Assembly: GCA_041909865.1 (NCBI GenBank)
Contig: JAYRRZ010000040.1
Coordinates: forward strand, 10,984 to 74,983
Reading direction: 5' to 3'
Origin: Candidatus Altimarinota bacterium
GTDB taxonomy: Bacteria; Patescibacteriota; Gracilibacteria; BD1-5; UBA2023
Length of the DNA: 64,000 nt
The notes beneath the pieces were generated by a model. The model saw nothing but the letters and a program-made list of their open reading frames with translations. It did not search any database and was not told the origin of the DNA. Positions 1 through 64,000 of the stretch are shown one piece after another. Made by a program: the position numbers and the translations under genes. Numbering within the stretch: the stretch's first letter is position 1; the number at the start of each line of letters is the position of its first letter.

Positions 1-287
1 ATACTCCCTATTTTTGCCTCTATATTTATCCCGTGATGTTCGAAGAATCGGGCATCTTCTATTGTGATAATATCCCGCACCAATGATATATCCAGACTTC
101 ATGAGTATGGTATCATATATCCTCCAGCGCTTCATTTTTCGGTGAGCATTTTCCCACTTTTATCTATTAGAATCATACTCCCATAAGGGAGAGAAGGGTT
201 TTTTGACACCTGAATAACGCACTCAATCACGAAGCTTGAAGTAACTCATAAGAATATTATACTGATGAGGAGAATGAGTTTTTTCAT
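1..287 (-). CDS. Class A penicillin-binding protein (PBP1A-type): N-terminal membrane anchor plus start of GT51 transglycosylase domain; gene continues beyond window start
   Basis: Minus-strand ATG at 285-287. Hydrophobic anchor MKKLILLISIIFLGVTSSF, then GT51 signature ITIEDARFFEHHGINIE. Three in-frame TGA read as Gly. Confidence 0.75.
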
Positions 288-318
288 AGATACTCCTTAT
301 TATATTGAAAAGAAAAAT

Positions 319-345
319 TTGACAAACACTTTTTCTCCATATAAT
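319..345 (+). promoter_or_regulatory. sigma70-like promoter upstream of rplJ
   Basis: TTGACA at 319-324 and TATAAT at 340-345. The spacer is only 15 nt; alternatively TAATGC at 342-347 gives 17 nt. Confidence 0.35.
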
Positions 346-620
346 GCAACCACTTCTATCGCAGACCGTAGGTTCCGAAAGGACGAAGAATAGCCTACCG
401 AGATGGACAGTGTAGTAGGTTTGTAGGTTTGTAGGTTAGTAGGTTAGGTTTTTCCAACCCACCAACCCCCAACCCCCAATACTCTAGATTGTTCGTGCGA
501 TAAGCGCGATTTTTTTTTCGCTTTTCGCCAGAAGGGTTAGAATCCAGAGTCCAGAATCAGTTTTTTTTTGTATCTGGTTTCTCTTAAATTCTAATTTCTA
601 AATTCTAATTTCTTATTTTT
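346..620 (+). promoter_or_regulatory. Long structured 5' leader of rplJ-rplL (possible L10-leader-type autoregulatory RNA)
   Basis: About 275 nt of non-coding sequence between the promoter-like boxes and the rplJ ATG. It contains a GT-rich/CA-rich imperfect inverted repeat (412-482) and a 14-nt tandem duplication (586-613). I could not match it to the known L10 leader by eye. Confidence 0.25.
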
Positions 621-1274
621 ATGGCTGTATCAAAAACAAAAAAAAGTGAACAACTTGCAGCTCTTGAGGCTCACCTCAAGGATGCTACAAGCATTGGTTT
701 TACTTCCAATCAGAAGATTACTGCTCTCGAAGTATCTAATCTCAAGCGAGATCTCCGTGCTCAGAATGCAATCTTCCTCACAGTAAAGAAGACACTTATT
801 CGTATCGCATTCCAGAACGTATACAACGTTGAGCTCGATCTTAACACTCTTCCAGGACAGGTAGCACTCATTATTGCTAAAGATGATGCTATTGCTCCAC
901 TTGGAGTAGCAAATAAATATGTTACTGATTGGAGAAAAGAAGAGAAGATGGTATTCGTTGCAGGATATATGAAAGGTCGCATTATGGATGGTGCTGAGAC
1001 AAAGAAGCTCGCAACACTCCCTTCTCGTGAAGTTCTCCTTGCGAAGCTCCTTGGTTCTATGATGTCTCCACTTTCTGGTCTTGCTCGATTCTTTGATGCT
1101 GCCAAAAAAGATCTCGAAGACAAGAATCTTGCGAAGGTCGGAGATCTCACTATTAATGTTGCTGTGGTAACTGAGACACCTCAGGTTGAGGCTGCTCCAG
1201 AGGTGATAGTAGAAGCTCCTACTGAAGAACCTGCTCCAGAAACAGCTCCTACTGAAGAAGCAAAGGCTGAATAA
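621..1274 (+). CDS. rplJ: 50S ribosomal protein L10, with about 45-aa acidic Pro/Glu/Ala/Thr-rich C-terminal extension
   Basis: Intact 217-aa ORF with typical L10 sequence, directly upstream of L7/L12. No TGA codons. The tail VVTETPQVEAAPEVIVEAPTEEPAPETAPTEEAKAE is extra relative to a typical ~170-aa L10. Confidence 0.9.
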   Translation: MAVSKTKKSEQLAALEAHLKDATSIGFTSNQKITALEVSNLKRDLRAQNAIFLTVKKTLIRIAFQNVYNVELDLNTLPGQVALIIAKDDAIAPLGVANKYVTDWRKEEKMVFVAGYMKGRIMDGAETKKLATLPSREVLLAKLLGSMMSPLSGLARFFDAAKKDLEDKNLAKVGDLTINVAVVTETPQVEAAPEVIVEAPTEEPAPETAPTEEAKAE

Positions 1275-1353
1275 TTTTCGTTTCACATCCTGATTCGTTC
1301 GTTTCGAGTCAGGTGCGAGGTGAAAATCTCGATTTGGATAGGTGACATCATAT

Positions 1354-1428
1354 GTTATCGCGAGCGAAGTGAAGCAATCCATGCTTCTTCCTAGATTTTT
1401 TGGATTCTTTCGCTCCGCTCGGGAATAC
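1354..1428. repeat. Two S-type hairpin repeats in inverted orientation in the rplJ-rplL spacer
   Basis: gttatcgcgagcgaagtgaagcaatcc (1354-1380, plus strand) and the reverse complement of ggattctttcgctccgctcgggaatac (1402-1428). Same family as the repeats at 2940, 18279-18432 and 40114-40216. Confidence 0.6.
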
Positions 1429-1475
1429 TCCGAGTCGGTTCCAAATATATTTATTTTCTTTTTATTTTTTCTATT

Positions 1476-1853
1476 ATGGCTGAACTTTCTAAAAATGCTG
1501 AGAAAGTCCTCGAACTCGTTGAGGGTCTCACTATCGTAGAGCTCGCTGACCTCGTTTCCGCTATGGAAGAGAAGTTTGGAGTTTCTGCTGCTGCTCCAGT
1601 TGCTGTTATGGCTGGTCCTGCTGCTGCTTCTGCTGATGAGGAGAAGACTTCATTTGATGTTGTTATGACATCTGCAGGTGGTCAGAAGATTGCTGTTATC
1701 AAGGCTATCCGTGAGATTACTGGTCTCGGACTCGGTGAAGCAAAGGCTCTCGCTGACAACGGTGGTGATATCAAGAAGGGTGTGAAGAAGGATGAAGCTG
1801 AGAAGATCAAGAAGCAGCTCGAAGAAAACGGAGCTACTGTTGAACTCAAGTAG
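1476..1853 (+). CDS. rplL: 50S ribosomal protein L7/L12
   Basis: 125-aa ORF with an Ala-rich hinge and the C-terminal domain [24 protein letters not shown]...ATVELK. Confidence 0.95.
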
Positions 1854-1857
1854 TCGC

Positions 1858-1890
1858 AAAATATCATCCAAATTGGATGATATTTTTATT
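1858..1890 (+). terminator. Rho-independent terminator after rplL
   Basis: Hairpin aaatatcatcca-aatt-ggatgatattt followed by a T-rich run. Confidence 0.7.
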
Positions 1891-1924
1891 TAAACCCAGT
1901 CGAATAGGCTGGGGTTTATTATTT

Positions 1925-2293
1925 CTACAATTCATGACATGCCATGATAATCTCTTCTCTGATAACTGGAGCGAGGTCTATGGTCATGTTTTTTGAATCT
2001 ATCTGGTAGACGTCATCGGGGTCATCAAGTGGGTTGACATGAGTTTTCCAGGTTCTCTCGAATCCAGAGATCTTTATGGAGTGTTTCTGTCCTTCGTATT
2101 CAACCTTGGTCTGGAATTTCTCAAATACCACTTCCACCGCATCATCGAGTCAGATAATCTTGAGATTAAAATCAAGTGGGGCAAGAAATCGAATATCTTC
2201 ATAGTATCCATCAAATACTTCACCAGAGAAAGAGAAATTCTTGGAATCTCATGAGTAGCTCATGAGAATGTCTGAAACAGAAAGGACGAACAT
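1925..2293 (-). CDS. DUF177/YceD-like protein (short)
   Basis: The 70-aa ORF 1925..2137 extends in frame through two TGAs to an ATG at 2291-2293. The C-terminal IDLAPVIREEIIMACH resembles DUF177. Confidence 0.45.
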
Positions 2294-2294
2294 A

Positions 2295-2843
2295 TTATGG
2301 ATTATCAAATGTTTTCATGATTTCTAGTGCTGAAGAATTTCAGATTTTCTCAAAAAGCACTCTCGCTTCTTCTTCTTGTCAGCTTGCCATAAGTGCCATA
2401 GCCAAATCATTGGTAATCGTAGCATCTTCTGGGGCAAGTGTATGGGCTCGCTTAAGGAGGATTTTTCCTCGTTCAATATCTCCTTGCATCACATAAGCCC
2501 ATCAGAGATTCCGGATAACCTCTGCATTGTTTGGCAGGAGGGAATTAGCTCGAGAGAGGACTTCGATGGCTTTGTCGAAGTCGCCTTTTGCTACCGCAAT
2601 AAATCACTCAAGATAGATACCAGTTCCAGATTCTGGATGGAGTTCACGAGCATAAGAAATCACTTCTTCTGCTTTCTCGATATTTTGCTCGAAGAGATAG
2701 ATATCAGCCAATTCTTCATAGAGTCTATAGTCCTCTGTGTGTCGAGCAAGTGCGCCGAGTGCTGTCTCTTTTGCTTCATGATATCGGCTCTCATGCTTGA
2801 GAGACTCTATCGTTTCGATGATGGTTTCGATAGGGGACTTCAT
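2295..2843 (-). CDS. TPR-repeat protein
   Basis: ORF 2604..2843 continues through four TGAs to TAA at 2295-2297. Repeated TPR-like helices (LGALARHTEDYRLYEELADIYL, AVAKGDFDKAIEVLSRA, YVMQGDIERGKILLKRA). Confidence 0.6.
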
Positions 2844-2939
2844 TGTTTGGAGTATAGGAAAAAGTGAGAAGAATGCAATATTTCTATCCTCTAAATATTT
2901 ATGGGTCTGAGCTTCGCGAAGAATTCAGCCACAATAATA

Positions 2940-2964
2940 GTCATTTCGAGTGTAGCGAGAAATC
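2940..2964 (+). repeat. S-type hairpin repeat
   Basis: gtcATTTCgagtgtagcgaGAAATc, with complementary ATTTC/GAAAT arms. Confidence 0.6.
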
Positions 2965-2985
2965 TTCCATTTAATGTTCCAGAAT

Positions 2986-3170
2986 CCAGAACGTACTTTT
3001 ATGACTAAAAGTACCAAAAGTCTTTCTGAAATCTTCCATGCTTCATTTCGGTATGTGTATTCCACTTGATTTCCTAAATCACAAAAACTCGCTTTGCTCA
3101 AACAGTTTGTGATTCGAAACGGAAATCAGTGTGGACACAAAAAGCGAAATTCGCATAAGGAAGAAAAATA
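2986..3170 (+). repeat. E-element copy 1 (about 185-nt dispersed intergenic element, possible ncRNA or MITE-like)
   Basis: Near-identical to 40229-40412. Contains hairpin H1 GTACTTTTA-tgac-TAAAAGTAC (2991-3012) and hairpin H2 AATCACAAA-20 nt-TTTGTGATT (3076-3114). Confidence 0.65.
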
Positions 3171-3183
3171 TTCCTCATAGTCG

Positions 3184-4260
3184 TTACTTTATACTCTTCC
3201 CCTTTTCTCCAGCAAGAGATTTTCCTTCTTCCTTGAGCGCGAGTTGACCACAGGCGGCATCAATATCATCACCCATAGTGTGACGAATAGTGGAAGGGAT
3301 TCCTGCTTGTTCTAGAGTATCCTGAAATTTTTTTATAATAATTTTTGACGTCGGTAAGAATCCATCACTACTCGTTCATTCTCCTGGATTATAAGGGATA
3401 AAATTCACATGAGCAAGTTTCCCTCGAAGGAGAATGGCAAGTTCCTTGGCATATTCGAGACGATCGGTTACTCCATTAATCATGATATATTCATAGAATA
3501 CTCGTTTGTTCGTCTTTTCAACATATCGATCAAGGGATGCCATGAGATTATGAATAGGGTAGGTATGGTCTACGGGCATGATTTTTTTTCTGGCTTCGTC
3601 ATTTGGTGCGTGGAGCGATATGGCAAGGGAGGTCTGAGGGAAATCATCACCAAATCGCTCAATTCCTGGGATAATTCCACAGCTTGAGACGGTAATCCTT
3701 CGATTGGAGAGGTCAAGTTTCTTCTGTGTGCAGGCAATCTGGATAGATTTCTTCACCTGTTCATAATTGAGAAATGGCTCACCCATTCCCATGTAGACGA
3801 TATTTCTGAGCTTCCTCTCCTCAGTATTGAGACGATGTATCGCCCATATAATCTGATCGATGATTTCATAAAATTCCAAGTTTCGGAGGAGCCCCAATTT
3901 CCCAGTAGCACAAAAAGCACAGGCCATCGGACATCACGCCTGAGAACTGACACACAGGGTGTTCCTTCCAGATAAGTGTCTCATGATAACCGCTTCAATC
4001 ATTTTTCCATCATGTGTCTTGAAGAGGCATTTTGTGGTTTGTCCATCTTCTCCAGTGGTTTCAGAATACACGGTGAGAGAAGAGTAGAAACAATTCTCTA
4101 TGAGTAGTTGTCGGATTTCTTTTGGCAGAGTTTCCATAACTCAAAAATCCGTTACCAGATTTTTGTAGAGAGCATTCTCAAGCTGGGCATATCGGAATTT
4201 TTTGTGACCATTTTGCTCGAGCAGGGTGATGACTTTTTCTTCATCATGAATAGAGAACAT
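3184..4260 (-). CDS. rlmN: 23S rRNA/tRNA m2A methyltransferase RlmN (radical SAM)
   Basis: Three same-frame pieces (3376..3927, 3934..4137 and an N-terminal part) joined by [21 protein letters not shown] radical-SAM box, MGMGEP, C-terminal DIDAACGQL. Confidence 0.9.
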
Positions 4261-4266
4261 AGATGC

Positions 4267-4641
4267 TTATGAATGATGATGTGATTGGGATTTTTTGAGG
4301 GCGAGACGGAGAGTCTCTGTTTTATCGAGAATTGGATTTCCCGTCTTTCGCTTGAAGCTCGATCCACAGGAGCAATGCTCCAAAAGTCACGCCTTATTGG
4401 TTATAATCCATTTCCCGGATACTGTAGTAAGCTTGGTGTTATTAAAAAACTCATTCTCATCTTTTTTGAAGTGGAAAGTAATGGTATCATATATCTCGCG
4501 CGAATCGGTTTCTGGATGTATTGACTCTGATACGGTGACTTTTTCTCCAGCACAACCTCATAATATGAGAAAAAACGAGACATCTGTGATGCCTCGTGCC
4601 TGCCAATCTGAAATGATTTGTTGAGAAAAAGGAAGAGTCAT
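4267..4641 (-). CDS. IscA/HesB-family iron-sulfur cluster insertion protein
   Basis: 124 aa with two in-frame TGAs. GCAGEKV and the C-terminal ...CSCGSSF motif are typical of HesB/IscA. Its ATG overlaps the upstream stop by one base (TAATG). Confidence 0.65.
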
Positions 4642-5072
4642 TATATACCAAGAAGGAGAACAGACGTAGAAAAGCCAATAATTCCTCATACAAGAGCCTC
4701 GACGGGAGTATGACCCATTGATTCATTGAAGTATTCGCCCTCATGATGGGAATTGAGCTTATTGAGAGCCTTGGCATGAAGTCAGGACTGATAGCGAACG
4801 TTCATCGCATCATAGATGATAACAATGGAGAATACGAGCGCCATAGTAAATTCATCACTCCATACAGAATACTTGAGTCCCATAGCAGTGGACAGTGCTA
4901 CAACAAATGTAGAATGAGCTGAAGGCATTCATCCACTTCCAAGCATATTAGCAAAACTAAAATGGCCCTTTGCCGCGTGGACGACTCACTTTACAATTAT
5001 TGCAATTACAAGAGCTGAGAATGGCACTCAGAGAGTATGTTCCCAGAAAAATGTATGAATGAGTTCAATCAT
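4641..5072 (-). CDS. Divergent PAP2 / DUF212 (acid phosphatase-vanadium haloperoxidase-related) membrane protein
   Basis: Motif GSG-G-MPSAHST (a TGA sits at the conserved Gly), ...YDAMNVRYQSGLHAKALN..., ...GHTPVEALVG. Confidence 0.65.
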
Positions 5073-5076
5073 AGTA

Positions 5077-5565
5077 TTATCTTACTTCGATGATGGTGAA
5101 TTCTTTTTGACCAGATGGAGCCGACATTGAAGTGGTATCACCACTATTTTTACCGATAAGACTTTTTCCAAGGGGAGACTCATTGCTAATCTTGTTTTCG
5201 AGGATATTCGCCTCTTGTGATCCTACTATTGTGTAGGTAAGCTTCTCTTTTGTTCCAACTTCTGCGATAGTTACGGTCGATCCAACATTAATTCCTGATT
5301 TCCTTTTCTTTCCAGACTTTTCTTCCTCTATGAGTTCATAGTTTCCTGGCTTGAGCATTTCCTCGAGTTCAGCAATACGAAGCTCAACTTGTGCTTGTTC
5401 ATCGCGAGCCTCTTGGTATTCAGCGTTTTCTGAGAGGTCACCATATGAAATAGCTTCTTTGAGTTTGTTGGCAATTTCTACACGCTTTTCTTCACGAAGA
5501 GACCGGAGTTCCTCTGCGAGCTCAGCAAGGCCAGTTTGAGTGAGGAGAATTTTCTTTTCAGACAT
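5077..5565 (-). CDS. greA: Transcription elongation factor GreA
   Basis: 162-aa intact ORF. The N-terminal coiled coil includes GDLSENAEYQEARDEQ, followed by a C-terminal globular domain. Confidence 0.9.
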   Translation of the reverse strand: MSEKKILLTQTGLAELAEELRSLREEKRVEIANKLKEAISYGDLSENAEYQEARDEQAQVELRIAELEEMLKPGNYELIEEEKSGKKRKSGINVGSTVTIAEVGTKEKLTYTIVGSQEANILENKISNESPLGKSLIGKNSGDTTSMSAPSGQKEFTIIEVR

Positions 5566-5594
5566 AATAAGGAAGTTAGGAGATTAAGAGTAAA

Positions 5595-6293
5595 TTATTT
5601 TTTGAGGAGCAAATCTTTGAGGGTATTGAATTTTGTTTTCGGTATTTGGATAGCAATGGCTTGATTTTCAATTTCCATAACCACGCGTACCAGTGTATCT
5701 GGTTTTGGAGGATTCAGATAGAAGCTCCTGAAAGGAAAGGTTTTTGTTTCATTAGGAGTGTATACTTCTTTGCCGAGTCATTTCGTATTTGCAAGAAACG
5801 TATTGTATGACATAGTACTTACCACCAGCGTTATTCCAATTTTCTCATCTACATAGGTTGAGTACTCAATACCTGCATCAAAAAGATGAATATCAAATAT
5901 ACCATTATTCTCACTTAGGGTGAGATTGAAGGTTGGCATAATCTTGGCAAGAAATTTCCCAGAAATTGGAAGCGTCTTTTGAGTCCCTCCAGTCTCACTA
6001 GCTGAATCGGCAGAGAGTATTATTTTCGATTCTCCTATTTGTTTCTTTTGAGTGAGTTCATCGATTTTCTTCGTAAGTTCATCTATCTTGGCATCAGTTT
6101 TTATCTGATATTTGAGTGTCTCAATTGCAACGGACGTATCAGTTTCTTTTGCTTGATTTGTTCTCACCGCAGTAAGAAGATTCCCTTTACCTGACATAGA
6201 GTAAATAATACTTCCAATAAAGGCAAGTGCCGCGAGTGCGAGAGTAATGAGAGCAATGCGCATAAATAAAAGTTTCAAGTATATAGTTTCCAA
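5595..6293 (-). CDS. Hypothetical membrane-anchored protein with coiled-coil segment
   Basis: ORF 5778..6293 continues through one TGA to TAA at 5595-5597. N-terminal TM segment (RIALITLALAALAFIGSIIY). The true start may be the internal Met at 6263. Confidence 0.5.
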
Positions 6294-6346
6294 GTATACA
6301 GTTACCAGAATTCTCTTGAAAATTTGGTAACCTTTGCACTTGATAA

Positions 6347-6898
6347 TTACTTTTTCTTTCCAACACTGGCAAACTCAATCTCCACTGGCGTATCACGCCC
6401 GAGAAGGTTGATCATGAGCTTGATACTGCCCTTTTGAGCATTTACTTCGATAATCTTCCCTTCACTTCATTCAAAAGGTCCGTTCTTTACGGAAGCATAA
6501 TCCCCAACTTGCATGTCAGTCTTGTATTCTTCGCTCTTTTCAGTGAGAACCCCCTTGAGTTTCTCGAGTTCTTCTCCACTTACAGGAACAGGAACAGTAC
6601 CAGCACCGAGAAATCCTGTTACATTTGGAGTATTACGAACGATATACCAGCTCTCATTGGTTACTATCATGCGAACGAGGATATATCCAGGGAAGATATT
6701 CTTTTTCTTTTTTACTTTTACTCCTCCAGCACGCACAGAAACTGAGTCGTGAGTAGGAACAAATACTTCGAGAATATGATTCTCGAGTCCGAATGCCTCA
6801 CGACGCTGCATGAGTGATTCACGGACGTTTTGTTCAGTTCCGGAGATTACACGGATAACATACCATTCTCCTTCGTTTTTGGTTCAGAATTCAAACAT
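6347..6898 (-). CDS. nusG: Transcription termination/antitermination factor NusG
   Basis: N-terminal MFEF-G-TKNEGEWYVIRVISGTEQNV, FPGYILVRM, and a C-terminal KOW domain (VGDYASVKNGPFE-G-SEGKIIEV). Lies directly downstream of secE. Confidence 0.9.
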
Positions 6899-6926
6899 GA
6901 TATTATGAGAGATTATAGGGTAGTGA

Positions 6927-7271
6927 TTACATTCCAGTTCCTGTTGCAGGACTATCAACAGTAAGGGTTACTCCTGTTTCAGTAGTTTCAGTATTGCTAT
7001 TTTGCTTTTTTTCGAGATTTTTTGTGAGAGTATCGAATTCTTCCTGACTAACTGTATCCTCCGCGCTGACGGTGGTTTCTGGTGCTTCATGTGGAAACTG
7101 TGCTCGAACTTCAGTGAGGACAAAGCGGATTCCATATCCGAGTACTGCAAGGAGACTTGCGAGAACCACAATAGTTCCAACCGTATAGGTCATGAATTTT
7201 TTAGTTTCGTTCGGAGTTGGCCATACTACATGCTCAAGTTCAGTGAGGGCTTCTTGGATAAATTTAAACAT
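6927..7271 (-). CDS. secE: Preprotein translocase subunit SecE with hydrophilic C-terminal extension
   Basis: ELEHVVWPTPNETKKFMTYTVGTIVVLASLLAVLGYGI, in the conserved secE-nusG order. Confidence 0.8.
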   Translation of the reverse strand: MFKFIQEALTELEHVVWPTPNETKKFMTYTVGTIVVLASLLAVLGYGIRFVLTEVRAQFPHEAPETTVSAEDTVSQEEFDTLTKNLEKKQNSNTETTETGVTLTVDSPATGTGM

Positions 7272-7340
7272 ACAATTGATAAAAAAATGAGAACAGAATC
7301 GCGAAAATTATATAAAAAATACCAAAAGAGTCAAAGGCAT

Positions 7341-7361
7341 TTTAAAATCCCCGGAGGGATT
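7341..7361 (-). terminator. Hairpin downstream of pyk
   Basis: aatccc-cgga-gggatt stem with a short U-run on the minus strand. Confidence 0.35.
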
Positions 7362-7407
7362 AGGATACCTTTGATTATAGAAAAAGATTACAAAAGTCAA
7401 ATTTCTC

Positions 7408-8838
7408 TTAGGAAATATCTCGGAGAGAGAGTATCTCCATGGTTGGAATCTCATTCCCATCTTCAATCAGGTCAGTGATAGCAACAATTCTATCACTTTC
7501 TGAGAATTGTTCCGAGTCCTTGAGGAATTGGATGGCACTCCTGAGATTCTGTTGATTATCTCACCAAGTATCGAGAAAAATTGACTTGATTCCATAGAGG
7601 ATTCTCATGAATCCAAGGGAGTATTTATTTCCAGTAAAGGCAAATATCGGGGTATCTGGGCGATATGCTGCGGCGATTCTTGCGAGTCGTCCAGATTTGC
7701 TAAAAAGTACTACTGCTCGGAGTCAGAGCGTTTTATTGATATCAATGGCTGCTTTGATTAGCGCCTTTTTTTCTTTATCTCTTTGAGAAAGTCCTTCATC
7801 TGAGTATTCATGATGCTTGTGTTCGAGCCCTTCTTCAGCTTCAATAATAACACTCGTCATCATCGAAACAGATTCAATCGGATATTTCCCAGTGGTTGTC
7901 TCGCCTGAGAGCATGGTTGCATCTGATCCATGAAGAACGGCACGGAATATATCAGAGACCTCAGCACGAGTAGGGAATGGGTGTTCAATCATGGATTCGA
8001 GCATATGGGTTGCTACGATGACGAATTTTCCATTTTGACGGCAGAGGTCGATGATTATTTTTTGGTATTTTGGAACCTTCTCGATTGGGACTTCGATGCC
8101 GAGATCTCCACGAGCCACCATAACTCCATCTGAGATTTTTACGATTGTTTCAAGATTTTCGATTCATTCGGCATTTTCTATCTTTGAAATAATCCGAATA
8201 TTCTCTCCACCATTTGTATTGAGGAATTCTCGTATTTCTCGAACATTGTCCGCTGTTCTGATAAATGATGCTGCTACGAAGTGATATCAATTTTTGATTC
8301 CAAAAAGAATATCTTCTTTGTCTTTTTCTGTTATTCAGGGGAGTCTGATACATACCCCCGGGAGATTAACGTGGCGACGAGATCCTATGGTAGCATCATT
8401 TTCTGCTATTACTTCGACGAAGTTCTCTCATTTTGCTCGAACTCGAACATGAAACAGACCACTATCTATCTCAATAATTCATCCGATGGCTACATCCTCT
8501 GCAAGGTGGAGATAATCGCAAGAGAGATTATTTCCTTCATTTACTGGGTGCGAATAGATACGGAATATATCACCTTTTTTGTAGATTTTCTTCTCAGCTA
8601 CATCACCCGTTCTGAGCTCTGGCCCCTTGGTATCGAGGAGGAGAGACAGGGAAGTCTTCTTGGTTTCATTGAGCGTATGAATCCGAGAGGAGATATCTCA
8701 AGCAGATGTATGGTCCGCATGAGAAAAATTAAATCGGATAACATTGACCCCATGTTCATAGAGTTGAATGAGCATTTCATCCGATGCAGTTGCTGGTCCT
8801 ACGGTAGCAATAATCTTGGTGCGTTTCTGAAGAGGCAT
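7408..8838 (-). CDS. pyk: Pyruvate kinase
   Basis: Same-frame pieces (7723..8121, 8698..8892 and others) joined only by TGA. RTKIIATVGP, MVARGDLGIEVP, SGETTTGKYP. Confidence 0.9.
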
Positions 8839-8897
8839 AGTGATAAGGAAAATGTAATGCGTGAAATATATGGAAGAGTCTTGTTTTTGCAAGAGTT

Positions 8898-9506
8898 TTA
8901 GTTATAGTTTTGCTTTTCGAAAAGAGGTCGATACATGTCATCTTCGGGCGCAATAATAAGATTTTCCCTTATCTGTCGCTCAGAAGTGAACGTACATCAT
9001 CATTCCTCGATGATTGCGAGGGGCTGACATTCATCCCCTTCTCCCATGGTATGTACTGCGCTGACAGCAAGAGCATCTGGCATATTCGTTCGCGCGAACA
9101 GAAATGGTCTACCAAAAATATCTGCCTTCCCTGTATAATCACGAATTCACTCAAATCCTGCATGTCAGAGGGATATTCCAATGGTTCCATTTCGAAACGG
9201 AATTGTTCGTGAATCAGTGATAATGATACCAAGTTGTTTGAGGCCGTAGTATTCACGAAGCTCTTCCCAGGTTTTAAGAGCACTTTCATATGAATCTCGT
9301 GGAAGCAGTATACATTTTCAGTTTCCATTGGATTCATCAATTCCAGCATTTGCCATTGGCATACCATCATGCATCGTGAGATGTACATACTTTGTCTGTG
9401 CATACCAGGTACTTTCAGACTTCACATATTCGAGTTTTTCCTCTTTGGTATTTGCGAAAAATGTTCGAGATTCTGCGAGAGCAACAATTTTTGAGGTGAT
9501 TACCAA
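8898..9506 (-). CDS. Coenzyme F420:L-glutamate ligase (CofE)-like protein; N-terminus uncertain
   Basis: ITSKIVALAESR, NAGIDESN, ITDSRTIPFRNGTIGISLG, GEGDECQPLAIIEEGG. The homology continues upstream to an ATG at 9603-9605 but is interrupted by an in-frame TAA at 9561-9563. Confidence 0.6.
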
Positions 9507-9586
9507 TATACTTTTTTCGTAAAGTATCGGTATATGTTCGATGATGAAGTCGAAGAGGTTTTATCATTCGAGAAAAATTCGAGTTT

Positions 9587-10213
9587 TTATTGCTGTGGTG
9601 ATCATTTTCAGAGAAGAGAGAGGATAAAGTAGGAGATTGGAGTATAGCAAAGTCCACCAAGTACTTTGTACATCCACCAAGGAATGGCCATCATAATGAT
9701 TTTTTCTGGTGAAAATACCCCGATAAAGGCAATACTCATAAATACGGCTGTATCTATTGCTTGGGAAATTATATTCGAGAAGATGGAAGCAAAGAAGAAG
9801 TTATCCCAGAGTCTCTTTCCGAGAAAAAATGTGAGTACATCGATATACTCAGAACAGAAATAAGCAACGAGTGAGGCGACTCAGATCCGCCATGAGAGCG
9901 AAAAAATCGTATCATAGGCATCACCGATTCTTGTATAGGTGGCTCAAGACCACGGGACAGTATTGGCAAGGAGAGTCCCCAGAATAAAAATTATGAGCGC
10001 CGTAAATCCAGAAAAAACGAAGAGTTTCGCTGTTTCCTTTCCATAGAGTTGACCAACGATATCGGTCGTGATAAATACAATCGGCATAATGAAGACAGCA
10101 ACTGATAGATGGGTTCCGAACACAAATGGCATAGTTTTCATCCCGAGGAGATTGCTCGCAAAGAGTGCAGAAATATATACTGCAAGGAGAAAAAAGAGTT
10201 TTTGATTGAACAT
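9587..10213 (-). CDS. yhhQ: Queuosine-precursor transporter YhhQ / VUT (DUF165) family membrane protein
   Basis: ORF 9944..10279 (Met at 10213) extends through TGAs to TAA at 9587-9589. ASNLLGMK...FIMPIVFITTDIVGQLYGKETAKLFV is typical of the family. Confidence 0.7.
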
Positions 10214-10231
10214 AAGTCGTTGATTTTTAGA

Positions 10232-10345
10232 CAAATAAAAACACCCGAAAACGGGTGTTATAGAAATGTCTAAAAACAACCCGTTATGCGAGTGGAGTGT
10301 GGATAAATCCAGACCAAGTGATGAGACGTTTTGATATGAGCATGG
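10232..10345 (-). ncRNA. Leader RNA copy 1: conserved 5' core plus intrinsic terminator, 18 nt upstream of the yhhQ ATG
   Basis: The 39-nt core (10306-10344) differs from copy 2 at 2 positions. Terminator hairpin CACCCG-UUUU-CGGGUG (10241-10258) plus a U-run. An upstream ACGGGUUGUUUUU segment mimics the terminator 3' half. Confidence 0.55.
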
Positions 10346-10350
10346 GTGGA

Positions 10351-10379
10351 ATTATAGGGAGAATTTTTAGTTTTTGCAG
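10351..10379 (-). promoter_or_regulatory. Promoter of leader RNA copy 1 / yhhQ
   Basis: On the minus strand, CTGCAA (10379-10374), a 17-nt spacer, then TATAAT (10356-10351). Confidence 0.5.
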
Positions 10380-10398
10380 ATTTGTTTTTGAAGAGCAT

Positions 10399-10566
10399 TT
10401 ATCGTGGTAATTTTTCCCCTGAGAGCTTCTCTGATACTATCCATGTTATCCCGAGAATAATCTCACGAAGAGTTTTACTTAGACGAAAATGAGTATCCAT
10501 CAAACTTTCAGCCTGAAGTTTTCGGAGCTTGTTACGAGCATGTTCTGCATATTCTAAAAAGTTCAT
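10399..10566 (-). CDS. Small hypothetical protein (55 aa) downstream of leader RNA copy 2
   Basis: MNFLEYAEHARNKLRKLQAESLMDTHFRLSKTLREIILGITWIVSEKLSGEKLPR. The ATG lies 15 nt after the copy-2 terminator. No homology recognised. Confidence 0.35.
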   Translation of the reverse strand: MNFLEYAEHARNKLRKLQAESLMDTHFRLSKTLREIILGITWIVSEKLSGEKLPR

Positions 10567-10581
10567 AATTCTAAAGAGAGA

Positions 10582-10718
10582 AAATAAAAAGCACCCAATG
10601 GAACGGGTGCTTTTGTTGGATACAACTAGTTTAGTTAGTAGCAAAAAGAGCAACCCGTGATAGAGAGGTGCACGATATGAATCCAGACCAAGAGATGAGA
10701 CGTTTTGATATGAACATG
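10582..10718 (-). ncRNA. Leader RNA copy 2: conserved 5' core plus intrinsic terminator
   Basis: Core at 10680-10718. Terminator GCACCCG-UUCCAUU-GGGUGC (10591-10610) plus a U-run. An upstream ACGGGUUGCUCUUUUUG segment mimics the terminator 3' half. Confidence 0.55.
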
Positions 10719-10723
10719 AGATA

Positions 10724-10751
10724 ATTATAGAGAAAAGTCCGATAATTGCAA
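10724..10751 (-). promoter_or_regulatory. Promoter of leader RNA copy 2
   Basis: On the minus strand, TTGCAA (10751-10746), a 16-nt spacer, then TATAAT (10729-10724). Confidence 0.55.
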
Positions 10752-10769
10752 GGGAAAAGAACGAAGTAT

Positions 10770-10997
10770 TTATATCTCTGTGAATCTCTGCACTCGCTGT
10801 CCCTGCCATTCGATGATATCGAACCACATCGAGAGTGGACGTGTGTAGAGGTGTCACTCTCCATAGAGCGCACGATAGACCACCATTGCTTCTCCAGTTT
10901 CTGAGTGTTCGGCAATATCAACTACTTCGTATGTGTAATCCTCTCCTCCAGAGGATTTGTAGTGGCGCCAGTGGGAATGGGGAAGAGGGGATTTCAT
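10770..10997 (-). CDS. DUF1653-family small protein
   Basis: HWRHYKSSGGEDYTYEVVDIAEHSETGEAMVVYRALYGE-G-HLYTRPLSMWFD...RFTEI, with one in-frame TGA. Confidence 0.6.
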
Positions 10998-10998
10998 A

Positions 10999-11628
10999 TT
11001 AGAAAGAACTAATAAATTTTATTCAAAGTTCAGATATAACCTTGGAACTATAAACATTTCAGAAATCACCAAAACTATAGGTGTTTGAATGTACTATTAC
11101 AAGTCATTCTATGGCTGGTATACCATCTGAATTAAATGACTTTTTACTAAGCTCACTTAGGTTACTCACTGTATCTTTCTGTTTTAGTATTTCCATTAGG
11201 TCTCAAGAGAAATTAGTAGTAATAATGTGGGTAAGTCTTAGAAATTCATCTTTTGTTAAGAGTCATTTTGAGAATGATAAGAAGATTCGTCATAAGAAAT
11301 ATGGTTTGTGTTCACTCTCAATTTTATCTAATACTTCTAATAATATTTCCTTATTTTCATCAGCTTTCCTTAAAATGTCTTCTTTTTCTTCATCTGAAAA
11401 TTGACTAAACGCATTAATAAATCAATAAAACTTTTTAATCCATAAGTAATTTGAGACTGTTGATTTAATATCTATTAAAGCCAGGACTGTTTTAATTCCT
11501 GGTAACTCTTTTAGAATCCCATCTTTAATTTCAGAATCAATTAATAACTCTCATAAATCAGTTCATAAATCTCATAAAGAACTGGATTTATTAAGAAGAG
11601 AGAATATTCCTTTTGAATCTTCTTTCAT
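10999..11628 (-). CDS. Hypothetical protein (209 aa), very AT-rich and UGA-dense
   Basis: A continuous frame from ATG 11626-11628 to TAA 10999-11001 exists only if 10 TGAs are sense codons. No family recognised. Confidence 0.45.
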
Positions 11629-11642
11629 ATTTTTGAAGATTA

Positions 11643-13676
11643 TTAGTTCTCTAGTACCGCCTTGATACGTCTCACTCCTGCGGAACTGGATTCTTCTTTG
11701 ATGATTTTGAAGCGACCCATATCTTTCGAGTTCTCGATATGGGGGCCTCCACAGAGCTCCTTGGAGTAAGTAATCCCGTTTCCCCCGACCATAGAGTAGA
11801 CCTTCACTATATCTGGATACTTTTCCCAGAATGATCCCTCGACACCGTTTGCGCGGGCTTCTTCTTTTGCCATATTGGTCATCGTCACGATGAGGCCAGA
11901 GTCAATAGCTTCATTGACATAGTTCTCGACTGCTTGGAGTTGCTCGGGAGTCATTTTCTCAGGGTGAGTGAAGTCGAAGCGGAGACGCTCTGCCGTGATA
12001 TTGGACCCTGCTTGGTGGATATGGTCACCGAGAATCTTGCGGAGACCAGCGAGCATCAGGTGACACGTTGAATGGAGTGCTGTGGTCTCTCCTGAGTGGT
12101 CAGCGAGTCCTCCGGCGAATTTGCCAGCGGCTGCGGTACGAGATTTCTCTTGGTGTTCCGCAAATGCCTTATTGAATCCCTCAGTATCAACCGTGAGACC
12201 CTGCTCTCGAGCGAGCTCTATCGTCATCTCGAGTGGGAATCCATAGGTATCAAAAAGTGTAAAGGCTGATCCTCAAGAAATTTCTAATGTATTTTTTAGT
12301 TTCATGAGAATTTTCTCAATTAACGTCATTATTTTATCCAGATTTTCTTCTTTATGTAGAAGTCAATTCAGTTCAAGTATTTCTTCTTCCACTCACCAAA
12401 CTTTATAAAATTGAGAAAAATCAGTTCATTCTAATGTTTTTCCTAATGTTAATCAGGGGGTATTAGAAAATAACGAAACCTGATTTTTCTTATGAAATTC
12501 AATTGATGAAATCAACTGACTTTTCTTATTTAAAATTGAGTTATTATTTAGAGCATCCGTCAATCTTTGAAATTGCTTAATTCCATCCTTGAGCGTCTTG
12601 GAGAATCGAGACTCCTCTCCAGCGAGCTCTGTTCGGATTTTATCTGCATTATTTCGGACGCTCTCATAGATACCAGAGAATTGCTCGATATACATATCGG
12701 CAATCTCCGTCGCAAATGGTTGCTCGTATCCCATCTTGTACGCCTCACGGATAGCACGGCGGATGAGACGACGGAGGATATATCCTTGGTCAATATTCTT
12801 GGGTACGACACCATCAGCAATCATGTGAGTGGCAGCACGGAGATGGTCAGCGATGATGCGGGCACTTCGCTCGATGTAGTTCGCTTCTCCTACGATTGTC
12901 TTGATTTTCGCAAGCACTGGAGCAAAGAGATCTGTCTCGTAGACACTCTTCATCTTGTTGAGCGTCACAGTACAACGTTCTATACCCATACCGGTATCTA
13001 CATTTTGTGCTGGGAGCTTCACGAGTGTCTGTGCGTCGACACGATTGTACTCCATGAAGACATTGTTCCAGATTTCCATCCACATCTTGGAATCAGTTCC
13101 TTTATTCGACCCGCGTGGAGGTTTTCCTTCACCCATGTAGTAAAAAATCTCCGTATCAGGACCACACGGACCAGTTGGACCTGCTGCCCACCAGTTATCT
13201 ATGGCAGGGAGGTAAGCAATACGGTCAGCGGGCATACCGATAGACTTCCAGATATTGGCAGACTCTTCGTCTCTTGGAGCATTGGCATCTCCCTCAAAAA
13301 CAGTTACTGAGATCATATCAGTGTCGAGCGCGAGCCAGTCCTTGCTCGTGAGGAACTCCCAGCTCATGGCGATAGATTCCTTTTTGAAGTAATCTCCGAG
13401 AGACCAGTTCCCAAGCATCTCGAAAAAAGTACAGTGTGTATCGTCACCAACATCATCGATATCACCCGTTCGGACACACTTCTGCACGTCGGCGAGACGA
13501 GTTCCGAGAGGATGTTTCTCTCCGAGGAGGTAGGGAACGAGCGGCTGCATCCCAGCAGTATTAAACAGTACTGAAGGATCATTTTCTGGAACAAGTGGCG
13601 CCGATGGGATGATGGCGTGGTTTTTCTCCCCGAAGAAGTTGAGGTATTTTGCGCGGATTTCGCTAGCGAGGATCAT
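11643..13676 (-). CDS. alaS: Alanine--tRNA ligase, short form (no C-Ala domain) with an about 95-codon AT-rich internal insertion
   Basis: ORFs 12453..13676 and 11643..12227 are in one frame, and the 225 nt between them contains only TGA. Class II catalytic core; editing domain with HSTCHLM...CGGPH; ends AGVRRIKAVLEN. Confidence 0.9.
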
Positions 13677-13890
13677 AGGATTCAGAATTTAGAGATAAAT
13701 ATCGAAACGATTGGCTGATTATAGAAGAAATACCAAAAAAATCCACTCGAAATATAAATTATTGACATATATTCTAATATACATATATTATATAAATCCG
13801 AGTTGTTATCGGCAAGAAAATCTTTTGAGCTCACACTCAAAAATCGTGATTTTTCTCGTCCGAGGTGAGTCGGGTGAGGGAGGAATAGTG

Positions 13891-14019
13891 ATGCATTTCA
13901 CGAAAACTGCCGTGGTGGTCGCCATCGTTGCTTGGATTTTTTGTCCGAGCTGGCTAACAGCTGATCGAGCTATCGCCATTGTTGTTGTTGGTGCGCTCAT
14001 CGACTGGTGGCGCGATTAA
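13891..14019 (+). CDS. Small hydrophobic peptide (42 aa), candidate membrane peptide or type I toxin-like
   Basis: MHFTKTAVVVAIVAWIFCPSWLTADRAIAIVVVGALIDWWRD. Preceded by a strong GAGGGAGG Shine-Dalgarno-like box and followed by a plus-strand intrinsic terminator. Locally GC-rich. Confidence 0.35.
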   Translation: MHFTKTAVVVAIVAWIFCPSWLTADRAIAIVVVGALIDWWRD

Positions 14020-14041
14020 AAGCTTTCTCTCCTCAACGTAT

Positions 14042-14066
14042 GCCGACCTTCGGGTCGGCCTTTTTA
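14042..14066 (+). terminator. Rho-independent terminator (plus-strand polarity)
   Basis: gccgacc-ttcg-ggtcggc followed by cttttt. There is no U-run on the minus strand. Confidence 0.7.
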
Positions 14067-14070
14067 GTAC

Positions 14071-15264
14071 TTAGAGCTTCCTCCGTTCCTTCTCGTCCAT
14101 GAGACTGAGAGTTGTTATGAGCACGATGAGAAGCAGGATGAGTATAACGATTAATTCGCTCCACGACACGGATACGAAGGGGAATATGAGTCATTTGCTC
14201 GAGAGAAAATTCGTTATGTCTTTCATAAAGATACTTGCTCATATACTACAGAGAGCCCCCCCGATAAATACTCCTATTATCGTGAGGATGATTGGCTCTC
14301 AGAGCGTCAGGATTTGTGATTTTTGCCCAAATATTCCGAAGGTGCGAATCATGTGGTAGACCGATGCTGACTCGCGAAATATACCACTCAGTAAGATTAC
14401 GATAATCGTGAATATGATACCTCAGATGAAGGTAAATATCGAGAGGAATATGAGCTTGATAGTAGTGAGTTTTTCTTCGAGTTCCTCGATTTTGTCACTA
14501 TCGAATGAGAGATGGAGATTCTTGTATTTTTCTCTCAGGACTTCTTTACTTTCAGGATTTTTCATATAGGCGGTGACCTTGTAGGGATTGCCGAGGGATT
14601 GCCCGATTTCGTGGAGACGATTTTTTAGGATATCTTCTCTGAGCACGAGTCCGAATCCGGGATAATCTGAGTGGATAGAGGCGATATGTGCTTGGACGGG
14701 TGTTGTGGGTTGTGTGGGCACATTGAAGAGCTTGGATCCACCGACGGTGATGGTAACTGGTTGTCCGATGAGGAACTTCTCGTTCATCTCGGGGAACATA
14801 TTGGTGCTGCCAGCGAATTGAGTGTTATAGTAGTCGAGCATTTTTCGTGAGATGCCTATTTCGTTTTCTCCTAGTGTACCTCATGAGAGAGCAAAAACAG
14901 GGATATCTGTCTCAAGTCCGAAGGAGAAGAGCGAGAACTTCGCGAGAACGGGATACTCGATGAGGGTAAATACTTCGATATCCTTGAGTCCATCTTCTCT
15001 CTGGATTGATGTGAGAGCGTCTGCCCGTATCCCAGCAGAGTCACGAGAAAAGAGGGTAAAGAGATTGGAATCTGCAGTTATCTCAACACGATTGGTATCT
15101 ACTATTGATGAGGAACTATAGTATCTCACGGCGGATTCGATATTTCGATATACGAAAAATAGCCCAATAGATAATACTACTAGGAGTATGATAGTAGTGA
15201 TAAATCCGATTGACTTTGCTCGATGTGATCTCGCGTTAGCGAGTAGAAATGTGATAATCTGCAT
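14071..15264 (-). CDS. ABC transporter permease, FtsX/MacB-like
   Basis: ORFs 14422..14841 and 14881..15324 plus a C-terminal part share one frame across TGAs. N-terminal TM, a large extracytoplasmic domain, and a C-terminal FtsX-type helices region (IFRESASVYHMIRTFGIFGQKSQILTLGEPIILTIIGVFIGGAL). Confidence 0.7.
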
Positions 15265-15895
15265 GAAAATCGATAAAGGTGTCAAAAAATGAATCCGCAA
15301 ATTCCCCATGACTCGAGATAACAAATGTAGTATGATGCTCCTTGTGATACTTTGCGATAAAACCTAAGAGCTTATCTTGTAATAGCTTATCAAGATGTGA
15401 TCCAGGCTCATCGAGGATGATAATCTGTGGCTCGTGGACAAAGGTTCGTATAAGGCTCACTCGTTCGCGTTGTCCTGCAGAGAGTTCACTGAGTTTACTT
15501 AATTCGTACTTCTCCATCTCGAAATACTCGAGTAACTCCCTATACCAAGTCTCATCAATCGGAGTATCCATGATGTTTGCGAGCATCAATATATTGTCTC
15601 TCGTACTCATCTCCTCGAAAAAATCCCCATCAACAAAGTGGTATCCAAAGAGAGTAAAACGATTTCTCTGAAATTCCTCAGCTCTCGAGTTTCCGACGAA
15701 TATAGCTCAAGAAGTTGGTGACAATATACCTCAGGCCAGCTTCAGAAATGTTGTTTTCCCACTTCCTGATGGTCAGGAGATGAGGATCTTCTCTCCAGGC
15801 GATATAGTGATAGAAAAATCCTGGATAATCCGTTGTTGGTTGTACTGAAAGGTGATATCCTTCAGTACGATGGTGTTCGGTTTTCTCTTGACCAT
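15236..15895 (-). CDS. ABC transporter ATP-binding protein
   Basis: Walker A IS-G-PSGSGKTT (TGA at the Gly), signature LSAGQRERVSL, Walker B IIILDEP. Overlaps the permease start. Confidence 0.85.
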
Positions 15896-16866
15896 TATTG
15901 TATCGGTTTGCGTATAGCGTCAGAGAAGCTCGTACTACCCGTGAGAGTTCGGGCAATCTCATCGATACGATAATAATGTCTCGCTTCAGGAAGTGGGAGC
16001 TTTGTATCTATTAGTCCTGCCTGATGGAGTACTGCATCAGAATGAGCTGGAAGAATCGTATATGTTCTTCATTCGAGTTTTTCTTTTCGGAGTGCATTCG
16101 CATGCATGAGTACACTCGTGGTACAGTTGTTCCAGAGAGTATTATAGAATTCCGGTTCACGATTGAGCTTATCCGCACGAATAATCATAGAACGGAAAAG
16201 TGCCTGTACTTTCTCCTTTGGGGTATTGATGGGATACATATATACTTCATTCTTTCTATAGTTGGTTCGTAGTTTTACAACATCGGACTCACTCGCGATG
16301 ACATACTGGATTTCGAACAGATTGAGGATTCCCTTGAGCGCATCGAAAGATTCTCCCCGCTCCTTGCGAAGCTCTGCGGAAATCACTACATTCTTTCCTC
16401 CAGAAAATGAGAAAGAGAGCATCGTATGAGCAGGGCCATCTCTATCTGAAAAAGGAGTGATACTGTAGTATACTTTCTCTATCTCATCTAGATTGAAGCT
16501 ATCAGTATAGTATCCTGGTGTGAATTCTGTATCTGTTTTCCAAGTATGATTGCGGATATTCTCGATGTTTACGATATTTCCAGACCAAGAAATTGTAGGT
16601 AAAACAGCATCCATATCCTCCCAATCTCGATAGAGAGACGGTTTTTGCGAGAGCCACCAAGCCAGTCCTATCGTGAGTACAAGGAGAAATACCAAGAGAA
16701 AAGCTCGCTCGAACCAGTACCAGATAATAGTAAGAGTTTTCCATATGATACAGAGCATTCTCTTCAGAACTATAAACAATATTGGCAGGGTTTTTACTTT
16801 CTTGGTAGTAGTTAGCACTTCTTTTTCTGTTATATCAGGTGCACGGATGACACGACGAGGAGACAT
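15895..16866 (-). CDS. DUF4105 (Lnb N-terminal-like) domain membrane protein
   Basis: ORF 16069..16914 continues through one TGA to TAA at 15895-15897, sharing one base with the ABC ATPase ATG (TAATG). GPAHTMLSFSF, NNCTTSV. Start taken at Met 16866. Confidence 0.5.
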
Positions 16867-16900
16867 AGTTATGAGTAGATTATAGAGATGTAGTATTTTT

Positions 16901-17503
16901 TTATTTCTTCCCAATACAGATGAAGTATTCTTCGAAGCTCCTATCTCGGCAGGCTTTTGGCTTGAATCGCGAGAGTTTTGCGTACTTTTCTTTGATGGGG
17001 CCTATGAGGTCGAGGATATCCTCTCAGACGAATACTTTGAGTACGGTGGTACCTCATTTTTTCAGAAATATATCAGCGACATCGAGGATAGCAAGATTGA
17101 GCTCGATAGAGCGGTATTGATCCACCCCCGTCATACCTGTTGTTGCTGGGGCGATATCAGAAGTTATGAGATCAAATTGTCCAATTTCTAAGCTATCGAG
17201 GAATGTTCGGATTTTCTCAAACTCGAAGACACTTTCTTGGAGGAGATGAATATTGGGGAAACCGAAATTAGGATCAATTTTCTGTATATCTATTCCCACA
17301 ACTTTCCCTGCTTGTCAAACGATTTTTGCAATCACTTGGAGGAAGCTCCCAGGGGCACTTGCGACATCAAGGACGTTCATCTTTGGCTTGATGAGTCAGT
17401 ACTTTTCCTGGATCTCAAGCAATTTGAAGGCACTTCTTGCTCGGTAGCCAAGCTGTTTGGCTTTCTCGAAATACTGGTCATGAACGATGAATTGCTTAGT
17501 CAT
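16901..17503 (-). CDS. rlmE: 23S rRNA (uridine-2'-O)-methyltransferase RlmE/FtsJ
   Basis: YRARSAFKLLEI, VLDVASAPGSF, DLITSDIAPATTGMTGVDQYRS, GGTTVLKVF, KPKACRDRSFEEY. Two or more in-frame TGAs. Confidence 0.8.
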
Positions 17504-17572
17504 AAATTTTGACAATCAAATGAATTCCAATAAGATACTCTGTCGGATTCGCGACAATCCTATTTTTTTTAC

Positions 17573-18169
17573 ATGGAAAATCAAGAGAAAAGGTGAGTAT
17601 ACCTGATTATTGACCTCGAGATGACCGGGTTGAACCCATTTCAACACGGAGTTATTGAAGTGGGGGCAATTGCACTTGATGAGCGCTTTGAGAATGTTGG
17701 GGAGTTTTTTATGGATCTCTGTCCTCCGAACAATGTCATCATTGACCCAAAAGCACTTGAATACAATGGTTTTACTCTTGATCGAATCGCTATGGGAAAA
17801 TCCTATGAAGAATTTTGTGATTATTGGGATGGTTTTTATGAGACACATTTTGCGAATAAACCAATTATTGTCTGACAGTTTGTTACGGCTGATATTGCCT
17901 TTCTTGCGAGTATATTTTTTAATGCTCGTCGAGACAAGCTCTATGAAAAACTCGGAAATGATATTATCGATACCAAGTCAATCGCCAATCAGGCCAATGC
18001 TATTGCCCGCTATAATAAAATGTCTCTCCCATTCAAGAGTACGAGTCTCTCAAAACCAGGTGGACTCGCAGATGTTCTTCATATCACAGACTACACTGCC
18101 CATACTGCCAAAGGTGATATCATGGCAACACGTGAAGCGCTCCTCAGGTTTCTGAAGTTCAAAAAATAA
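17573..18169 (+). CDS. DEDD-family 3'-5' exonuclease (DnaQ/epsilon-like)
   Basis: Exo I motif LIIDLEMTGLNP; C-terminal H-x4-D-like HTAKGDIMATREAL. Two in-frame TGAs. Confidence 0.7.
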
Positions 18170-18216
18170 CTTCCTCAGGAATCACAAACATACGAAGCAG
18201 AAGTATAAAAACAAAG

Positions 18217-18246
18217 AAATCTCCTTGGAAAAGAGGAGATTTTTTG
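18217..18246 (+). terminator. Rho-independent terminator after the exonuclease gene
   Basis: aaatctcct-tggaaaag-aggagattt plus a T-run. Confidence 0.75.
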
Positions 18247-18278
18247 TATAATCCATTTGCTTTGTTTCCATGGTTTCT

Positions 18279-18432
18279 GTCATTCTGGGCTTGTTGAGGA
18301 ATCTGCTCTTGTTTCTGTCATTGCGAAGAATGAAGCAATCCAACCACTACAAGTAATCCATTTCGATCTCGTCATTCTGAGCACCACGAAGAATCCAGTT
18401 CTAAGAGGTCATTTCGAGTGTAGTGAGAAATC
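18279..18432 (+). repeat. Cluster of four S-type hairpin repeats
   Basis: 25-26-nt units at 18279-18303, 18317-18341, 18371-18396 and 18408-18432. All start GTCATT and end GAATC, GCAATCC or GAAATC. Inner arms covary (ATTC/GAAT, ATTGC/GCAAT, ATTTC/GAAAT). Confidence 0.7.
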
Positions 18433-18439
18433 TTCCTCT

Positions 18440-18600
18440 TAATGTTCCTGATACAAGACTTCTGTACTTTTGACGCCAAAAGTACCAAAAGCATTGGGGG
18501 AAGAAAAACTCGTTCGCTTCCACTCTTCAGAAATCTTCTTTCATTTAACTCAAACAGTTCCTTCCCCAAAACCCCGCCGACATCCCTTTTTTCTTCTTGA
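18440..18600 (+). repeat. E-element, degenerate copy
   Basis: Retains hairpin H1 as GTACTTTTG-acgc-CAAAAGTAC (18464-18485), a compensatory change relative to copies 1 and 2. Also retains the ctcaaacagtt motif. Confidence 0.5.
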
Positions 18601-18658
18601 AACAACAAATAAGAATACATTCCAAAGCCCTAAATACTCTCTACTAATACTTCTTTTT

Positions 18659-20440
18659 ATGACTTACCCAACCAACTGGAATCTTGCCCGATACTTCTAC
18701 TCTGGTCTTGATGATGCTAAGCTTGCTTCAGATATTGCGCAGATTCTTCCTCGTACTATTGCTTTCGCCGAGAAATATGAGAAAACCTTTGCGAGTTTTA
18801 TTGATTCGGAGCAAATTCTCGAGTTCTATACTGACTATACGACCCTCTCACATGAGATGGCAACACCGAGTTATTATCTGTTCTATCGTTCATCACTCGA
18901 TACTCAGGATCTTGATGTGACCAAGAAGATGGGGGAAGTAGATTATATCCACACTGAAGCGTCGAATAGACTCCTTTTTGTCGCGCAAGGATGGAAATTT
19001 ATCGGATATGACCGAATCATGACATGGGCCAATGACCCAAAACTTGCCAAATACAAGAATGATCTCATCTCTACCGCGAATAGTATCAAGTATATTCTCA
19101 GTGAACGAGAGGAGTATGTATTGAATATGAAGTCTCGCCCTCTTGGACTCGCGAACTCTCTCCATGATGAGCTCACTGGCTCATATGAGTTCATGATGAA
19201 TTTAGATGGTGAGGAGAAAAAACTCACAGAAGAGGAAGTCCGTTCTTATCGACAACATACTGATAGGAGTATCCGTATGGAATCGTACAAGTCTCTCCGT
19301 CGAGTCTACAATAGCAAACAAAACCAGATAGCTCTCGGAAATATCTATGCCTCTATTGTGAAAGATTGGACGAGTGAAATCCGCATGAGAGGCTATAATA
19401 ACAACGTCATAGCTCAGCGTAATATCTCTGAAGAGATGGATGATGAGGTGGTGAATCTCCTCCTCAGTGAGATCGAGAAAGCATATCCTATCTACGTAAG
19501 ATTTCTCAAGGCAAAGGCAAAGATGCTCACTCTTGAGTCTGATTTTGCAGTATTTGATACTTCTGCGCCGCTTGGGAAGTCAGACAAGGACTTCACCTTC
19601 GAGGAGGCGTACGCACTCCATCTCTCTATCATGCAGGATTTTGATACTGACTTCTACGAGTACTCCAAGCGCATGATAGAGGAGGAACGTATCGATGTAT
19701 TTCCTCGCGCAGGGAAGCGTGGCGGTGCATTCGCGAGCTATCGCAAAGGCGAGGAATCATTTGTCCTCCTCAACTTCACGGGCAAGCTCCGCGATGTATC
19801 GACGATTTCTCACGAACTCGGGCACGCTATCCATGGTCATCTCTCTCAAGTGCAAGAAGCTCCTGTTTACGATTCGCCGCTTTCTATGGCGGAGACTGCC
19901 TCTATCTTCTCTGAGATGCTCCTCGGTGAGAAGGTGAAGTCTATTGTATCGGCCGAGGAGTACAAGGACTACCTCAATGAACGTCTCGGCGATATCTTCG
20001 CGACCATATTCCGTCAGGTGCAATATGTCGTGTTCGAGAAGCAGGTACATGAGGCAATTCACGCTGGGCAAGAGCTCTCCTACAAGGACCTCAACAAGCT
20101 CTGGCGAACCGAGCAAGACAAGCTCTACGGAGGGGTGGTACAGTATGATGTACCAGCGGAGGACGAGTCTGGCTGGTCGATGATACCGCATATCTTCCAT
20201 ACGCCGTTTTACTGCTATGCGTACGCGTTCGGGAATCTCCTCACGTTTGCGCTCTACAATCAGGTAAAGAGTGGAACTCTCTCCGTCGAAGACTACAAAG
20301 ATATCCTCCGCGCTGGTGGCTCCGAGCGTCCACGAGATCTCCTCCAAAAGTACGGCATCGACATTGCTGCACCAGAGTTCTACCAGTCAGGATTGCGTGA
20401 GGTGGAGAAGATGGTGGAGGAGTTTGAGAGCTTAATTTAA
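18659..20440 (+). CDS. pepF: Oligoendopeptidase F (M3B metallopeptidase)
   Basis: About 593 aa from Met 18659. HELGHAIH zinc site. No TGA codon in the whole gene. The second half is visibly GC-richer than its surroundings. Confidence 0.85.
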   Translation: MTYPTNWNLARYFYSGLDDAKLASDIAQILPRTIAFAEKYEKTFASFIDSEQILEFYTDYTTLSHEMATPSYYLFYRSSLDTQDLDVTKKMGEVDYIHTEASNRLLFVAQGWKFIGYDRIMTWANDPKLAKYKNDLISTANSIKYILSEREEYVLNMKSRPLGLANSLHDELTGSYEFMMNLDGEEKKLTEEEVRSYRQHTDRSIRMESYKSLRRVYNSKQNQIALGNIYASIVKDWTSEIRMRGYNNNVIAQRNISEEMDDEVVNLLLSEIEKAYPIYVRFLKAKAKMLTLESDFAVFDTSAPLGKSDKDFTFEEAYALHLSIMQDFDTDFYEYSKRMIEEERIDVFPRAGKRGGAFASYRKGEESFVLLNFTGKLRDVSTISHELGHAIHGHLSQVQEAPVYDSPLSMAETASIFSEMLLGEKVKSIVSAEEYKDYLNERLGDIFATIFRQVQYVVFEKQVHEAIHAGQELSYKDLNKLWRTEQDKLYGGVVQYDVPAEDESGWSMIPHIFHTPFYCYAYAFGNLLTFALYNQVKSGTLSVEDYKDILRAGGSERPRDLLQKYGIDIAAPEFYQSGLREVEKMVEEFESLI

Positions 20441-20446
20441 GATTTT

Positions 20447-20956
20447 ATGAACATTGATAAAACTTCATTCTGGAAATGGGCATATTCAGATTTTCTTTCC
20501 AATACGAATCGATCAGTATTGGGCGAATTTATAGTTCATGAAGCATTGCAATTATGAGATGATAAAAGAATAGAATGGGATAATGTTGATTTGCGATATA
20601 ATGAATTAAAGATCGAAGTAAAAACATCCGCATATATCCAGTCTTGGAGCCAGAATAAATTATCAAGAATAGTATTTGATATCGCACCTCGCAAAAAGGC
20701 ATGGGATTCTGTTTTGAATACTACGGGTAATTCAAAATGAAGAGAGGCTGACGTGTACGTATTTTGTCTTTTGAATCTTCGAGACAAGGAATCAGCAATA
20801 GAAAGTGAAATTCTGGATATGAAGAATTGGAGTTTCTATATAGTGAAAACGGATACATTGAATTCGATATTTCCTGAACAAAAGTCTATCTCTCTCATAA
20901 AATTGGAAACTATTTCCAAATCAGTTTCCTTTTCTGAAGTAAAAAATTTTTTCTAA
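20447..20956 (+). CDS. Hypothetical PD-(D/E)XK nuclease-fold protein
   Basis: ...WDNVDLRYNELKIEVKTSAY... fits a D...E-x-K catalytic motif. Two in-frame TGAs. Starts 7 nt after the pepF stop. Confidence 0.4.
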
Positions 20957-21585
20957 TGCCCATACCGCTCCAATCCCCATACCCGAATATATTGCCATTT
21001 CTCGGAGGTATCTCATCCAAGTACTGGAAGAGTGGTATTGTACCCTGAGGGAGCATCCTCACCATAGGGGCTCCACCTATTGATACTGAGTACCTCTATC
21101 TCATGGCATACAGTCCGAATCCATGAACCGTATCCTATACTCCTGATGGTATATATCCACAATTCTCAGAATCAGCACTTGGTAATGAGTATCGTGGGCA
21201 GTGTGTCGCCCTCGCGAAGGCAATAGTTGACAAGCGTGAGACGCCGACGAGCCAGTGGAAACCATTCCAGTCACTCACTGATTTTATAGCCACGCCAGAG
21301 AGTCACTTGCCGTCGCTCTATCATGGCATGATTATTGCGTGTTTTGACAGCAAGGAGAACTATGCTCTTGCTGCGGCGAATCGCAAGCATGTCGCGATAC
21401 TCCTGGATATCACACGAGATACGAGTGGTAAACCCAAGTCGATAACCGTTATTGACCAGAACTACTACAATTATGCTCCATACGCACAGTACGCTGGCAA
21501 GATTGCACGACATGTGATTCCTTGGGGAACGGCAACACAAAAATGAGTTGCCTTTGCACGGAATTATCATCTGGTCAGTTTCTAA
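20956..21585 (+). CDS. CHAP-domain (cysteine/histidine amidohydrolase-peptidase) protein
   Basis: YRGQCVALAKAIV (catalytic Cys context) and KHVAILLDI (His). TAATG overlap with the preceding gene. Three in-frame TGAs. Confidence 0.55.
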
Positions 21586-21591
21586 TATTCC

Positions 21592-22458
21592 ATGAAAACA
21601 CTTTTACGACAGCACATTCCTGAAGATTTCGTCTACTATCGTACGGGTTCAAGGGTATTCTATGACCACTATGCTAACAATACTCGACTTGTTGTCGGGA
21701 AGGCTGGAAGATGACATGAGTTTTTTACTGCCTATCAGATATTTCCAGGATTTTGGAGTATCAATCATGAGAAACATGATACAGAACTCTCAGATGAGCT
21801 CTTGGCTTCGTATGGCATCAGGCATGGGATTATCTTCTGGGCGCCACTTCGCCTCATAGAAAAGCCAGCCTGATATCATAGATTGCCTACTTGGTATACG
21901 AAACGAAGCCTACATTCGTCTCGTTCCGCATTTTCCATACTTGATACCGAAGAATATTGGAATAAGTGGTCGTCAAAGGCTCGAGCTCATCGTCGTCATG
22001 TACTGGAGAATATCGAGAAATGAGTGATCACTATCGAGCGTCAAGTTCCTATTGAGGATTTTCTCGAATATTATCAGAAGACAAAACTCCACGATCCAAA
22101 TCAGAAATTCGTCTCGTATATTACAAAAAAACTCTTTGCTCATCCTGAAGATGGGTATCGTGCGTATTTTATCCGTGTTAATGGAGAGGTTCTCGCAGGA
22201 GCAGTATTTATCGATGAGGGAACAACGAGCGAGTATTGGGCCTCATTTTATCATGATGAGGGGCATCCATACCGTCTCGGAATTGCGATGATGGATGCAT
22301 GGTTCCTTGACTCATACAGAAAATGAATAAAATACTGTGACCTTGACCATATGCGAGATACTGGACAATCATCAAGCTATGCTGGATATACGAAATTCAA
22401 GGAGTCTATCGCTGAGTATGATGTGTTTTTCCATGATATGTGGGTAAAAATCTTTTAG
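21592..22458 (+). CDS. FemAB / GNAT-like (acetyltransf_6-like) protein
   Basis: 288 codons ending in TAG. C-terminal AGAVFIDEGTTSEYWASFYHDEG...YRLGIAMMDAWFLDSYRKGIKYCDL...YTKFKESI resembles the FemAB/BioF2-like fold. Confidence 0.4.
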
Positions 22459-22589
22459 GATTGTTTATGTTTCTGAATTTATCATTTCGTAGGTCTTTGA
22501 ATGAAGTGAGTGATACTCTTGTGGCGAATCCCTTACGAGCTCAACTTCTGAGAAGTTACCACTTTTCATTCTCATAATTGCAAGAAAAA

Positions 22590-22615
22590 GAGATTTCTCG
22601 CAAGCTCGAAATGAC
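22590..22615 (-). repeat. S-type hairpin repeat (reverse orientation)
   Basis: The reverse complement reads gtcATTTCgagcttgcgaGAAATctc. Confidence 0.5.
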
Positions 22616-22674
22616 AAAAAATCTAAGATGGTCTAAAATTCTCTTAATGTATCAAAATTTCTAATATTTCCCTT

Positions 22675-24045
22675 ATGAACTACTCACTTCTCTCTCGCTC
22701 CTACGATCTCCGTGGTATCTACGGCGTTGATATTGATGAAGATTTTTTCTTCCGTCTTGGATACGCTTTCGTGAAAGTAACCGAGAAAAAACGCATCGCA
22801 CTCGGGTATGATGCGCGTTTGTCTTCTAAAGCTTTAAAGGATGCTTTTATCCGTGGAGCTTCTCTCGCGGGTGCGATGATTATCGATATCGGACTCTGTT
22901 CTTCGGATATGCTCTCATTTGCTACGTGTCACTATGATGATGTTGAGGCAGGAGGCATGATAACCGCGAGCCATAACCCAAAAGAGTACAATGGATTCAA
23001 GTCGCTCGCACACTCAGCAGAGCCATACAATCTCAAGAAATATGGTCCAGTCATGGTCGAGATTATGCAGTCGCTTGAGATTCCAGCTGGAGAAATAGTT
23101 CAGAATATCGAATATCGTGATGTGAGTGATGACTGGGTGAATCATATTGCTCAGTTTGTTGGTGATGATGTTGATTTTTCATGATTTACAATTGTGGCTG
23201 ATGGTGGGAACGGGAGCGCAGGAACTTTTATGCAAAAGCTCTCAGAGAAATTTGGTTTTACGATGATTCCACTTTTCCTTGAACCAGATGGGAATTTCCC
23301 GAATCATCATCCGAATCCGATGCTTGAGAAAAACCGCCAAGATGCGAAAAATGCTCTCCTGGAACATCAAGCTGATGTTGCCTTCATCTTTGATGGTGAT
23401 GCAGATCGCATCATGCTCCTCGATGATGTTGGGGGTGTGGTTACTTCTGGTATTATGTCGTCTGTGATTGTCGCAGAGCTCTCAGAAAAATATCCAAATG
23501 CTGGATATATTGGAAATGCTACGATTTCTCATATTTTCCGTGATACGGTCGAGAAACTCGGAGGATTCTATGAACGGGAAATGGTTGGACACGTCTATAT
23601 CCGCGAACATATGATGAAAAACCCAGCCATCGTCTATGCCTGAGAACATTCGGCGCATAACTTTTTCCGTGATAACTACTATATGGATAGTGGGATTATG
23701 GCGGGAATGGTTTTCCTTGCTGCGGTGGCTCGTCAAGGGAAGAAGATTTCCGATGTTACTCGTGAATACAGGCAATATGTGACTCTTGAGGAAACCAATT
23801 TTGAGGTTCCAGATCCAAAGTGAGCCATAGAGCAGTTGGCCGACCTCTACAAACATGAAGACCATGATCTTTTTGATGGGATTACCGTTCGTTATCCTGA
23901 CGGAAGCTGGTGGAATTTTCGTCCATCGTCCAATGAACCACTCCTGCGTCTCAATATGGAAGCGAGAACAGAGGAGAGATTTGATGTACTCTATGGAGAA
24001 ATCATGGAGCATATTCGTACTTTTTGAGAGGCGAGTGAGAATTAG
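22675..24045 (+). CDS. Phosphomannomutase/phosphoglucomutase
   Basis: GMITASHNP (active Ser), FDGDADR (Mg site), YA-G-EHSAH, SNEPLLRLNMEA. Pieces 22675..23184, 23194..23643 and 23836..24027 share one frame and are joined by TGA. Confidence 0.9.
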
Positions 24046-24122
24046 TTTTTTTTGATTTTGTTTTTTTGATTTATATTTCACTTATCTCTTAAATTGTGAT
24101 ACAATAGTAGTATATTGTATTT

Positions 24123-24944
24123 ATGCAGACCAAAGACGATCTCATCCGTGAAAATACCATACTGCGTGCTCGACTTGAACTCGCAGAGCGATGGATGCAG
24201 CGTGAAGTACAGAGAGCAATGCAAGAGATCCAGACACAATCAGTGAAGTCGCAAGCAAGAAAACATTTCGCGAATCTCCTTGAAGAAGAGGGGACGGATA
24301 TTATTGCCAGTCGTATTTATGAGACTTTTGGTGATAGTTTACAGAGTGCACCAGAATTCACCCTTGAGCGCCTCATTGATGCCGAGATATACTGGCAGAC
24401 TCTCCAGAAATATCCAACTATGGATGGTCTTCCAGTTATTCTGGCGTACCAGAAGATTCTGGATGCCTGGGTAGAAGAGAAGTTGATTCGAGATTTTCGT
24501 TTCCATCATCGCGACCAGAGTGAGATGAAACGTGGCGATTCAGACATAATGAATATGAGGACTGGATTACCTCATTCTTCGCAATGACAGAGACAAGATG
24601 GGCTCGAAAGGGATATTCAGAATATTATCACCAAAAAATATACTCTCTCGATTGGTCGACTGTATCAGATACTTGAGCAATTTCGTGAAGACTCCATTCT
24701 CCCTCTTGATACAGGTGGTAGGGGGAATGTAGTTTCTGGGATTGTAGATTTCTGGAACAAAAAGAGTCCTGAAATCCTTACCATTCTCATTTCTGATGAT
24801 TTTTTTGTACCATTTTCTGAGCTCATGAATCGTGAAATCTTCACAAAAAAACGTCACGAGACAAAGGTGACGTTTAGTGATGTGAAGAAGACACGGGAGA
24901 TCTTGATAGAAAAAGGAATACTTCTTTTTTTATTTAAGTTTTAA
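24123..24944 (+). CDS. Hypothetical protein (273 aa)
   Basis: ORF 24123..24587 continues through one TGA to TAA at 24942-24944. Extended -10-like TGATACAAT at 24097-24105. No family recognised. Confidence 0.5.
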
Positions 24945-25397
24945 GATTCTACTTCATGGGTCATCTATTATTGCTTCATGATTTCCTGCTACTAGCATAG
25001 CATCTAACAGATTTTGCATTTTCCGACTTACTGCTCCTGTCCATAATATTTCTGATGGAACACGATAGTCTAGAGGAAAATATACTGTAACATCAGGAAT
25101 GTAGGGTGTACATCCAGATGGTATTTCAGATTCTTCTAATTTTACAGTATGCACTAACTCTTGATGTATGAATCAACAGGAGGGGTTATACTTCAAATCT
25201 GAAGTCGGAGGTGTTATTTTTCAGTCAGATAAGTGGGTATTCACCAAAGCAGGCATCCCTTGTATTTTCCCCGAAGTTATGCCCATGACTTGTTGAGTTT
25301 GATTCAAAGTGTTATTTATGACTTTTGGAATGGGTATTGGAGAAGGCGTGACAGCCATCCCCATACAAAAAGCAAGGGCCGTGCGAAGAATAGACAT
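24930..25397 (-). CDS. Hypothetical secreted or lipoprotein-like protein (155 aa)
   Basis: N-terminal MSILRTALAFCMGMAVTP signal-like segment. ORF 24954..25154 extended through TGAs in both directions. Its 3' end overlaps the convergent gene by 15 nt. Confidence 0.45.
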
Positions 25398-25505
25398 AGT
25401 CTGTATAAGTAAGGATTCTATATATTAAATTAAACTATGTTTATTTGTCAAATTATTTTTTGAAATAAGAGAAATTTTCTTAGATTTTTCTCTATAATCT
25501 AAATC

Positions 25506-25979
25506 ATGATTTTTCTCGGTATTGACCCATGAACCGCGACGACGGGTTTTGCTTTTCTCGAAAAAGAAGGGCAACATTTTCGTATTCTTGATTTCGGAGT
25601 GATTCGTACTCCTGCTGGACTCTCTCTTGCTGAGAGGCTTCTCCTTATCTCCAAGGATCTCCGTGAGCTCCTTGATGTCTACAAGCCAATACTTGCATGA
25701 ATGGAAAAACTTTTTTTCCTCCGAAATGTTACCAATGGTATCGATGTGGCTCAGTCTCGAGGTGTAATGCTCCATACGCTGGCTGAACGATGAATCCAGG
25801 TGATAGAATTCACTCCCCTTCAGGTAAAGCAGGGAATTACTGGAAATGGAAACGCAAAAAAACCACAAATTCAAAAAGCGCTCCAGATGATTCTCCGTCT
25901 CAAAGAAATACCAAAACCTGACGATGCTGCGGATGCTCTTGGTATCGCGTACCTTACTTCGTTGAAATTTAGAGCGTAG
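25506..25979 (+). CDS. ruvC: Holliday junction resolvase RuvC
   Basis: [16 protein letters not shown]..., ...[16 protein letters not shown]..., ...[12 protein letters not shown]. Three in-frame TGAs. It is masked in the ORF track by a 217-aa antisense ORF. Confidence 0.85.
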
Positions 25980-25984
25980 TTTTC

Positions 25985-26250
25985 CATTATTCTGAGCTTC
26001 GCCAAGAATCCAGGATTTCCTAAGGAAATGCGGAAAAACTTCGAATTTTATCGTCATAAAAATTTGTTTCTCACTCACTTACAGATTAGTGAGCTCCTTT
26101 CGAAAAAATTTTTCTTTCTCAAACTTCTCGTTTTTGCACATTTCCAGTATTTTTCCGTATTTCCCTAAATCACACAAACTCCTTTGCTCAAGAGGTTTAT
26201 GATTGTATATAAGAATCCGGAACGCATAACATAAAATTTGCATACTGAAG
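25985..26250 (+). repeat. S-type repeat plus degenerate E-element copy
   Basis: cattattctgagcttcgccaagaatcc (25985-26011). The segment around 26150-26230, ...atttccctaaatcacacaaactcctttgctcaagaggtttatgatt..., aligns to hairpin H2 of the E-element. Confidence 0.45.
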
Positions 26251-26338
26251 AAAACAATCAAGAAAAGAATAAACTCCAGTTTTTTCCTTGCTTTCCGCTC
26301 GGGGTTCAATACAATCGTCATAATTCACTTTTTGCTTC

Positions 26339-27115
26339 ATGTCGTTTATTGTGGCATTAGCTCAGACATTCCAAGTAACAGAATTTGATATCCTGCTTTT
26401 TCTCGGGATTTTTCTCGTATCGGCAGTTTTTTATAACTATCTCACTCTCCATCAAATATTTGAGGCAGCGTTTGGTGCTATTGTTGGACTCGGAGTCTAT
26501 ATTCTCCTCTCAGTTCTTCTGGTATGAAATGTTACACTTGGGAGTGAGCCAGGGATTTTCCCTGTAGGATTCTCTGTTATGATTGTAAGTATTGCAATAT
26601 ATCTTGTGTATATACTGGCAGTATTGTTTCCGATGCATGGATGATTGGTTATTTCGGAACCAACACATCCAGTTTTGTATACGCTTCAGTATTTCGGTGT
26701 TTCCATGTTTCTATTGTATAGTATGTTCGCGACAGTATTGTATATGACAGAGCAGGTATATCTTTTCAAAGTTGCTACGGTATTTAGTTTCTTTCAAGGT
26801 TGGATATATTATACTGAAATTGTTCAGCAATCAGCCGTATATTCGTATATTATTTCACACCAGAATATTATTATCCCTCTTGGAGTATTGCTCATGCTCT
26901 ACAAACTCCTACTTTCGAATATTATCAATGCCGCCCTTCTCTCTATCTGGTTCAATCTCTCTCATGTTGGATTTTACCGAAAGAAAGATGATTCGCATTA
27001 TCGTGTAGAGTTTCATGAAGTTGCTGGGCATAGTGATGGGAATCATGATGATCATAATCATGGTAATGACGATCATGGGAATACTGCTCACGGAAATTGG
27101 GGTGCTCATCATTAG
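26339..27115 (+). CDS. Polytopic membrane protein with His/Asp/Asn/Gly-rich C-terminal tail
   Basis: ORFs 26339..26527 and 26645..27115 are in one frame and joined by two TGAs. Tail HEVAGHSDGNHDDHNHGNDDHGNTAHGNWGAHH. Confidence 0.6.
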
Positions 27116-27139
27116 TTCATTTTGGTCATCTCTTCAACT

Positions 27140-28180
27140 ATGGCATTTTTCCGAGTCAGATGGGGACAAATTCCTATATATTTAGCAAAAGGATGAATAC
27201 TTTTTTCATTACTTTTTCTGACTTCGTGCTTCTCAGAGTACACGGAGCATTATTTTTCTGAGCATTATGAGAGTGCTTCAGGTGAGATTTGAGCTCCTTC
27301 CTTTGTTTCGGCAGAAGTTTTTGTTTTGCCAGATACAACCATACAAAAAAGGATTATAGAGTCTATGAACCATGCTTGAGAGAGGATTTTTATTGAGATA
27401 TATACCTGGACGGATACATCAATCCTTGATGCTGTTATTCATGCGGCAAAAAGGTGAGTTGATGTGAAGGTCGTGCTCGAACGAAATGTTTACGGAACAC
27501 CTTTTATTAATAGGAAAATATATGAATCTCTCATGAACGCTGATATTCCAGTAGTGTATGCAGATAATATGCGATATGTGTTTACGCATGCAAAATTTTT
27601 CTTGATTGATGATACGTACTTCATTAGCACTGGGAATTGGACAAAATCATTTTTTACAAAAAATAGGGACACCATTATCACAGGGAAGGATCTGGTACTT
27701 ACTGCCTTTCTTGAGCGGATATTTTATGCTGATTTCTCTCATAAGTCCTTTCTTGATCTGAAAAAGATACCAAACGATGTTGTAGTATCACCACTGAATA
27801 GCCGTGATTTCTTTGATAATTTACTGCTTTCCACGAATACATCGATGTATTTCTATACGCAGACGTTTACTGATACTCAGTTACTTGAGAAGCTTGATAT
27901 TCAGGTAAAAAATGGAAAAGATATAAAGGTTTGTGTTGCTGATAACAAAGGAAATAGAGAAACACTCACAGGAAAGAGTTTCCCGGTAACATTCGTAAAA
28001 AAGCCGTATATTCATACAAAGATTATTTTTCAGGATGGAGATAATATATTTCTCTGAAGTCAGAACCTGAGTCAGAATTCTCTCGATAATAACAGGGAAA
28101 TAGGTGTATTTATACGAAAAAATGATTGAATCTATCAGAATTTATTCTCTTTCTTCCAAAAAGATTGTATATTTCGGTAA
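27140..28180 (+). CDS. Phospholipase D-family protein (two HKD motifs), lipoprotein-like N-terminus
   Basis: HKD 1: FTHAKFFLIDDTYFISTGNW. HKD 2: IHTKIIFQDGDNIFL-G-SQNLSQNSLDNNRE. N-terminal LLFLTSC lipobox-like segment. Confidence 0.75.
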
Positions 28181-28239
28181 TTTTTTGCCTTTTTCTTGAT
28201 TAAATGATATAGTTGGTGTATCAATTAAACTTTTCGAAG

Positions 28240-30414
28240 ATGTTTACCTTCTTAAAAAATCTCTTCTTTACGATTTTTGCATGAGGAATTGCCTCTTTCT
28301 TCGTTATTTCTTCTTTTGTATTTTGACAAGCATCGGATTCTCCAGTGCATGAACAAGTACAGGAGAATGTGGTAAAGAAATATGTTCTGAGTGAATGAAA
28401 GACGGAAGAAAATGTAAAAACTCTTGTCTATAACGAGATCAAAAACGGAGAAATTTCCAGTTTTGATAAAAATTCAATTCTTTATGTTGAGTTTTGACGA
28501 CTTGCTTCTGCCTTTGTTCTTCCGAGTGGAACTGGATGAGTTATGGCGAGCACGGATGTACTTACGCTTTCTGGGCATGAGGTTTCTCTCACACAAGAAA
28601 ACCCAATAATTCTCTCTTTATACGACCCATTTTCTACGTACACGGTTCATTCTCCCAAAGGTGATTTCTCTATCAATCAGATTACGAATGGCAGTCTGTA
28701 TATCGGAGCAGAATCAAATGGCACCATTTCTCTCTATTCTATAGATTCAGTGGTAAAGCTCGATTTTCTCTCCAAGGGTGAATATATGGCAGATATTGTG
28801 CTCTTTCCTGGCATGTATGTTCGATTTAATCCAGCATTTAACTATATTTTCAAGGGTGTAACTGATCCATTTCGTGTAGCGCAAGTGGTTGGATCTGATA
28901 ATGCTCAGGATAGTAGTATGTGAACCACGGGTATAGAGTTTATCAATCCTCGTATGGATATTGGTTGAAATAGTGATACCTTCTTTGTGTATCGTCTTCC
29001 TCCAAGTACACGAATACTTTTCCAGATGCTTCATACAATGTTTCATGATAAAGTAGCCCAGATAGATATAATGAAATCATATGCAAATAGTGCTGCCTAT
29101 TCATCAGATCTTGCAGGAAGCATGTGGCTGAAGAATCCAGCAAAGATTAATCACTTTCTCTTGCTAGAACTTAAGGGAACCCTCTCTCAGGGACTTCAAT
29201 CTCAGACTACATTTGATGCATTTAATCGAAAAATAGCTCAAATTCGGGAGCGGGCAAAAGTCTTGGCAATCGGAAACACTGTAAATGCCACCTTTGAGGA
29301 ATTTCTCACCAATGGTCGTTTTGCTCTTTTTAGTAATACGGTAAGTCCCAAATATGAACGAATTTATCAGGAGGTAGCCTCAATTGTAGGAATTACTCCG
29401 ACTACATGAAAGGCAAAACTCTTCCAAAGACTTTCTGATATTTATTCTCATAACCTTGTTGCCCAGAAAAAAGATCTCTCGTTTTCAAAGATTGATACCT
29501 ATTTACCAACAGCACTCGAGCTCCAATGAACTCTTGAATCAGAAGACATTAGTCATAAAGATTATTTCGATATTGCACTGTATGCATACTCCCTTCTTGA
29601 AAAGGCAAAAAATGGACGATTGCTTGAACCACAGGCACTTACAGCACGTCCAACATTTCAACTCTTGTCTACATTATTTATAGCAACGAGTAAGTATGCA
29701 TCGTCTGTTGAGGATTTGGATCAGAGAAACAAGACATATAGAAGTATTGCATTGAATTTTTATGAACCAATGCTCCAAGTCCTCACAAGATCACTGTTTT
29801 CTTATTATACTACTACGGATGAGAATGGACATCTATTTCTCAATGAGAAAGCTATTAATAATGAGGGCAAGATTCGTATTCCTCGAGAGCTTATCCGTGA
29901 TTATAAGGCTATTGATAATACCACTCGTGGAGTTCTTGCTGAAATACAGCCAGCATACCTCGGTGAGAATGACACAAAGGTGTTTACCAGCATCAAACAA
30001 TCTACCCTAAGAATTCGTGCGTTTGCTGGAATATTGGCAGATGATATCTATCGCACATATCAACTTAGTCCATATCTATCAGTTGAAGATTATGGGGTAT
30101 TTCTTCCACAGTTATCTGATGATAATAGCTCGGTTGTTGTTGATACTGAGTTGATTAACACTGAAACTCCAGCAACAGAAGCTCAGCCTGATGCCTCTTC
30201 CTCTTCTCAGAGTCCAGCAGAATCCAACACTGAAACTCCAGCAACAGAAGCTCAGCCTGATGCCCCTTCTCAGAGTCCAGCAGAATCCAACACTGTAACA
30301 CCAGCCATAGAAGTTCAGTCAAGAGAAACACAGCCATCATCGGTTGCTACTCCTAATGCAGAAAATAGTCCTCAGTTGCCAACTCAAACAGAAGTAACTC
30401 AACCCGTTAATTAG
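28240..30414 (+). CDS. Large hypothetical secreted or surface protein (724 aa) with C-terminal Pro/Thr/Glu/Ala/Ser-rich repeats
   Basis: ORFs 28543..28923, 28987..29409 and 29620..30414 plus an N-terminal part form one frame joined by TGA. N-terminal hydrophobic segment. No family recognised. Confidence 0.6.
30157..30306 (+). repeat. Tandem coding repeat (69 nt, 63 nt and a partial unit) in the surface protein gene
   Basis: aacactgaaactccagcaacagaagctcagcctgatgcc...cagagtccagcagaatcc occurs twice, followed by a truncated third unit. Encodes NTETPATEAQPDA(SSS)SQSPAES. Confidence 0.8.
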
Positions 30415-31072
30415 TACAATTTTCCTGTTTCCATTGCTGTATTCGTTTCTTATCCCCAGAGAGTAATGCCTCTGGAACCCGAATATCCTCAAATATCTCA
30501 GGTCGTGAATATTGGGGGTATTCTTTTTTTCTCATCAGCTCATGGCTAAATGACTCTTCTCGTAAAGACTCTTCACTGAGCACTCCTGGAATAAGTCGAA
30601 CCATGCTATCTATGAGTACAAGCGCTCCAAGTTCTCCACTTGAGAGGACGTATTCGCCGATAGAAATTTTTTGTATAGGGAAAAGTTCAAATATTCTCTC
30701 ATCTATTCCTTCATAGTGACCGCAGATGATACAGAACTGCTTATTGGTTGTGTCAGTTTCTTGTGTAAGACGTTCACTCAGCTCTTGATGCAGTACTTTT
30801 CCTGCTGGTGACATAAGGAGAAGTTCCATAAGTCCGTATTTGCCGATAAGCTCTCGTAGGGCTCGGGTAAGAGGTTCTACAGTAATAATGGTACCAGATC
30901 ATCAGCCATAGGGTCTATCATCAACTCGTCTCGTGTTACGTACGGTCCAATCAGTGAGATTATGGAGAAAATAGCGAAAGAGCCCCTTTTCTTGGGCTCT
31001 CTGCATAATACTAGAATCGAGATAGGTTCTCATGCTCTCAGGGAAGAGTGAGATTATATGAACGGTGAGCAT
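30407..31072 (-). CDS. trmD: tRNA (guanine37-N1)-methyltransferase TrmD
   Basis: DDRPYG-GG-SG with two consecutive TGAs at 30899-30904; CGHYEGIDERI; SIGEYVLSGGE-like motif. Confidence 0.9.
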
Positions 31073-31078
31073 TGATAA

Positions 31079-31987
31079 CTATTGGATATCAACGATTTCA
31101 ACATCAAAATAAAGAGTTTTTCCCATAAGTGGATGTCATTGAGCAACAGTTACCACATCCTCCTTAATATCTTGGATGGTAATCTTTCCTTGAGGAGTAT
31201 CAATAGACTCACCAACAGCAAACTTCTTATCAAAGAATGGGCTTTGCTTGTTAGTTACCTCAAGAGTAACCCCGGTACCTTCAATCTTAGTAATCTTGAA
31301 AGTAGCACTTCCATCAGGTGAGTTAGCAACAGCTCCTACTTCAAGTTTTTTCTTGTAAAAAGGATTATCAGTGTTTGAGATTTCAAGAGTAATTACAGTG
31401 TCAGTTACTGCTGTAACTTTCGCTGTAGCATCGTTTGCTCCGGTAAATACATCACCCACCTTTGCTCCTTGCATATCCTGTCGGAGTTGGCTTTTTTCAA
31501 CGGTTTGAGTTACAGTATCTCCAAATACTGCCTTATCTTGAGTGATGGTAAGTACTGGGGCAATCTGGTATTTTGGAACTTCTCGACTTACAGGCTCTGT
31601 TCCATAGCCGAGCTCAGGAGTTACCATAATAGTTTTTTTCTCACCTTTCTTCATTCCGATGAGACCTTGTTCAAAGCCTGGAATAACCCCATTGCTACCA
31701 ATAATTACCTGAAATGGCTGGTATTGAGCACCAGTCGTGTAAAGATTGTTTGCCATAGCAACATCTTGAAGAGTTGTTTCAATAATTGCTCCATCTTGAG
31801 AATCTCCTCGGAGTGTATAGTTGAGAGAAACGATAGTTCCAGATTCAACCTGATTAGGAGTTACTTTTGCTACCGTGTCAGTAGTGCCTGTATTACCATT
31901 TACGGTGTCAGTGTTATTAGACATGATGCCAAATGAGCACCCAGAAAGTGCGAGCACGAGAATTGAGGAAACGAGTATATAACGCAT
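31079..31987 (-). CDS. FKBP-type peptidyl-prolyl isomerase lipoprotein (SlyD-like C-terminus)
   Basis: Lipobox LVLALSGCS; FKBP core PFQVIIGSNGVIPGFEQGLIGMKKGEKK; C-terminal HPLMGKTLYFDVEIVDI after one TGA. Confidence 0.8.
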
Positions 31988-32022
31988 AAATAATAAAATA
32001 GAATAATAAAAACGATATTATT

Positions 32023-32997
32023 CTATGAGATATTTTGTTTTTTCAACCCCATTAGGGCTATCTCTATTGAGAAAATACGTCATAATTCAACATCTTGAAG
32101 TCATTTTCCGCTTTTATAAGCCATATTTGCCTTTACTAATTCTTGATATATTTGTGCTAATTTCTCATAAGGAAGCTTTCATGAAAGGGATTTCTTGAGG
32201 ACGAATGGATGTATTTTTATGATTTTTGCGATATCATTTTCTGTTTTTCAATGATTTGCAAGAAACTTTACATACAAATGACCTCGAAGAAGTCCAATCA
32301 TGGATATGAGGAACTCAACAGGACTGGTGGTTTCCAGTATTTTCCTACACAGAACGATGCTTTCCTGGATTTTTCCAGAAAGCACCAAATCAATAAAGTC
32401 AAATATTTTCCCTCCTGATGGTATGTGAATAAAATCAGTGATAGTGATAGCAGTATTGAGAGAGGCACATTCAAGGGTTGTTGCTATGGTGTGTCAGATA
32501 TTTGGATTTCTGTTTTCTTCTTCTTGATTTGCCTCAGAGTTCTTATATATGGTGAGAATCTTTTGTAGGGATTCTTTGGGTATAGAATCAAATCTTTCAC
32601 TCCATTTTTCTATACTCCATAGAGTATCTATTTTTCTATTGTCAGCATTCTCTGTGAGCCATTTTAGCAGTCATTCTTCTTTTTTTGAGATATTATGAAA
32701 CAGACAGAAATGATCATCAGGAATACTGTCTCCAATTGTTTCAAGGATTTCCTCCAGTCCGCCATTTTTTGTTTTTCGATCGACTCATCCAGAGAAAATA
32801 AAGAGTCTTTTGTTTGCAAAGAGTCCTGTTGTAGTGAGATTGTCTCGTACCAGTGGAAAATCACCTCTATTTTCGAGACGAATCCGTTCTATGTTGAGTT
32901 CTCCATATTTTTCTTCGAATATTCATATCCATCGGAGCACTTCGAGCTCGACCCCGTAGCTATCATTTCCAGTTATGTATATGAGGTTTTTTTTCAT
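32023..32997 (-). CDS. holA: DNA polymerase III delta subunit
   Basis: 324 aa readable only with TGA=Gly. LFANKRLFIFSG and HPFVLKK...YEKLAQIYQELVKANMAYKSGK resemble the HolA N- and C-terminal domains. Confidence 0.6.
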
Positions 32998-33112
32998 GAA
33001 ATGGATTCTAAATCTTGCATTATAAGGCTTATTGTGTCTTCCTCCAAACTATGTACTTTTCATAATTGAAAAGAACCAAAAGCTTCTTCTTTTCGGTTTG
33101 CTCGTTTTGTAT

Positions 33113-33186
33113 TCTGTTTCCGACTCGTTTTCTAAAATTGCAAAATTCAGAAACGTTGCAATTTTCACGAAAACTTAGTCGACAGA
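33113..33186. repeat. Long imperfect palindrome between mscL and holA
   Basis: tctgtttccgactcgttttctaaaattgca ... ttgcaattttcacgaaaacttagtcgacaga. The arms are complementary with a few indels. Confidence 0.6.
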
Positions 33187-33234
33187 AAAACAAAACTCAC
33201 AAAAATAAAGAAGCAAATATTGGAATCAGGATGT

Positions 33235-33648
33235 CTATTTCTTGAGCAAATCCCGAATCTCCGTGAGGAGTTCGATATCGGTTGGTCCTGGTGCTTCCTT
33301 TGGTTTTTTTGGCATCGCCTTGTTCATGAGTTTTATCACCAAAAAGATACAAAATGCAATGATGACAAAGTTGATGCTAATAGTGACAAAATTTCCCCAT
33401 GCGAGAACTGCTCCAGCCTTTTTTGCATCAGCAAGAGGCATTCCAGCAGTTACTGTCATATTCCCAAAGGCATAATACATATTCGAGAAATCAAGACCCC
33501 CAGTGAGTTTCCCAATGACTGGCATGATAATATCCTCTACCAGAGAAGTCACAATCTTGCCAAATGCTCCACCAATAACAACCGCCACAGCGAGATCTAC
33601 CACGTTTCCCTTGATGGCAAAATCGCGAAATTCTTTGAATATCGACAT
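33235..33648 (-). CDS. mscL: Large-conductance mechanosensitive channel
   Basis: [43 protein letters not shown] is the canonical MscL N-terminus. Confidence 0.95.
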
Positions 33649-33754
33649 AAAAGAAGAAGTTAAGAATAAGAATGTATGTATTGTATGGAGTTTTTTTCAT
33701 ATTTCCACTTTACTTTGTTTATTTTTTGCCAATAGTGTTGATAATTATTGTTTT

Positions 33755-34348
33755 ATGAGAAAAATTGTTTTTTTCATTGTTGCGCTCTTATTTCTGGGGA
33801 TACTTGGTATCGGATATTTTGTTGGGAATCACTTTTTTTTCGGGAAACATCGAGTGGTCATCCTCACATCGATAGATCCGTCTACATGACAGATAACGCA
33901 GAAGGGAATGGGATATTATATCAATAATGATATCCTCATAACGAGTGCTCATGTTGTTTCGGACGATCGCAGCATCTATCGGGCAATGAGTATTGCATGA
34001 GTCATGAGCGAGAATCTCTCTGTGCAGATGCGATTTTCAGAGAGGGATATTGCCTTCTTGAATGCCTGAGAAACGGGCATATCATACACGATAAAAACTC
34101 TCCTAGTAGATCCTGATGTATCCGTTGGAGATAGCCTCAGTATACCATTATTCCGCTCCTGAGCTCTCATATGGATTGATGCACATGTTGCCTCCATTGA
34201 CACTCGAGTTCTCGCCTATGACGAGAGGGGACAGACACGCATCTTCTCAGGCATCATCCTCCCAGATACGCCATTTCTCCCTGGAGATAGCGGAGCTCCG
34301 ATATTTACCAAGTGGGGTAAGCTCATCGATGTAGTGCATGTGGAGTAG
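33755..34348 (+). CDS. Trypsin-like (S1) serine protease, membrane-anchored or secreted
   Basis: Catalytic triad contexts ITSAHVV, DIAFL and PGDSGAPIF. N-terminal TM segment. Five in-frame TGAs. Confidence 0.7.
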
Positions 34349-34397
34349 CGAGTTGGTAAGACAGGCGAGAATAGTAAGAGAAGGAAAAATAGACAAG

Positions 34398-34430
34398 AAA
34401 AAACCTAACCGGTTAAGGGTTAGGTTTTAT
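34398..34430. terminator. Bidirectional terminator between the convergent S1 protease and TrbL-like genes
   Basis: aacctaacc-ggttaag-ggttaggtt, flanked by an A-run and a T-run. Confidence 0.7.
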
Positions 34431-36721
34431 TTGTTGAAGAATTCGTCTTTAATTGCTTTTATTATTTCATCGAGTTTCTTTGGGTCACTAATTATTCAAG
34501 ATAGAGCAGTCCTAAGTGATTCCTTTGTAAATTGTCATTTGAGAGAAACATTACCCTCGATTCACTTAGCTATCTCAGTTGCAGAATTATTGAGGGTTAC
34601 TTTAGTATCTTGGTTGGTAATATTTCAAACTGAGAGAATAATATGATTTTGTTGTTTTCCATCTACTACTGCTTTAGTTCATCCTGATACTCAATTAATT
34701 CAAGTTGGATTTTCTCCATTACCTGATGTTCATCCTTTTCAGTACTTTTCTGTTACATTTCTTGCATCTATGTTACTGAAGTTTGATCCGCGGAGATCTC
34801 CACCAAGAAGTCATTGAAGCTTATAACTATCGTTTTCATTAAAATCCTGTTTTCAATCTTTAAGCTTCTCGACAAGCTTCTTGATTTCCAATTTTTCAGT
34901 CTGACCGTATTGATTGTTCTTTTCCACCATTCACATTATTTTATCAGTTTCTAATTTCTTTAGTTCTTGAAGTCCATTATTTCTGAATCAAGTTTGAGTC
35001 ATGCTCCGTGCAGCTTCTTGGAGTCATTGAGCATTATTTGTAAGAGCATCTCTGAGTTTCATAACTTCCTCTGTACTTGCTCATCCAGTTTGGCTTTTGA
35101 TAATCTTTCCTAATGTACTAGCTTCAAACCTTTTATTTGCCGCATACTCAGGTATCTGTCCAAGTCACGTTATAGTCTTGTTCATACCAGCTATACTTCC
35201 ACCCGGGAATGGGAGCGGTGTATACTTTGGTAGATCCTTTGCTAGGCCACCAAGCTTGTTTCCGATTTCCTCAAATGGTTTGACAGCGGCATCAACCGCC
35301 TTGCTCACTCACTTTGCTGCCATAAATGCTGCCCAGATAAAGACAAGAGCGATAATATCTATTATAATCGTTCATAGGGAATTTCCTGCAGCATCAAGCG
35401 CACCAAATATCTCAATATCGTTCTTATTATTTGATGCTGGTCACTCAAAGGTCCAGCTTATTCCTCATATTGTTACGGTCGTTTGGGTTGCATTCATAGT
35501 TTGCCCTTCAGCATCTTTCCCTTTATCAACTTTTTTAGCTAGTATTTGGTTTTCTGGAATACCAAACAAGACAATACATTTTGTGCCGCTTTCAGATGTA
35601 CCTGAACACTTGTCTCACTGTATTCATTTCTGTCCAGTCATCAAGGCTGAGACAATGACGAGACCAAATGAGAGTGTAATACCAACTACTGCAGGCACAA
35701 ATGCGAGACCAATAAATTCTTTGAGACTAAAGTCATTCATCTTTTCTCCGAGGATATCCTTGCCTAGGACAAAATGGAGCGTAAAGAGAGGTGAGAATAT
35801 AGCGTACATCCAGAGTTTAATAGCTCGCACGAGGAGTATAAAAATTAGCGCAATCACAAGAATACCAAAGACAAAGAACATGAGTACCCCAATAATACCT
35901 CGATGAACGAGTTGTATAGCCGCACTAATTACGTCGGTCGTACTACTAATATCTTGAATCTTTTCAAACTTAAATATACCATATCCATATGATACTAGGG
36001 GTGCCCATTGTCAGCCAGCATTTTGTGTAAATTTTGCTACTGAGAGACAAGAACCCTCATTTTCCTTACAGTCAGCTATTTTTTTCTGAATATAGCCACT
36101 GTTTGTATTGCTATTAAACTCAAGTTCTTTTGGTATTCTTGGTTTTGTCATCCATTCATCACTAATATTGAGTTTTGCAAGAGTATCTTGGGGTATTGTT
36201 ATTACTGATGCCGTTACTACGCTCGCAAGGGATATCGTCCATTGGACAAACCACCAAGTAAATGGTACCATGATGATACCGAGTGCGAGTTTCGGAAGGA
36301 GTGCTTTGTAGGAATACTTCTCTTGATTGAACATCGTCGCGAGAGCAATCACTATGAGGAGTATAGCATAGATGACATACAGGATATTGGAAACCGTTAC
36401 CCAGAGAGAGTGCATGACTCCACGGAGGCCAAAGAGGTCTCCACTCGTCCAATCTGGAGACATGAGCCATGAGGCAAGGATAATAGCAGGGGCACAGATT
36501 GCTGTGATAACGCCCATTGCCATATTCAGGTACTCAATCATAGTGTTCCACTTCTCGGATACAGTATCTTTATTTGCTTGGTCGGCAGCAAATATACTCG
36601 GAACTCATCCTATACTATAGCTGGTGATAGCATTACCTGATGATTGTTTCTCGATGCTCACAAAAAATCCCCCCAAACCAATCAGGGCGATGAGAGAAGA
36701 TGTAAGGATTTTTCGTATCAT
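34427..36721 (-). CDS. Large polytopic membrane protein (764 aa), TrbL/VirB6-like by topology, with about 330-aa hydrophilic C-terminal tail
   Basis: ORFs 36011..36541 and 35624..35881 plus about 400 downstream codons form one frame with 24 in-frame TGAs. Signal-like N-terminus, at least 6 long hydrophobic helices, then a Gly/Lys/Asn-rich tail. The family call is inference only. Confidence 0.5.
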
Positions 36722-36769
36722 GATGCTATTAGACCACAATTTGTTTTTTTTTGCAAATATTTCCTCTTT

Positions 36770-37615
36770 TTATTGGATGGATTGTTTTGCTTTTGCTTCA
36801 GATTCAGTTTGAATGAGATTGAGATCTTTGAGGAGATTGGTTCCAGAGCTTGGAATTGTCACCACAGCTCGTTTGATAAGAGCCTCTCGATTGCTTGAGA
36901 GAACTTCGATAAGATTCTTGTTTTTGGATTGGAGTTTGATGTAGAGTTCACGGAAGTTCTGGAGGTAAACGAGATACACACGAGCTCGGATATCTGTTTG
37001 CTTGGCCTTGGTATATCGAGAAATCGCAACATCTACATCAGTGTAATCGAGATTTATATAGGAAGATTGCATTTCTGCCTTTGATGATTCGATATCTGTC
37101 GCATCTCTTGTCACTATGGCATTGAGGTCTGCAATCTGCTCATCCAGAACCATGATACGTTCATTGGTTTGGTTGCCATAGTCTCTCAGAAGGGAAATAT
37201 GTTCATCGAGGGCGATAGTTCTATCAGTTGCTCTATCAAGCATACTTATAATATCAGTACTGAGGAGATTATTATAGGTATTGATTGCAACCATATTCCC
37301 ACCAATGAGACGTCTTTGCCCGTCCTCTGGATACGATACAACTTCTGCAATAGAGATCATGGCGCTCGAGAGATTTACGGGGATTTTTCCTGCTGATTTG
37401 TCCTTTTGTCCGATATTGAGACTCATTGCAGTCGCGATATTCCCAAGATAGGTAACATTTACCTGAGAGAACTTGGTATCATTGGTACTTGCATTGGTAC
37501 TGAGTCAGAACATCGGTGCGATATACGACCACGATAAATCAATAGCCAATGTGAATATAAGCGTCAGGATAAGTGTATTTTTTATGAAGTCCTTGATTTC
37601 GTTTTTGAAAAACAT
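36770..37615 (-). CDS. Secreted or membrane-anchored coiled-coil protein (281 aa), TrbJ/VirB5-like by position
   Basis: ORF 36770..37426 extended through one TGA to ATG 37613-37615. N-terminal TM segment (TLILTLIFTLAIDL). Heptad-like helical remainder. Lies directly upstream of the polytopic protein. Confidence 0.45.
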
Positions 37616-37755
37616 AGGATGAAGAAAATGAGGTATGAAATATAAGGTATGAGATATAGATTCCAAGCCGATAAAAGCTCTAATCGTGTATCTTCTCGTT
37701 CATATCTTATAACTGTGCTCATTTTACCCATTATTTTTCTTTTTGGCAAATAAAA

Positions 37756-40023
37756 ATGTATTTTTTCAAGATTTTCATCCCAATTTTCTGTGTAATTGCC
37801 CTGAGTTGTATCGAAATCATCCCAAAATATGATACTGCTATCGGGAAAATGTCGGTTATTTCCAGCTCTGAAATGACCTTGAGCTGAGAGACCTACTCTA
37901 TGACGTTTCATCAATCTACTGATACGGCCAATAATATATGGTATCTTGGAGTGAGCAAGGAATATGCTTTCTCGGATTCACATGACTTCTGTGCTTCCTG
38001 GAATGTAGGAAGCGAAACTCGTGTCTCGACTGAGTGTCTTGATTTTGATGGGGATGATACAACGGATGAACAGTATACATTTCCTGTACATTTTGCTCTA
38101 GAGTCTCGAAATATTTCTTTTACCATACATTCTCAGAAGCCATTCTCTTCTCAGGATATCACTTTGTATTCTATGAATACTAGGCCTATTGGGAATCGTA
38201 TTGTTTTTGCTCTCCCGAAGATTCAGGCAGATACAAAGATTATCTCTCGCAGTGAGTGGTGAGCCGATGAGACTATGCGCTATGCTGATAGTGGTCACTG
38301 GAAACAGAAATACCCAGCATACCTCCAGTATCTTGCCCGACCAAAAACTCAGGCAGAACTGGATGCTATCTATCTTGATAAGGCAAGGGTGGATTTTTTG
38401 AAGAAACACTTTCCTGATACCACCAAGACCATGAGTCATTCACGGTATGAAAATGGACATCTGCTCGTCTGGCCTATACAGAAAGTAAAAAAGGTCAATA
38501 GAATCGTTCTTCATCATACCGCAGAGAGCATGGAGAGCGCCGCAAATGACGAGGAGGTGTTGCGGGCAATCTATCGATATCATACACTCTCTCGACAGTG
38601 GGGTGATATCGGATATCACTATATAGTAGGACAACGGGGAAATATTTATGAGGGAAGAGCGTGAGGTGATTATGTGGTGGCTTCCCATGTACAGTATAAC
38701 AATATGGGAACGATTGGTATCGCTACAATGGGGAATTTTCAGAAAATGGTACTCAATCGTGATCAGCAGAATGGACTAGAAGAGGCTATTATGTTTGTTG
38801 CCAAGAAATACGGTATCACTCTCTCTGACAAGGCTCCATGAGTTCATCTTTGTAATACAGCAACGTGTTCCCCTCTTCAGATATTTACTGGGTCAGCTCT
38901 TTTGGGACACAGAGATATTGGTTCAACATCTTGCCCAGGGGATAATATTCACTCACTTATTCCAGATCTGATTAATCGACTCAATTCCATCTATAGTCCA
39001 ATCATAAACAAACGCTCTGGTTCTATAGACCCTCTTCCAAAAAATGAAGAGATGAATATGACATTGAATACAGCCTCTTCTGTTAAAGTAGTGCCGAATC
39101 AGGATATTCGTATATCTGTTGCCTCAACAACATCAAAATCTCGATATATTGGAAAGAAGTTTAAGGTCAAGCTATCATATCCTGATGAAAAAAGTATTGC
39201 TCTCTCTTTCCTTGAATGAGAATCAAAAAAGATCAGTCTCTGAAGTAAAAAAATATTGGTATGAACATGAGAAAATATTGTTGTATGAATAGTATGAAAT
39301 AACCGAATTGAGGTTTCTGTTGGGTGAAAAAAACATGAATGAACCGAACTGAAGGTTGCAGGTAATGTTGTTCGAATCAATTCTTGGAATCGTATTCCTA
39401 TGTGGGACAGTGCATGACGATATAATGACAATCTTTTTCGAGATACTATCGTCCTCAGGAATAATGGATGAAAACTCCTTGTGGTAAATGAGCTCCCACT
39501 TGAGTGGTATCTCCGTGGTCTCTGAGAAGTCTCAAATGGTGATATGCCAGAAAAGATAAAGACTATTACTGTAGCCGCACGATCGTATGCGAAGTATTAT
39601 ATGAATCCTCAGAATCGAAAATATGATACTAAGCTCTATGATGGTTCTGATGACCCAGATTCTTTTCAGAAATATCTTGGCTATGGATATGAAGCTCGAT
39701 CTCCAAATGTTATTACTCAAGTTCTAACAACAAAATGACTTGTCATCACATTTGATAAAAAACTCATAAAGCCATGGTATTTTTCTTCATCGAACGGAAG
39801 AACTCTATCTTTTGTTGAATACTGTAAAAATGCAGGAAAAACCGAATGTAATGATATCTCCTATCTTCAATCGGTAGATGATCCTGGTGGATATGGACAT
39901 AATCAGTCAGGTCATGGGGTTGGAATCTCTTGAATCGGTGCAACCTATTGGTCGGGACAATGATGGGGATATCAGAAAATCATTGGGTATTATCTTCCTG
40001 GGACGAAGGTGGAGAGGAAGTAG
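37756..40023 (+). CDS. Secreted peptidoglycan hydrolase fusion: N-acetylmuramoyl-L-alanine amidase (Amidase_2/PGRP) plus SpoIID/LytB domain (755 aa)
   Basis: ORFs 37900.., 38275.., 38902.. and 39544.. share one frame joined by TGA, ending in TAG at 40021-40023. IVLHHTAES...GDIGYHYIVGQRGNIYEGRA, GHRDIGSTSCPG. SpoIID part: ITVAARSYAKYY...YFSSSNGRT...GHGVGIS-G-IGA. Signal peptide MYFFKIFIPIFCVIALS. Confidence 0.75.
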
Positions 40024-40113
40024 GAGTATACAGTGCAGAGAAAATGGTGCACATACTGGAATACTCTTCATCATTCATGAGCTTGCAAGGTACTCCAACG
40101 TGTGTGTTGCTCC

Positions 40114-40216
40114 GTCATTTCTGCGAAGACAGGAATCCAGCGTTTCCGTCATTGCGAAGAATGAAGCAATCCAGGGTTTCTATGGTTCCCGTCATTCTCT
40201 TGTGCAACGAAGAATC
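40114..40216 (+). repeat. Cluster of three S-type hairpin repeats
   Basis: Units at 40114-40138, 40148-40172 (identical to 18317-18341) and 40191-40216. Confidence 0.7.
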
Positions 40217-40228
40217 TAGGATAATTCA

Positions 40229-40412
40229 CACAGAACGTACTTTTATGACTAAAAGTACCACAAGTCTCTCCAAATCTTCCATGCTTCATTTCGGTATTTG
40301 TGTATTCCACTCGATTTCCTAAATCACAAAAATTCGGATACACCTCAAACAGTTTGTGATTTTACACGGAAATCCTCGTGGACACATAACTCGAAATTCG
40401 CATAAGGAAGGA
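40229..40412 (+). repeat. E-element copy 2
   Basis: Aligns along its length with 2986-3170. H1 at 40235-40256. The H2 stem is conserved around 40320-40360 with a different loop. Confidence 0.65.
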
Positions 40413-40448
40413 AACAACAGGAAAGGGTTTCAAGAAAAAGAAAAAATC

Positions 40449-42659
<2,211 letters not shown>

Positions 42660-42753
42660 GGAGAGGAGTATAGAGAAAAAGAAGATAAAATCAAAATTTG
42701 ACAATTTGTAAAATACTAGTAACTTATCACAGTTACTTCTTTTTAGCTCAGAT

Positions 42754-43365
42754 ATGGAGGATTATTGAACAGAAGGGGTTATAGGTATTGATATAGATGA
42801 AATATTATTGGGATTTCTTGATAGCTTTCTTGAGTTTTATAATCAATAATATCGAACAGCTTTCCAAAAAAGCCAATTTTTTAGTTATAATTTTTGGGAG
42901 GTAACAGGACAAGATAAGACACAATGTTATAAGGATGTTCATGAGTTTTTTACAACACTATATTTTGAAGAAATGAAACCTCTTGATTGAGCTCGCGATG
43001 CAATTAGCGCGCTAAAACAAAAAGGTCATAAATTGGTTGCAATTACCTCCCGACAGACTATTTTAGTCGATAAAACACGGCGAAGTCTAGAGCGACATTT
43101 TCCATGAATGATTTGAGGGATTGAGTTTGGGAATCATTATGGAATGCAATGAGGTACACGAACAAAAGCGGAGATGTGTAGTCTCGTATGAGTGACTACC
43201 TTAGTTGAAGATTCATTAGTATATGCCAAAGAATGTGCAGGAAATGGTATAAGTGTGATTCTTATGGATAGTCCATGGAATCAAACGAGGGAACAGTTTC
43301 TATCAAATATTACTAGGGTAAAATCTTGGTGACAAGCTCTTGATATTCTCGGTGTATGCGAGTAA
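42754..43365 (+). pseudogene. HAD-superfamily 5'(3')-deoxyribonucleotidase-like gene interrupted by an in-frame TAA
   Basis: Motif I IGIDIDEIL lies upstream of the TAA at 42847-42849. Motifs VAITSR and LVEDS lie downstream in the same frame. Several TGA=Gly codons. Confidence 0.5.
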
Positions 43366-43615
43366 TTTAAGAATATTGAATTAGTTTTGCTTTTTCTCAT
43401 TTTTCACTATAATCCGCCCACTTATTTGGACGGGTTTTAGAAAGCTCCTTTTGTAAAGGAGCTGGATCGCGAAGCGAGACTGAGGATTTCTTTTTCAGAG
43501 CAACCCCCTCTGCCTCGTTTCACTCAGCTTCTCCCCCTCACAGGGGAGTCTCGAAACACTTGCGAGTGGCGGGAACCGTCTACTACTAACTATCTCTATT
43601 AACTATCACTCATCT

Positions 43616-44944
43616 ATGCAATCTACTGTTACACGTAAGAATTCATACACTCTCACTGTCAATGTGAAGGAATCGGGAGTAGAGCTAGAAAAAGCTCGCA
43701 AACAGGTTCTGGAGGAAATCCGTACCAAGGGAAAAGTGAAGGGATTCAAGCAAGGCTCTGCTATTCCTGATGCGGTTATTATCCGAGAATTCGGAGAAGC
43801 AGCTATCGAACAACAGGCGCTCGATGTTCTCGTTGAGAAGCTCTATCCGAAGGTTCTCAAAAAAGAGAATATTATTCCAGTTGCTCCAGGAAATATCACC
43901 GAAGTAAAGAGTACCAATCCTATTGAGCTCGTTATTGAGGTAGAAGTATTTCCAGAAATCGAACTCGATGAGAAGAAGTTAAACAAGATTCGCGTAAAGC
44001 GAACTCCAGTTTCTGTGAGTGACAAGGAGGTTGAGAGTGAGCTCGATACTATCAAATCTCGTTTTACCCACTTCCATAATGTCGGAGAGCATACAGATGA
44101 TGGTGCAGATACATCGAATGAAAAAGTAGAAAAAGGGGATCGTGTTACTATCACGGCTCAATGATATGAGAAGAAAGGTGGTGAACCAATCGCACAGACG
44201 TCTGTTCCGAGTTATCCACTTGTTATTGGTTCTGGTTCATTTATTCCTGGATTTGAGGAGGAACTTATCGGTGCAAAAGTGGATGATGAGGTTGCCTTTG
44301 ATATTACTTTCCCGAAGGATTACCATGCTCCAGAATTCCAGTCTCGCAAGGTTCACTTTACTGCAAAGGTAGAGAAACTCGAGAAGCCACATACTCCAGA
44401 ATTCACTGAAGAATTTATCGAGAAGCTCCGTGGAGTAAAAACCGACCTCGCATGACTCAAGGAAATCCTCGGCAATGAAATCCTTGTCAAGAAAGAACAA
44501 GAAGTTCGAAATAAGGACGAAGATGCTCTCATGAAACAGATGCTCGAAGTAGCAACATTTGAAGTCGGTCCAGCACTTCTCGCTGCTGAGACGGAGCAGA
44601 TTTTCCGTGAACAGAGTGGGAATCTTGAGCAACAAGGTCTCAATATGAAGATGTATCTTGAACACGTAAAGCTCAGTGAAGAAGGATACAAGGATACTAT
44701 TGTAAAGCCAGAAGCAGAGCGTCGTCTCAAGGCTGAGCTCCTTCTCCGCAAGATTCGCGAGATTCGTGGTATTGAAGCAGATGAGGCTGAAGTAAAAACA
44801 GAAATAGAAAAAGTAATTGCCCAGTATGGAAGTGCGGAAGTAGTAGATCGTCTCCGGTCAAAACTTATCCCTGGTGATGCGTATTATGAGGATATCAAGT
44901 CTCGTGTTACCTACCGAAAGGTGGTTGATGCTTTCTGGGAATAA
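43616..44944 (+). CDS. tig: Trigger factor
   Basis: ORFs 43616..44164 and 44531..44944 are in one frame and joined by TGAs. Central FKBP-like segment FIPGFEEELIGAKVDDEV. Confidence 0.85.
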
Positions 44945-44953
44945 AAATCAAAC

Positions 44954-44984
44954 AAAAAAACTGTCAGAAATGACAGTTTTTTTG
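44954..44984 (+). terminator. Rho-independent terminator after tig
   Basis: aaaaaaactgtca-gaaa-tgacagttttttt. Confidence 0.8.
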
Positions 44985-45079
44985 TTTATGATTCAATATA
45001 TTCTCACTTTTCCACAAAGATACCTTTTGTATACACGCATTTTTCCATATAATTCACTCACATTTTGTCCAATTTTTTT

Positions 45080-45760
45080 ATGCACGCATACGAAATAGAA
45101 ATCAAGGTTCTCCTCGGAGATAAACAGGTTCGCGATTCATTTATGGAGGCAGTTTCTATCAATTTTCCTGCCGTAAAGCATTCATATGCTGAGAGTCAGA
45201 AGAATCATTATTTCGAATGAGGAAATCTTGAGTGACTTCGAGATGCTTTTGCTTCACATCTTTCTCATGAAGAAATCGTCTGAATCGAAGATCTCATAAA
45301 AAATGCAAAAAGCTTCTCAGTTCGTACTCGTGGAACCAAGGATGAGACTATCCTTGTGGTAAAGGCAACGGTCAACGATGAGACAAGTTCCAATGGTACG
45401 GCTCGTATCGAGTGGGAAGTGGACTTGTTTCCTATGACTCTTGAACAAATGGACGATTTTGTTCTGGGGGCAGGATTCTCATACCAGGCAAAATGGTCCC
45501 GTGATCGCGATGAATACCAACTCAGTCATGATACGGCACTCTGTATTGATCGAAATGCGGGATATGGTTACCTTGCTGAGTTTGAACGGGTGATAGATAC
45601 TCCAGAGAAAATTGAAGCGACTCGTACTGACTTGCTTCAGATGATTGAGTTTCTCGGATACAAGGAGCTTGATCAGGCTCGACTTGCTCGTATGTTTGAT
45701 TTCTACAATCAGAATTGGAGAGAGTATTATGGTACAGATAAGGTGTTTACTATAGAATAA
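45080..45760 (+). CDS. CYTH-domain protein (CyaB/thiamine-triphosphatase-like)
   Basis: N-terminal YEIEIKV (EXEXK signature). ORF 45356..45760 extended upstream through three TGAs. Confidence 0.55.
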
Positions 45761-45768
45761 GTGTTTCT

Positions 45769-45860
45769 GTCATTTCGAGCGAATCCTGCTTATTGGGAGA
45801 AGTCGACAAATCTAAAAATTACAAGAATAAAAATCTACAGCGAGCTTCGGTCGAGATGAC
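45769..45860. repeat. Inverted pair of S-type repeat halves flanking about 55 nt (MITE-like arrangement)
   Basis: gtcatttcgagcgaatcc (45769-45786), and the reverse complement of cgagcttcggtcgagatgac (45841-45860). Confidence 0.45.
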
Positions 45861-45876
45861 AATGCCTTTCTTTCTT

Positions 45877-46281
45877 ATGTCTTGAACATTCAAAATCTAC
45901 ATCGGTTGTTCCCTCACACATGCAACAAGCGAGTTTCGTCAAATGATAGCTGATTTTAAAGATACACTCAGAAATCAGTATCGTGTGATTGATTTTCTAT
46001 GAGTGGATGATGCCGGATTATATACTTCGAAGAAGATATATAGTCATACTCTTGATTGTGTTGCTCAGTGTGATATCTTTCTTGCCGAATGTAGTTATCC
46101 AAGCACAGGACTCGGCTATGAGATCGCTCTTGCTGTACAAGAAAACAAAAAGATTATTCTCATTGCTCATCAGGATGCAAAGGTGACGCGTATGATTCTC
46201 GGGATCCCACCGGAAAAAGCAACCTTCTTGAGATATCAGGAGCTTACGGAGATATGAGATTTTATCATGAAAAACTACTAA
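45877..46281 (+). CDS. Nucleoside 2-deoxyribosyltransferase-like protein
   Basis: FKIYIGCSLTH..., CDIFLAECSYPSTGLGYEIALA. Three in-frame TGAs. Confidence 0.4.
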
Positions 46282-46282
46282 T

Positions 46283-47050
46283 ATGTCCGAAGAGCTGAAG
46301 ATTTTCATCATTTTTCTCATCGGGCTTTTTTCTGCGTATTTTGGGAGTTTTTCGTCTGGGTGAGTTTCGGTTCTCGGTGTTGGACTCTTGACAACTATGT
46401 GAATCTCTCCGCAGATGGCAAGTATCACGTATAAACTTGGAAAAATCGGTGATGTTCTTGGAGGTCTCTATTTATTCCACAAGAGTGGCAATATCCCGAC
46501 TCGATTCCTCTGGATTGGTGGAACTATATCCGTTGTTGGGAGCTTTATTGGTACATATCTCATCTTCTCAATACCAAATTGGATTATCTATGCGGTCTCA
46601 TGATCGAGTATGATACTTCTCACGATTACTGCCATACTAAAAAAATCGTGACTTCAAGCAAATTCATATGTCTCAAGAAGAAGGGAATATCTCTACTATG
46701 TCGGACTTTTTTGTCTCAATATATTTGGGAATCTTTTTATCGCGGGATCGTGAATCTGGTACTATTTTAATAATACTTTTATTATTAAGCTCCCAGTGCT
46801 CATGGCGAAGTGACTTGCAACCGCTATGAGTGTTTTTTGGTTTATCGGGAGCTTTGTTGCGATTCTTGTTCGAGGGCAATATGTTGTATCATGGGCGATT
46901 GCTCTTGCTACTGGGATGCTGATTGGATGATATTTTGGCACAAAACATATTATAAGAATCGGGAATCACACACTTCGAAATATACTACTCTCAACAATCA
47001 TAGTTTTTGCTTTCTATTTTCTCTATCTTGCATATAATTCGTACCGATAA
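46283..47050 (+). CDS. TauE/SafE (DUF81) family anion exporter
   Basis: Repeated-TM protein containing ORF 46415..46603 in frame. Gly-rich TM motifs. About 8 in-frame TGAs. Confidence 0.6.
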
Positions 47051-47067
47051 TTTTTCACTTTTTTCCT

Positions 47068-48033
47068 ATGTCTAAGCATCCAGAATATCAGTACCTTGAT
47101 CTCCTCGGGGATATCCTCGCGAATGGTTGGGAAAAGCCAACATTTGTGGAGTCAACAGTCAAAGACACCAATTCTCGTACGTCCGTTTTTGGTCGCCAAA
47201 TGAGATTTGATTTATCTCAAGGGTTTCCTTTGCTCACAACAAAAAAGGTTTTCCTCAAAGGGATTATCCATGAGCTTCTTTGGTTCCTCAATGGTGATTC
47301 CAATGTAAAGTATCTCGCCGATAACAATGTGAGAATCTGGGATGATTGGGCGTATAAAAATTATTCCAAAGCTGTCGAGAAGGGAACTGAACCAGCGATG
47401 ACTCAGGAGGAATTCATGAATAAAATCCGCTTGCTTGATAAAAATGACCCATTCGTCCTCAAGTATGGTGAGCTCGGTCCTGTCTATGGAAAACAGTGGA
47501 GAAAATGGAAGGCAACTGATGGTCGCGAGATTGACCAGATTGCTTGGGCAATAGAAAAGCTCCGAAAGACACCTAATCGCAATCATTGTGTTATCTCCGC
47601 GTGGAATCCAGAATACATCTACGAAATGGCGTTACCAGGGAATTCTATGGCAATTCCACCATGCCATACTCTTTTCCACTTCATAGTTTTGGACAACAAG
47701 CTCTCTTGTCAGCTCTATCAACGAAGTGCTGATGTGTTTCTCGGTGTACCATTCAATATCGCGAGTTATGCACTTCTCACGATGATGGTAGCTCATGTAC
47801 TCGGATTTGAGCTCGGAGAATTCGTTCATACCCTCGGAGATGCTCATCTTTATGCCAATCATAAGGAACAAGCAAAGGAACAAATGGCTCGTGAGCCACG
47901 ACCATTTCCTATTATGAAGCTCAATCCAGATGTGAAGGAGATTGACAGATTTACTTATGAAGACTTCACTCTCGAAGGATATGATCCGCATCCACCGATT
48001 AAAGGCGATATTACCGTCGTGGGAGGATTCTAA
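47068..48033 (+). CDS. thyA: Thymidylate synthase (ThyA type)
   Basis: Intact 321-aa ORF with active-site PPCHTLFHF and DLGPVYG-like [11 protein letters not shown]. No TGA codons. Confidence 0.95.
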
Positions 48034-48042
48034 TACCGATAA

Positions 48043-48912
48043 ATGATTCTCCTCTACGCTTTTTTTGTTCTCACATTTCTGAACGCTTTCAAAGATATTG
48101 CTATCAAAAAGTGACTCAAAGATATGAGCGCTGGCATGATGACTGGATTGACCGCTCTTATCATGGTATGTATCAGCGTACCTGGACTTATCTATACAGG
48201 AATTCCAGAGCATATGGAGCTTTCATTTCTTTGGGTAGTTGCATGAGGTGGGATTTTTTATTATTTTGGGAAATTTTTTAACTTTACGGCACTATCTCTG
48301 GGTGATATTTCCCTCATTTCCCCAATGAAATGACTTGTAACGATTTCCGTGATGATTTCCAGTTTTCTCTTATTGGGTGAAGGAGTGACCTGGGCTTGAG
48401 GTATAGGAATTTTTCTTATTTTCTTTGGTACCTACTTTCTTGCTATCGAGAAGACACATACTCACGTCTTTGCGCCGCTTCAGTCACTTTGGAGAAATCC
48501 ATGATCACGAATATATCTTCTTGCTATATTTTTCTATGGATACACGGTTACATTTGATCGTATGGGGGTACAAGGAAGCAATATATGGTTATGGACTCTT
48601 GCGATGAATAGTATTATGTTCATAATGAGTTTTCCAGATATGTACCGCGAACGAGAGATTCTCTCATGACTCATAAAAAACTTCTGGAAAGTTCTTGTAA
48701 TGATCCTCTTTCTTCACGCATTCGTCTATGTTTCTCAAATGTGGATAGTTTCACAGGTGATAGCTCCATATACAAGTGCTTTTAAGGCCGCTTCGGCACT
48801 TTTTGCTGTAATCTTTGGTGGATGGTTCTTTCAGGAGAAAGATCTTTTGAAGCGATTTATCGCTGCGATTATTATTCTTTTGGGGGTCTTGTTTGTAGGA
48901 TTCTTTGGGTAA
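48043..48912 (+). CDS. EamA/DMT-family transporter
   Basis: Ten-TM-like profile. ORF 48700..48912 is in frame. Seven in-frame TGAs. Confidence 0.6.
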
Positions 48913-48979
48913 TAAAATATTGCTTCTTCTATGGGGATACATATAATTCCAATCGATATTTATTGGTTATTTTTTTAAA

Positions 48980-49084
48980 GTGGGAAATCAATTGAAGTAC
49001 ATATTTTTTGATACTGATGGTGTTCTTGTTCACTCAGATATGTGGAGCAATGAATATACTCAGAGAAAAAAATTTAATTCTTAA
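48980..49084 (+). pseudogene. Remnant of a HAD hydrolase N-terminus
   Basis: VGNQLKYIFFDTDGVLVHSDMWSNEYTQRKKFNS-stop. It carries HAD motif I but only about 35 codons. Confidence 0.4.
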
Positions 49085-49096
49085 GCAAGCTATTGC

Positions 49097-49570
49097 ATGA
49101 AAATAGTCGCTATCCTTGCCATGGATGAATCTCGACTTATCGGGAAGAGTAACGCACTCCCATGGAACATACCCGAAGATATGAAACGCTTCCGTGAGTT
49201 CACGACTGGAGGTATTGTTGTGATGGGAAGGAATACATACTTCTCTCTCCCAGAGAAAGTACGTCCACTCCCGAATCGTCGGAATATTGTGATCACTCGA
49301 GAATCCATCGAGTGAATAGAGTGCTATGCAAGTATCGAAAGTTGTTTCGAATATCTCAAAAATGAACAAGTATGAAAAGTATACCTCATCGGATGAGCCT
49401 CACTCTATAATCAATTTTTCGAAAAATGATTGGTCGATGAGGTTGAGTTGACACTTGTTTCTGGAACGAATGAGTGAGATATATTTGTGAATGAGTGGAG
49501 AAACAATTTTGTGGCAGTGAAGAGCGAGGATTTTGCGCAAGGGAAATTTATTACTTACACGAAACAGTAA
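49097..49570 (+). CDS. folA: Dihydrofolate reductase
   Basis: GKSNALPWNIPEDMKRFREFTTGGIVVMGRNTYFSLPEKVRPLPNRRNIVITR. Several TGA=Gly codons in the C-terminal half. Confidence 0.85.
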
Positions 49571-50244
49571 TGTACATCGTTCTCGAGGGCATCGTTGGTT
49601 CTGGTAAATCCACCCAAGTCAAGAAGTTGGTGGAGTATTTTACCTCACTCCAGCCATCTCCTTTAGGAGAGGGGGTTAGTACTGCCTCTCCTCTCTGACG
49701 AAGAGGAGATTGATGAGTGAAGTGCATTCAAGTCAGAGAACCTGGCTCGACTCCTATCGCTGAGGATATTCGTCACCTCGCTCAGAGGAAAGAATGGGAA
49801 AATGAACTGATGCACCCACTCACCAATGCTTATCTCTATGCGGCAGCTCGAGCACAGACGCTTCAGACGATTGTGAAACCAGCCCTTGAACGAGGGGATA
49901 TCGTTGTCTCAGATCGGTCATTTCTCTCCTCATGCGCCATCCAGTGAGAGGCTCAGTGACTCGGCATCAATACGGTTCTCTGGATTAACAAAAGCGCTGT
50001 CGAGAAGCTCCTTCCAGATATCATCATCTATCTTGATATTGACATTGATACTGCCCTCTCTCGTACCTTTGACTCCTTGGGAGATAAGTTCGAGAAAGAA
50101 TGAAAAGATTTCTACAGACGAATTATCTGTGGGTATGAAAAGTGTGAAAAGTGGAATAAGATAAAAAATCGATTTTTTCGTGTCGATGCAAATGGAACAG
50201 AGGAGGAAGTTTTTGAGAGAATAGTATCAAAATTAAAGATTTAA
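49570..50244 (+). CDS. tmk: Thymidylate kinase with an in-frame repeat insertion after the P-loop helix
   Basis: MYIVLEGIVGSGKSTQ P-loop, VREPGSTPIAEDIR, SDRSFLSS. TAATG overlap with folA. Confidence 0.8.
49648..49716 (+). repeat. Double-hairpin element inserted in frame in tmk
   Basis: ctcct-tta-ggagag and TCTCCTCT-ctgacga-AGAGGAGA. It encodes LQPSPLGEGVSTASPLGRRGDGG between the P-loop helix and the VREPG motif. Confidence 0.5.
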
Positions 50245-50248
50245 TAGT

Positions 50249-50815
50249 ATGGAAAAATTAACAAAATCTCTTCGTGAACACGCTGAAAGATTTCCAGCGG
50301 AATCTGAGATGATTCATCGAATGATTGGCTTTCTCGAAAGAAATAATCAGAAATCTTTTCATAACTGGCATTGGGATGATGGACATATCACCGCTTCATT
50401 GCTCGTCGTGAATTCAGAGTTTACGAAGGTTCTCCTTATGTTTCACAAGAAACTCCAGAGATGGCTCCAATTTGGTGGACATAGTGATGATTCTCCAGAT
50501 GTTCTCGCTACCGCGATTCGGGAGTTTTATGAGGAGTCAGGCATTAAACAGGAACCAGAGATTTACCAGTATTCTGACTCCCAAGATTTCCCTATATTTG
50601 ATATTGATATCCATGATATTCCTGCTGATGCAAAGGGACGACCTGCACACAAACACTATGATATCCGATTTCTCGGCATTATCCCTGATGCGGTTGCCAT
50701 GAGTCGCCAAGTTGATGAGAGTGATGATATGCGCTGGTTTGATATCAATGGGGTAGAAAAATATCTTGAAGAAGAAGGTCTTCTTCGTATGATAGTGAAA
50801 GTAAAGATTTTATGA
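50249..50815 (+). CDS. NUDIX hydrolase
   Basis: Nudix box GGHSDDSPDVLATAIREFYEESGI. Confidence 0.8.
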   Translation: MEKLTKSLREHAERFPAESEMIHRMIGFLERNNQKSFHNWHWDDGHITASLLVVNSEFTKVLLMFHKKLQRWLQFGGHSDDSPDVLATAIREFYEESGIKQEPEIYQYSDSQDFPIFDIDIHDIPADAKGRPAHKHYDIRFLGIIPDAVAMSRQVDESDDMRWFDINGVEKYLEEEGLLRMIVKVKIL

Positions 50816-51282
50816 AAATAGCTATCCGTCCAAAATACACATTTTTTGATTTAGATAGGTTTAATTTTGCAATTGAGCATATTTTACTTACTCAATACAA
50901 GGCTGGATCCAGGGATGATGATGCCCCAAAAACCACAGACTGTATTACGGCGGTTCGCTATATTCTCAAGCATTCTTCAGATTTCATCCTTCCTAATGGA
51001 TATATTGGTGATTTTCCGAATATTCTCCTTAAACAATGATCACAAAAAATTCCAGTTTCAGAAGTACAGGAGTGAGATCTTATTTTCTTTGAGCGAATGT
51101 CCTTTACTCATGCAAAGTATATGATTACACATATTGGAGTTATGGTTTCTAACACTGAGTTTTTCCATTCTTCGCTTCATTTTGGATGAGGAAAGATTTC
51201 CTCTGTGGAAGATTTTGATTATAAGAATAGTATTCTCGACGAATCATTTCTCGCGATTGCTCATGATCCACGTAACCAATAA
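50812..51282 (+). CDS. NlpC/P60-like cysteine peptidase
   Basis: Cys context TTDCITAVRYIL and His context ITHIGVMV. ATGA overlap with the Nudix gene. Three in-frame TGAs. Confidence 0.45.
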
Positions 51283-51285
51283 TTC

Positions 51286-52458
51286 ATGAAAAAAACACTC
51301 TTCATCATCGACGCATACAATCTGATTTATCGGATGTTCTATGCTATTCCTGAGATGCATACTCGCTCATGACAACCGGTAAATGCAATTTTCTGAGTAG
51401 CGAAGTTCCTCAAGTGACTTGCTGAGGAGAATCCAGAGGCTGCTCTCGTGGTGGCAACAGATGTGGGAAAGAGCTTTAGACAGGATATGTATGTCGAGTA
51501 CAAGGCACAAAGAGACAGGATGCCAGATAATCTCAGTTCTCAGATTGATGGAGTGTTTGATTTGTTTCGTCTGGCTTCAGTAGATATAATCTCTATGGAG
51601 TGATATGAAGCAGATGACATCATTGGATCTATCGCTCATCAATATGAGAATAATTCGTATCAGATTGTGATTATCTCTTCGGATAAGGATCTCTGTCAGT
51701 TTGTTCGAGATGGACACGTACATATCTATGATGCTATGAAGCGCAAATTCATGAAGGAATCTGATGTACTGGAGAAATTCTGAGTTCCAACTCATCAGGT
51801 TTGTGATTATCTCGCGATTGTTGGAGATAGTTCAGATAATATTCCTGGGATATCCGGTTTTGGGCCAAAGAAAGCGGTTGATCTCCTCTCGAAGTATGCC
51901 ACTTTAGATGGAATCTATGCACATCTTGGTGAATTGACGAGCAAAATGCAGGAAATCCTCACAATCCAGAAAAATAATGCCTTCCTCTCTCAAGAGCTCG
52001 CTACTATAAAGACAGATCTTCCAATAATTCCTCTTCCAGAGGTAGCTTTTGCTCAGTGAATCGAAAATGATGCATATATTGAGATTCTCCGAAAATATGA
52101 GTTCCGTTCCCTCATTCCAGTGGGAAAAGATATCCCACAGAAAGCATCCCCATCAATCCAAGTCGAGCCTATTACGATGATGCATGATCTCCAGAAGATA
52201 GAGCATCTTATCCGAGAAGGAAAGATTAAAAAGTTGATTATTTCAACCGATTCCCTTGGGAAGATATTTCTCTGAAGTGGCGAATTAATGTATAGTATTG
52301 ATACTGCTATAATTGATGTGAGTGAATTCCTCGAGGTCTTGTTTTCTTCAGATGTTGAGCTCGTTGGCTATAATCTCAAGGCTGACATCAAGCGACTTCA
52401 TGCCATACAAAAACCCCTGGAATCAGGGGTTTCGGAGGAGCAGGGGAGATTGTTTTAG
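51286..52458 (+). CDS. Pol I-type 5'-3' exonuclease (FEN domain) with a truncated 3'-5'-exonuclease-like tail; no polymerase domain
   Basis: LFIIDAYNLIYRMFYA, SSDKDLCQ, VGDSSDNIPGISGFGPKKAVDLL. Ends at TAG 52456-52458. Confidence 0.8.
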
Positions 52459-53738
52459 GCTTTATTTCCATATAGCTTATCTAATACTTGTACCACTTGT
52501 CTTCATGCCTCTGAAGATTTATTATTCATACGGTCTCCATTATGGTAACTGAGTCATGAAGCATCTTTTGCAATAGCTGCCCACTCTGCTGCAAGATTCA
52601 ACTGAAAATCACGCTTCAACATACGTCATGCCTTGAAATCTTGCAGTCATCGCTCATTCAGTTTCAAGAATGCAAGCCGGTCTTGAGTTTCCTTAGAAAA
52701 TATAGTAGAACCACTAATTTGATATTTATCCATCATTCACTCGAGAGTAGCAGTCATGAACTGATACCGTCATATTGCGGCTGATCAGCGTCATTTTGTA
52801 TAGCGTCTTTGGTAGTTGAGAATCTGATCAAGAGTCATTTCAGTAAATTTTTCCTCATACTGTCCAGCGTTTCCGTAGATAGCATTATAGTTATTTCAAG
52901 TTCATTCCGCAATTGATATAAATTTTAGAAGACCGTAGTCTCACTCACCTATATCATTTATATCAAAATTGATGGTTCAGTATTTCTGCATATTGGACAT
53001 TTCCTCTTGTGCCATTTTTTCCAGTCAGACATCTTCTGGAAGCCTTGTTATGGCAACTCAATTATTATTGATAGTGTCACGTGTACGAATCTTTTGCCAT
53101 CTCTTTTCTGCCGCATCATTTGCTGCTTGGAGTTCAGATTCAGGAATAGTATCTTTCCTCTCAACAATTGCTATCGTGTATCCATCATAGATTGCTTGGT
53201 ATTCTCATTTTATGTCATAATATCCTGGACGCGGAATATTGCGACGTTCACATTGTACCCCATTGATTGTAACTTTTGTCACTTGAGCAGGAAGGATATC
53301 TCCAGCACCAATCTTTTGTGCAATATCTTTGTTGCCACCGAAATTCACAATAAATGTATCACCACTCTTCATTGCAGATGAATTGGCAGCTTCGGCAGGA
53401 TTCGACTCTCGAACTAAAGTAAGACCTGCAATATCAACTCCATATTTTCTAAGCAAACCGAGATCTGATCCAAGATAGGTTTCTGGGTTTTTCCCTGCAA
53501 GAATTACTCTGCGAGGATCTAGCCCACCTGGCTTACAGGAAGTAACCTTTCTAATAGCAATAAATTGTTCTAGACGAGTAATATTTCTTTGAATTGACTC
53601 CTTCTCTTGAGTCGGGGCATCTTCTAACTCTTTTCGGAGCTGAGCGAGTTCCTTCACCACACTAAGAATTTCCCGCTTTTCTGGTATAAGCGAAGGATTT
53701 TCTGACGGGGCGTAGCTATAGAATACTCGTACTTTCAT
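52455..53738 (-). CDS. Fusion protein: unknown about 230-aa N-terminal region plus lambda-type lysozyme / lytic transglycosylase (GH104-like) domain; no signal peptide seen
   Basis: ORF 53205..53738 continues through 14 TGAs. ISIAEGTGNNYNAIYGN ... SAAIGRYQFM ... ETQDRLAFLKLNERG ... EWAAIAK parallels phage lambda R (AWSEGT...GAGRYQLL...SQDAVALQ...WASLPG). Confidence 0.6.
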
Positions 53739-53787
53739 TGGACAAACTTTATTTTTATTTATATGTATTTTTTAATGGAAATCAACT

Positions 53788-54144
53788 CTATTTTGAGAGT
53801 TCAAGGAGAGCAACCTCCTCGGTCTCATAGACAGGGATAATACTGGTGATTCCTACGAGATCAAGGGTATCACGTACCTCAGATGAAAGGGTGCAGAGAC
53901 TGAATTTCCCTCGTCCATCCTCTGTTCGCTGAGCCATATCAGCGATATATCCGATGGATTTACTATTAAGATAGGAGAGATGTTCAAAGTTGAAGAGAAC
54001 TTTAACATTGGTGAAATCTCCAATATCGTTGATAATATTTGGGAAAGTAACATCAACGTTGGTCTCGTCGAGTTCCCCATGGAAAGAGAAGATTTTGATT
54101 CCAGTATTAGTAGAAGACTTCTTTACTTCAAGTTGTGTAAGCAT
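53788..54144 (-). CDS. STAS-domain anti-sigma-factor antagonist (SpoIIAA-like)
   Basis: 118 aa. FSFHGELD...LSYLNSKSIGYI...VRDTLDLVGI pattern. Confidence 0.65.
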   Translation of the reverse strand: MLTQLEVKKSSTNTGIKIFSFHGELDETNVDVTFPNIINDIGDFTNVKVLFNFEHLSYLNSKSIGYIADMAQRTEDGRGKFSLCTLSSEVRDTLDLVGITSIIPVYETEEVALLELSK

Positions 54145-54270
54145 AAAAAGAAATTTAAGATTTTGAAATTTTATAGGAAATTCCGCCTATTGCAAGTTCA
54201 AGTATATCACGTTTATTGTATTCATGCAAATTTTTCCTTGCATTTCTCTTGTTTTTTGTACACTTTCGTC

Positions 54271-55245
54271 ATGAATTATTCAATTCTTGACCCACATAAA
54301 ACCCATTCAGAATCTTTCTGGCAATCATCCACGTGGTTCAATATTCTTTCTCGATCAGGGCAGATTTCTGATATTTTCTTTTTCTGATCAAGTTCAGAGA
54401 CTTGGATGCTGATAGAGATTCGGTCTATCGGACTTGGGCAGTTGGGGGCTTTTGCTCTTGGAGTGTCTTCTTCTCAGATTCATGCAGATTTTCCGGATTT
54501 CCTGGATTCTCTCATCTCACACTTGAGAGACAAGCAAGTGCTATTCCTCCAAATTGAGCCAATTGAAGAGATTACTCCACTTCAGGATACAAAACCGACA
54601 GAGTGCTATAAAAAATTCCTGACCCCACATACTCGTATTATTCATCTTGATCGGTCACTTGATGAGATTCTTATTGGTATGCATGAAAAAGGACGGTATA
54701 ATATACGACTTGCTGAAAAACGATGAGTGAGTATCCAGAAAGTGGATGCAACAAAAGAAAATATCGATATATGGATGCGCTTGCTCATGGAAACAACGAC
54801 CCGAGATGGATTTTTTCAGAATTCACGTTCTTATTATGAGACCTTTGTTACGGAGCTTCAGGATGCACAGAGTGGTTGACTCTATTTTGCTTTCTTTGAG
54901 GGGAAGGTTATTGCGGCTGGAATCTTCGTTTTTTTCTTGAACTCGGCAATATACTACTATTGAGCATCATCAACTGATAGGGAAATGCGAAAGCATATGG
55001 CACCGTACTTGCTCCAGTGGAATGCAATAAAAGAAGCAAAATCCAGAGGTCTTGCACTATTTGATTTTCTCTGAGTTGCTGATCCAGAAAATCAGCATGA
55101 CCCTCTCCAGTGAGTTACGGAATTCAAGGAAAAATTCGGATGAGAACGTAGAGAACTCCCCAAGAAACATATGTTTATCCTTTCCTGGAAATATCAGGGA
55201 CTCAATCTGCTAAGGAAAATAGCGTCTATGCTCAGAAATCGTTAA
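54271..55245 (+). CDS. FemAB/MurM-family peptidoglycan interpeptide-bridge aminoacyltransferase
   Basis: HEKGRYNIRLAEKRG, ...YYYGASSTDREMRKHMAPYLLQWNAIKEAKSRGLALFDF..., EFKEKFG. About 8 in-frame TGAs. Confidence 0.6.
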
Positions 55246-55248
55246 TCT

Positions 55249-56370
55249 TTAACGAATACGGCAATGAGGGAAAGTCTCCACTTCTTTTGCTCAGAAGTTG
55301 TGGAGATGTGGCTTCATAAAGTCAGAGGGAACAAGATGGAGGTCTACTTTTCCTAGATTTTTCCAGTACCATTTGAGAGTGAGATATTTCAAGGCTCGAG
55401 CGATATACTCTAGGGGGGATTTTGTATCCCCAATAAAGTCACGATACACAAAACCATGTGAAATCTGTATTTCGCTGGTTGTTTTAGACGGTCTTGCTGT
55501 GATGAGCCCGAGATCATGATGGGTCATAATGGTCGGTTTTCCAGACTTAAGAATGGCAGATACTCACCATGGTCATACATATCGTGACACTGAGTGCATC
55601 CAGATAACATCAGGTTGCACTTCCTCGATGACTCTTTTCATCCATGCCTTATGTCAGAATGCAAATGGAGACCATAATGAGAGAGCTATTCGCTTCCATC
55701 GGGGAAGCGGTCAGCGATATCAGGCAAATCGTACGATTTTTCCGAGGTCTGTGAGTTCTTTTTTGAGAAAAGCAATATAGTTCTCCGCTCACCCAATAGG
55801 TGCAAGATAGTCATGGATGATAAGAATTGAGTTTATATGCTTCACCACGAGCTTGAGCTCTTCTCGCCAAAGATTTTCTTCGTAGAGAGAGAGGTCGACA
55901 GTGGTATGTATTCATTCAAAGATTATTTGTTCAAGAATCTTCAGCAAACTGTCTCAAGTATTTGTCTCGTCAAGGGCAAGATTATCAGGAATAAATGGGA
56001 CGAGTCATCATTTTCTGAATCCGCAGACAGGTACTCACTCCTTGAGTGATTCAAGTGCTACGAGGCCAAAGGTTTCTAAAAATATCGAAGGCACAATTGA
56101 TAGGTGCATTGTTTTTCGTAATTCATCGAGCTGAGCGGTATCCATTTTCCCGTAGAGAGTAATTCATTCTGGAAAACGCTTTCTCATTCATTCCAAAAGA
56201 TTCATATCTTTTCATTCGCCTACGATATGCCAATGAACTATCTCTCAGAAGTTCGTATGAATCATGGTCTTCTTTATGCAATCAATAAGAGCCTGGATTC
56301 ATTTCTCCTCGACGATTCTCCCAACAAACAGAATATTAAAAGGACTATGTTTCGTATATATGGCGTCCAT
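55249..56370 (-). CDS. GT4-family glycosyltransferase with apparently swapped (circularly permuted) domain order
   Basis: A single 373-codon frame. Residues 1-175 form the C-terminal-type domain (NILFVGRIVEEKGI..., E-x7-E ETFGLVALES). Residues 176-373 form the N-terminal-type domain (ILIIHDYLAPIGGAENY...HHDLG...LVPSDFMK). Confidence 0.6.
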
Positions 56371-57661
56371 GAGTTCTTTTTGATAGTAATATTCCTATAA
56401 GCAGAAATAATAAAAGAGAAAGAGGTGCTGATTCAAAGGTATGAAGAAAGAGATTCATAACAGCAATTCCTACAAACATCGATCAGAGTATGATATGTTT
56501 TCAGACAAGTTTCCAAAATATAGTGAACATAAACGCCAAGAATGCCATCCCGCCAATCACTCCACCTTCCACCAGTTGTTGTAGATACCAACTTTCAGGA
56601 ATATAGTATGCATCGGATTTTTCTATCGCTGATCTATCCTGTCATTCGAGCTTCTGGGTGTGACGGTATGCGGGCCCAGAGCTTCCGAGTCATTGTCCAA
56701 ACGGATGTTCTATAAAACGTTCTATGCTTGTTTTCATGCGTTCAAGGTGTCATTTGGTTGAACCTGCTCGTCCAATAATTGCCCCAAGAGTTCCTGAGTA
56801 TTGGAAGAATAGTATTCCTAAGAAGAAAACAGCAAAGAGACTAATGCCAATAAATTGTTTTCGATATTTCCCAATTATATGTCTCATGCTCATGCCAAGA
56901 GCAAAAACATATCCCGCCATTACCCCAAGAAGTGCACTTCTTGAGTACGTGTATACAATCATAATAATGAGAAAGAAGAGGATGAGTCAACTAACGAAGT
57001 ACCAATCTCTCTTATTTTTCATAAAATAAGCGAACATCCCAGAAAAAAGAATCAAGAATGCCCCCATGGTATTTGGTCCATCGAGTATGCCCTGAAATCG
57101 GCGCACATTGGCTCAGTCTATTCCGTGAAATATTGGGGGAACACCTCAAAATTGCCAAGATGATGGATTTCCAGAATATCAGAAATACAGGAGAAGGTCT
57201 TCCGAGAGAGGGAATTTTAGGATTCCACTCAAGAAGAGCATAATTCCTGTTGATACCAGAAAAAGTTTTATGTAGTATGATGTTGGTTTCATGAGGAATT
57301 CTGCCCCATGATACGTTACGAGGAACATGATAATAAATTCAAAGTCATACCTTCCACCATAGATAATTCCTGAGAGTCCGGTGGTTCCTATACTTATGAG
57401 AATCAGATAGGATATGTATAAGCCAATAATAGCATCAATCCAGCCAAGATGAGTACGAAATTCATTTTTTATGTATTTGTATACAAGGAACACTATGGCA
57501 CCAAAGATAAGGACTTCTTTGAGATAGGTAAGACCTCGTATTCAGAGTTCTTGGCTCGTAAAAACTGATACCAATGTGGTAAAAGGAAGTAAAATAATCA
57601 AGAAACGAATAATTGCATCAAAGAATCCTACTTCCGTATTTCAAACTCTCAATTTGTCCAT
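56345..57661 (-). CDS. O-antigen ligase/polymerase (Wzy_C)-like polytopic membrane protein
   Basis: ORFs 57179..57493 and 56750..56962 are in one frame and joined by TGAs. YSRSALLG motif and an extracytoplasmic loop. Confidence 0.55.
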
Positions 57662-57763
57662 AGAAAAAGAAAAAAAACCTTGCCAATAGTAATGATTTTT
57701 ATAGAATATGCAAGATTTCTTTGGTCTAAAATCACCCAGAAATCCTTTCTTATTCATACTTTT

Positions 57764-58030
57764 ATGCTAACAGATTTGCAAAAGAAAATCCTAAGGAAGC
57801 CACACGTAAATTCCACCTGTATTGGTTGTAGTGCTTGTGTCTCCATTTCTTCTCAGGTTTTTGAACTGGATGATCAATGACTCTCTTGTGTGAAGCATTG
57901 TGAAACATATGAGTGACAGGATGTTGATGATTCTATCGCTGCTTGCCCAGTCAATGCCATATCATGGCAAAATGTTGATGAAAATGGAGCCTATCTTGAT
58001 TGACTCCAAGAGCATCAAGATGCCACCTAA
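57764..58030 (+). CDS. Small ferredoxin (4Fe-4S)
   Basis: CIGCSACVSISSQVF...AACPVNAI. Three in-frame TGAs. Confidence 0.55.
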
Positions 58031-58043
58031 GGCTCACCCCCCC

Positions 58044-58075
58044 CCCTCTTAATCCGAGAGGGTATTTATTTTTTG
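58044..58075 (+). terminator. Rho-independent terminator after the ferredoxin gene
   Basis: ccctct-taatccg-agaggg followed by tatttatttttt. Confidence 0.65.
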
Positions 58076-58085
58076 AGTTTAAAAA

Positions 58086-60854
58086 ATGTTCTCATTTGTT
58101 ACTGATTTGTTCGGAGATCCGTCTAAAAGAAAACTTAAGCAATATTATAAGGAGCTTGAGAAAATCCGTACCATCGAAGCCCAATATCGTGATGAGATTA
58201 AAACGGTAGAGCAGATTCAAGCAAAAACGCATGATTTTCAAACCCAGTTTGATGGTCTTGATATTGATAATGCTGATGATATTCTAGAAATCAAAACCAG
58301 ACTTGATGCTATCAAGTACGAGGCTTTTGCTCTTCATAGAAGAGCCTGTGAGATAATTTATGGTCAAGAATTTACTCTTGATACAAATCATACGCTTGAG
58401 TGGAACATGATCCCGTATGATGTTCAGCTCATTGGTGCCCTAGCTCTGCATGATGGTAACATCTCTGAAATGCGTACAGGAGAAGGAAAAACACTTGTGG
58501 CGACAATTGCTGCATATCTCAATGCTCTCCCTGGAACTCCAGTCCATATCGTAACGGTCAATGACTATCTTGCTCGCCGTGATGCTATGGAGATGGGTAT
58601 TATTTACGCAACACTTGGACTCACTACTGGAGTTATTACCCACAATCAATCATTCCAAGAGAAGCAACTCGCCTATACCTCAGATATCGTCTATGCTACC
58701 AATAATGAGCTTGGTTTTGATTATCTTCGTGATAATATGGCCATTTCTGAAGACAAGAGGGCCATGGGAAAACGGTGGTTTGCTATTGTTGATGAGGTTG
58801 ATTCAATCCTTGTGGATGAGGCAAGAACTCCCCTTATTATCTCTGCTCCTGATTCTGAACCAACATCTCAGTATATTCGGTTTGCTGCGATTGCGAGGAA
58901 TCTGGAAAATGAGAAGCATTACAAGATAGACGAGAAACAAAAGACCGCAACTCTTACAGAAGATGGTATCACTAGACTTGAGGAGATACTCTGAGTCGAT
59001 AACATCTATGTAAGTCAGCACTACAATGATATTCATCATATTGAAAATTCACTCAAGGCTTCGACGGTGTACAAAAAAGACGTTGACTATCTGGTTCGAA
59101 ATGATGAGATTCTTATTATTGATGAGCATACGGGGCGTGTTCTTCCTGGTCGTCGGTATTCTGATGGTCTTCATCAGGCAATCGAAGCAAAAGAATCCGT
59201 TACTATTCAGCAGGAATCAAAAACCCTCGCATCAATTACTTTTCAGAACTATTTCCGTCTCTACAAGAAACTTTCTGGAATGACTGGTACAGCAAAGACG
59301 GAGGAAGAAGAGTTTTATAAGATCTATCATCTTGAAGTGATTGTTATCCCAACTAATAAACCCATCAGACGTATTGATAGGGGTGACCTATTGTTCCGAA
59401 CAGAGAAGGGAAAGTTTGACTATATCGTAAAACTTATCGAAGCACTTCATAAAGAGGGGCAGCCAATTCTTGTTGGTACGGTAAGTGTTGCAAAGAGTGA
59501 GTATCTCTCGCACCTTCTCGAAAAGAAGGGAATACCACATGAGGTACTCAATGCAAAACAGGATTCTCGCGAAGCAGAAATTATCGCAAAGGCAGGGCAA
59601 TATGGATCGGTTACTATCGCTACAAATATGGCGGGGCGTGGTACTGATATCAAGATTGATGATCGAGTTCGTACCCTCCAATGAAAGGTTTCTCTGGATG
59701 GTGCTGCAGGAAAACAAGAATACGCGCTTGGTGGACTATTTGTTCTCGGTACTGAGAAACACGAGACACGACGTATCGATAATCAGTTGCGTGGTCGTTC
59801 AGGACGACAGGGTGATCCTGGCCTTTCTCAATTTATGCTCTCACCTCAGGATGACATAATGAGAATTTTTGGAGGCAACAAGCTTTTTGCTATTCTTGCG
59901 AGTTTTGAGTCTCATCCAGAAGCGGATCCGCTCATCGAAAGCAAGGCTCTCATGAGAAATATTATTACCATTCAAAAGCAGGTAGAGGGAAGAAACTTTG
60001 ATATCCGAAAACATATCCTTGAATATGATGATGTGCTCAATCACCACCGTCTTGCTATATACTCAAGAAGAAACCGAATCCTTGAGTGAGAAGATATCCA
60101 CAAAGAAGTAGTAGAAATGGTTCATGCTGAATCTGCGAGAATTGTTGAATTGGCTCGTTTTGATGAGCTCGAGATTAGTATAGAGACGTATACAAAGCTT
60201 ACGGAAGGTATTAATGACTTTTCTGAAACAGAGCTTGCTCGACCAGAACAATTTCATGATACCAAATCAGATGTTGATTTGATTCAATCCGCAAGTGTTC
60301 TTTTGTCATGAAAGATTGAGTCTCTTCGCGATACTGGTTCTGAATCTGATTTTTCTGAGTTTGAAAGAAGGCTGACTCTTGCCGCGATTGATGAACTCTG
60401 GATGCAGCATATTGATCGTATGGCGCATCTTCGAGAAGAGGTTGCATTTGAGTGATACGCCCAGAAGAATCCTCTCGTCGTATATAAGGACCGAGCATAC
60501 GGTTACTTTATTGAGATGATCAGAAATATAGAGCATCGTGTAGTGAAGTGACTTCTTACGGCAAAACCAAGAGAGTCTATGGATGAGGTTCGTCTTGAGG
60601 CAACACTTCTTTCACAATATGCTAATTCTGCTCAAGCATGACGAGATACCTCTCTCGATTCTCCTACGAGACAAAACATTCTTTTACGAACACCCCTTCA
60701 AGAACAAGTTGAATCACCAAGCCAGACTCAGATTATGAAAGTTTCTGCTAATTCGTGAGAAAAGGAGAATTTTCCAGTCGTATGAAGAAATGATCCTTGT
60801 CCATGCTGAAGCGGAAAGAAGTATAAGCAATGTCACGGTAAGACAACTTCCTAA
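58086..60854 (+). CDS. secA: Preprotein translocase ATPase SecA
   Basis: ORFs 58086, 59067 and 59787 are in one frame. [55 protein letters not shown]-terminal zinc finger [16 protein letters not shown], with the TGA at the invariant Gly. Confidence 0.95.
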
Positions 60855-60865
60855 TTTATCTATTC

Positions 60866-61723
60866 ATGCTATTTTCTTCCAAAGATACTCCTCCTTCTCA
60901 CTTTGAAATTCAAGAACTTGAAGAAACCAATTCAACTTTTCGTGAGTTTATACGTTTTTTCCGGGATCTTATTATTATATTTTTTATTGTTATCCTGATT
61001 CGAGTTTTTCTTGTAACACCGTTTCGTATCAATGGGAGCTCTATGGAGCCAAGTTATCACGACAAAGAATATATTCTGGTTGATAAGTATTCATATCTTG
61101 ATTTTGAGAATACCAATTATGATTCTAATGCATATTTCTGATGATTGTTACCACAACCGATTGCATCAGGAGTTGATTTTCTGTTAAAAAATACGGTTGG
61201 ATTCTTGTCATTTCATGTTGGAGATCCTATACGATGAGATGTTGTAGTTATTACCCCACATGTGGATAAATCAAGGGAATACTATATAAAACGAGTGATA
61301 GGAACGCCGGGTGATACTATTTATTTTTCAGATGGGAAGGTTTCTATCAAGAAATCATGATCAGAGAAGTTTGTGGTTCTCGATGAAAAGTATTTGTCTC
61401 TCTGAAATTCTGGTCATACCTATCTTCCAGAATACGTTGAGGGAGATCAGTTCCTTATTCCCGAATGAATGTATTGGGTAATGGGTGATAATAGAAATAA
61501 TTCTGCTGACTCTCGTTCTTGTTTTCGGAATTGTTCTTGAGAGCCTGTGACAGCGCATTTTCTGAAAAGAAGAGATATAGTATGAAAAGTATTACTCGAT
61601 TTTTGATACTTTAATATTTTCTCTGACTGAGGACTTCTTCGTTCTTGAAACTTTACTTGGACCTATCCACCACGATTCCTCGATAATCCTCGGACGGCTG
61701 TTTATCCAGAGCTTTGAGAGTAA
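60866..61723 (+). CDS. lepB: Signal peptidase I
   Basis: GSSMEPS (catalytic Ser), YYIKRVIG (Lys), MGDNRNNSADSR. Many in-frame TGAs in the C-terminal half. Confidence 0.8.
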
Positions 61724-61741
61724 CTATTGGCCCAACTTTGT

Positions 61742-62599
61742 ATGTTCTATCTTATTGATAAACCTATTGGTATAAGTAGTTTTGATGTCGTTCGGAGACT
61801 AAGAAGAGAACTCTGAACAAAAAAAATTGGCTATCTTGGAACGCTCGACCCTCTTGCTACCGGATGTTTGCTGATTGCTACTGATAATAGTACAAAACTT
61901 CTCTCGTTGCTTGAGAGTGCAGAGAAAACATATATTGCAGATATTAGAATCGATGGATGAACCGATAGTCTTGACTTGTGAACCCACGTAACCCCAGTTG
62001 ATACATCAGAAATGGTATCGTATTCTCGGGAAGAGCTAGAAGATTTTTTATATTCACAAAAGAAGCAGGTTCCACCAAAGTATAGCTCCCTTCATGTAAA
62101 CGGAGAAAGGGCCTATAATCTGGTCAGAGATGGTGTATTATTTGACTTGCCAGAAAGAGTTATCCACATAAGCAATGTGGAAATTCTGGAATTTTCTCCT
62201 CCGTTTTTCCGTATACGTATACGAATATCGAGTTGATGATATATTCGGTCTTTTGCTCCACTTATTGCCACATATTTCTGAATTCAGGGGGCGTGATATC
62301 TTTCTGCCCTAAAACGAGAACAGATTCATCTTTCTTCGGTTAGTATCGGGATAGAAAGTGCTTGTTCACTTGAAGATTTTTCTTCTGAAAAATGCCTTCC
62401 GTATAAAAGTCTGTTCCCCTCCATCGAACAGTATGAAATAAATACCGCAGAATACCATGATCTTCTACTTGGAAGATCTATTAAGTCCCGTGTGGTTGCA
62501 AATAATTGACAGAGATTCTTTCTTACTTATGGAGATATTTTTGCTTCTCTTGTCCATTTTGAGAATGGATCCTTTGTTATCGAGAGAAATAAGGTATAG
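61742..62599 (+). CDS. truB: tRNA pseudouridine(55) synthase
   Basis: KPIGISSFDVV, GYLGTLDPLATGCL, PPKYSSLHVNGERAY. ORF 62012..62236 is in frame. Confidence 0.85.
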
Positions 62600-62643
62600 T
62601 ATTCACGTAAAATTTACGTTCCTGATTTGATTTTTATTATCTC

Positions 62644-63204
62644 ATGAGTACACTCCGTCTCATGAACAGTATTTTGGCTCGTGTACTTCTTGTTTTTGCT
62701 GGGGTTTTTCTTTTTTCTTCATTTTCTGGGGTTTTTGCGGCTCCTTTGGATGATAAGTATAGCTCTGGAACATCCGATACACGTACTAGTTCTTATGTAT
62801 CTGACCAGGATTCTCAAAAGGATGATTCTCAGAAAGGGGAAGAAACGAAGAAGGTTGATGATTCTCAGAAAGGGGAAGAAACGAAGAAGGTTGATAAACC
62901 TGATGCTCTTGATGAATATCAAGAAAAAGAGAAGGTCCAAAGAGAGATTAATTCCTATATTCTAGAGGCTTATAAAATTCAGGGTAATAAAATCCTGAAA
63001 GATATTGATATCAGTCTACAAAAGATAAATCTTGATAATGAAACACGCATACAAGCATATGCGAGAATCCAGAAAACGCTTGAAATGCGAAAGAGAAGAG
63101 TCCAAAATATGGATTTGAGTGATAATAATAAATCCATTCTTATAAAGTATCTCGATTATCTCATTTCTATCCTGAAGCGCAGACAGGCTGAATTGAAAGA
63201 CTAA
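62644..63204 (+). CDS. Hypothetical secreted protein with a 36-nt tandem coding repeat
   Basis: Signal peptide ...FSGVFAAP. DDSQKGEETKKV occurs twice (DNA 62821-62856 and 62857-62892). Helical C-terminal half. Confidence 0.6.
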   Translation: MSTLRLMNSILARVLLVFAGVFLFSSFSGVFAAPLDDKYSSGTSDTRTSSYVSDQDSQKDDSQKGEETKKVDDSQKGEETKKVDKPDALDEYQEKEKVQREINSYILEAYKIQGNKILKDIDISLQKINLDNETRIQAYARIQKTLEMRKRRVQNMDLSDNNKSILIKYLDYLISILKRRQAELKD

Positions 63205-63237
63205 AAACTTCCTTTGCAAAAGAGGAAGTTTTTTTTA
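63203..63237 (+). terminator. Rho-independent terminator
   Basis: aaaaacttcct-ttgcaaaag-aggaagttttttt. Confidence 0.8.
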
Positions 63238-63272
63238 TACTTTTCTTTAATATATCACTTTTTCTGTTTCAT

Positions 63273-64000
63273 ATGTCTCAAGAACTTGCACTTTGGGTAA
63301 AAAAAATCCTTGTTCTCGTGGGTATTCTTGGAATTCTTTTTCTTGTCTATAATGCCGCTTCTATTTTGCTGATTCTGGTTATTTCTGGATTTATTACAAT
63401 CCTCCTGAATCCTCTGGTGGAGAAAGGTGAAACTTTTCATGTTCCAGCATGGATTACAGTTATCGGTGTATATGTTATTATATTTTTACTTGGGAGTGTT
63501 GTTATTGGGAATCTTGTTCCTATAGTTATTAACTATATCTCATTTATTATTAACACGGTAATTGATTGGGTAAATAATGCTCAGAATATTTATGTGACGG
63601 GATGAATTAGGGGATTTAATCTTAATCCCTACATTGAACGCTTGGTATTATTTCTTTTTGGCGAAGAAAATATCACTCATACTTTTGATATCATTAAGCA
63701 AAATGCAGGAAGTATTCAGGCTTTTTTCACCAATCAAATCTCTATTTTTACTACTTGAAGCATTTCCGTTGTGAGTACGGTTGGGGGATTTATAACTGAT
63801 TGGGCTCTGATTGGAGTTATGGTGTTTCTTATGGTATTGGAACGTCGAGATATCGGAAGATTCTTTCTTCAGATATCTCCAGATATGAGTGATTATCTGA
63901 GGAATCATTATAAAAAGATTCAGCATGTTGGTACTGCTTGGATTAAAGCAATGATCGTACTCTGTTTCAGTATATTCTTTCTCACTTATATAGGATTGAT
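63273..64000 (+). CDS. AI-2E family transporter (PerM/UPF0118), 5' part; continues beyond the window end
   Basis: ORF 63273..63605 continues through TGAs. The multi-TM profile LILVISGFITILLNPLV... is typical of the family. Confidence 0.65.

What the first reader, a model, noticed from the sequence alone, without database searches (positions are those of the whole stretch)
10232..10751. Duplicated promoter, conserved-core and terminator leader RNA upstream of yhhQ and of a small ORF (riboswitch- or attenuator-like, unclassified)
Seen: two minus-strand units share the same architecture.
- Each has its own sigma70-like promoter: TTGCAA-16-TATAAT at 10751-10724, and CTGCAA-17-TATAAT at 10379-10351.
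- The transcript then opens with a 39-nt core, CAUG[C/U]UCAUAUCAAAACGUCUCAUC[A/U]CUUGGUCUGGAUU. The two copies (10344-10306 and 10718-10680) differ at only 2 positions.
- A more divergent stretch follows, ending in ACGGGUUG...UUUU.
- A strong intrinsic terminator (10258-10241; 10610-10591) ends 18 and 15 nt before an ATG (yhhQ, and a 55-aa ORF).
- In both copies the ACGGGUUG(C)U..UUUU segment imitates the 3' half of its own terminator. It could therefore pair with the CACCCG 5' half as an antiterminator. The sequence changes between copies track each other (GUGUUUUU versus GUGCUUUUU).
- In copy 1 a 9-bp helix, UUUUUAGAC/GUCUAAAAA, additionally encloses the terminator.

Established: this promoter, aptamer, terminator and ATG layout is the classical transcription-attenuation riboswitch layout. 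YhhQ-type queuosine-precursor transporters are preQ1-riboswitch regulated in other bacteria.

Inference: this is a cis-regulatory RNA class I cannot match to preQ1-I, TPP, T-box or any other motif I know. Alternatively it is a duplicated small RNA gene.
Basis: partly seen in the sequence, partly recalled or inferred. Interest (0 to 1): 0.75.

Follow-up and report, generated by a model that had tools for sequence, protein, structure and literature searches.

The report
Folate-operon leader-peptide transcription attenuator
The duplicated "RNA core" is the start of a tiny translated gene, and ribosome position on it most likely decides whether a terminator forms ahead of folate-uptake and folate-synthesis genes in Gracilibacteria, making it a new family of a classic kind of bacterial switch.

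Summary
In detail: two minus-strand units, each with a promoter, a 39-nt core, a terminator mimic and a terminator, sit before orf55 and yhhQ. The interpretation needs revising. The core starts with an ATG 6-7 nt after the -10 box and is a translated ORF. In 13 relatives found only through YhhQ, variation by codon position is 7.9/2.7/16.9 (p~1e-5). Synonymous:non-synonymous differences are 366:306 in that frame against 69:608 and 40:655. The conserved Gly is GGA, GGT or, in two code-25 relatives, TGA. The peptide M-[LI]-[LIM]-S-x-R-L-[IT]-T-W-S-[GS]-F-[IV] occurs in 36 distinct units without indels. Peptide-level selection ends at codon 14. After that come four RNA segments (1:2, 2:3, 3:4 plus U-run) at fixed distances. 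The core has no conserved base pair and no Rfam, Pfam or NCBIfam match. The genes behind it are YhhQ with FolC2-like, DHFR or FolC genes, FolC alone, or FolK-FolP, so the regulon is folate, not queuosine. Best explanation: a mostly leaderless leader-peptide attenuator in which a ribosome held at codon 14/15 favours the antiterminator. The signal is unknown and nothing has been tested experimentally. It is a new variant of a known kind.

The parts
10746..10751 (-). Unit 2: -35 hexamer TTGCAA
   Evidence: Promoter scan, 10 of 12 matches with 16-nt spacer. A -35-like hexamer 16 nt upstream of the -10 box recurs in most homologous units.
10724..10729 (-). Unit 2: -10 hexamer TATAAT, ending 6 nt before the leader ATG (leaderless geometry)
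   Evidence: The -10 box ends 6 nt (22 units) or 7 nt (5 units) before the ATG in 27 of 32 units with a recognisable hexamer.
10631..10717 (-). Unit 2: leader ORF, 28 codons plus TAA (MFISKRLISWSGFISCTSLSRVALFATN). The conserved 14 codons are 10676-10717. This is the long class, in which the ORF reads through segment 2.
   Evidence: Translation, codon-position statistics, family comparison.
10666..10671 (-). Unit 2: segment 1 (GCACCU), resembling the terminator's 5' arm; it can pair with segment 2 or segment 4
   Evidence: Folds. The 1:2 region folds at -5.0 kcal/mol.
10650..10657 (-). Unit 2: segment 2 (CGGGUUGC), the antiterminator strand that pairs with segment 3
   Evidence: The transcript made before segment 4 exists pairs segments 2 and 3 (-15.0 kcal/mol).
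10586..10610 (-). Unit 2: intrinsic terminator. Segment 3 GCACCCG (10604-10610), loop, segment 4 UGGGUGC (10591-10597), U5 (10586-10590).
   Evidence: Terminator scan; hairpin -11.3 kcal/mol.
10399..10566 (-). orf55: conserved 55-aa protein of unknown function (C-terminus ...KLPR); the first gene behind the leader in many species
   Evidence: No Pfam or NCBIfam match.
10351..10379 (-). Unit 1: promoter. Weak -35 box CTGCAA (10374-10379), 17-nt spacer, -10 box TATAAT (10351-10356) ending 7 nt before the leader ATG.
   Evidence: Not reported by the consensus scan because the -35 box matches only 3 of 6.
10284..10343 (-). Unit 1: leader ORF, 19 codons plus TAA (MLISKRLITWSGFIHTPLA). The conserved 14 codons are 10302-10343. 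This is the short class, in which the stop codon abuts segment 2.
   Evidence: The stop is at nt 58-60 and segment 2 starts at nt 61 in all 21 short-class units.
10289..10294 (-). Unit 1: segment 1 (CACUCG), nt 50-55 of the ORF, 8 nt past conserved codon 14
   Evidence: The 1:2 hairpin ACUCG/CGGGU is -3.7 kcal/mol and is also picked up by the scan.
10277..10283 (-). Unit 1: segment 2 (CGGGUUG), the antiterminator strand directly after the stop codon
   Evidence: The best partner of segment 3 lies at nt 60-70 in all 31 units tested.
10237..10257 (-). Unit 1: intrinsic terminator. Segment 3 CACCCG (10252-10257), loop UUUU, segment 4 CGGGUG (10242-10247), U5 (10237-10241).
   Evidence: Terminator scan; -9.3 kcal/mol; 100 % paired in 20 homologues with one compensatory change.
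9587..10213 (-). Regulated gene: Vut_1/YhhQ-family transporter (208 aa, with in-frame TGA read as Gly)
   Evidence: Pfam PF02592, E = 1.5e-31; homologues P0001-P0049.
8898..9605 (-). Regulated operon partner: F420-ligase/CofE-like gene (FolC2 type) overlapping the end of yhhQ
   Evidence: PF01996 on the orthologue in L001 and in most relatives. The chlamydial CofE homologue complements an E. coli folC mutant (PMC1971073).

Best explanation
Each unit is a ribosome-dependent transcription attenuator built on a translated, mostly leaderless leader ORF.

Transcription starts at or next to the AUG. The first 14 codons encode a conserved peptide, M-[LI]-[LIM]-S-x-R-L-[IT]-T-W-S-[GS]-F-[IV]. Four RNA segments follow at fixed distances:
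- segment 1, nt ~50-56;
- segment 2, nt ~60-70;
- segments 3 and 4, which form the intrinsic terminator.

Inferred logic:
- A ribosome held at codon 14/15 covers segment 1. Segment 2 is then free to pair with segment 3 (antiterminator), and RNA polymerase reads into the operon.
- A ribosome that runs on to the stop codon covers segment 2. The stop abuts segment 2 in the short class and lies beyond it in the long class. Segments 3 and 4 then terminate transcription.
- Without translation, 1:2 and 3:4 form and transcription also terminates.

The regulated genes are folate uptake, salvage and synthesis genes: the YhhQ-family transporter with FolC2-like, DHFR or FolC genes, FolC alone, or FolK-FolP. 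The switch therefore most likely reports folate status. The nascent 14-residue peptide would act as the sensor, like an arrest peptide, rather than a run of codons.

Shown from sequence: the ORF is under protein-level selection, the segment architecture is conserved, and the element is associated with folate genes. Inferred: the stall site, the direction of regulation and the signal.
For: Translated ORF:
- In 13 units found through YhhQ only, so unbiased with respect to the motif, column entropy by codon position is 7.93/2.68/16.86 (permutation p ~1e-5).
- Synonymous:non-synonymous codon differences are 366:306 in the ATG frame against 69:608 and 40:655 in the other two frames.
- Arg6 is CGT, CGC, CGA or AGA. 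Leu7 is CTC, CTT or TTA. Gly12 is GGA, GGT or TGA, and TGA is a sense codon only under code 25.
- The ATG is invariant and there is no indel in codons 1-14 in 36 distinct units.
- Periodicity is 4.2/0.8/13.0 for codons 2-14 and disappears for codons 15-19 (6.8/5.9/3.8).
- A standard-code relative has exactly 14 codons and then TAA, 2 nt before a hairpin that sequesters the Shine-Dalgarno sequence (SD).

Not an aptamer:
- RNAalifold finds 0 conserved pairs in the core.
- There is no Rfam family at gathering score.

Leaderless geometry:
- The -10 box ends 6-7 nt before the ATG in 27 of 32 units.

Attenuator:
- A terminator is present in every informative unit, 100 % paired in 20 homologues with one compensatory C-G to U-A change.
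- Segment 3's best upstream partner lies at nt 60-70 in 31 of 31 units.
- The 2:3 helix is 95.7 % paired against 32-62 % when slid.
- In the long class, segments 2 and 3 are both extended (CGCGGGU with ACCCGCG).
- The transcript made before segment 4 exists already folds as 2:3.

Regulon:
- Downstream genes were identified by Pfam and BLAST and by the gene calls.
Against: - There are no experimental data of any kind: no mapped transcription start, no ribosome occupancy, no measured termination.
- Two-sided covariation in the RNA helices is scarce. There is one compensatory pair in the terminator and none in the short-class 2:3 helix, so the helices rest mostly on conserved complementarity among related sequences.
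- The 1:2 hairpin is weak in the short class (-2 to -7 kcal/mol).
- In the short class the 2:3 helix is itself followed by U4-5, so it might act as a weak terminator rather than a clean antiterminator.
- There is no run of regulatory codons, and no known way for a ribosome to read folate status.
- Five species have the leader ATG 10-13 nt after the nrdB stop with no obvious promoter. Three have a longer 5' UTR.
- The L016/L017 lineage has a different helix arrangement that I could not map onto the four-segment scheme.
- The 25 genome hits and 6 metagenome hits were found with a codon-degenerate pattern. They cannot add to the coding test, so only the 13 YhhQ-anchored units were used for it.
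Confidence: 0.72

Rival explanations
1. Metabolite-binding riboswitch: the 39-nt core is an aptamer (for preQ0/preQ1, a folate or another ligand) that controls the terminator directly, without translation.
For: The layout of promoter, conserved element, terminator mimic, terminator and ATG is riboswitch-like. YhhQ genes are preQ1-riboswitch regulated in other bacteria (established knowledge).
Against: The core varies mainly at third codon positions, with synonymous two-position changes (CGT/AGA, CTC/TTA) and GGA/TGA at one residue. RNAalifold finds no conserved pair in it. No Rfam family reaches threshold, and the weak hits are only terminator look-alikes. 42 nt of unstructured, U/A-rich sequence is an implausible aptamer.
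Confidence: 0.03
2. The small ORF encodes a functional micro-protein, or the ~105-130-nt terminated transcript is a small RNA acting in trans. On this view the terminator is just an ordinary, leaky gene boundary and not a regulated switch.
For: There is a strong promoter, a conserved peptide and an efficient-looking terminator. Conservation of the peptide's N-terminus is typical of a protein product.
Against: - Only 14 residues are conserved, and the tail varies freely in sequence and length (14-28 aa).
- The stop codon sits in a fixed position relative to segment 2, and segment 1 in a fixed position relative to codon 14.
- A conserved alternative 2:3 pairing overlaps the terminator.
- The unit is always in cis, in the same orientation, directly upstream of folate-related operons, even when the first gene differs.
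Confidence: 0.1
3. Classical amino-acid-supply attenuator: the single invariant Trp codon (or Ser/Gly codons) senses the charged-tRNA level, as in the trp leader.
For: Four-segment architecture with the stop codon just before segment 2, as in trpL. TGG is invariant.
Against: There is no run of any codon. The whole 14-residue peptide is conserved rather than one codon. The regulated genes are folate genes, not tryptophan genes. Position 12 alternates between Gly and Ser, so neither can be the sensed residue.
Confidence: 0.05
4. Constitutive or growth-rate attenuator: leader translation simply couples operon transcription to overall translational capacity, with no specific sensing of folate.
For: No ligand or codon logic can be read from the sequence. 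Leaderless initiation depends on the general state of the initiation machinery (established knowledge).
Against: A generic coupling device would not need a peptide conserved across 36 units and two genetic codes. It would also not be restricted to one functional regulon.
Confidence: 0.08

Closest known systems
Ribosome-mediated transcription attenuators of amino-acid operons (trpL, hisL, pheL, thrL, leuL, ilvL)
   Same: A short translated leader ORF. Four RNA segments with mutually exclusive 1:2/3:4 and 2:3 pairings. An intrinsic terminator before the first structural gene. The leader stop codon is placed so that a terminating ribosome covers segment 2.
   Different: No run of codons for a cognate amino acid; instead a whole 14-residue peptide is conserved. 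The mRNA is mostly leaderless. The regulated pathway is a vitamin (folate), not an amino acid. The hosts are Patescibacteria, mostly with TGA read as Gly.
Metabolite-sensing arrest peptides TnaC (L-Trp) and SpeFL (ornithine) (PMC8429421, PMC8450073, bioRxiv 10.1101/604074; listed)
   Same: A short leader peptide conserved at the amino-acid level, with an invariant Trp about 10 residues from the N-terminus. The ribosome-nascent-chain complex is the presumed sensor, and the output is transcription of the downstream operon.
   Different: No sequence similarity (no NCBIfam or Pfam hit). TnaC and SpeFL act by blocking Rho-dependent termination (established knowledge), whereas here the output is an intrinsic terminator/antiterminator. 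Stalling and a ligand are not demonstrated here.
Leaderless polycysteine short-ORF attenuators of mycobacteria, the 'Cys ribulon' (bioRxiv 10.1101/834739)
   Same: A leaderless short ORF is the first cistron. The position of the stalled ribosome remodels downstream RNA structure. One peptide type coordinates several operons of one pathway.
   Different: Those sense Cys-tRNA through Cys codon runs and act by unmasking a ribosome-binding site. Here there is no codon run and the output is an intrinsic terminator. Only the Saccharibacteria-labelled variant L036 has an SD-sequestering hairpin.
THF-I/THF-II and ZTP riboswitches
   Same: They are functional analogues: cis-regulators of folate transport, folate biosynthesis and one-carbon genes that often act through a terminator (established knowledge).
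   Different: They are RNA aptamers. The window has no match to any of them, and the conserved part here is protein-coding.
preQ1-I/II/III riboswitches upstream of yhhQ/COG1738
   Same: They lie upstream of a YhhQ-family transporter and have a terminator-based expression platform.
   Different: No Rfam match and no aptamer. The gene context is folate, not queuosine.

Membership tests
Leader-peptide (ribosome-mediated) transcription attenuator | Short ORF in the leader that is translated | tested here: met
   Codon-position entropy 7.9/2.7/16.9 (p ~1e-5). Synonymous:non-synonymous 366:306 against 69:608 and 40:655 in the other frames. Gly is encoded by GGA, GGT or TGA. This is evolutionary evidence only; there is no ribosome profiling.
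Leader-peptide (ribosome-mediated) transcription attenuator | Intrinsic terminator between the leader ORF and the first structural gene | tested here: met
   GC-rich hairpin of -6 to -13 kcal/mol followed by U5-8 in every unit where the region could be read.
Leader-peptide (ribosome-mediated) transcription attenuator | Alternative antiterminator pairing that overlaps the terminator's 5' arm, positioned so that ribosome location selects the fold | tested here: met
   Segment 2 lies at nt 60-70 in 31 of 31 units. The helix is 95.7 % paired against 32-62 % when slid. The stop codon abuts segment 2 in 21 of 21 short-class units, and segment 1 is 8 nt after codon 14 in both classes. Caveat: there is almost no two-sided covariation.
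Leader-peptide (ribosome-mediated) transcription attenuator | Run of codons for the amino acid whose supply is sensed | tested here: not met
   No repeated codon. The conserved unit is a 14-residue peptide.
Leader-peptide (ribosome-mediated) transcription attenuator | Regulated premature termination observed experimentally | not testable with these tools
Metabolite-sensing arrest peptides (TnaC, SpeFL type) | Regulatory information lies in the amino-acid sequence of the nascent chain | tested here: met
   The peptide is conserved through synonymous changes and across two genetic codes. Selection stops exactly at codon 14.
Metabolite-sensing arrest peptides (TnaC, SpeFL type) | Sequence membership in a described arrest or leader-peptide family | tested here: not met
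   No NCBIfam or Pfam hit even at E = 10.
Metabolite-sensing arrest peptides (TnaC, SpeFL type) | Ligand-dependent ribosome stalling at a defined codon | not testable with these tools
   Needs toeprinting or cryo-EM. The stall site at codon 14/15 is inferred from geometry only.
Riboswitch (any class, including preQ1, THF, ZTP) | Match to a described aptamer family | tested here: not met
   0 Rfam matches at gathering score in 64 kb. The best sub-threshold hits (E >= 0.04) are terminator look-alikes.
Riboswitch (any class, including preQ1, THF, ZTP) | Conserved secondary structure with covariation in the ligand-binding domain | tested here: not met
   RNAalifold on 13 cores gives 0 pairs. The substitutions follow codon positions instead.
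Leaderless short-ORF attenuators (mycobacterial type) | Transcription starts at the start codon of the sensory short ORF | tested here: inconclusive
   The -10 hexamer ends 6-7 nt before the ATG in 27 of 32 units, which predicts a start at the A of AUG. No 5' end has been mapped, and 8 units deviate.
Leaderless short-ORF attenuators (mycobacterial type) | Codon run (Cys) as sensor and unmasking of a ribosome-binding site as output | tested here: not met
   No codon run. The output is an intrinsic terminator. The window genome hardly uses SD sequences (3 of 63 ORFs). Only L036 has an SD-sequestering hairpin.
Trans-acting small RNA gene | Genomic position independent of the regulated genes | tested here: not met
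   All informative units lie directly upstream of, and in the same orientation as, YhhQ, orf55, FolC, FolK-FolP or NlpC/P60 genes.

The most novel reading that the evidence does not exclude
The leaderless 14-residue nascent peptide may be a ribosome-borne sensor of one-carbon/folate status.

One version is that it reads whether Met1 carries the 10-formyl-THF-dependent N-formyl group. The distance from Met1 to the stall site is fixed and free of indels, residues 2-4 are conserved, and the mRNA is leaderless; all three would fit this. An unformylated chain would stall at codon 14/15 and switch the folate operon on.

A second version is that the peptide binds a folate or pterin in the exit tunnel, as TnaC binds Trp. 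Either would be the first vitamin-sensing arrest peptide, and the first regulatory mechanism described for Gracilibacteria.
Probability: 0.12. Interest if true: 0.9.

Novelty: new variant of a known kind. Interest (0 to 1): 0.62.

Why it matters
- Leader-peptide attenuation is textbook for amino-acid operons. I found no report of it controlling a vitamin pathway, and no cis-regulatory mechanism described for Gracilibacteria or related CPR bacteria.
- If the peptide is a sensor, ribosomes in these minimal, uncultivated, recoded bacteria would read folate or one-carbon status directly. They would be doing the job that THF and ZTP riboswitches do elsewhere.
- The element is a compact marker of a folate regulon. 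It re-annotates a YhhQ-family "queuosine precursor transporter" as a probable folate or pterin carrier.
- It also links three proteins to folate metabolism: orf55, DUF1653 (unknown function) and an NlpC/P60 protein whose role here is unknown.
- The TGA-for-Gly substitution inside a 14-codon regulatory ORF is an internal confirmation of code 25.
- The peptide is short enough to test directly in a reconstituted translation system.

Tried and rejected
- Rfam, whole window at gathering score and the region at E <= 10: nothing but terminator look-alikes.
- The search for related loci with the YhhQ protein on species genomes: no confirmed relative. I replaced it with a protein search plus contig look-ups.
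- Aptamer hypothesis: rejected on codon periodicity and absence of conserved pairs.
- A Q-dependent codon idea (His/Asn/Asp/Tyr codons sensing queuosine): positions 5 and 15 carry such codons in some units, but they are variable. Rejected.
- A Gly or TGA-decoding sensor: position 12 alternates between Gly (GGA/GGT/GGC/TGA) and Ser (AGC/AGT). Rejected.
- My first automatic terminator caller was misled by internal U-runs. I redid it with explicit segment calling.
- The MAFFT alignment of the long class (A3) misaligned segment 2. I did not use it for pair counting and relied on duplex scans instead.
- NCBIfam and Pfam on the peptides and orf55: no hits.
This is uninformative because only a small part of each genome is held.
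- L049 matched the scan pattern but has no promoter, terminator or folate context. I treated it as a chance hit.
- Literature searches for a folate-linked leader peptide, a Gracilibacteria leader peptide, or CPR folate riboswitches: nothing relevant.
Full report
**1. The observation**

- Reading the minus strand shows two units with the architecture described. The 39-nt cores at 10344-10306 and 10718-10680 differ at two positions.
- A 20-mer from the core occurs exactly twice in the window. None of 100 dinucleotide-preserving shuffles gave two matches.
- An alignment of the two units shows conservation of the -35/-10 boxes, the core, ACGGGTTG and the terminator, with divergence between them.
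- An independent consensus scan finds both terminators and the unit-2 promoter (TTGCAA-16-TATAAT, 10 of 12 matches). The unit-1 -35 box is too weak for the scan, but its -10 box is a perfect TATAAT.
- Both units fold better than shuffled controls (z about -3.9). In both minimum-free-energy structures the ACGGGUUG segment pairs with the terminator's 5' arm.

**2. What the core is**

No Rfam family reaches its gathering score anywhere in the 64 kb. At permissive thresholds only terminator look-alikes appear.

The core begins with ATG, 6 nt (unit 2) or 7 nt (unit 1) after the -10 hexamer, and is open in that frame. Unit 1 encodes MLISKRLITWSGFIHTPLA and unit 2 encodes MFISKRLISWSGFISCTSLSRVALFATN. 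The window uses TGA as a sense codon: yhhQ and other genes are only intact under code 25.

To test coding without bias, I collected relatives through the YhhQ protein and not through the motif.
- The protein search returned 49 homologues from 97 % down to about 32 % identity.
- I fetched contigs for 12 of them.
- Every locus carries the same small ORF upstream.

Results over the 13 distinct YhhQ-anchored units:

| Measure | ATG frame | Other two frames |
|---|---|---|
| Column entropy by codon position 1/2/3 | 7.93 / 2.68 / 16.86 (permutation p ~1e-5) | n/a |
| Synonymous : non-synonymous codon differences | 366 : 306 | 69 : 608 and 40 : 655 |

- Arg6 is written CGT, CGC, CGA or AGA. Leu7 is CTC, CTT or TTA.
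- The conserved Gly12 is GGA, GGT or, in L016 and L017, TGA. TGA makes sense only if the region is translated under code 25.
- RNAalifold predicts no conserved base pair in the 42-nt core.
- In the 21 short-class units the periodicity is 4.2/0.8/13.0 for codons 2-14. It disappears for codons 15-19 (6.8/5.9/3.8), so peptide-level selection ends at codon 14.
- The core is therefore the conserved start of a translated leader ORF, not an aptamer.

**3. Spread**

- A codon-degenerate pattern of the peptide found 25 species-representative genomes. Most are labelled Candidatus Gracilibacteria; the rest carry Peribacteria, Patescibacteria-group or Saccharibacteria labels. It also found 6 metagenome contigs.
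- After dereplication there are 38 distinct units. One of them, L049, is a chance hit, and window unit 1 is counted under L001 because its first 150 nt are identical. That leaves 36 distinct units, with window unit 1 counted under L001.
- None has an indel between Met1 and residue 14.
- The Saccharibacteria-labelled contig L036 uses the standard code. Its ORF is exactly the 14 conserved codons followed by TAA. Two nt later a hairpin starts whose 3' arm contains AAGGAG, followed by U5 and the AUG of a YhhQ-like gene.
- The -10 hexamer ends 6 nt (22 units) or 7 nt (5 units) before the ATG in 27 of 32 units with a recognisable hexamer. This predicts a leaderless mRNA.
- Five species instead have the ATG 10-13 nt after the stop codon of the ribonucleotide-reductase small-subunit gene.
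- SD-like motifs precede only 3 of 63 long ORFs in the window, below the 11 % background. Lack of an SD is therefore normal here.

**4. The RNA switch**

There are two structural classes.
- Short class (window unit 1): 19 codons. The stop codon at nt 58-60 directly abuts segment 2 (CGGG...), which starts at nt 61.
- Long class (window unit 2): 25-28 codons. The ORF reads through segment 2.

Shared features:
- In both classes segment 1 sits at nt ~50-56, 8 nt past codon 14.
- The terminator (segments 3 and 4 plus a U-run) lies about 25-45 nt further on.
- The terminator helix is 100 % paired in 20 homologues, with one compensatory C-G to U-A change.
- The 2:3 helix is 95.7 % paired against 32-62 % for slid controls, but it has no two-sided change.
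- The best upstream partner of segment 3 lies at nt 60-70 in all 31 units tested. It is individually better than 95 % of shuffles in 18 of them.
- Between classes, segments 2 and 3 are extended together (CGCGGGU with ACCCGCG).
- The transcript made before segment 4 exists already folds as 2:3 in most units.
- The 1:2 hairpin is strong in the long class (-9 to -13 kcal/mol) and weak in the short class (-2 to -7 kcal/mol).

Caveats:
- Support comes from conserved complementarity among related sequences, not from rich covariation.
- In the short class the 2:3 helix is followed by U4-5.
- The L016/L017 lineage has a different helix arrangement.

**5. What it regulates**

The window yhhQ is a Vut_1 family member. 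In every relative it is in an operon with an F420-ligase/CofE-like gene, often with DHFR or RibD_C, or with FolC. The chlamydial CofE homologue complements an E. coli folC mutant, the FolC2 type (PMC1971073).

Across the 36 units:

| Gene set behind the leader | Units |
|---|---|
| Operon containing YhhQ | 24 |
| FolC | 5 |
| FolK-FolP fusion (HPPK + Pterin_bind) | 2 |
| NlpC/P60 protein | 4 |

- One YhhQ operon begins with a GNAT gene.
- A conserved 55-60-aa protein (orf55) is often the first cistron.
- DUF1653 recurs in these operons.
- The remaining units are followed by orf55 alone, by no identifiable gene, or sit at contig ends.
- This is a folate regulon, not a queuosine one.

**6. Mechanism**

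Shown from sequence:
- a translated 14-codon conserved ORF, mostly leaderless;
- a fixed distance from codon 14 to segment 1;
- a stop codon placed so that a terminating or continuing ribosome covers segment 2;
- competing 2:3 and 3:4 pairings.

Inferred:
- A ribosome held with codon 14 in the P site protects up to about nt 55 and masks segment 1. Segments 2 and 3 then pair, and transcription continues.
- A ribosome that proceeds masks segment 2, and segments 3 and 4 terminate transcription.
- With no ribosome, 1:2 and 3:4 form and terminate transcription.
- The L036 variant, in which the stop follows codon 14 and the hairpin starts 2 nt later, gives the same reading: a ribosome held there keeps the hairpin open.

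The whole peptide is conserved, there is no codon run, and selection stops exactly at codon 14. I therefore favour an arrest-peptide type of sensor. The signal is unknown. The candidates are a folate or pterin ligand bound with the nascent chain, or the formylation state of Met1.

**7. Comparison and novelty**

- The element works like a classical leader-peptide attenuator but fails that family's codon-run criterion.
- It resembles TnaC and SpeFL in having a conserved sensory peptide, but it shares no sequence with them and uses an intrinsic terminator.
- It shares leaderless short-ORF logic with the mycobacterial Cys attenuators.
- Literature searches found no folate-linked leader peptide and nothing on cis-regulation in Gracilibacteria.
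- I rate it a new variant of a known kind. It is well supported as a conserved element, while the mechanism is inferred from geometry.

**8. The two window copies**

- They belong to different classes, so they are not a simple duplication.
- Their cores differ by 4 of 42 nt, against 7 or more between unit 2 and any other unit. This could reflect shared codon preference or gene conversion.
- Strains with 97-99 % identical YhhQ (L001, L002, L051) lack unit 2 and orf55 altogether.

Noticed in passing
window 9587-10213 (-) and 8898-9605 (-); L006, L012, L014, L016, L026, L041: The Vut_1/YhhQ homologue, usually annotated as a queuosine-precursor transporter, is always in an operon with folate genes: a CofE-like FolC2-type gene, DHFR/RibD_C, or FolC. 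In this lineage it is probably a folate or pterin carrier.
   Followed up: partly
window 10399-10566 (-); homologues in L006, L010, L014, L019, L027, L029-L031, L033, L039, L044, L047: orf55 is a conserved 55-85-aa protein ending in ...(K/R)LPR and is often the first cistron behind the leader. It has no Pfam or NCBIfam match and its function is unknown.
   Followed up: partly
window 10770-10997 (-); L014, L026, L027, L047: DUF1653 lies immediately upstream of unit 2 in the window and recurs inside or next to the leader-controlled operons in other species. This hints at a folate-related role for this domain of unknown function.
   Followed up: no
L001/L002/L051 nt ~2700-2870 compared with window 10399-10760: Strains with 97-99 % identical YhhQ lack unit 2 and orf55 at the same locus. 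They carry instead a spacer with a palindromic MITE-like element (GTCATTCTGAG...). A similar palindrome (GTCATTCCTGCGAAGGCAGGAATC) is inserted in the loop of the 2:3 helix of L005.
   Followed up: no
L036 6150-6285 (same contig as L052): A standard-code MAG labelled Saccharibacteria has a minimal variant. A leaderless 14-codon ORF (MIISKRLITWSSFI) is followed by TAA, then the hairpin ACUCCUC...AAGGAGU plus U5, which sequesters an SD 6 nt before a YhhQ-like AUG. The output may be translational as well as transcriptional.
   Followed up: partly
L022, L030, L033, L035, L039 (upstream of the leader ATG): In five species the leader ATG lies 10-13 nt after the stop codon of the ribonucleotide-reductase small-subunit gene with no clear promoter. 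The leader may be co-transcribed with nrdB there. Ribonuc_red_sm is also a neighbour in several other loci.
   Followed up: partly
L033, L042, L043, L047 (about 310-850 nt after the leader ATG); L026 135-636: An NlpC/P60-family protein (164-169 aa) and a GNAT acetyltransferase are under the same leader in some species. Whether the NlpC/P60 protein cleaves gamma-glutamyl tails of folates is speculation.
   Followed up: no
whole window: TGA is a sense codon (code 25 type). SD-like motifs precede only 3 of 63 long ORFs, below the 11 % background. No Rfam family, including tRNA, reaches gathering score anywhere in the 64 kb.
   Followed up: partly
window 10268-10276 and 10223-10231 (-); L003, L032: The 9-bp helix UUUUUAGAC/GUCUAAAAA that brackets the unit-1 terminator is conserved only in the closest relatives. 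It ends about 10 nt before the yhhQ AUG and might affect yhhQ translation after read-through.
   Followed up: no
short-class units, codon 7 (window 10323-10325): Leu7 is CTC in all 21 short-class units although the scan pattern allowed YTN. This suggests an extra nucleotide-level or decoding-speed constraint at this codon.
   Followed up: no

Follow-up and report, generated by a model that had tools for sequence, protein, structure and literature searches.

Layout of the locus

The window (the whole stretch of 64,000 nucleotides that was analysed) was translated under two genetic codes. With table 11, the region of interest splits into short open reading frames (ORFs); with table 25, in which UGA encodes Gly, it contains three long ORFs, here called A, B and C. 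Once the latter code was used, the ORFs fell exactly where a preliminary description of the locus had placed them, and the two spacers that it had reported were recovered, 48 nt from B to A and 140 nt between the divergent B and C. The features are as follows.

34427..36721, minus strand: gene A, code-25 ORF of 764 aa with 24 in-frame TGA codons
36770..37615, minus strand: gene B, code-25 ORF of 281 aa with 1 in-frame TGA codon
37756..40023, plus strand: gene C, code-25 ORF of 755 aa with 18 in-frame TGA codons
37616..37755, no strand: divergent intergenic region of 140 nt, common to B-A and C
34400..34428, no strand: bidirectional terminator-like hairpin with an 11-bp stem, a 7-nt loop and T-runs on both strands
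38488..38943, plus strand: Amidase_2/PGRP domain of C, aa 245-396 (Pfam, 56.1 bits, cutoff 26)
39481..40020, plus strand: SpoIID/LytB domain of C, aa ~576-755 (NCBIfam TIGR02669, 87.3 against a cutoff of 83.3)

The ATG starts of A and B are supported by the conservation of both N-termini among homologues: all 46 sequences in the B alignment share M1, and the A family consensus begins MxxKIxTS. A putative sigma-70-like promoter (TTGCCA-17-TAAAAT, 37749-37721, minus strand) lies in the spacer between B and C and was assigned by consensus match only. The hairpin, which corresponds to the bidirectional terminator noted earlier after the B-A pair, separates the 3' end of A from a convergent trypsin-like protease gene and covers part of the A stop codon. 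A separate ABC ATPase and permease gene pair, which appears FtsE/FtsX-like on reading, is found at ~14.1-15.9 kb in the window.

The three predicted proteins

C begins with a signal or anchor sequence, and both of its domains scored above the Pfam and NCBIfam cutoffs, in agreement with the secreted Amidase_2/PGRP and SpoIID/LytB fusion first proposed for it. The Zn-ligand motifs VLHHT (251) and GHRDIGSTSCPG (384), together with DIGYHY (284), aligned to PGRPs; GLGEV (588) aligned with (G/S)EM, a motif of SpoIIDs of solved structure, and C also keeps GHGVG (719). Judged by these alignments, C is a genuine Amidase_2 and SpoIID/LytB fusion that retains its catalytic residues, and it is predicted to be exported and to act as a catalytically competent enzyme with two activities on peptidoglycan. 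An Amidase_2 domain can strip stem peptides, and the SpoIID-type lytic transglycosylase in characterised homologues acts on denuded glycan.

B has a Lys-rich N-terminus followed by a single transmembrane (TM) helix (aa ~10-33), and its AF2 model (pLDDT 72.6 overall, >90 within the helical bundle) contains three long helices (residues 96-118, 132-188 and 194-241), which bears out the N-terminal anchor and long helical body described previously. The juxtamembrane linker (aa 37-88) is conserved, yet has low pLDDT. Its invariant residues and the Lys-rich N-terminus before the TM helix would fit a partner interface, and the protein is probably oriented with its N-terminus in and its helical bundle out. 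The homologues of B (n = 71) were 42-99% identical with a constant length of ~277-283 aa, and no curated family matched B above threshold.

A starts with a hydrophobic helix and has 7-8 further hydrophobic segments at residues 64-474, consistent with the earlier count of at least six long hydrophobic helices. The conserved TM core (aa ~53-495) has two Cys-containing loops; its 281-320 block is well conserved in the conservation profile, and almost every member of the family alignment has Cys218. The hydrophilic tail carries many G (36), K (33) and N (24) residues, as had been described, but spans 290 aa (aa 475-764) rather than ~330. It is variable and ends in a small C-terminal domain that was modelled confidently, the AF2 model of A as a whole being of moderate confidence (mean pLDDT 64.9).

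No curated family matched A above threshold, and no Pfam domains were found in 114 close homologues. The family is large, with 1,756 representative clusters (50% identity, counted at E<=1e-3). Code 25 was needed in all 93 A-family loci examined; these belong to Gracilibacteria and, in at least one genome, to JAEDAM01. As far as sequence comparison can tell, the A family is restricted to code-25 lineages, and for A and B, both membrane proteins, no relatives could be detected beyond the UGA-recoded Gracilibacteria/JAEDAM01 lineages. No confident match of A or B to an unrelated family appeared.

Conservation of gene order and variation between strains

The order in which C diverges from B-A recurs in several separate deep clades of the A tree with completely different flanking genes, and the trio was kept even where A was only ~20-25% identical and every flanking gene differed. 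NrdR and methyltransferase genes flank the trio at one such locus (L006), and FtsH and GIY-YIG genes at another (L007). When loci were chosen via B alone, all four with enough flank had C divergent and A downstream. Because the order persists across deep clades with unrelated flanks, the linkage between C and B-A is real; A, B and C are a widely conserved co-localised unit, and the grouping first made in the window holds across relatives.

B-A is present without C in the AspRS<->B-A clade, neither B nor C lies near A in the GatB and c22 clades, B is absent directly upstream in 45 of the 77 sampled A loci, and A is the sole member of the trio retained in all clades. This persistence suggests that A is the core component of the module, and since A occurs without C in the three clades named, its role cannot be limited to serving C. 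The same distribution would fit a reading in which C plays no part in what A does: A would be a general membrane protein of the lineage, able to work with or without B as a subunit, and its position next to C would be inherited gene order. Transport is one role that A could then have, as is the uptake of lipids or nutrients, these cells being lipid auxotrophs. The genes next to A, B-A or the trio, which in all contexts were of housekeeping or envelope type and not mobile-element genes, and the generally strong long-range synteny of this group are compatible with such a role. We nevertheless consider it somewhat unlikely, because the order outlasts, in several deep clades, the replacement of all flanking genes, holds in every B-selected locus with enough flank and maintains a short divergent intergenic region; neutral retention across such distances is improbable.

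Variation within A was observed in one strain pair (~99% identical). The DNA of locus L091 is 98-99% identical to window positions 31830-39269, within which blastn left 34696-35098 unaligned. Two parts of A differ.

34652..35101, minus strand: hypervariable segment of the A tail, aa ~541-690 (~150 aa), from the strain comparison
36026..36145, minus strand: variable loop of A that holds Cys218 and Cys225, aa ~193-232

Protein identity in the tail segment was 20-30%, with flanks at ~100%, and nine substitutions were clustered in the loop, the pair being otherwise identical. The variable tail and loop suggest that the part of A that bears them is exposed to selection from outside, e.g. by host or phage. 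Such a cassette, together with a predicted secreted and self-sufficient wall-degrading enzyme, could belong to an apparatus with which an epibiotic or predatory cell attacks or contacts its host, with C digesting the prey wall and the A tail serving strain-specific host recognition; epibionts or predators are found among cultured relatives (PMC12102498). This seems distinctly improbable, as the extracellular location of the tail is putative, C seems to be secreted at, or anchored to, the surface of the cell that makes it and has no obvious targeting domain, toxin or adhesin domains are absent, and the module sits among housekeeping genes.

Relation to type IV secretion and other envelope systems

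The B-A pair had originally been labelled TrbJ/TrbL-like. If it derived from a type IV secretion system (T4SS), A would be an extremely divergent VirB6/TrbL-type channel, B an extracytoplasmic accessory and C a VirB1-type wall opener, with VirB4 elsewhere in the genome. The arrangement, a bitopic helical gene before a polytopic gene, invites the comparison: as in TcpH-TcpG of pCW3, Orf15-Orf14 of Tn916 and ConG-CwlT of ICEBs1, a polytopic protein whose C-terminal region is long and hydrophilic is encoded beside a two-domain peptidoglycan hydrolase. TrbL_4 (PF19597) gave the lowest E-value of any Pfam match across A members (best 9.1e-5) and was among the most recurrent, although it matched only 3 of 112 members (2/52 and 1/60), all under the Pfam gathering score. 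The one match that was mapped (P0059, aa 267-331, 20.6 bits against a cutoff of 27) falls in the well-conserved 281-320 block, in the conserved TM hairpin and outside the low-complexity tail. For B, the most recurrent weak match was CagS, a cag-T4SS protein, in 11 of 46 members.

The TrbJ/TrbL label failed in every comparison able to confirm it. The A and B family consensus sequences did not match TrbL_4 or CagS even at E<=10, no T4SS models were matched in the NCBIfam search, and PDB profile searches with A and B returned nothing at E<=10 from a database that includes VirB6 and CagS structures. Foldseek with the predicted models gave no VirB6 or VirB5 match, the modelled B fold resembling generic helical bundles only and not VirB5, and hhalign against PrgH, TcpH and Tn916 Orf15 as single-sequence templates gave probabilities <3%. 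As the preliminary description had stated, VirB4 and VirD4 are not nearby: no such ORF was detected in the 64-kb window (phmmer with pCF10, pCW3 and Tn916 probes, of limited sensitivity), and VirB4, VirD4 and PrgI were absent within 8-10 kb across 93 loci (judged from ORF matches in the case of L091-L096).

Unlike VirB6/TrbL systems, moreover, the trio is chromosomal in housekeeping surroundings with no mobile-element signature, lacks nearby VirB3 or coupling-protein genes, and shows no significant similarity to them in sequence or structure. The hydrolases of those systems combine a lysozyme, SLT or glucosaminidase domain with NlpC/P60 or CHAP, whereas C combines Amidase_2 with SpoIID, to our knowledge not a VirB1-type architecture. 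A TrbJ/TrbL (VirB5/VirB6) derivation of A-B is not demonstrated and has no solid support from sequences or models. These negatives are not decisive, given that A was modelled with moderate quality and that VirB6 was reported in a 2025 survey as 'absent, suggesting extreme sequence divergence' in Gracilibacteria (PMC12102498). In that survey, Gracilibacteria T4SS genes were dispersed, TrsD and VirB3 homologues were mostly away from virB4, and VirB4 was reported in most Patescibacteria (PMC12102498); one homologue of A (L012) comes from a genome listed as VirB4-positive, CG2_30_37_12. On balance, we judge a T4SS origin unlikely.

The wider suggestion of an envelope module stands as reasonable even with its T4SS origin unconfirmed, given that the trio with its peptidoglycan hydrolase is conserved and co-localised and that no confident match to an unrelated family arose. 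The reading we tentatively favour, at less than even confidence, is that A-B-C serves the cell envelope as a module peculiar to UGA-recoded Patescibacteria (Gracilibacteria, JAEDAM01), in which B-A positions or controls the hydrolase. Bitopic B and polytopic A would form a membrane complex, and the extracytoplasmic bundle of B with its conserved juxtamembrane linker would tether or gate C. Peptidoglycan might thereby be opened only locally, for the cell's own division or wall remodelling or for passage of a surface structure; a complete peptidoglycan pathway is present in these organisms (PMC6851277). The coupling of C to B-A is suggested by gene adjacency only.

So constituted, the module would resemble FtsEX-EnvC-amidase and SpoIIM-SpoIIP-SpoIID in logic, not in homology: A had no similarity to SpoIIM or FtsX, B did not resemble EnvC, and the unit has no adjacent ATPase. 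In FtsEX-EnvC-amidase, control of the amidase runs through a coiled-coil adaptor that sits on a membrane protein. Like FtsEX-EnvC/PcsB, the trio would have an adaptor of coiled-coil or helical-bundle type, anchored in the membrane and projecting outside it, beside a polytopic protein and a hydrolase; unlike it, the unit has no FtsX domain or ABC ATPase, and B has no LytM or CHAP domain.

In the SpoIID-SpoIIM-SpoIIP engulfment machine of endospore formers, a polytopic scaffold acts together with an amidase and SpoIID, and SpoIID works on amidase-denuded glycan strands; the trio likewise brings together a polytopic membrane protein, a predicted amidase activity and a lytic transglycosylase of SpoIID type. 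The amidase of C, however, is of Amidase_2 and not SpoIIP type and shares a single polypeptide with SpoIID, A does not resemble SpoIIM, and the Gracilibacteria/JAEDAM01 organisms do not sporulate. Chlamydial SpoIID and AmiA are, unlike the trio, separate proteins without known A- or B-like partners, but they offer a parallel for SpoIID plus amidase in a non-sporulating, reduced-genome bacterium, where the two process septal peptidoglycan at the division septum.

Gene structures and the hydrolase

Translated with the bacterial code (table 11), the region was a mosaic of short ORFs, which were discarded in view of the recoding of this genome; in code 25 (UGA = Gly), the entire 64-kb window resolved into long genes. 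Under code 25 the three ORFs, the spacers of 48 nt and 140 nt and the bidirectional terminator reported in the preliminary description were all recovered: C, a secreted hydrolase gene, is divergent from a two-gene unit in which B (a TM-anchored helical protein) precedes A (a polytopic membrane protein). The start codons of this trio are backed by N-termini conserved among homologues. No tRNA or Rfam matches were found in the window.

Features of the trio in the window
34427-36721, minus strand: A, 764 aa, 24 in-frame UGA codons, code 25
36770-37615, minus strand: B, 281 aa, code 25
37756-40023, plus strand: C, 755 aa, 18 in-frame UGA codons, code 25
34400-34428, both strands: hairpin with an 11-bp stem and T-runs on both strands, overlapping the stop codon of A

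The terminator hairpin is common to A and a convergent gene (33755-34348, plus strand) for a 197-aa membrane-anchored trypsin-like serine protease (Trypsin_2, 32 bits), for which close relatives carry a positional counterpart.

The fusion of Amidase_2/PGRP and SpoIID/LytB domains originally described for C was upheld, with both profiles above cutoff and the motifs kept. Pfam Amidase_2 (PF01510) matched aa 245-396 with 56.1 bits (cutoff 26), NCBIfam SpoIID/LytB TIGR02669 matched aa 576-711 with 87.3 bits (cutoff 83.3), and PF08486 gave 34.3 bits (cutoff 23). Alignment to solved PGRPs placed the His-His…His…Cys pattern at HH(253-254), H(385) and C(392), in the motifs VLHHT at 251 and GHRDIGSTSCPG at 384, the latter holding H385 and C392. 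We take these residues to be zinc ligands, which mark catalytically active zinc amidases (T7 lysozyme, PGRPs). When aligned to the SpoIID structures 4RWR and 5I1T, C keeps the GHGVG motif, and its GLGEV(588) falls on the (G/S)EM motif, the Glu of which is presumably the SpoIID catalytic residue. Taken singly, the two domains of C are typical of known enzyme families, SpoIID/LytB (profile above cutoff and motif Glu) and Amidase_2/PGRP (profile above cutoff and His-His-Cys), and it is their fusion that is unusual. During sporulation, an amidase denudes the glycan first and SpoIID then cleaves. Since both domains retain their catalytic motifs, C is plausibly a self-sufficient enzyme, in which the amidase would denude the glycan that the SpoIID domain cuts.

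The A and B families and their genomic contexts

Gracilibacteria and related bacteria are host-dependent and for the most part uncultured, and little is known about the machinery at their cell surface. The A and B families are both uncharacterised: neither window protein had a significant Pfam or NCBIfam model, and no paper describing the trio or either family was found in the literature. The 114 close homologues of A are all 'hypothetical' and all from Gracilibacteria or 'Altimarinota', and an exhaustive profile search widened the family to 1,756 representative clusters at 50% identity (E<=1e-3), of which 348 remained at E<=1e-30. For B, 71 homologues were obtained, with a length fixed near 280 aa. 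Two large protein families tied to a wall-cutting enzyme are thereby defined. Many public entries for them are mistranslated, with UGA taken as Trp or stop; most public entries for A and B (among database proteins P0001-P0309) were translated with UGA = Trp (3-7% Trp), which inflates their Trp content, or are fragments, and searches with these families were therefore degraded.

The structure of A was modelled from P0001, a homologue 82% identical to A with Trp at the UGA positions. The multi-domain model (mean pLDDT 64.9) has an N-terminal helix, long TM helices at about 53-87, 99-130, 138-174, 261-323, 342-362 and 446-470, conserved cysteines in two loop domains, a helical tail and a small C-terminal domain with pLDDT above 90. 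The protein has 7-8 hydrophobic segments and two loops of 77-87 aa; family conservation peaks at aa 81-160, 281-360 and 441-480, and the tail is the least conserved part. Topology assigned by hand with the positive-inside rule gave contradictory results. The model of B (pLDDT 72.6), built from P0115 (99% identical to B), has one TM helix followed by three long helices with pLDDT above 90, and a linker (aa 37-88) of low model confidence that is yet conserved in sequence. The Lys-rich N-terminus before the TM helix suggests an N-in, C-out orientation.

In answer to the synteny check called for in the preliminary description, the three genes are co-localised in related genomes. Four relatives with A 35-40% identical share the whole block with the window (dCTP deaminase, C, B, A, small protease, MscL, holA, FKBP, TrmD, onward to RuvC), and such synteny is by itself of little weight. 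Two more distant members (about 20-25% identity) keep the divergent arrangement of C and B-A within entirely different flanks. A scan of the genome collection added 80 further A loci, in all of which A was intact only under code 25, and local HMM searches with clustering sorted the contexts of A into five.

Genomic contexts of A
C divergent from B-A (the trio)
AspRS divergent from B-A, without C
a protein of about 1,300 aa divergent from A
GatB upstream of A in the same direction; CP042461.1, CP017714.1 and CP060226.1 are complete genomes of this group
a secreted repeat protein and a TPR protein upstream of A in the same direction

In a rough NJ tree of A, the contexts track clades and the trio occurs in several deep branches, which suggests that most genomes hold one copy of A and that the trio is ancestral. 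The contexts had also been considered as paralogues; this was dropped because tree and taxonomy together indicated that context depends on clade. The sole duplication among about 90 loci is a tandem of A-family genes (755 and 723 aa; L063, 7537-12004) in one Gracilibacteria MAG. The family spans at least two recoded classes, since the genome CG2_30_37_12 (locus L012, c22 clade) is classed as JAEDAM01 (PMC12102498).

B lies directly upstream of A in 32/77 A loci, and C is present in 16 of 27 B-A loci that have enough flanking sequence to hold it, both counts coming from a biased sample. Where loci were picked via B, all four with enough flank carried both C and A. Given contexts both with and without C, a function of A unrelated to C was weighed, and we regard it as rather unlikely.

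Other partners of A were observed in clades with different contexts. At nine loci (L009-L014, L019, L026 and L043, a clade to which the JAEDAM01 genome CG2_30_37_12 belongs), the divergent partner of A is a conserved hydrophilic protein of about 1,250-1,300 aa, which had no Pfam match and occupies the place taken by B and C in trio clades. At L032, L048, L052 and L071, a protein of about 900-1,150 aa lies upstream of A, with a 180-aa TPR protein between the two at L032, L048 and L052; by eye, a signal peptide and numerous repeated domains can be made out in the L032 copy of the larger protein.

Comparison with type IV secretion and other known systems

B and A had been proposed as a TrbJ/TrbL-like (VirB5/VirB6) pair. 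A 2025 survey reports VirB4 in most Patescibacteria; for Gracilibacteria it lists VirB6 as 'absent', a result it describes as 'suggesting extreme sequence divergence', with TrsD and VirB3 homologues mostly away from virB4 and T4SS genes dispersed (PMC12102498). VirB6 proteins are polytopic, with at least five TM helices and a large extracytoplasmic loop; the hydrophobic segments and two long loops of A agree with this, a feature that is not family-specific. Pfam and NCBIfam models were tested on window A and B, on consensus sequences and on 112 A and 46 B members, and the matches were all sub-threshold. TrbL_4 (PF19597) was matched by 3/112 A-family members (2/52 and 1/60), with a best E-value of 9.1e-5, the lowest among the weak Pfam matches of A members and among the most recurrent; the match in the A homologue P0059 (20.6 bits, cutoff 27) spans aa 267-331, which falls at a well-conserved stretch of the TM core (aa 281-320). 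For B, the most recurrent weak match was CagS (11/46 members, best E-value 4.6e-4). These matches and the missing VirB6 argue for a T4SS-derived module. Against it, all TrbL_4 and CagS matches fell short of the gathering scores, neither family was matched by the consensus of A or of B even at E<=10, window A had no TrbL_4 match, PF04610 was matched nowhere among the A proteins examined, and no T4SS-related NCBIfam model was found for either family.

PDB profile searches with A and B returned coiled-coil noise only. Foldseek of the A model (multi-domain, pLDDT 64.9) against the PDB reached a best E-value of 0.39 (CorA), with no T4SS chain, and the B model gave AhlC, ClyA and Vipp1 as best matches (E~1e-2, TM-scores below 0.4), all of them helical bundles of a generic kind. 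Neither profiles nor folds (Pfam, PDB, Foldseek) matched B to the VirB5/TraC structure, a three-helix bundle bearing a globular appendage, and B is TM-anchored, whereas VirB5/TrbJ are secreted by a signal peptide. The A-family profile aligned by hhalign to PrgH, TcpH and Tn916 Orf15 with probabilities of 2.2%, 0.9% and 1.4%, against single-sequence templates of low sensitivity.

The genomic surroundings were also searched. More than 20 T4SS probes (PrgJ, TcpF, Orf16, PcfC, TcpA, PrgI, VirB4, VirD4 and others) had no T4SS match by phmmer in 87 loci and the window, one FtsK-like ORF apart, in line with the earlier remark that no VirB4 or VirD4 lies nearby. Pfam annotation of 6 A loci contained no T4SS families, and at the six later loci picked via B (L091-L096) only C, B and A surround the match. 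Neighbours of A in other clades were screened for hidden T4SS parts, by reading or Pfam. They included GatB, AspRS, SerRS, ArgRS, RluA and an HPF-like protein among tRNA/translation genes; as housekeeping genes of other kinds, RelA/SpoT, an O-methyltransferase, a HemN-like protein, an AAA ATPase, GroES and a histidine kinase; and, among surface or exported proteins, a type IV pilin, a solute-binding protein and a trypsin-like protease. Those identified were judged to be housekeeping throughout, a further point against the T4SS reading. C also differs from VirB1-type hydrolases, which combine SLT, lysozyme or glucosaminidase and/or CHAP or NlpC/P60 domains, and phmmer with PrgK, TcpG and Orf14 gave no match to C. 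The TrbJ/TrbL-like identity was therefore not borne out: neither A nor B had an above-threshold profile match, and B had no VirB5 fold match. With weak pointers set against negative searches, T4SS ancestry is possible but unproven, and we think it improbable. If A were the VirB6 missed by the 2025 survey, the picture of a dispersed, repurposed T4SS would be complete; otherwise, it may represent a new type of envelope device. The trio itself is solidly conserved, and its possible link to the VirB6 missing from Gracilibacteria is testable.

The trio resembles systems of a hydrolase plus membrane partner in logic only. The SpoIIDMP machine has a polytopic partner of the SpoIIM family, whereas neither A nor any of 112 family members matched SpoIIM. 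FtsEX-EnvC comprises the FtsX permease, an ABC ATPase and a coiled-coil LytM/CHAP adaptor, which the trio lacks: A and B had no FtsX or LytM matches, and the unit contains no ATPase.

Strain variation in A and possible roles of the trio

Locus L091 is a 7.4-kb contig with DNA 98-99% identical to window 31830-39269, and its A orthologue is the same as window A except in two places. At aa ~541-690 (window 34652-35101; L091 4172-4562) identity between the strains falls to 20-30%, and window 34696-35098 had no nucleotide alignment to L091; this tail segment of about 150 aa is unrelated sequence in two strains about 99% identical in DNA. In the loop at aa 193-232 (window 36026-36145), nine substitutions cluster around Cys218 and Cys225. 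The remainder of the 7.4-kb overlap is nearly identical. We infer that such local replacement in near-clonal strains, which is typical of these processes, reflects diversifying selection or cassette exchange. Variable regions of this kind are expected at host or phage interfaces. A is distinct from the hypervariable gene of Sieber et al. (PMC6851277), which carries a PTD repeat.

Our tentative preference, held at clearly less than even odds, is that the trio is a lineage-specific envelope module. A membrane complex of B and A would position or gate the bifunctional hydrolase C and so open peptidoglycan locally, in the manner of FtsEX-EnvC-amidase or SpoIIM-SpoIIP-SpoIID and homologous to neither. 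A would be the core component, because it persists alone in other clades. Alternatively, A and B may form the core of an unrecognised surface apparatus of UGA-recoded Patescibacteria (Gracilibacteria, JAEDAM01), a channel or contact device either unrelated to known secretion systems or descended from a VirB6 that diverged into a new class. The strain-variable tail and Cys loop of A would then face the host, and the apparatus would pass through the wall where the amidase-SpoIID enzyme had cut it; we consider this unlikely. The variable tail would also suit a host-attack or host-contact device, which we hold to be quite improbable as the role of the module.

Further genes in the window were noted. 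At 28213-30414 (plus strand), a 733-aa protein without a Pfam match has an N-terminal TM helix and ends in a Thr/Pro/Ala/Glu/Gln-rich repeat reading …TETPATEAQPDA…SQSPAESNT…; relatives have a similar-sized protein (748-784 aa) at the same syntenic position. Wall or envelope genes lie downstream at 50812-51282 (plus), 52455-53738 (minus), 53980-55245 (plus) and 56345-57757 (minus), and include a FemAB-family gene as well as an NlpC/P60 peptidase (37 bits), which Tn916 Orf14 also matched at 1e-7. One of the products, a 427-aa protein with no Pfam match, has a C-terminal 'AIGRYQF' motif that is lysozyme-like by eye, and another gene appears, also by eye, to encode an O-antigen-ligase-type membrane protein.
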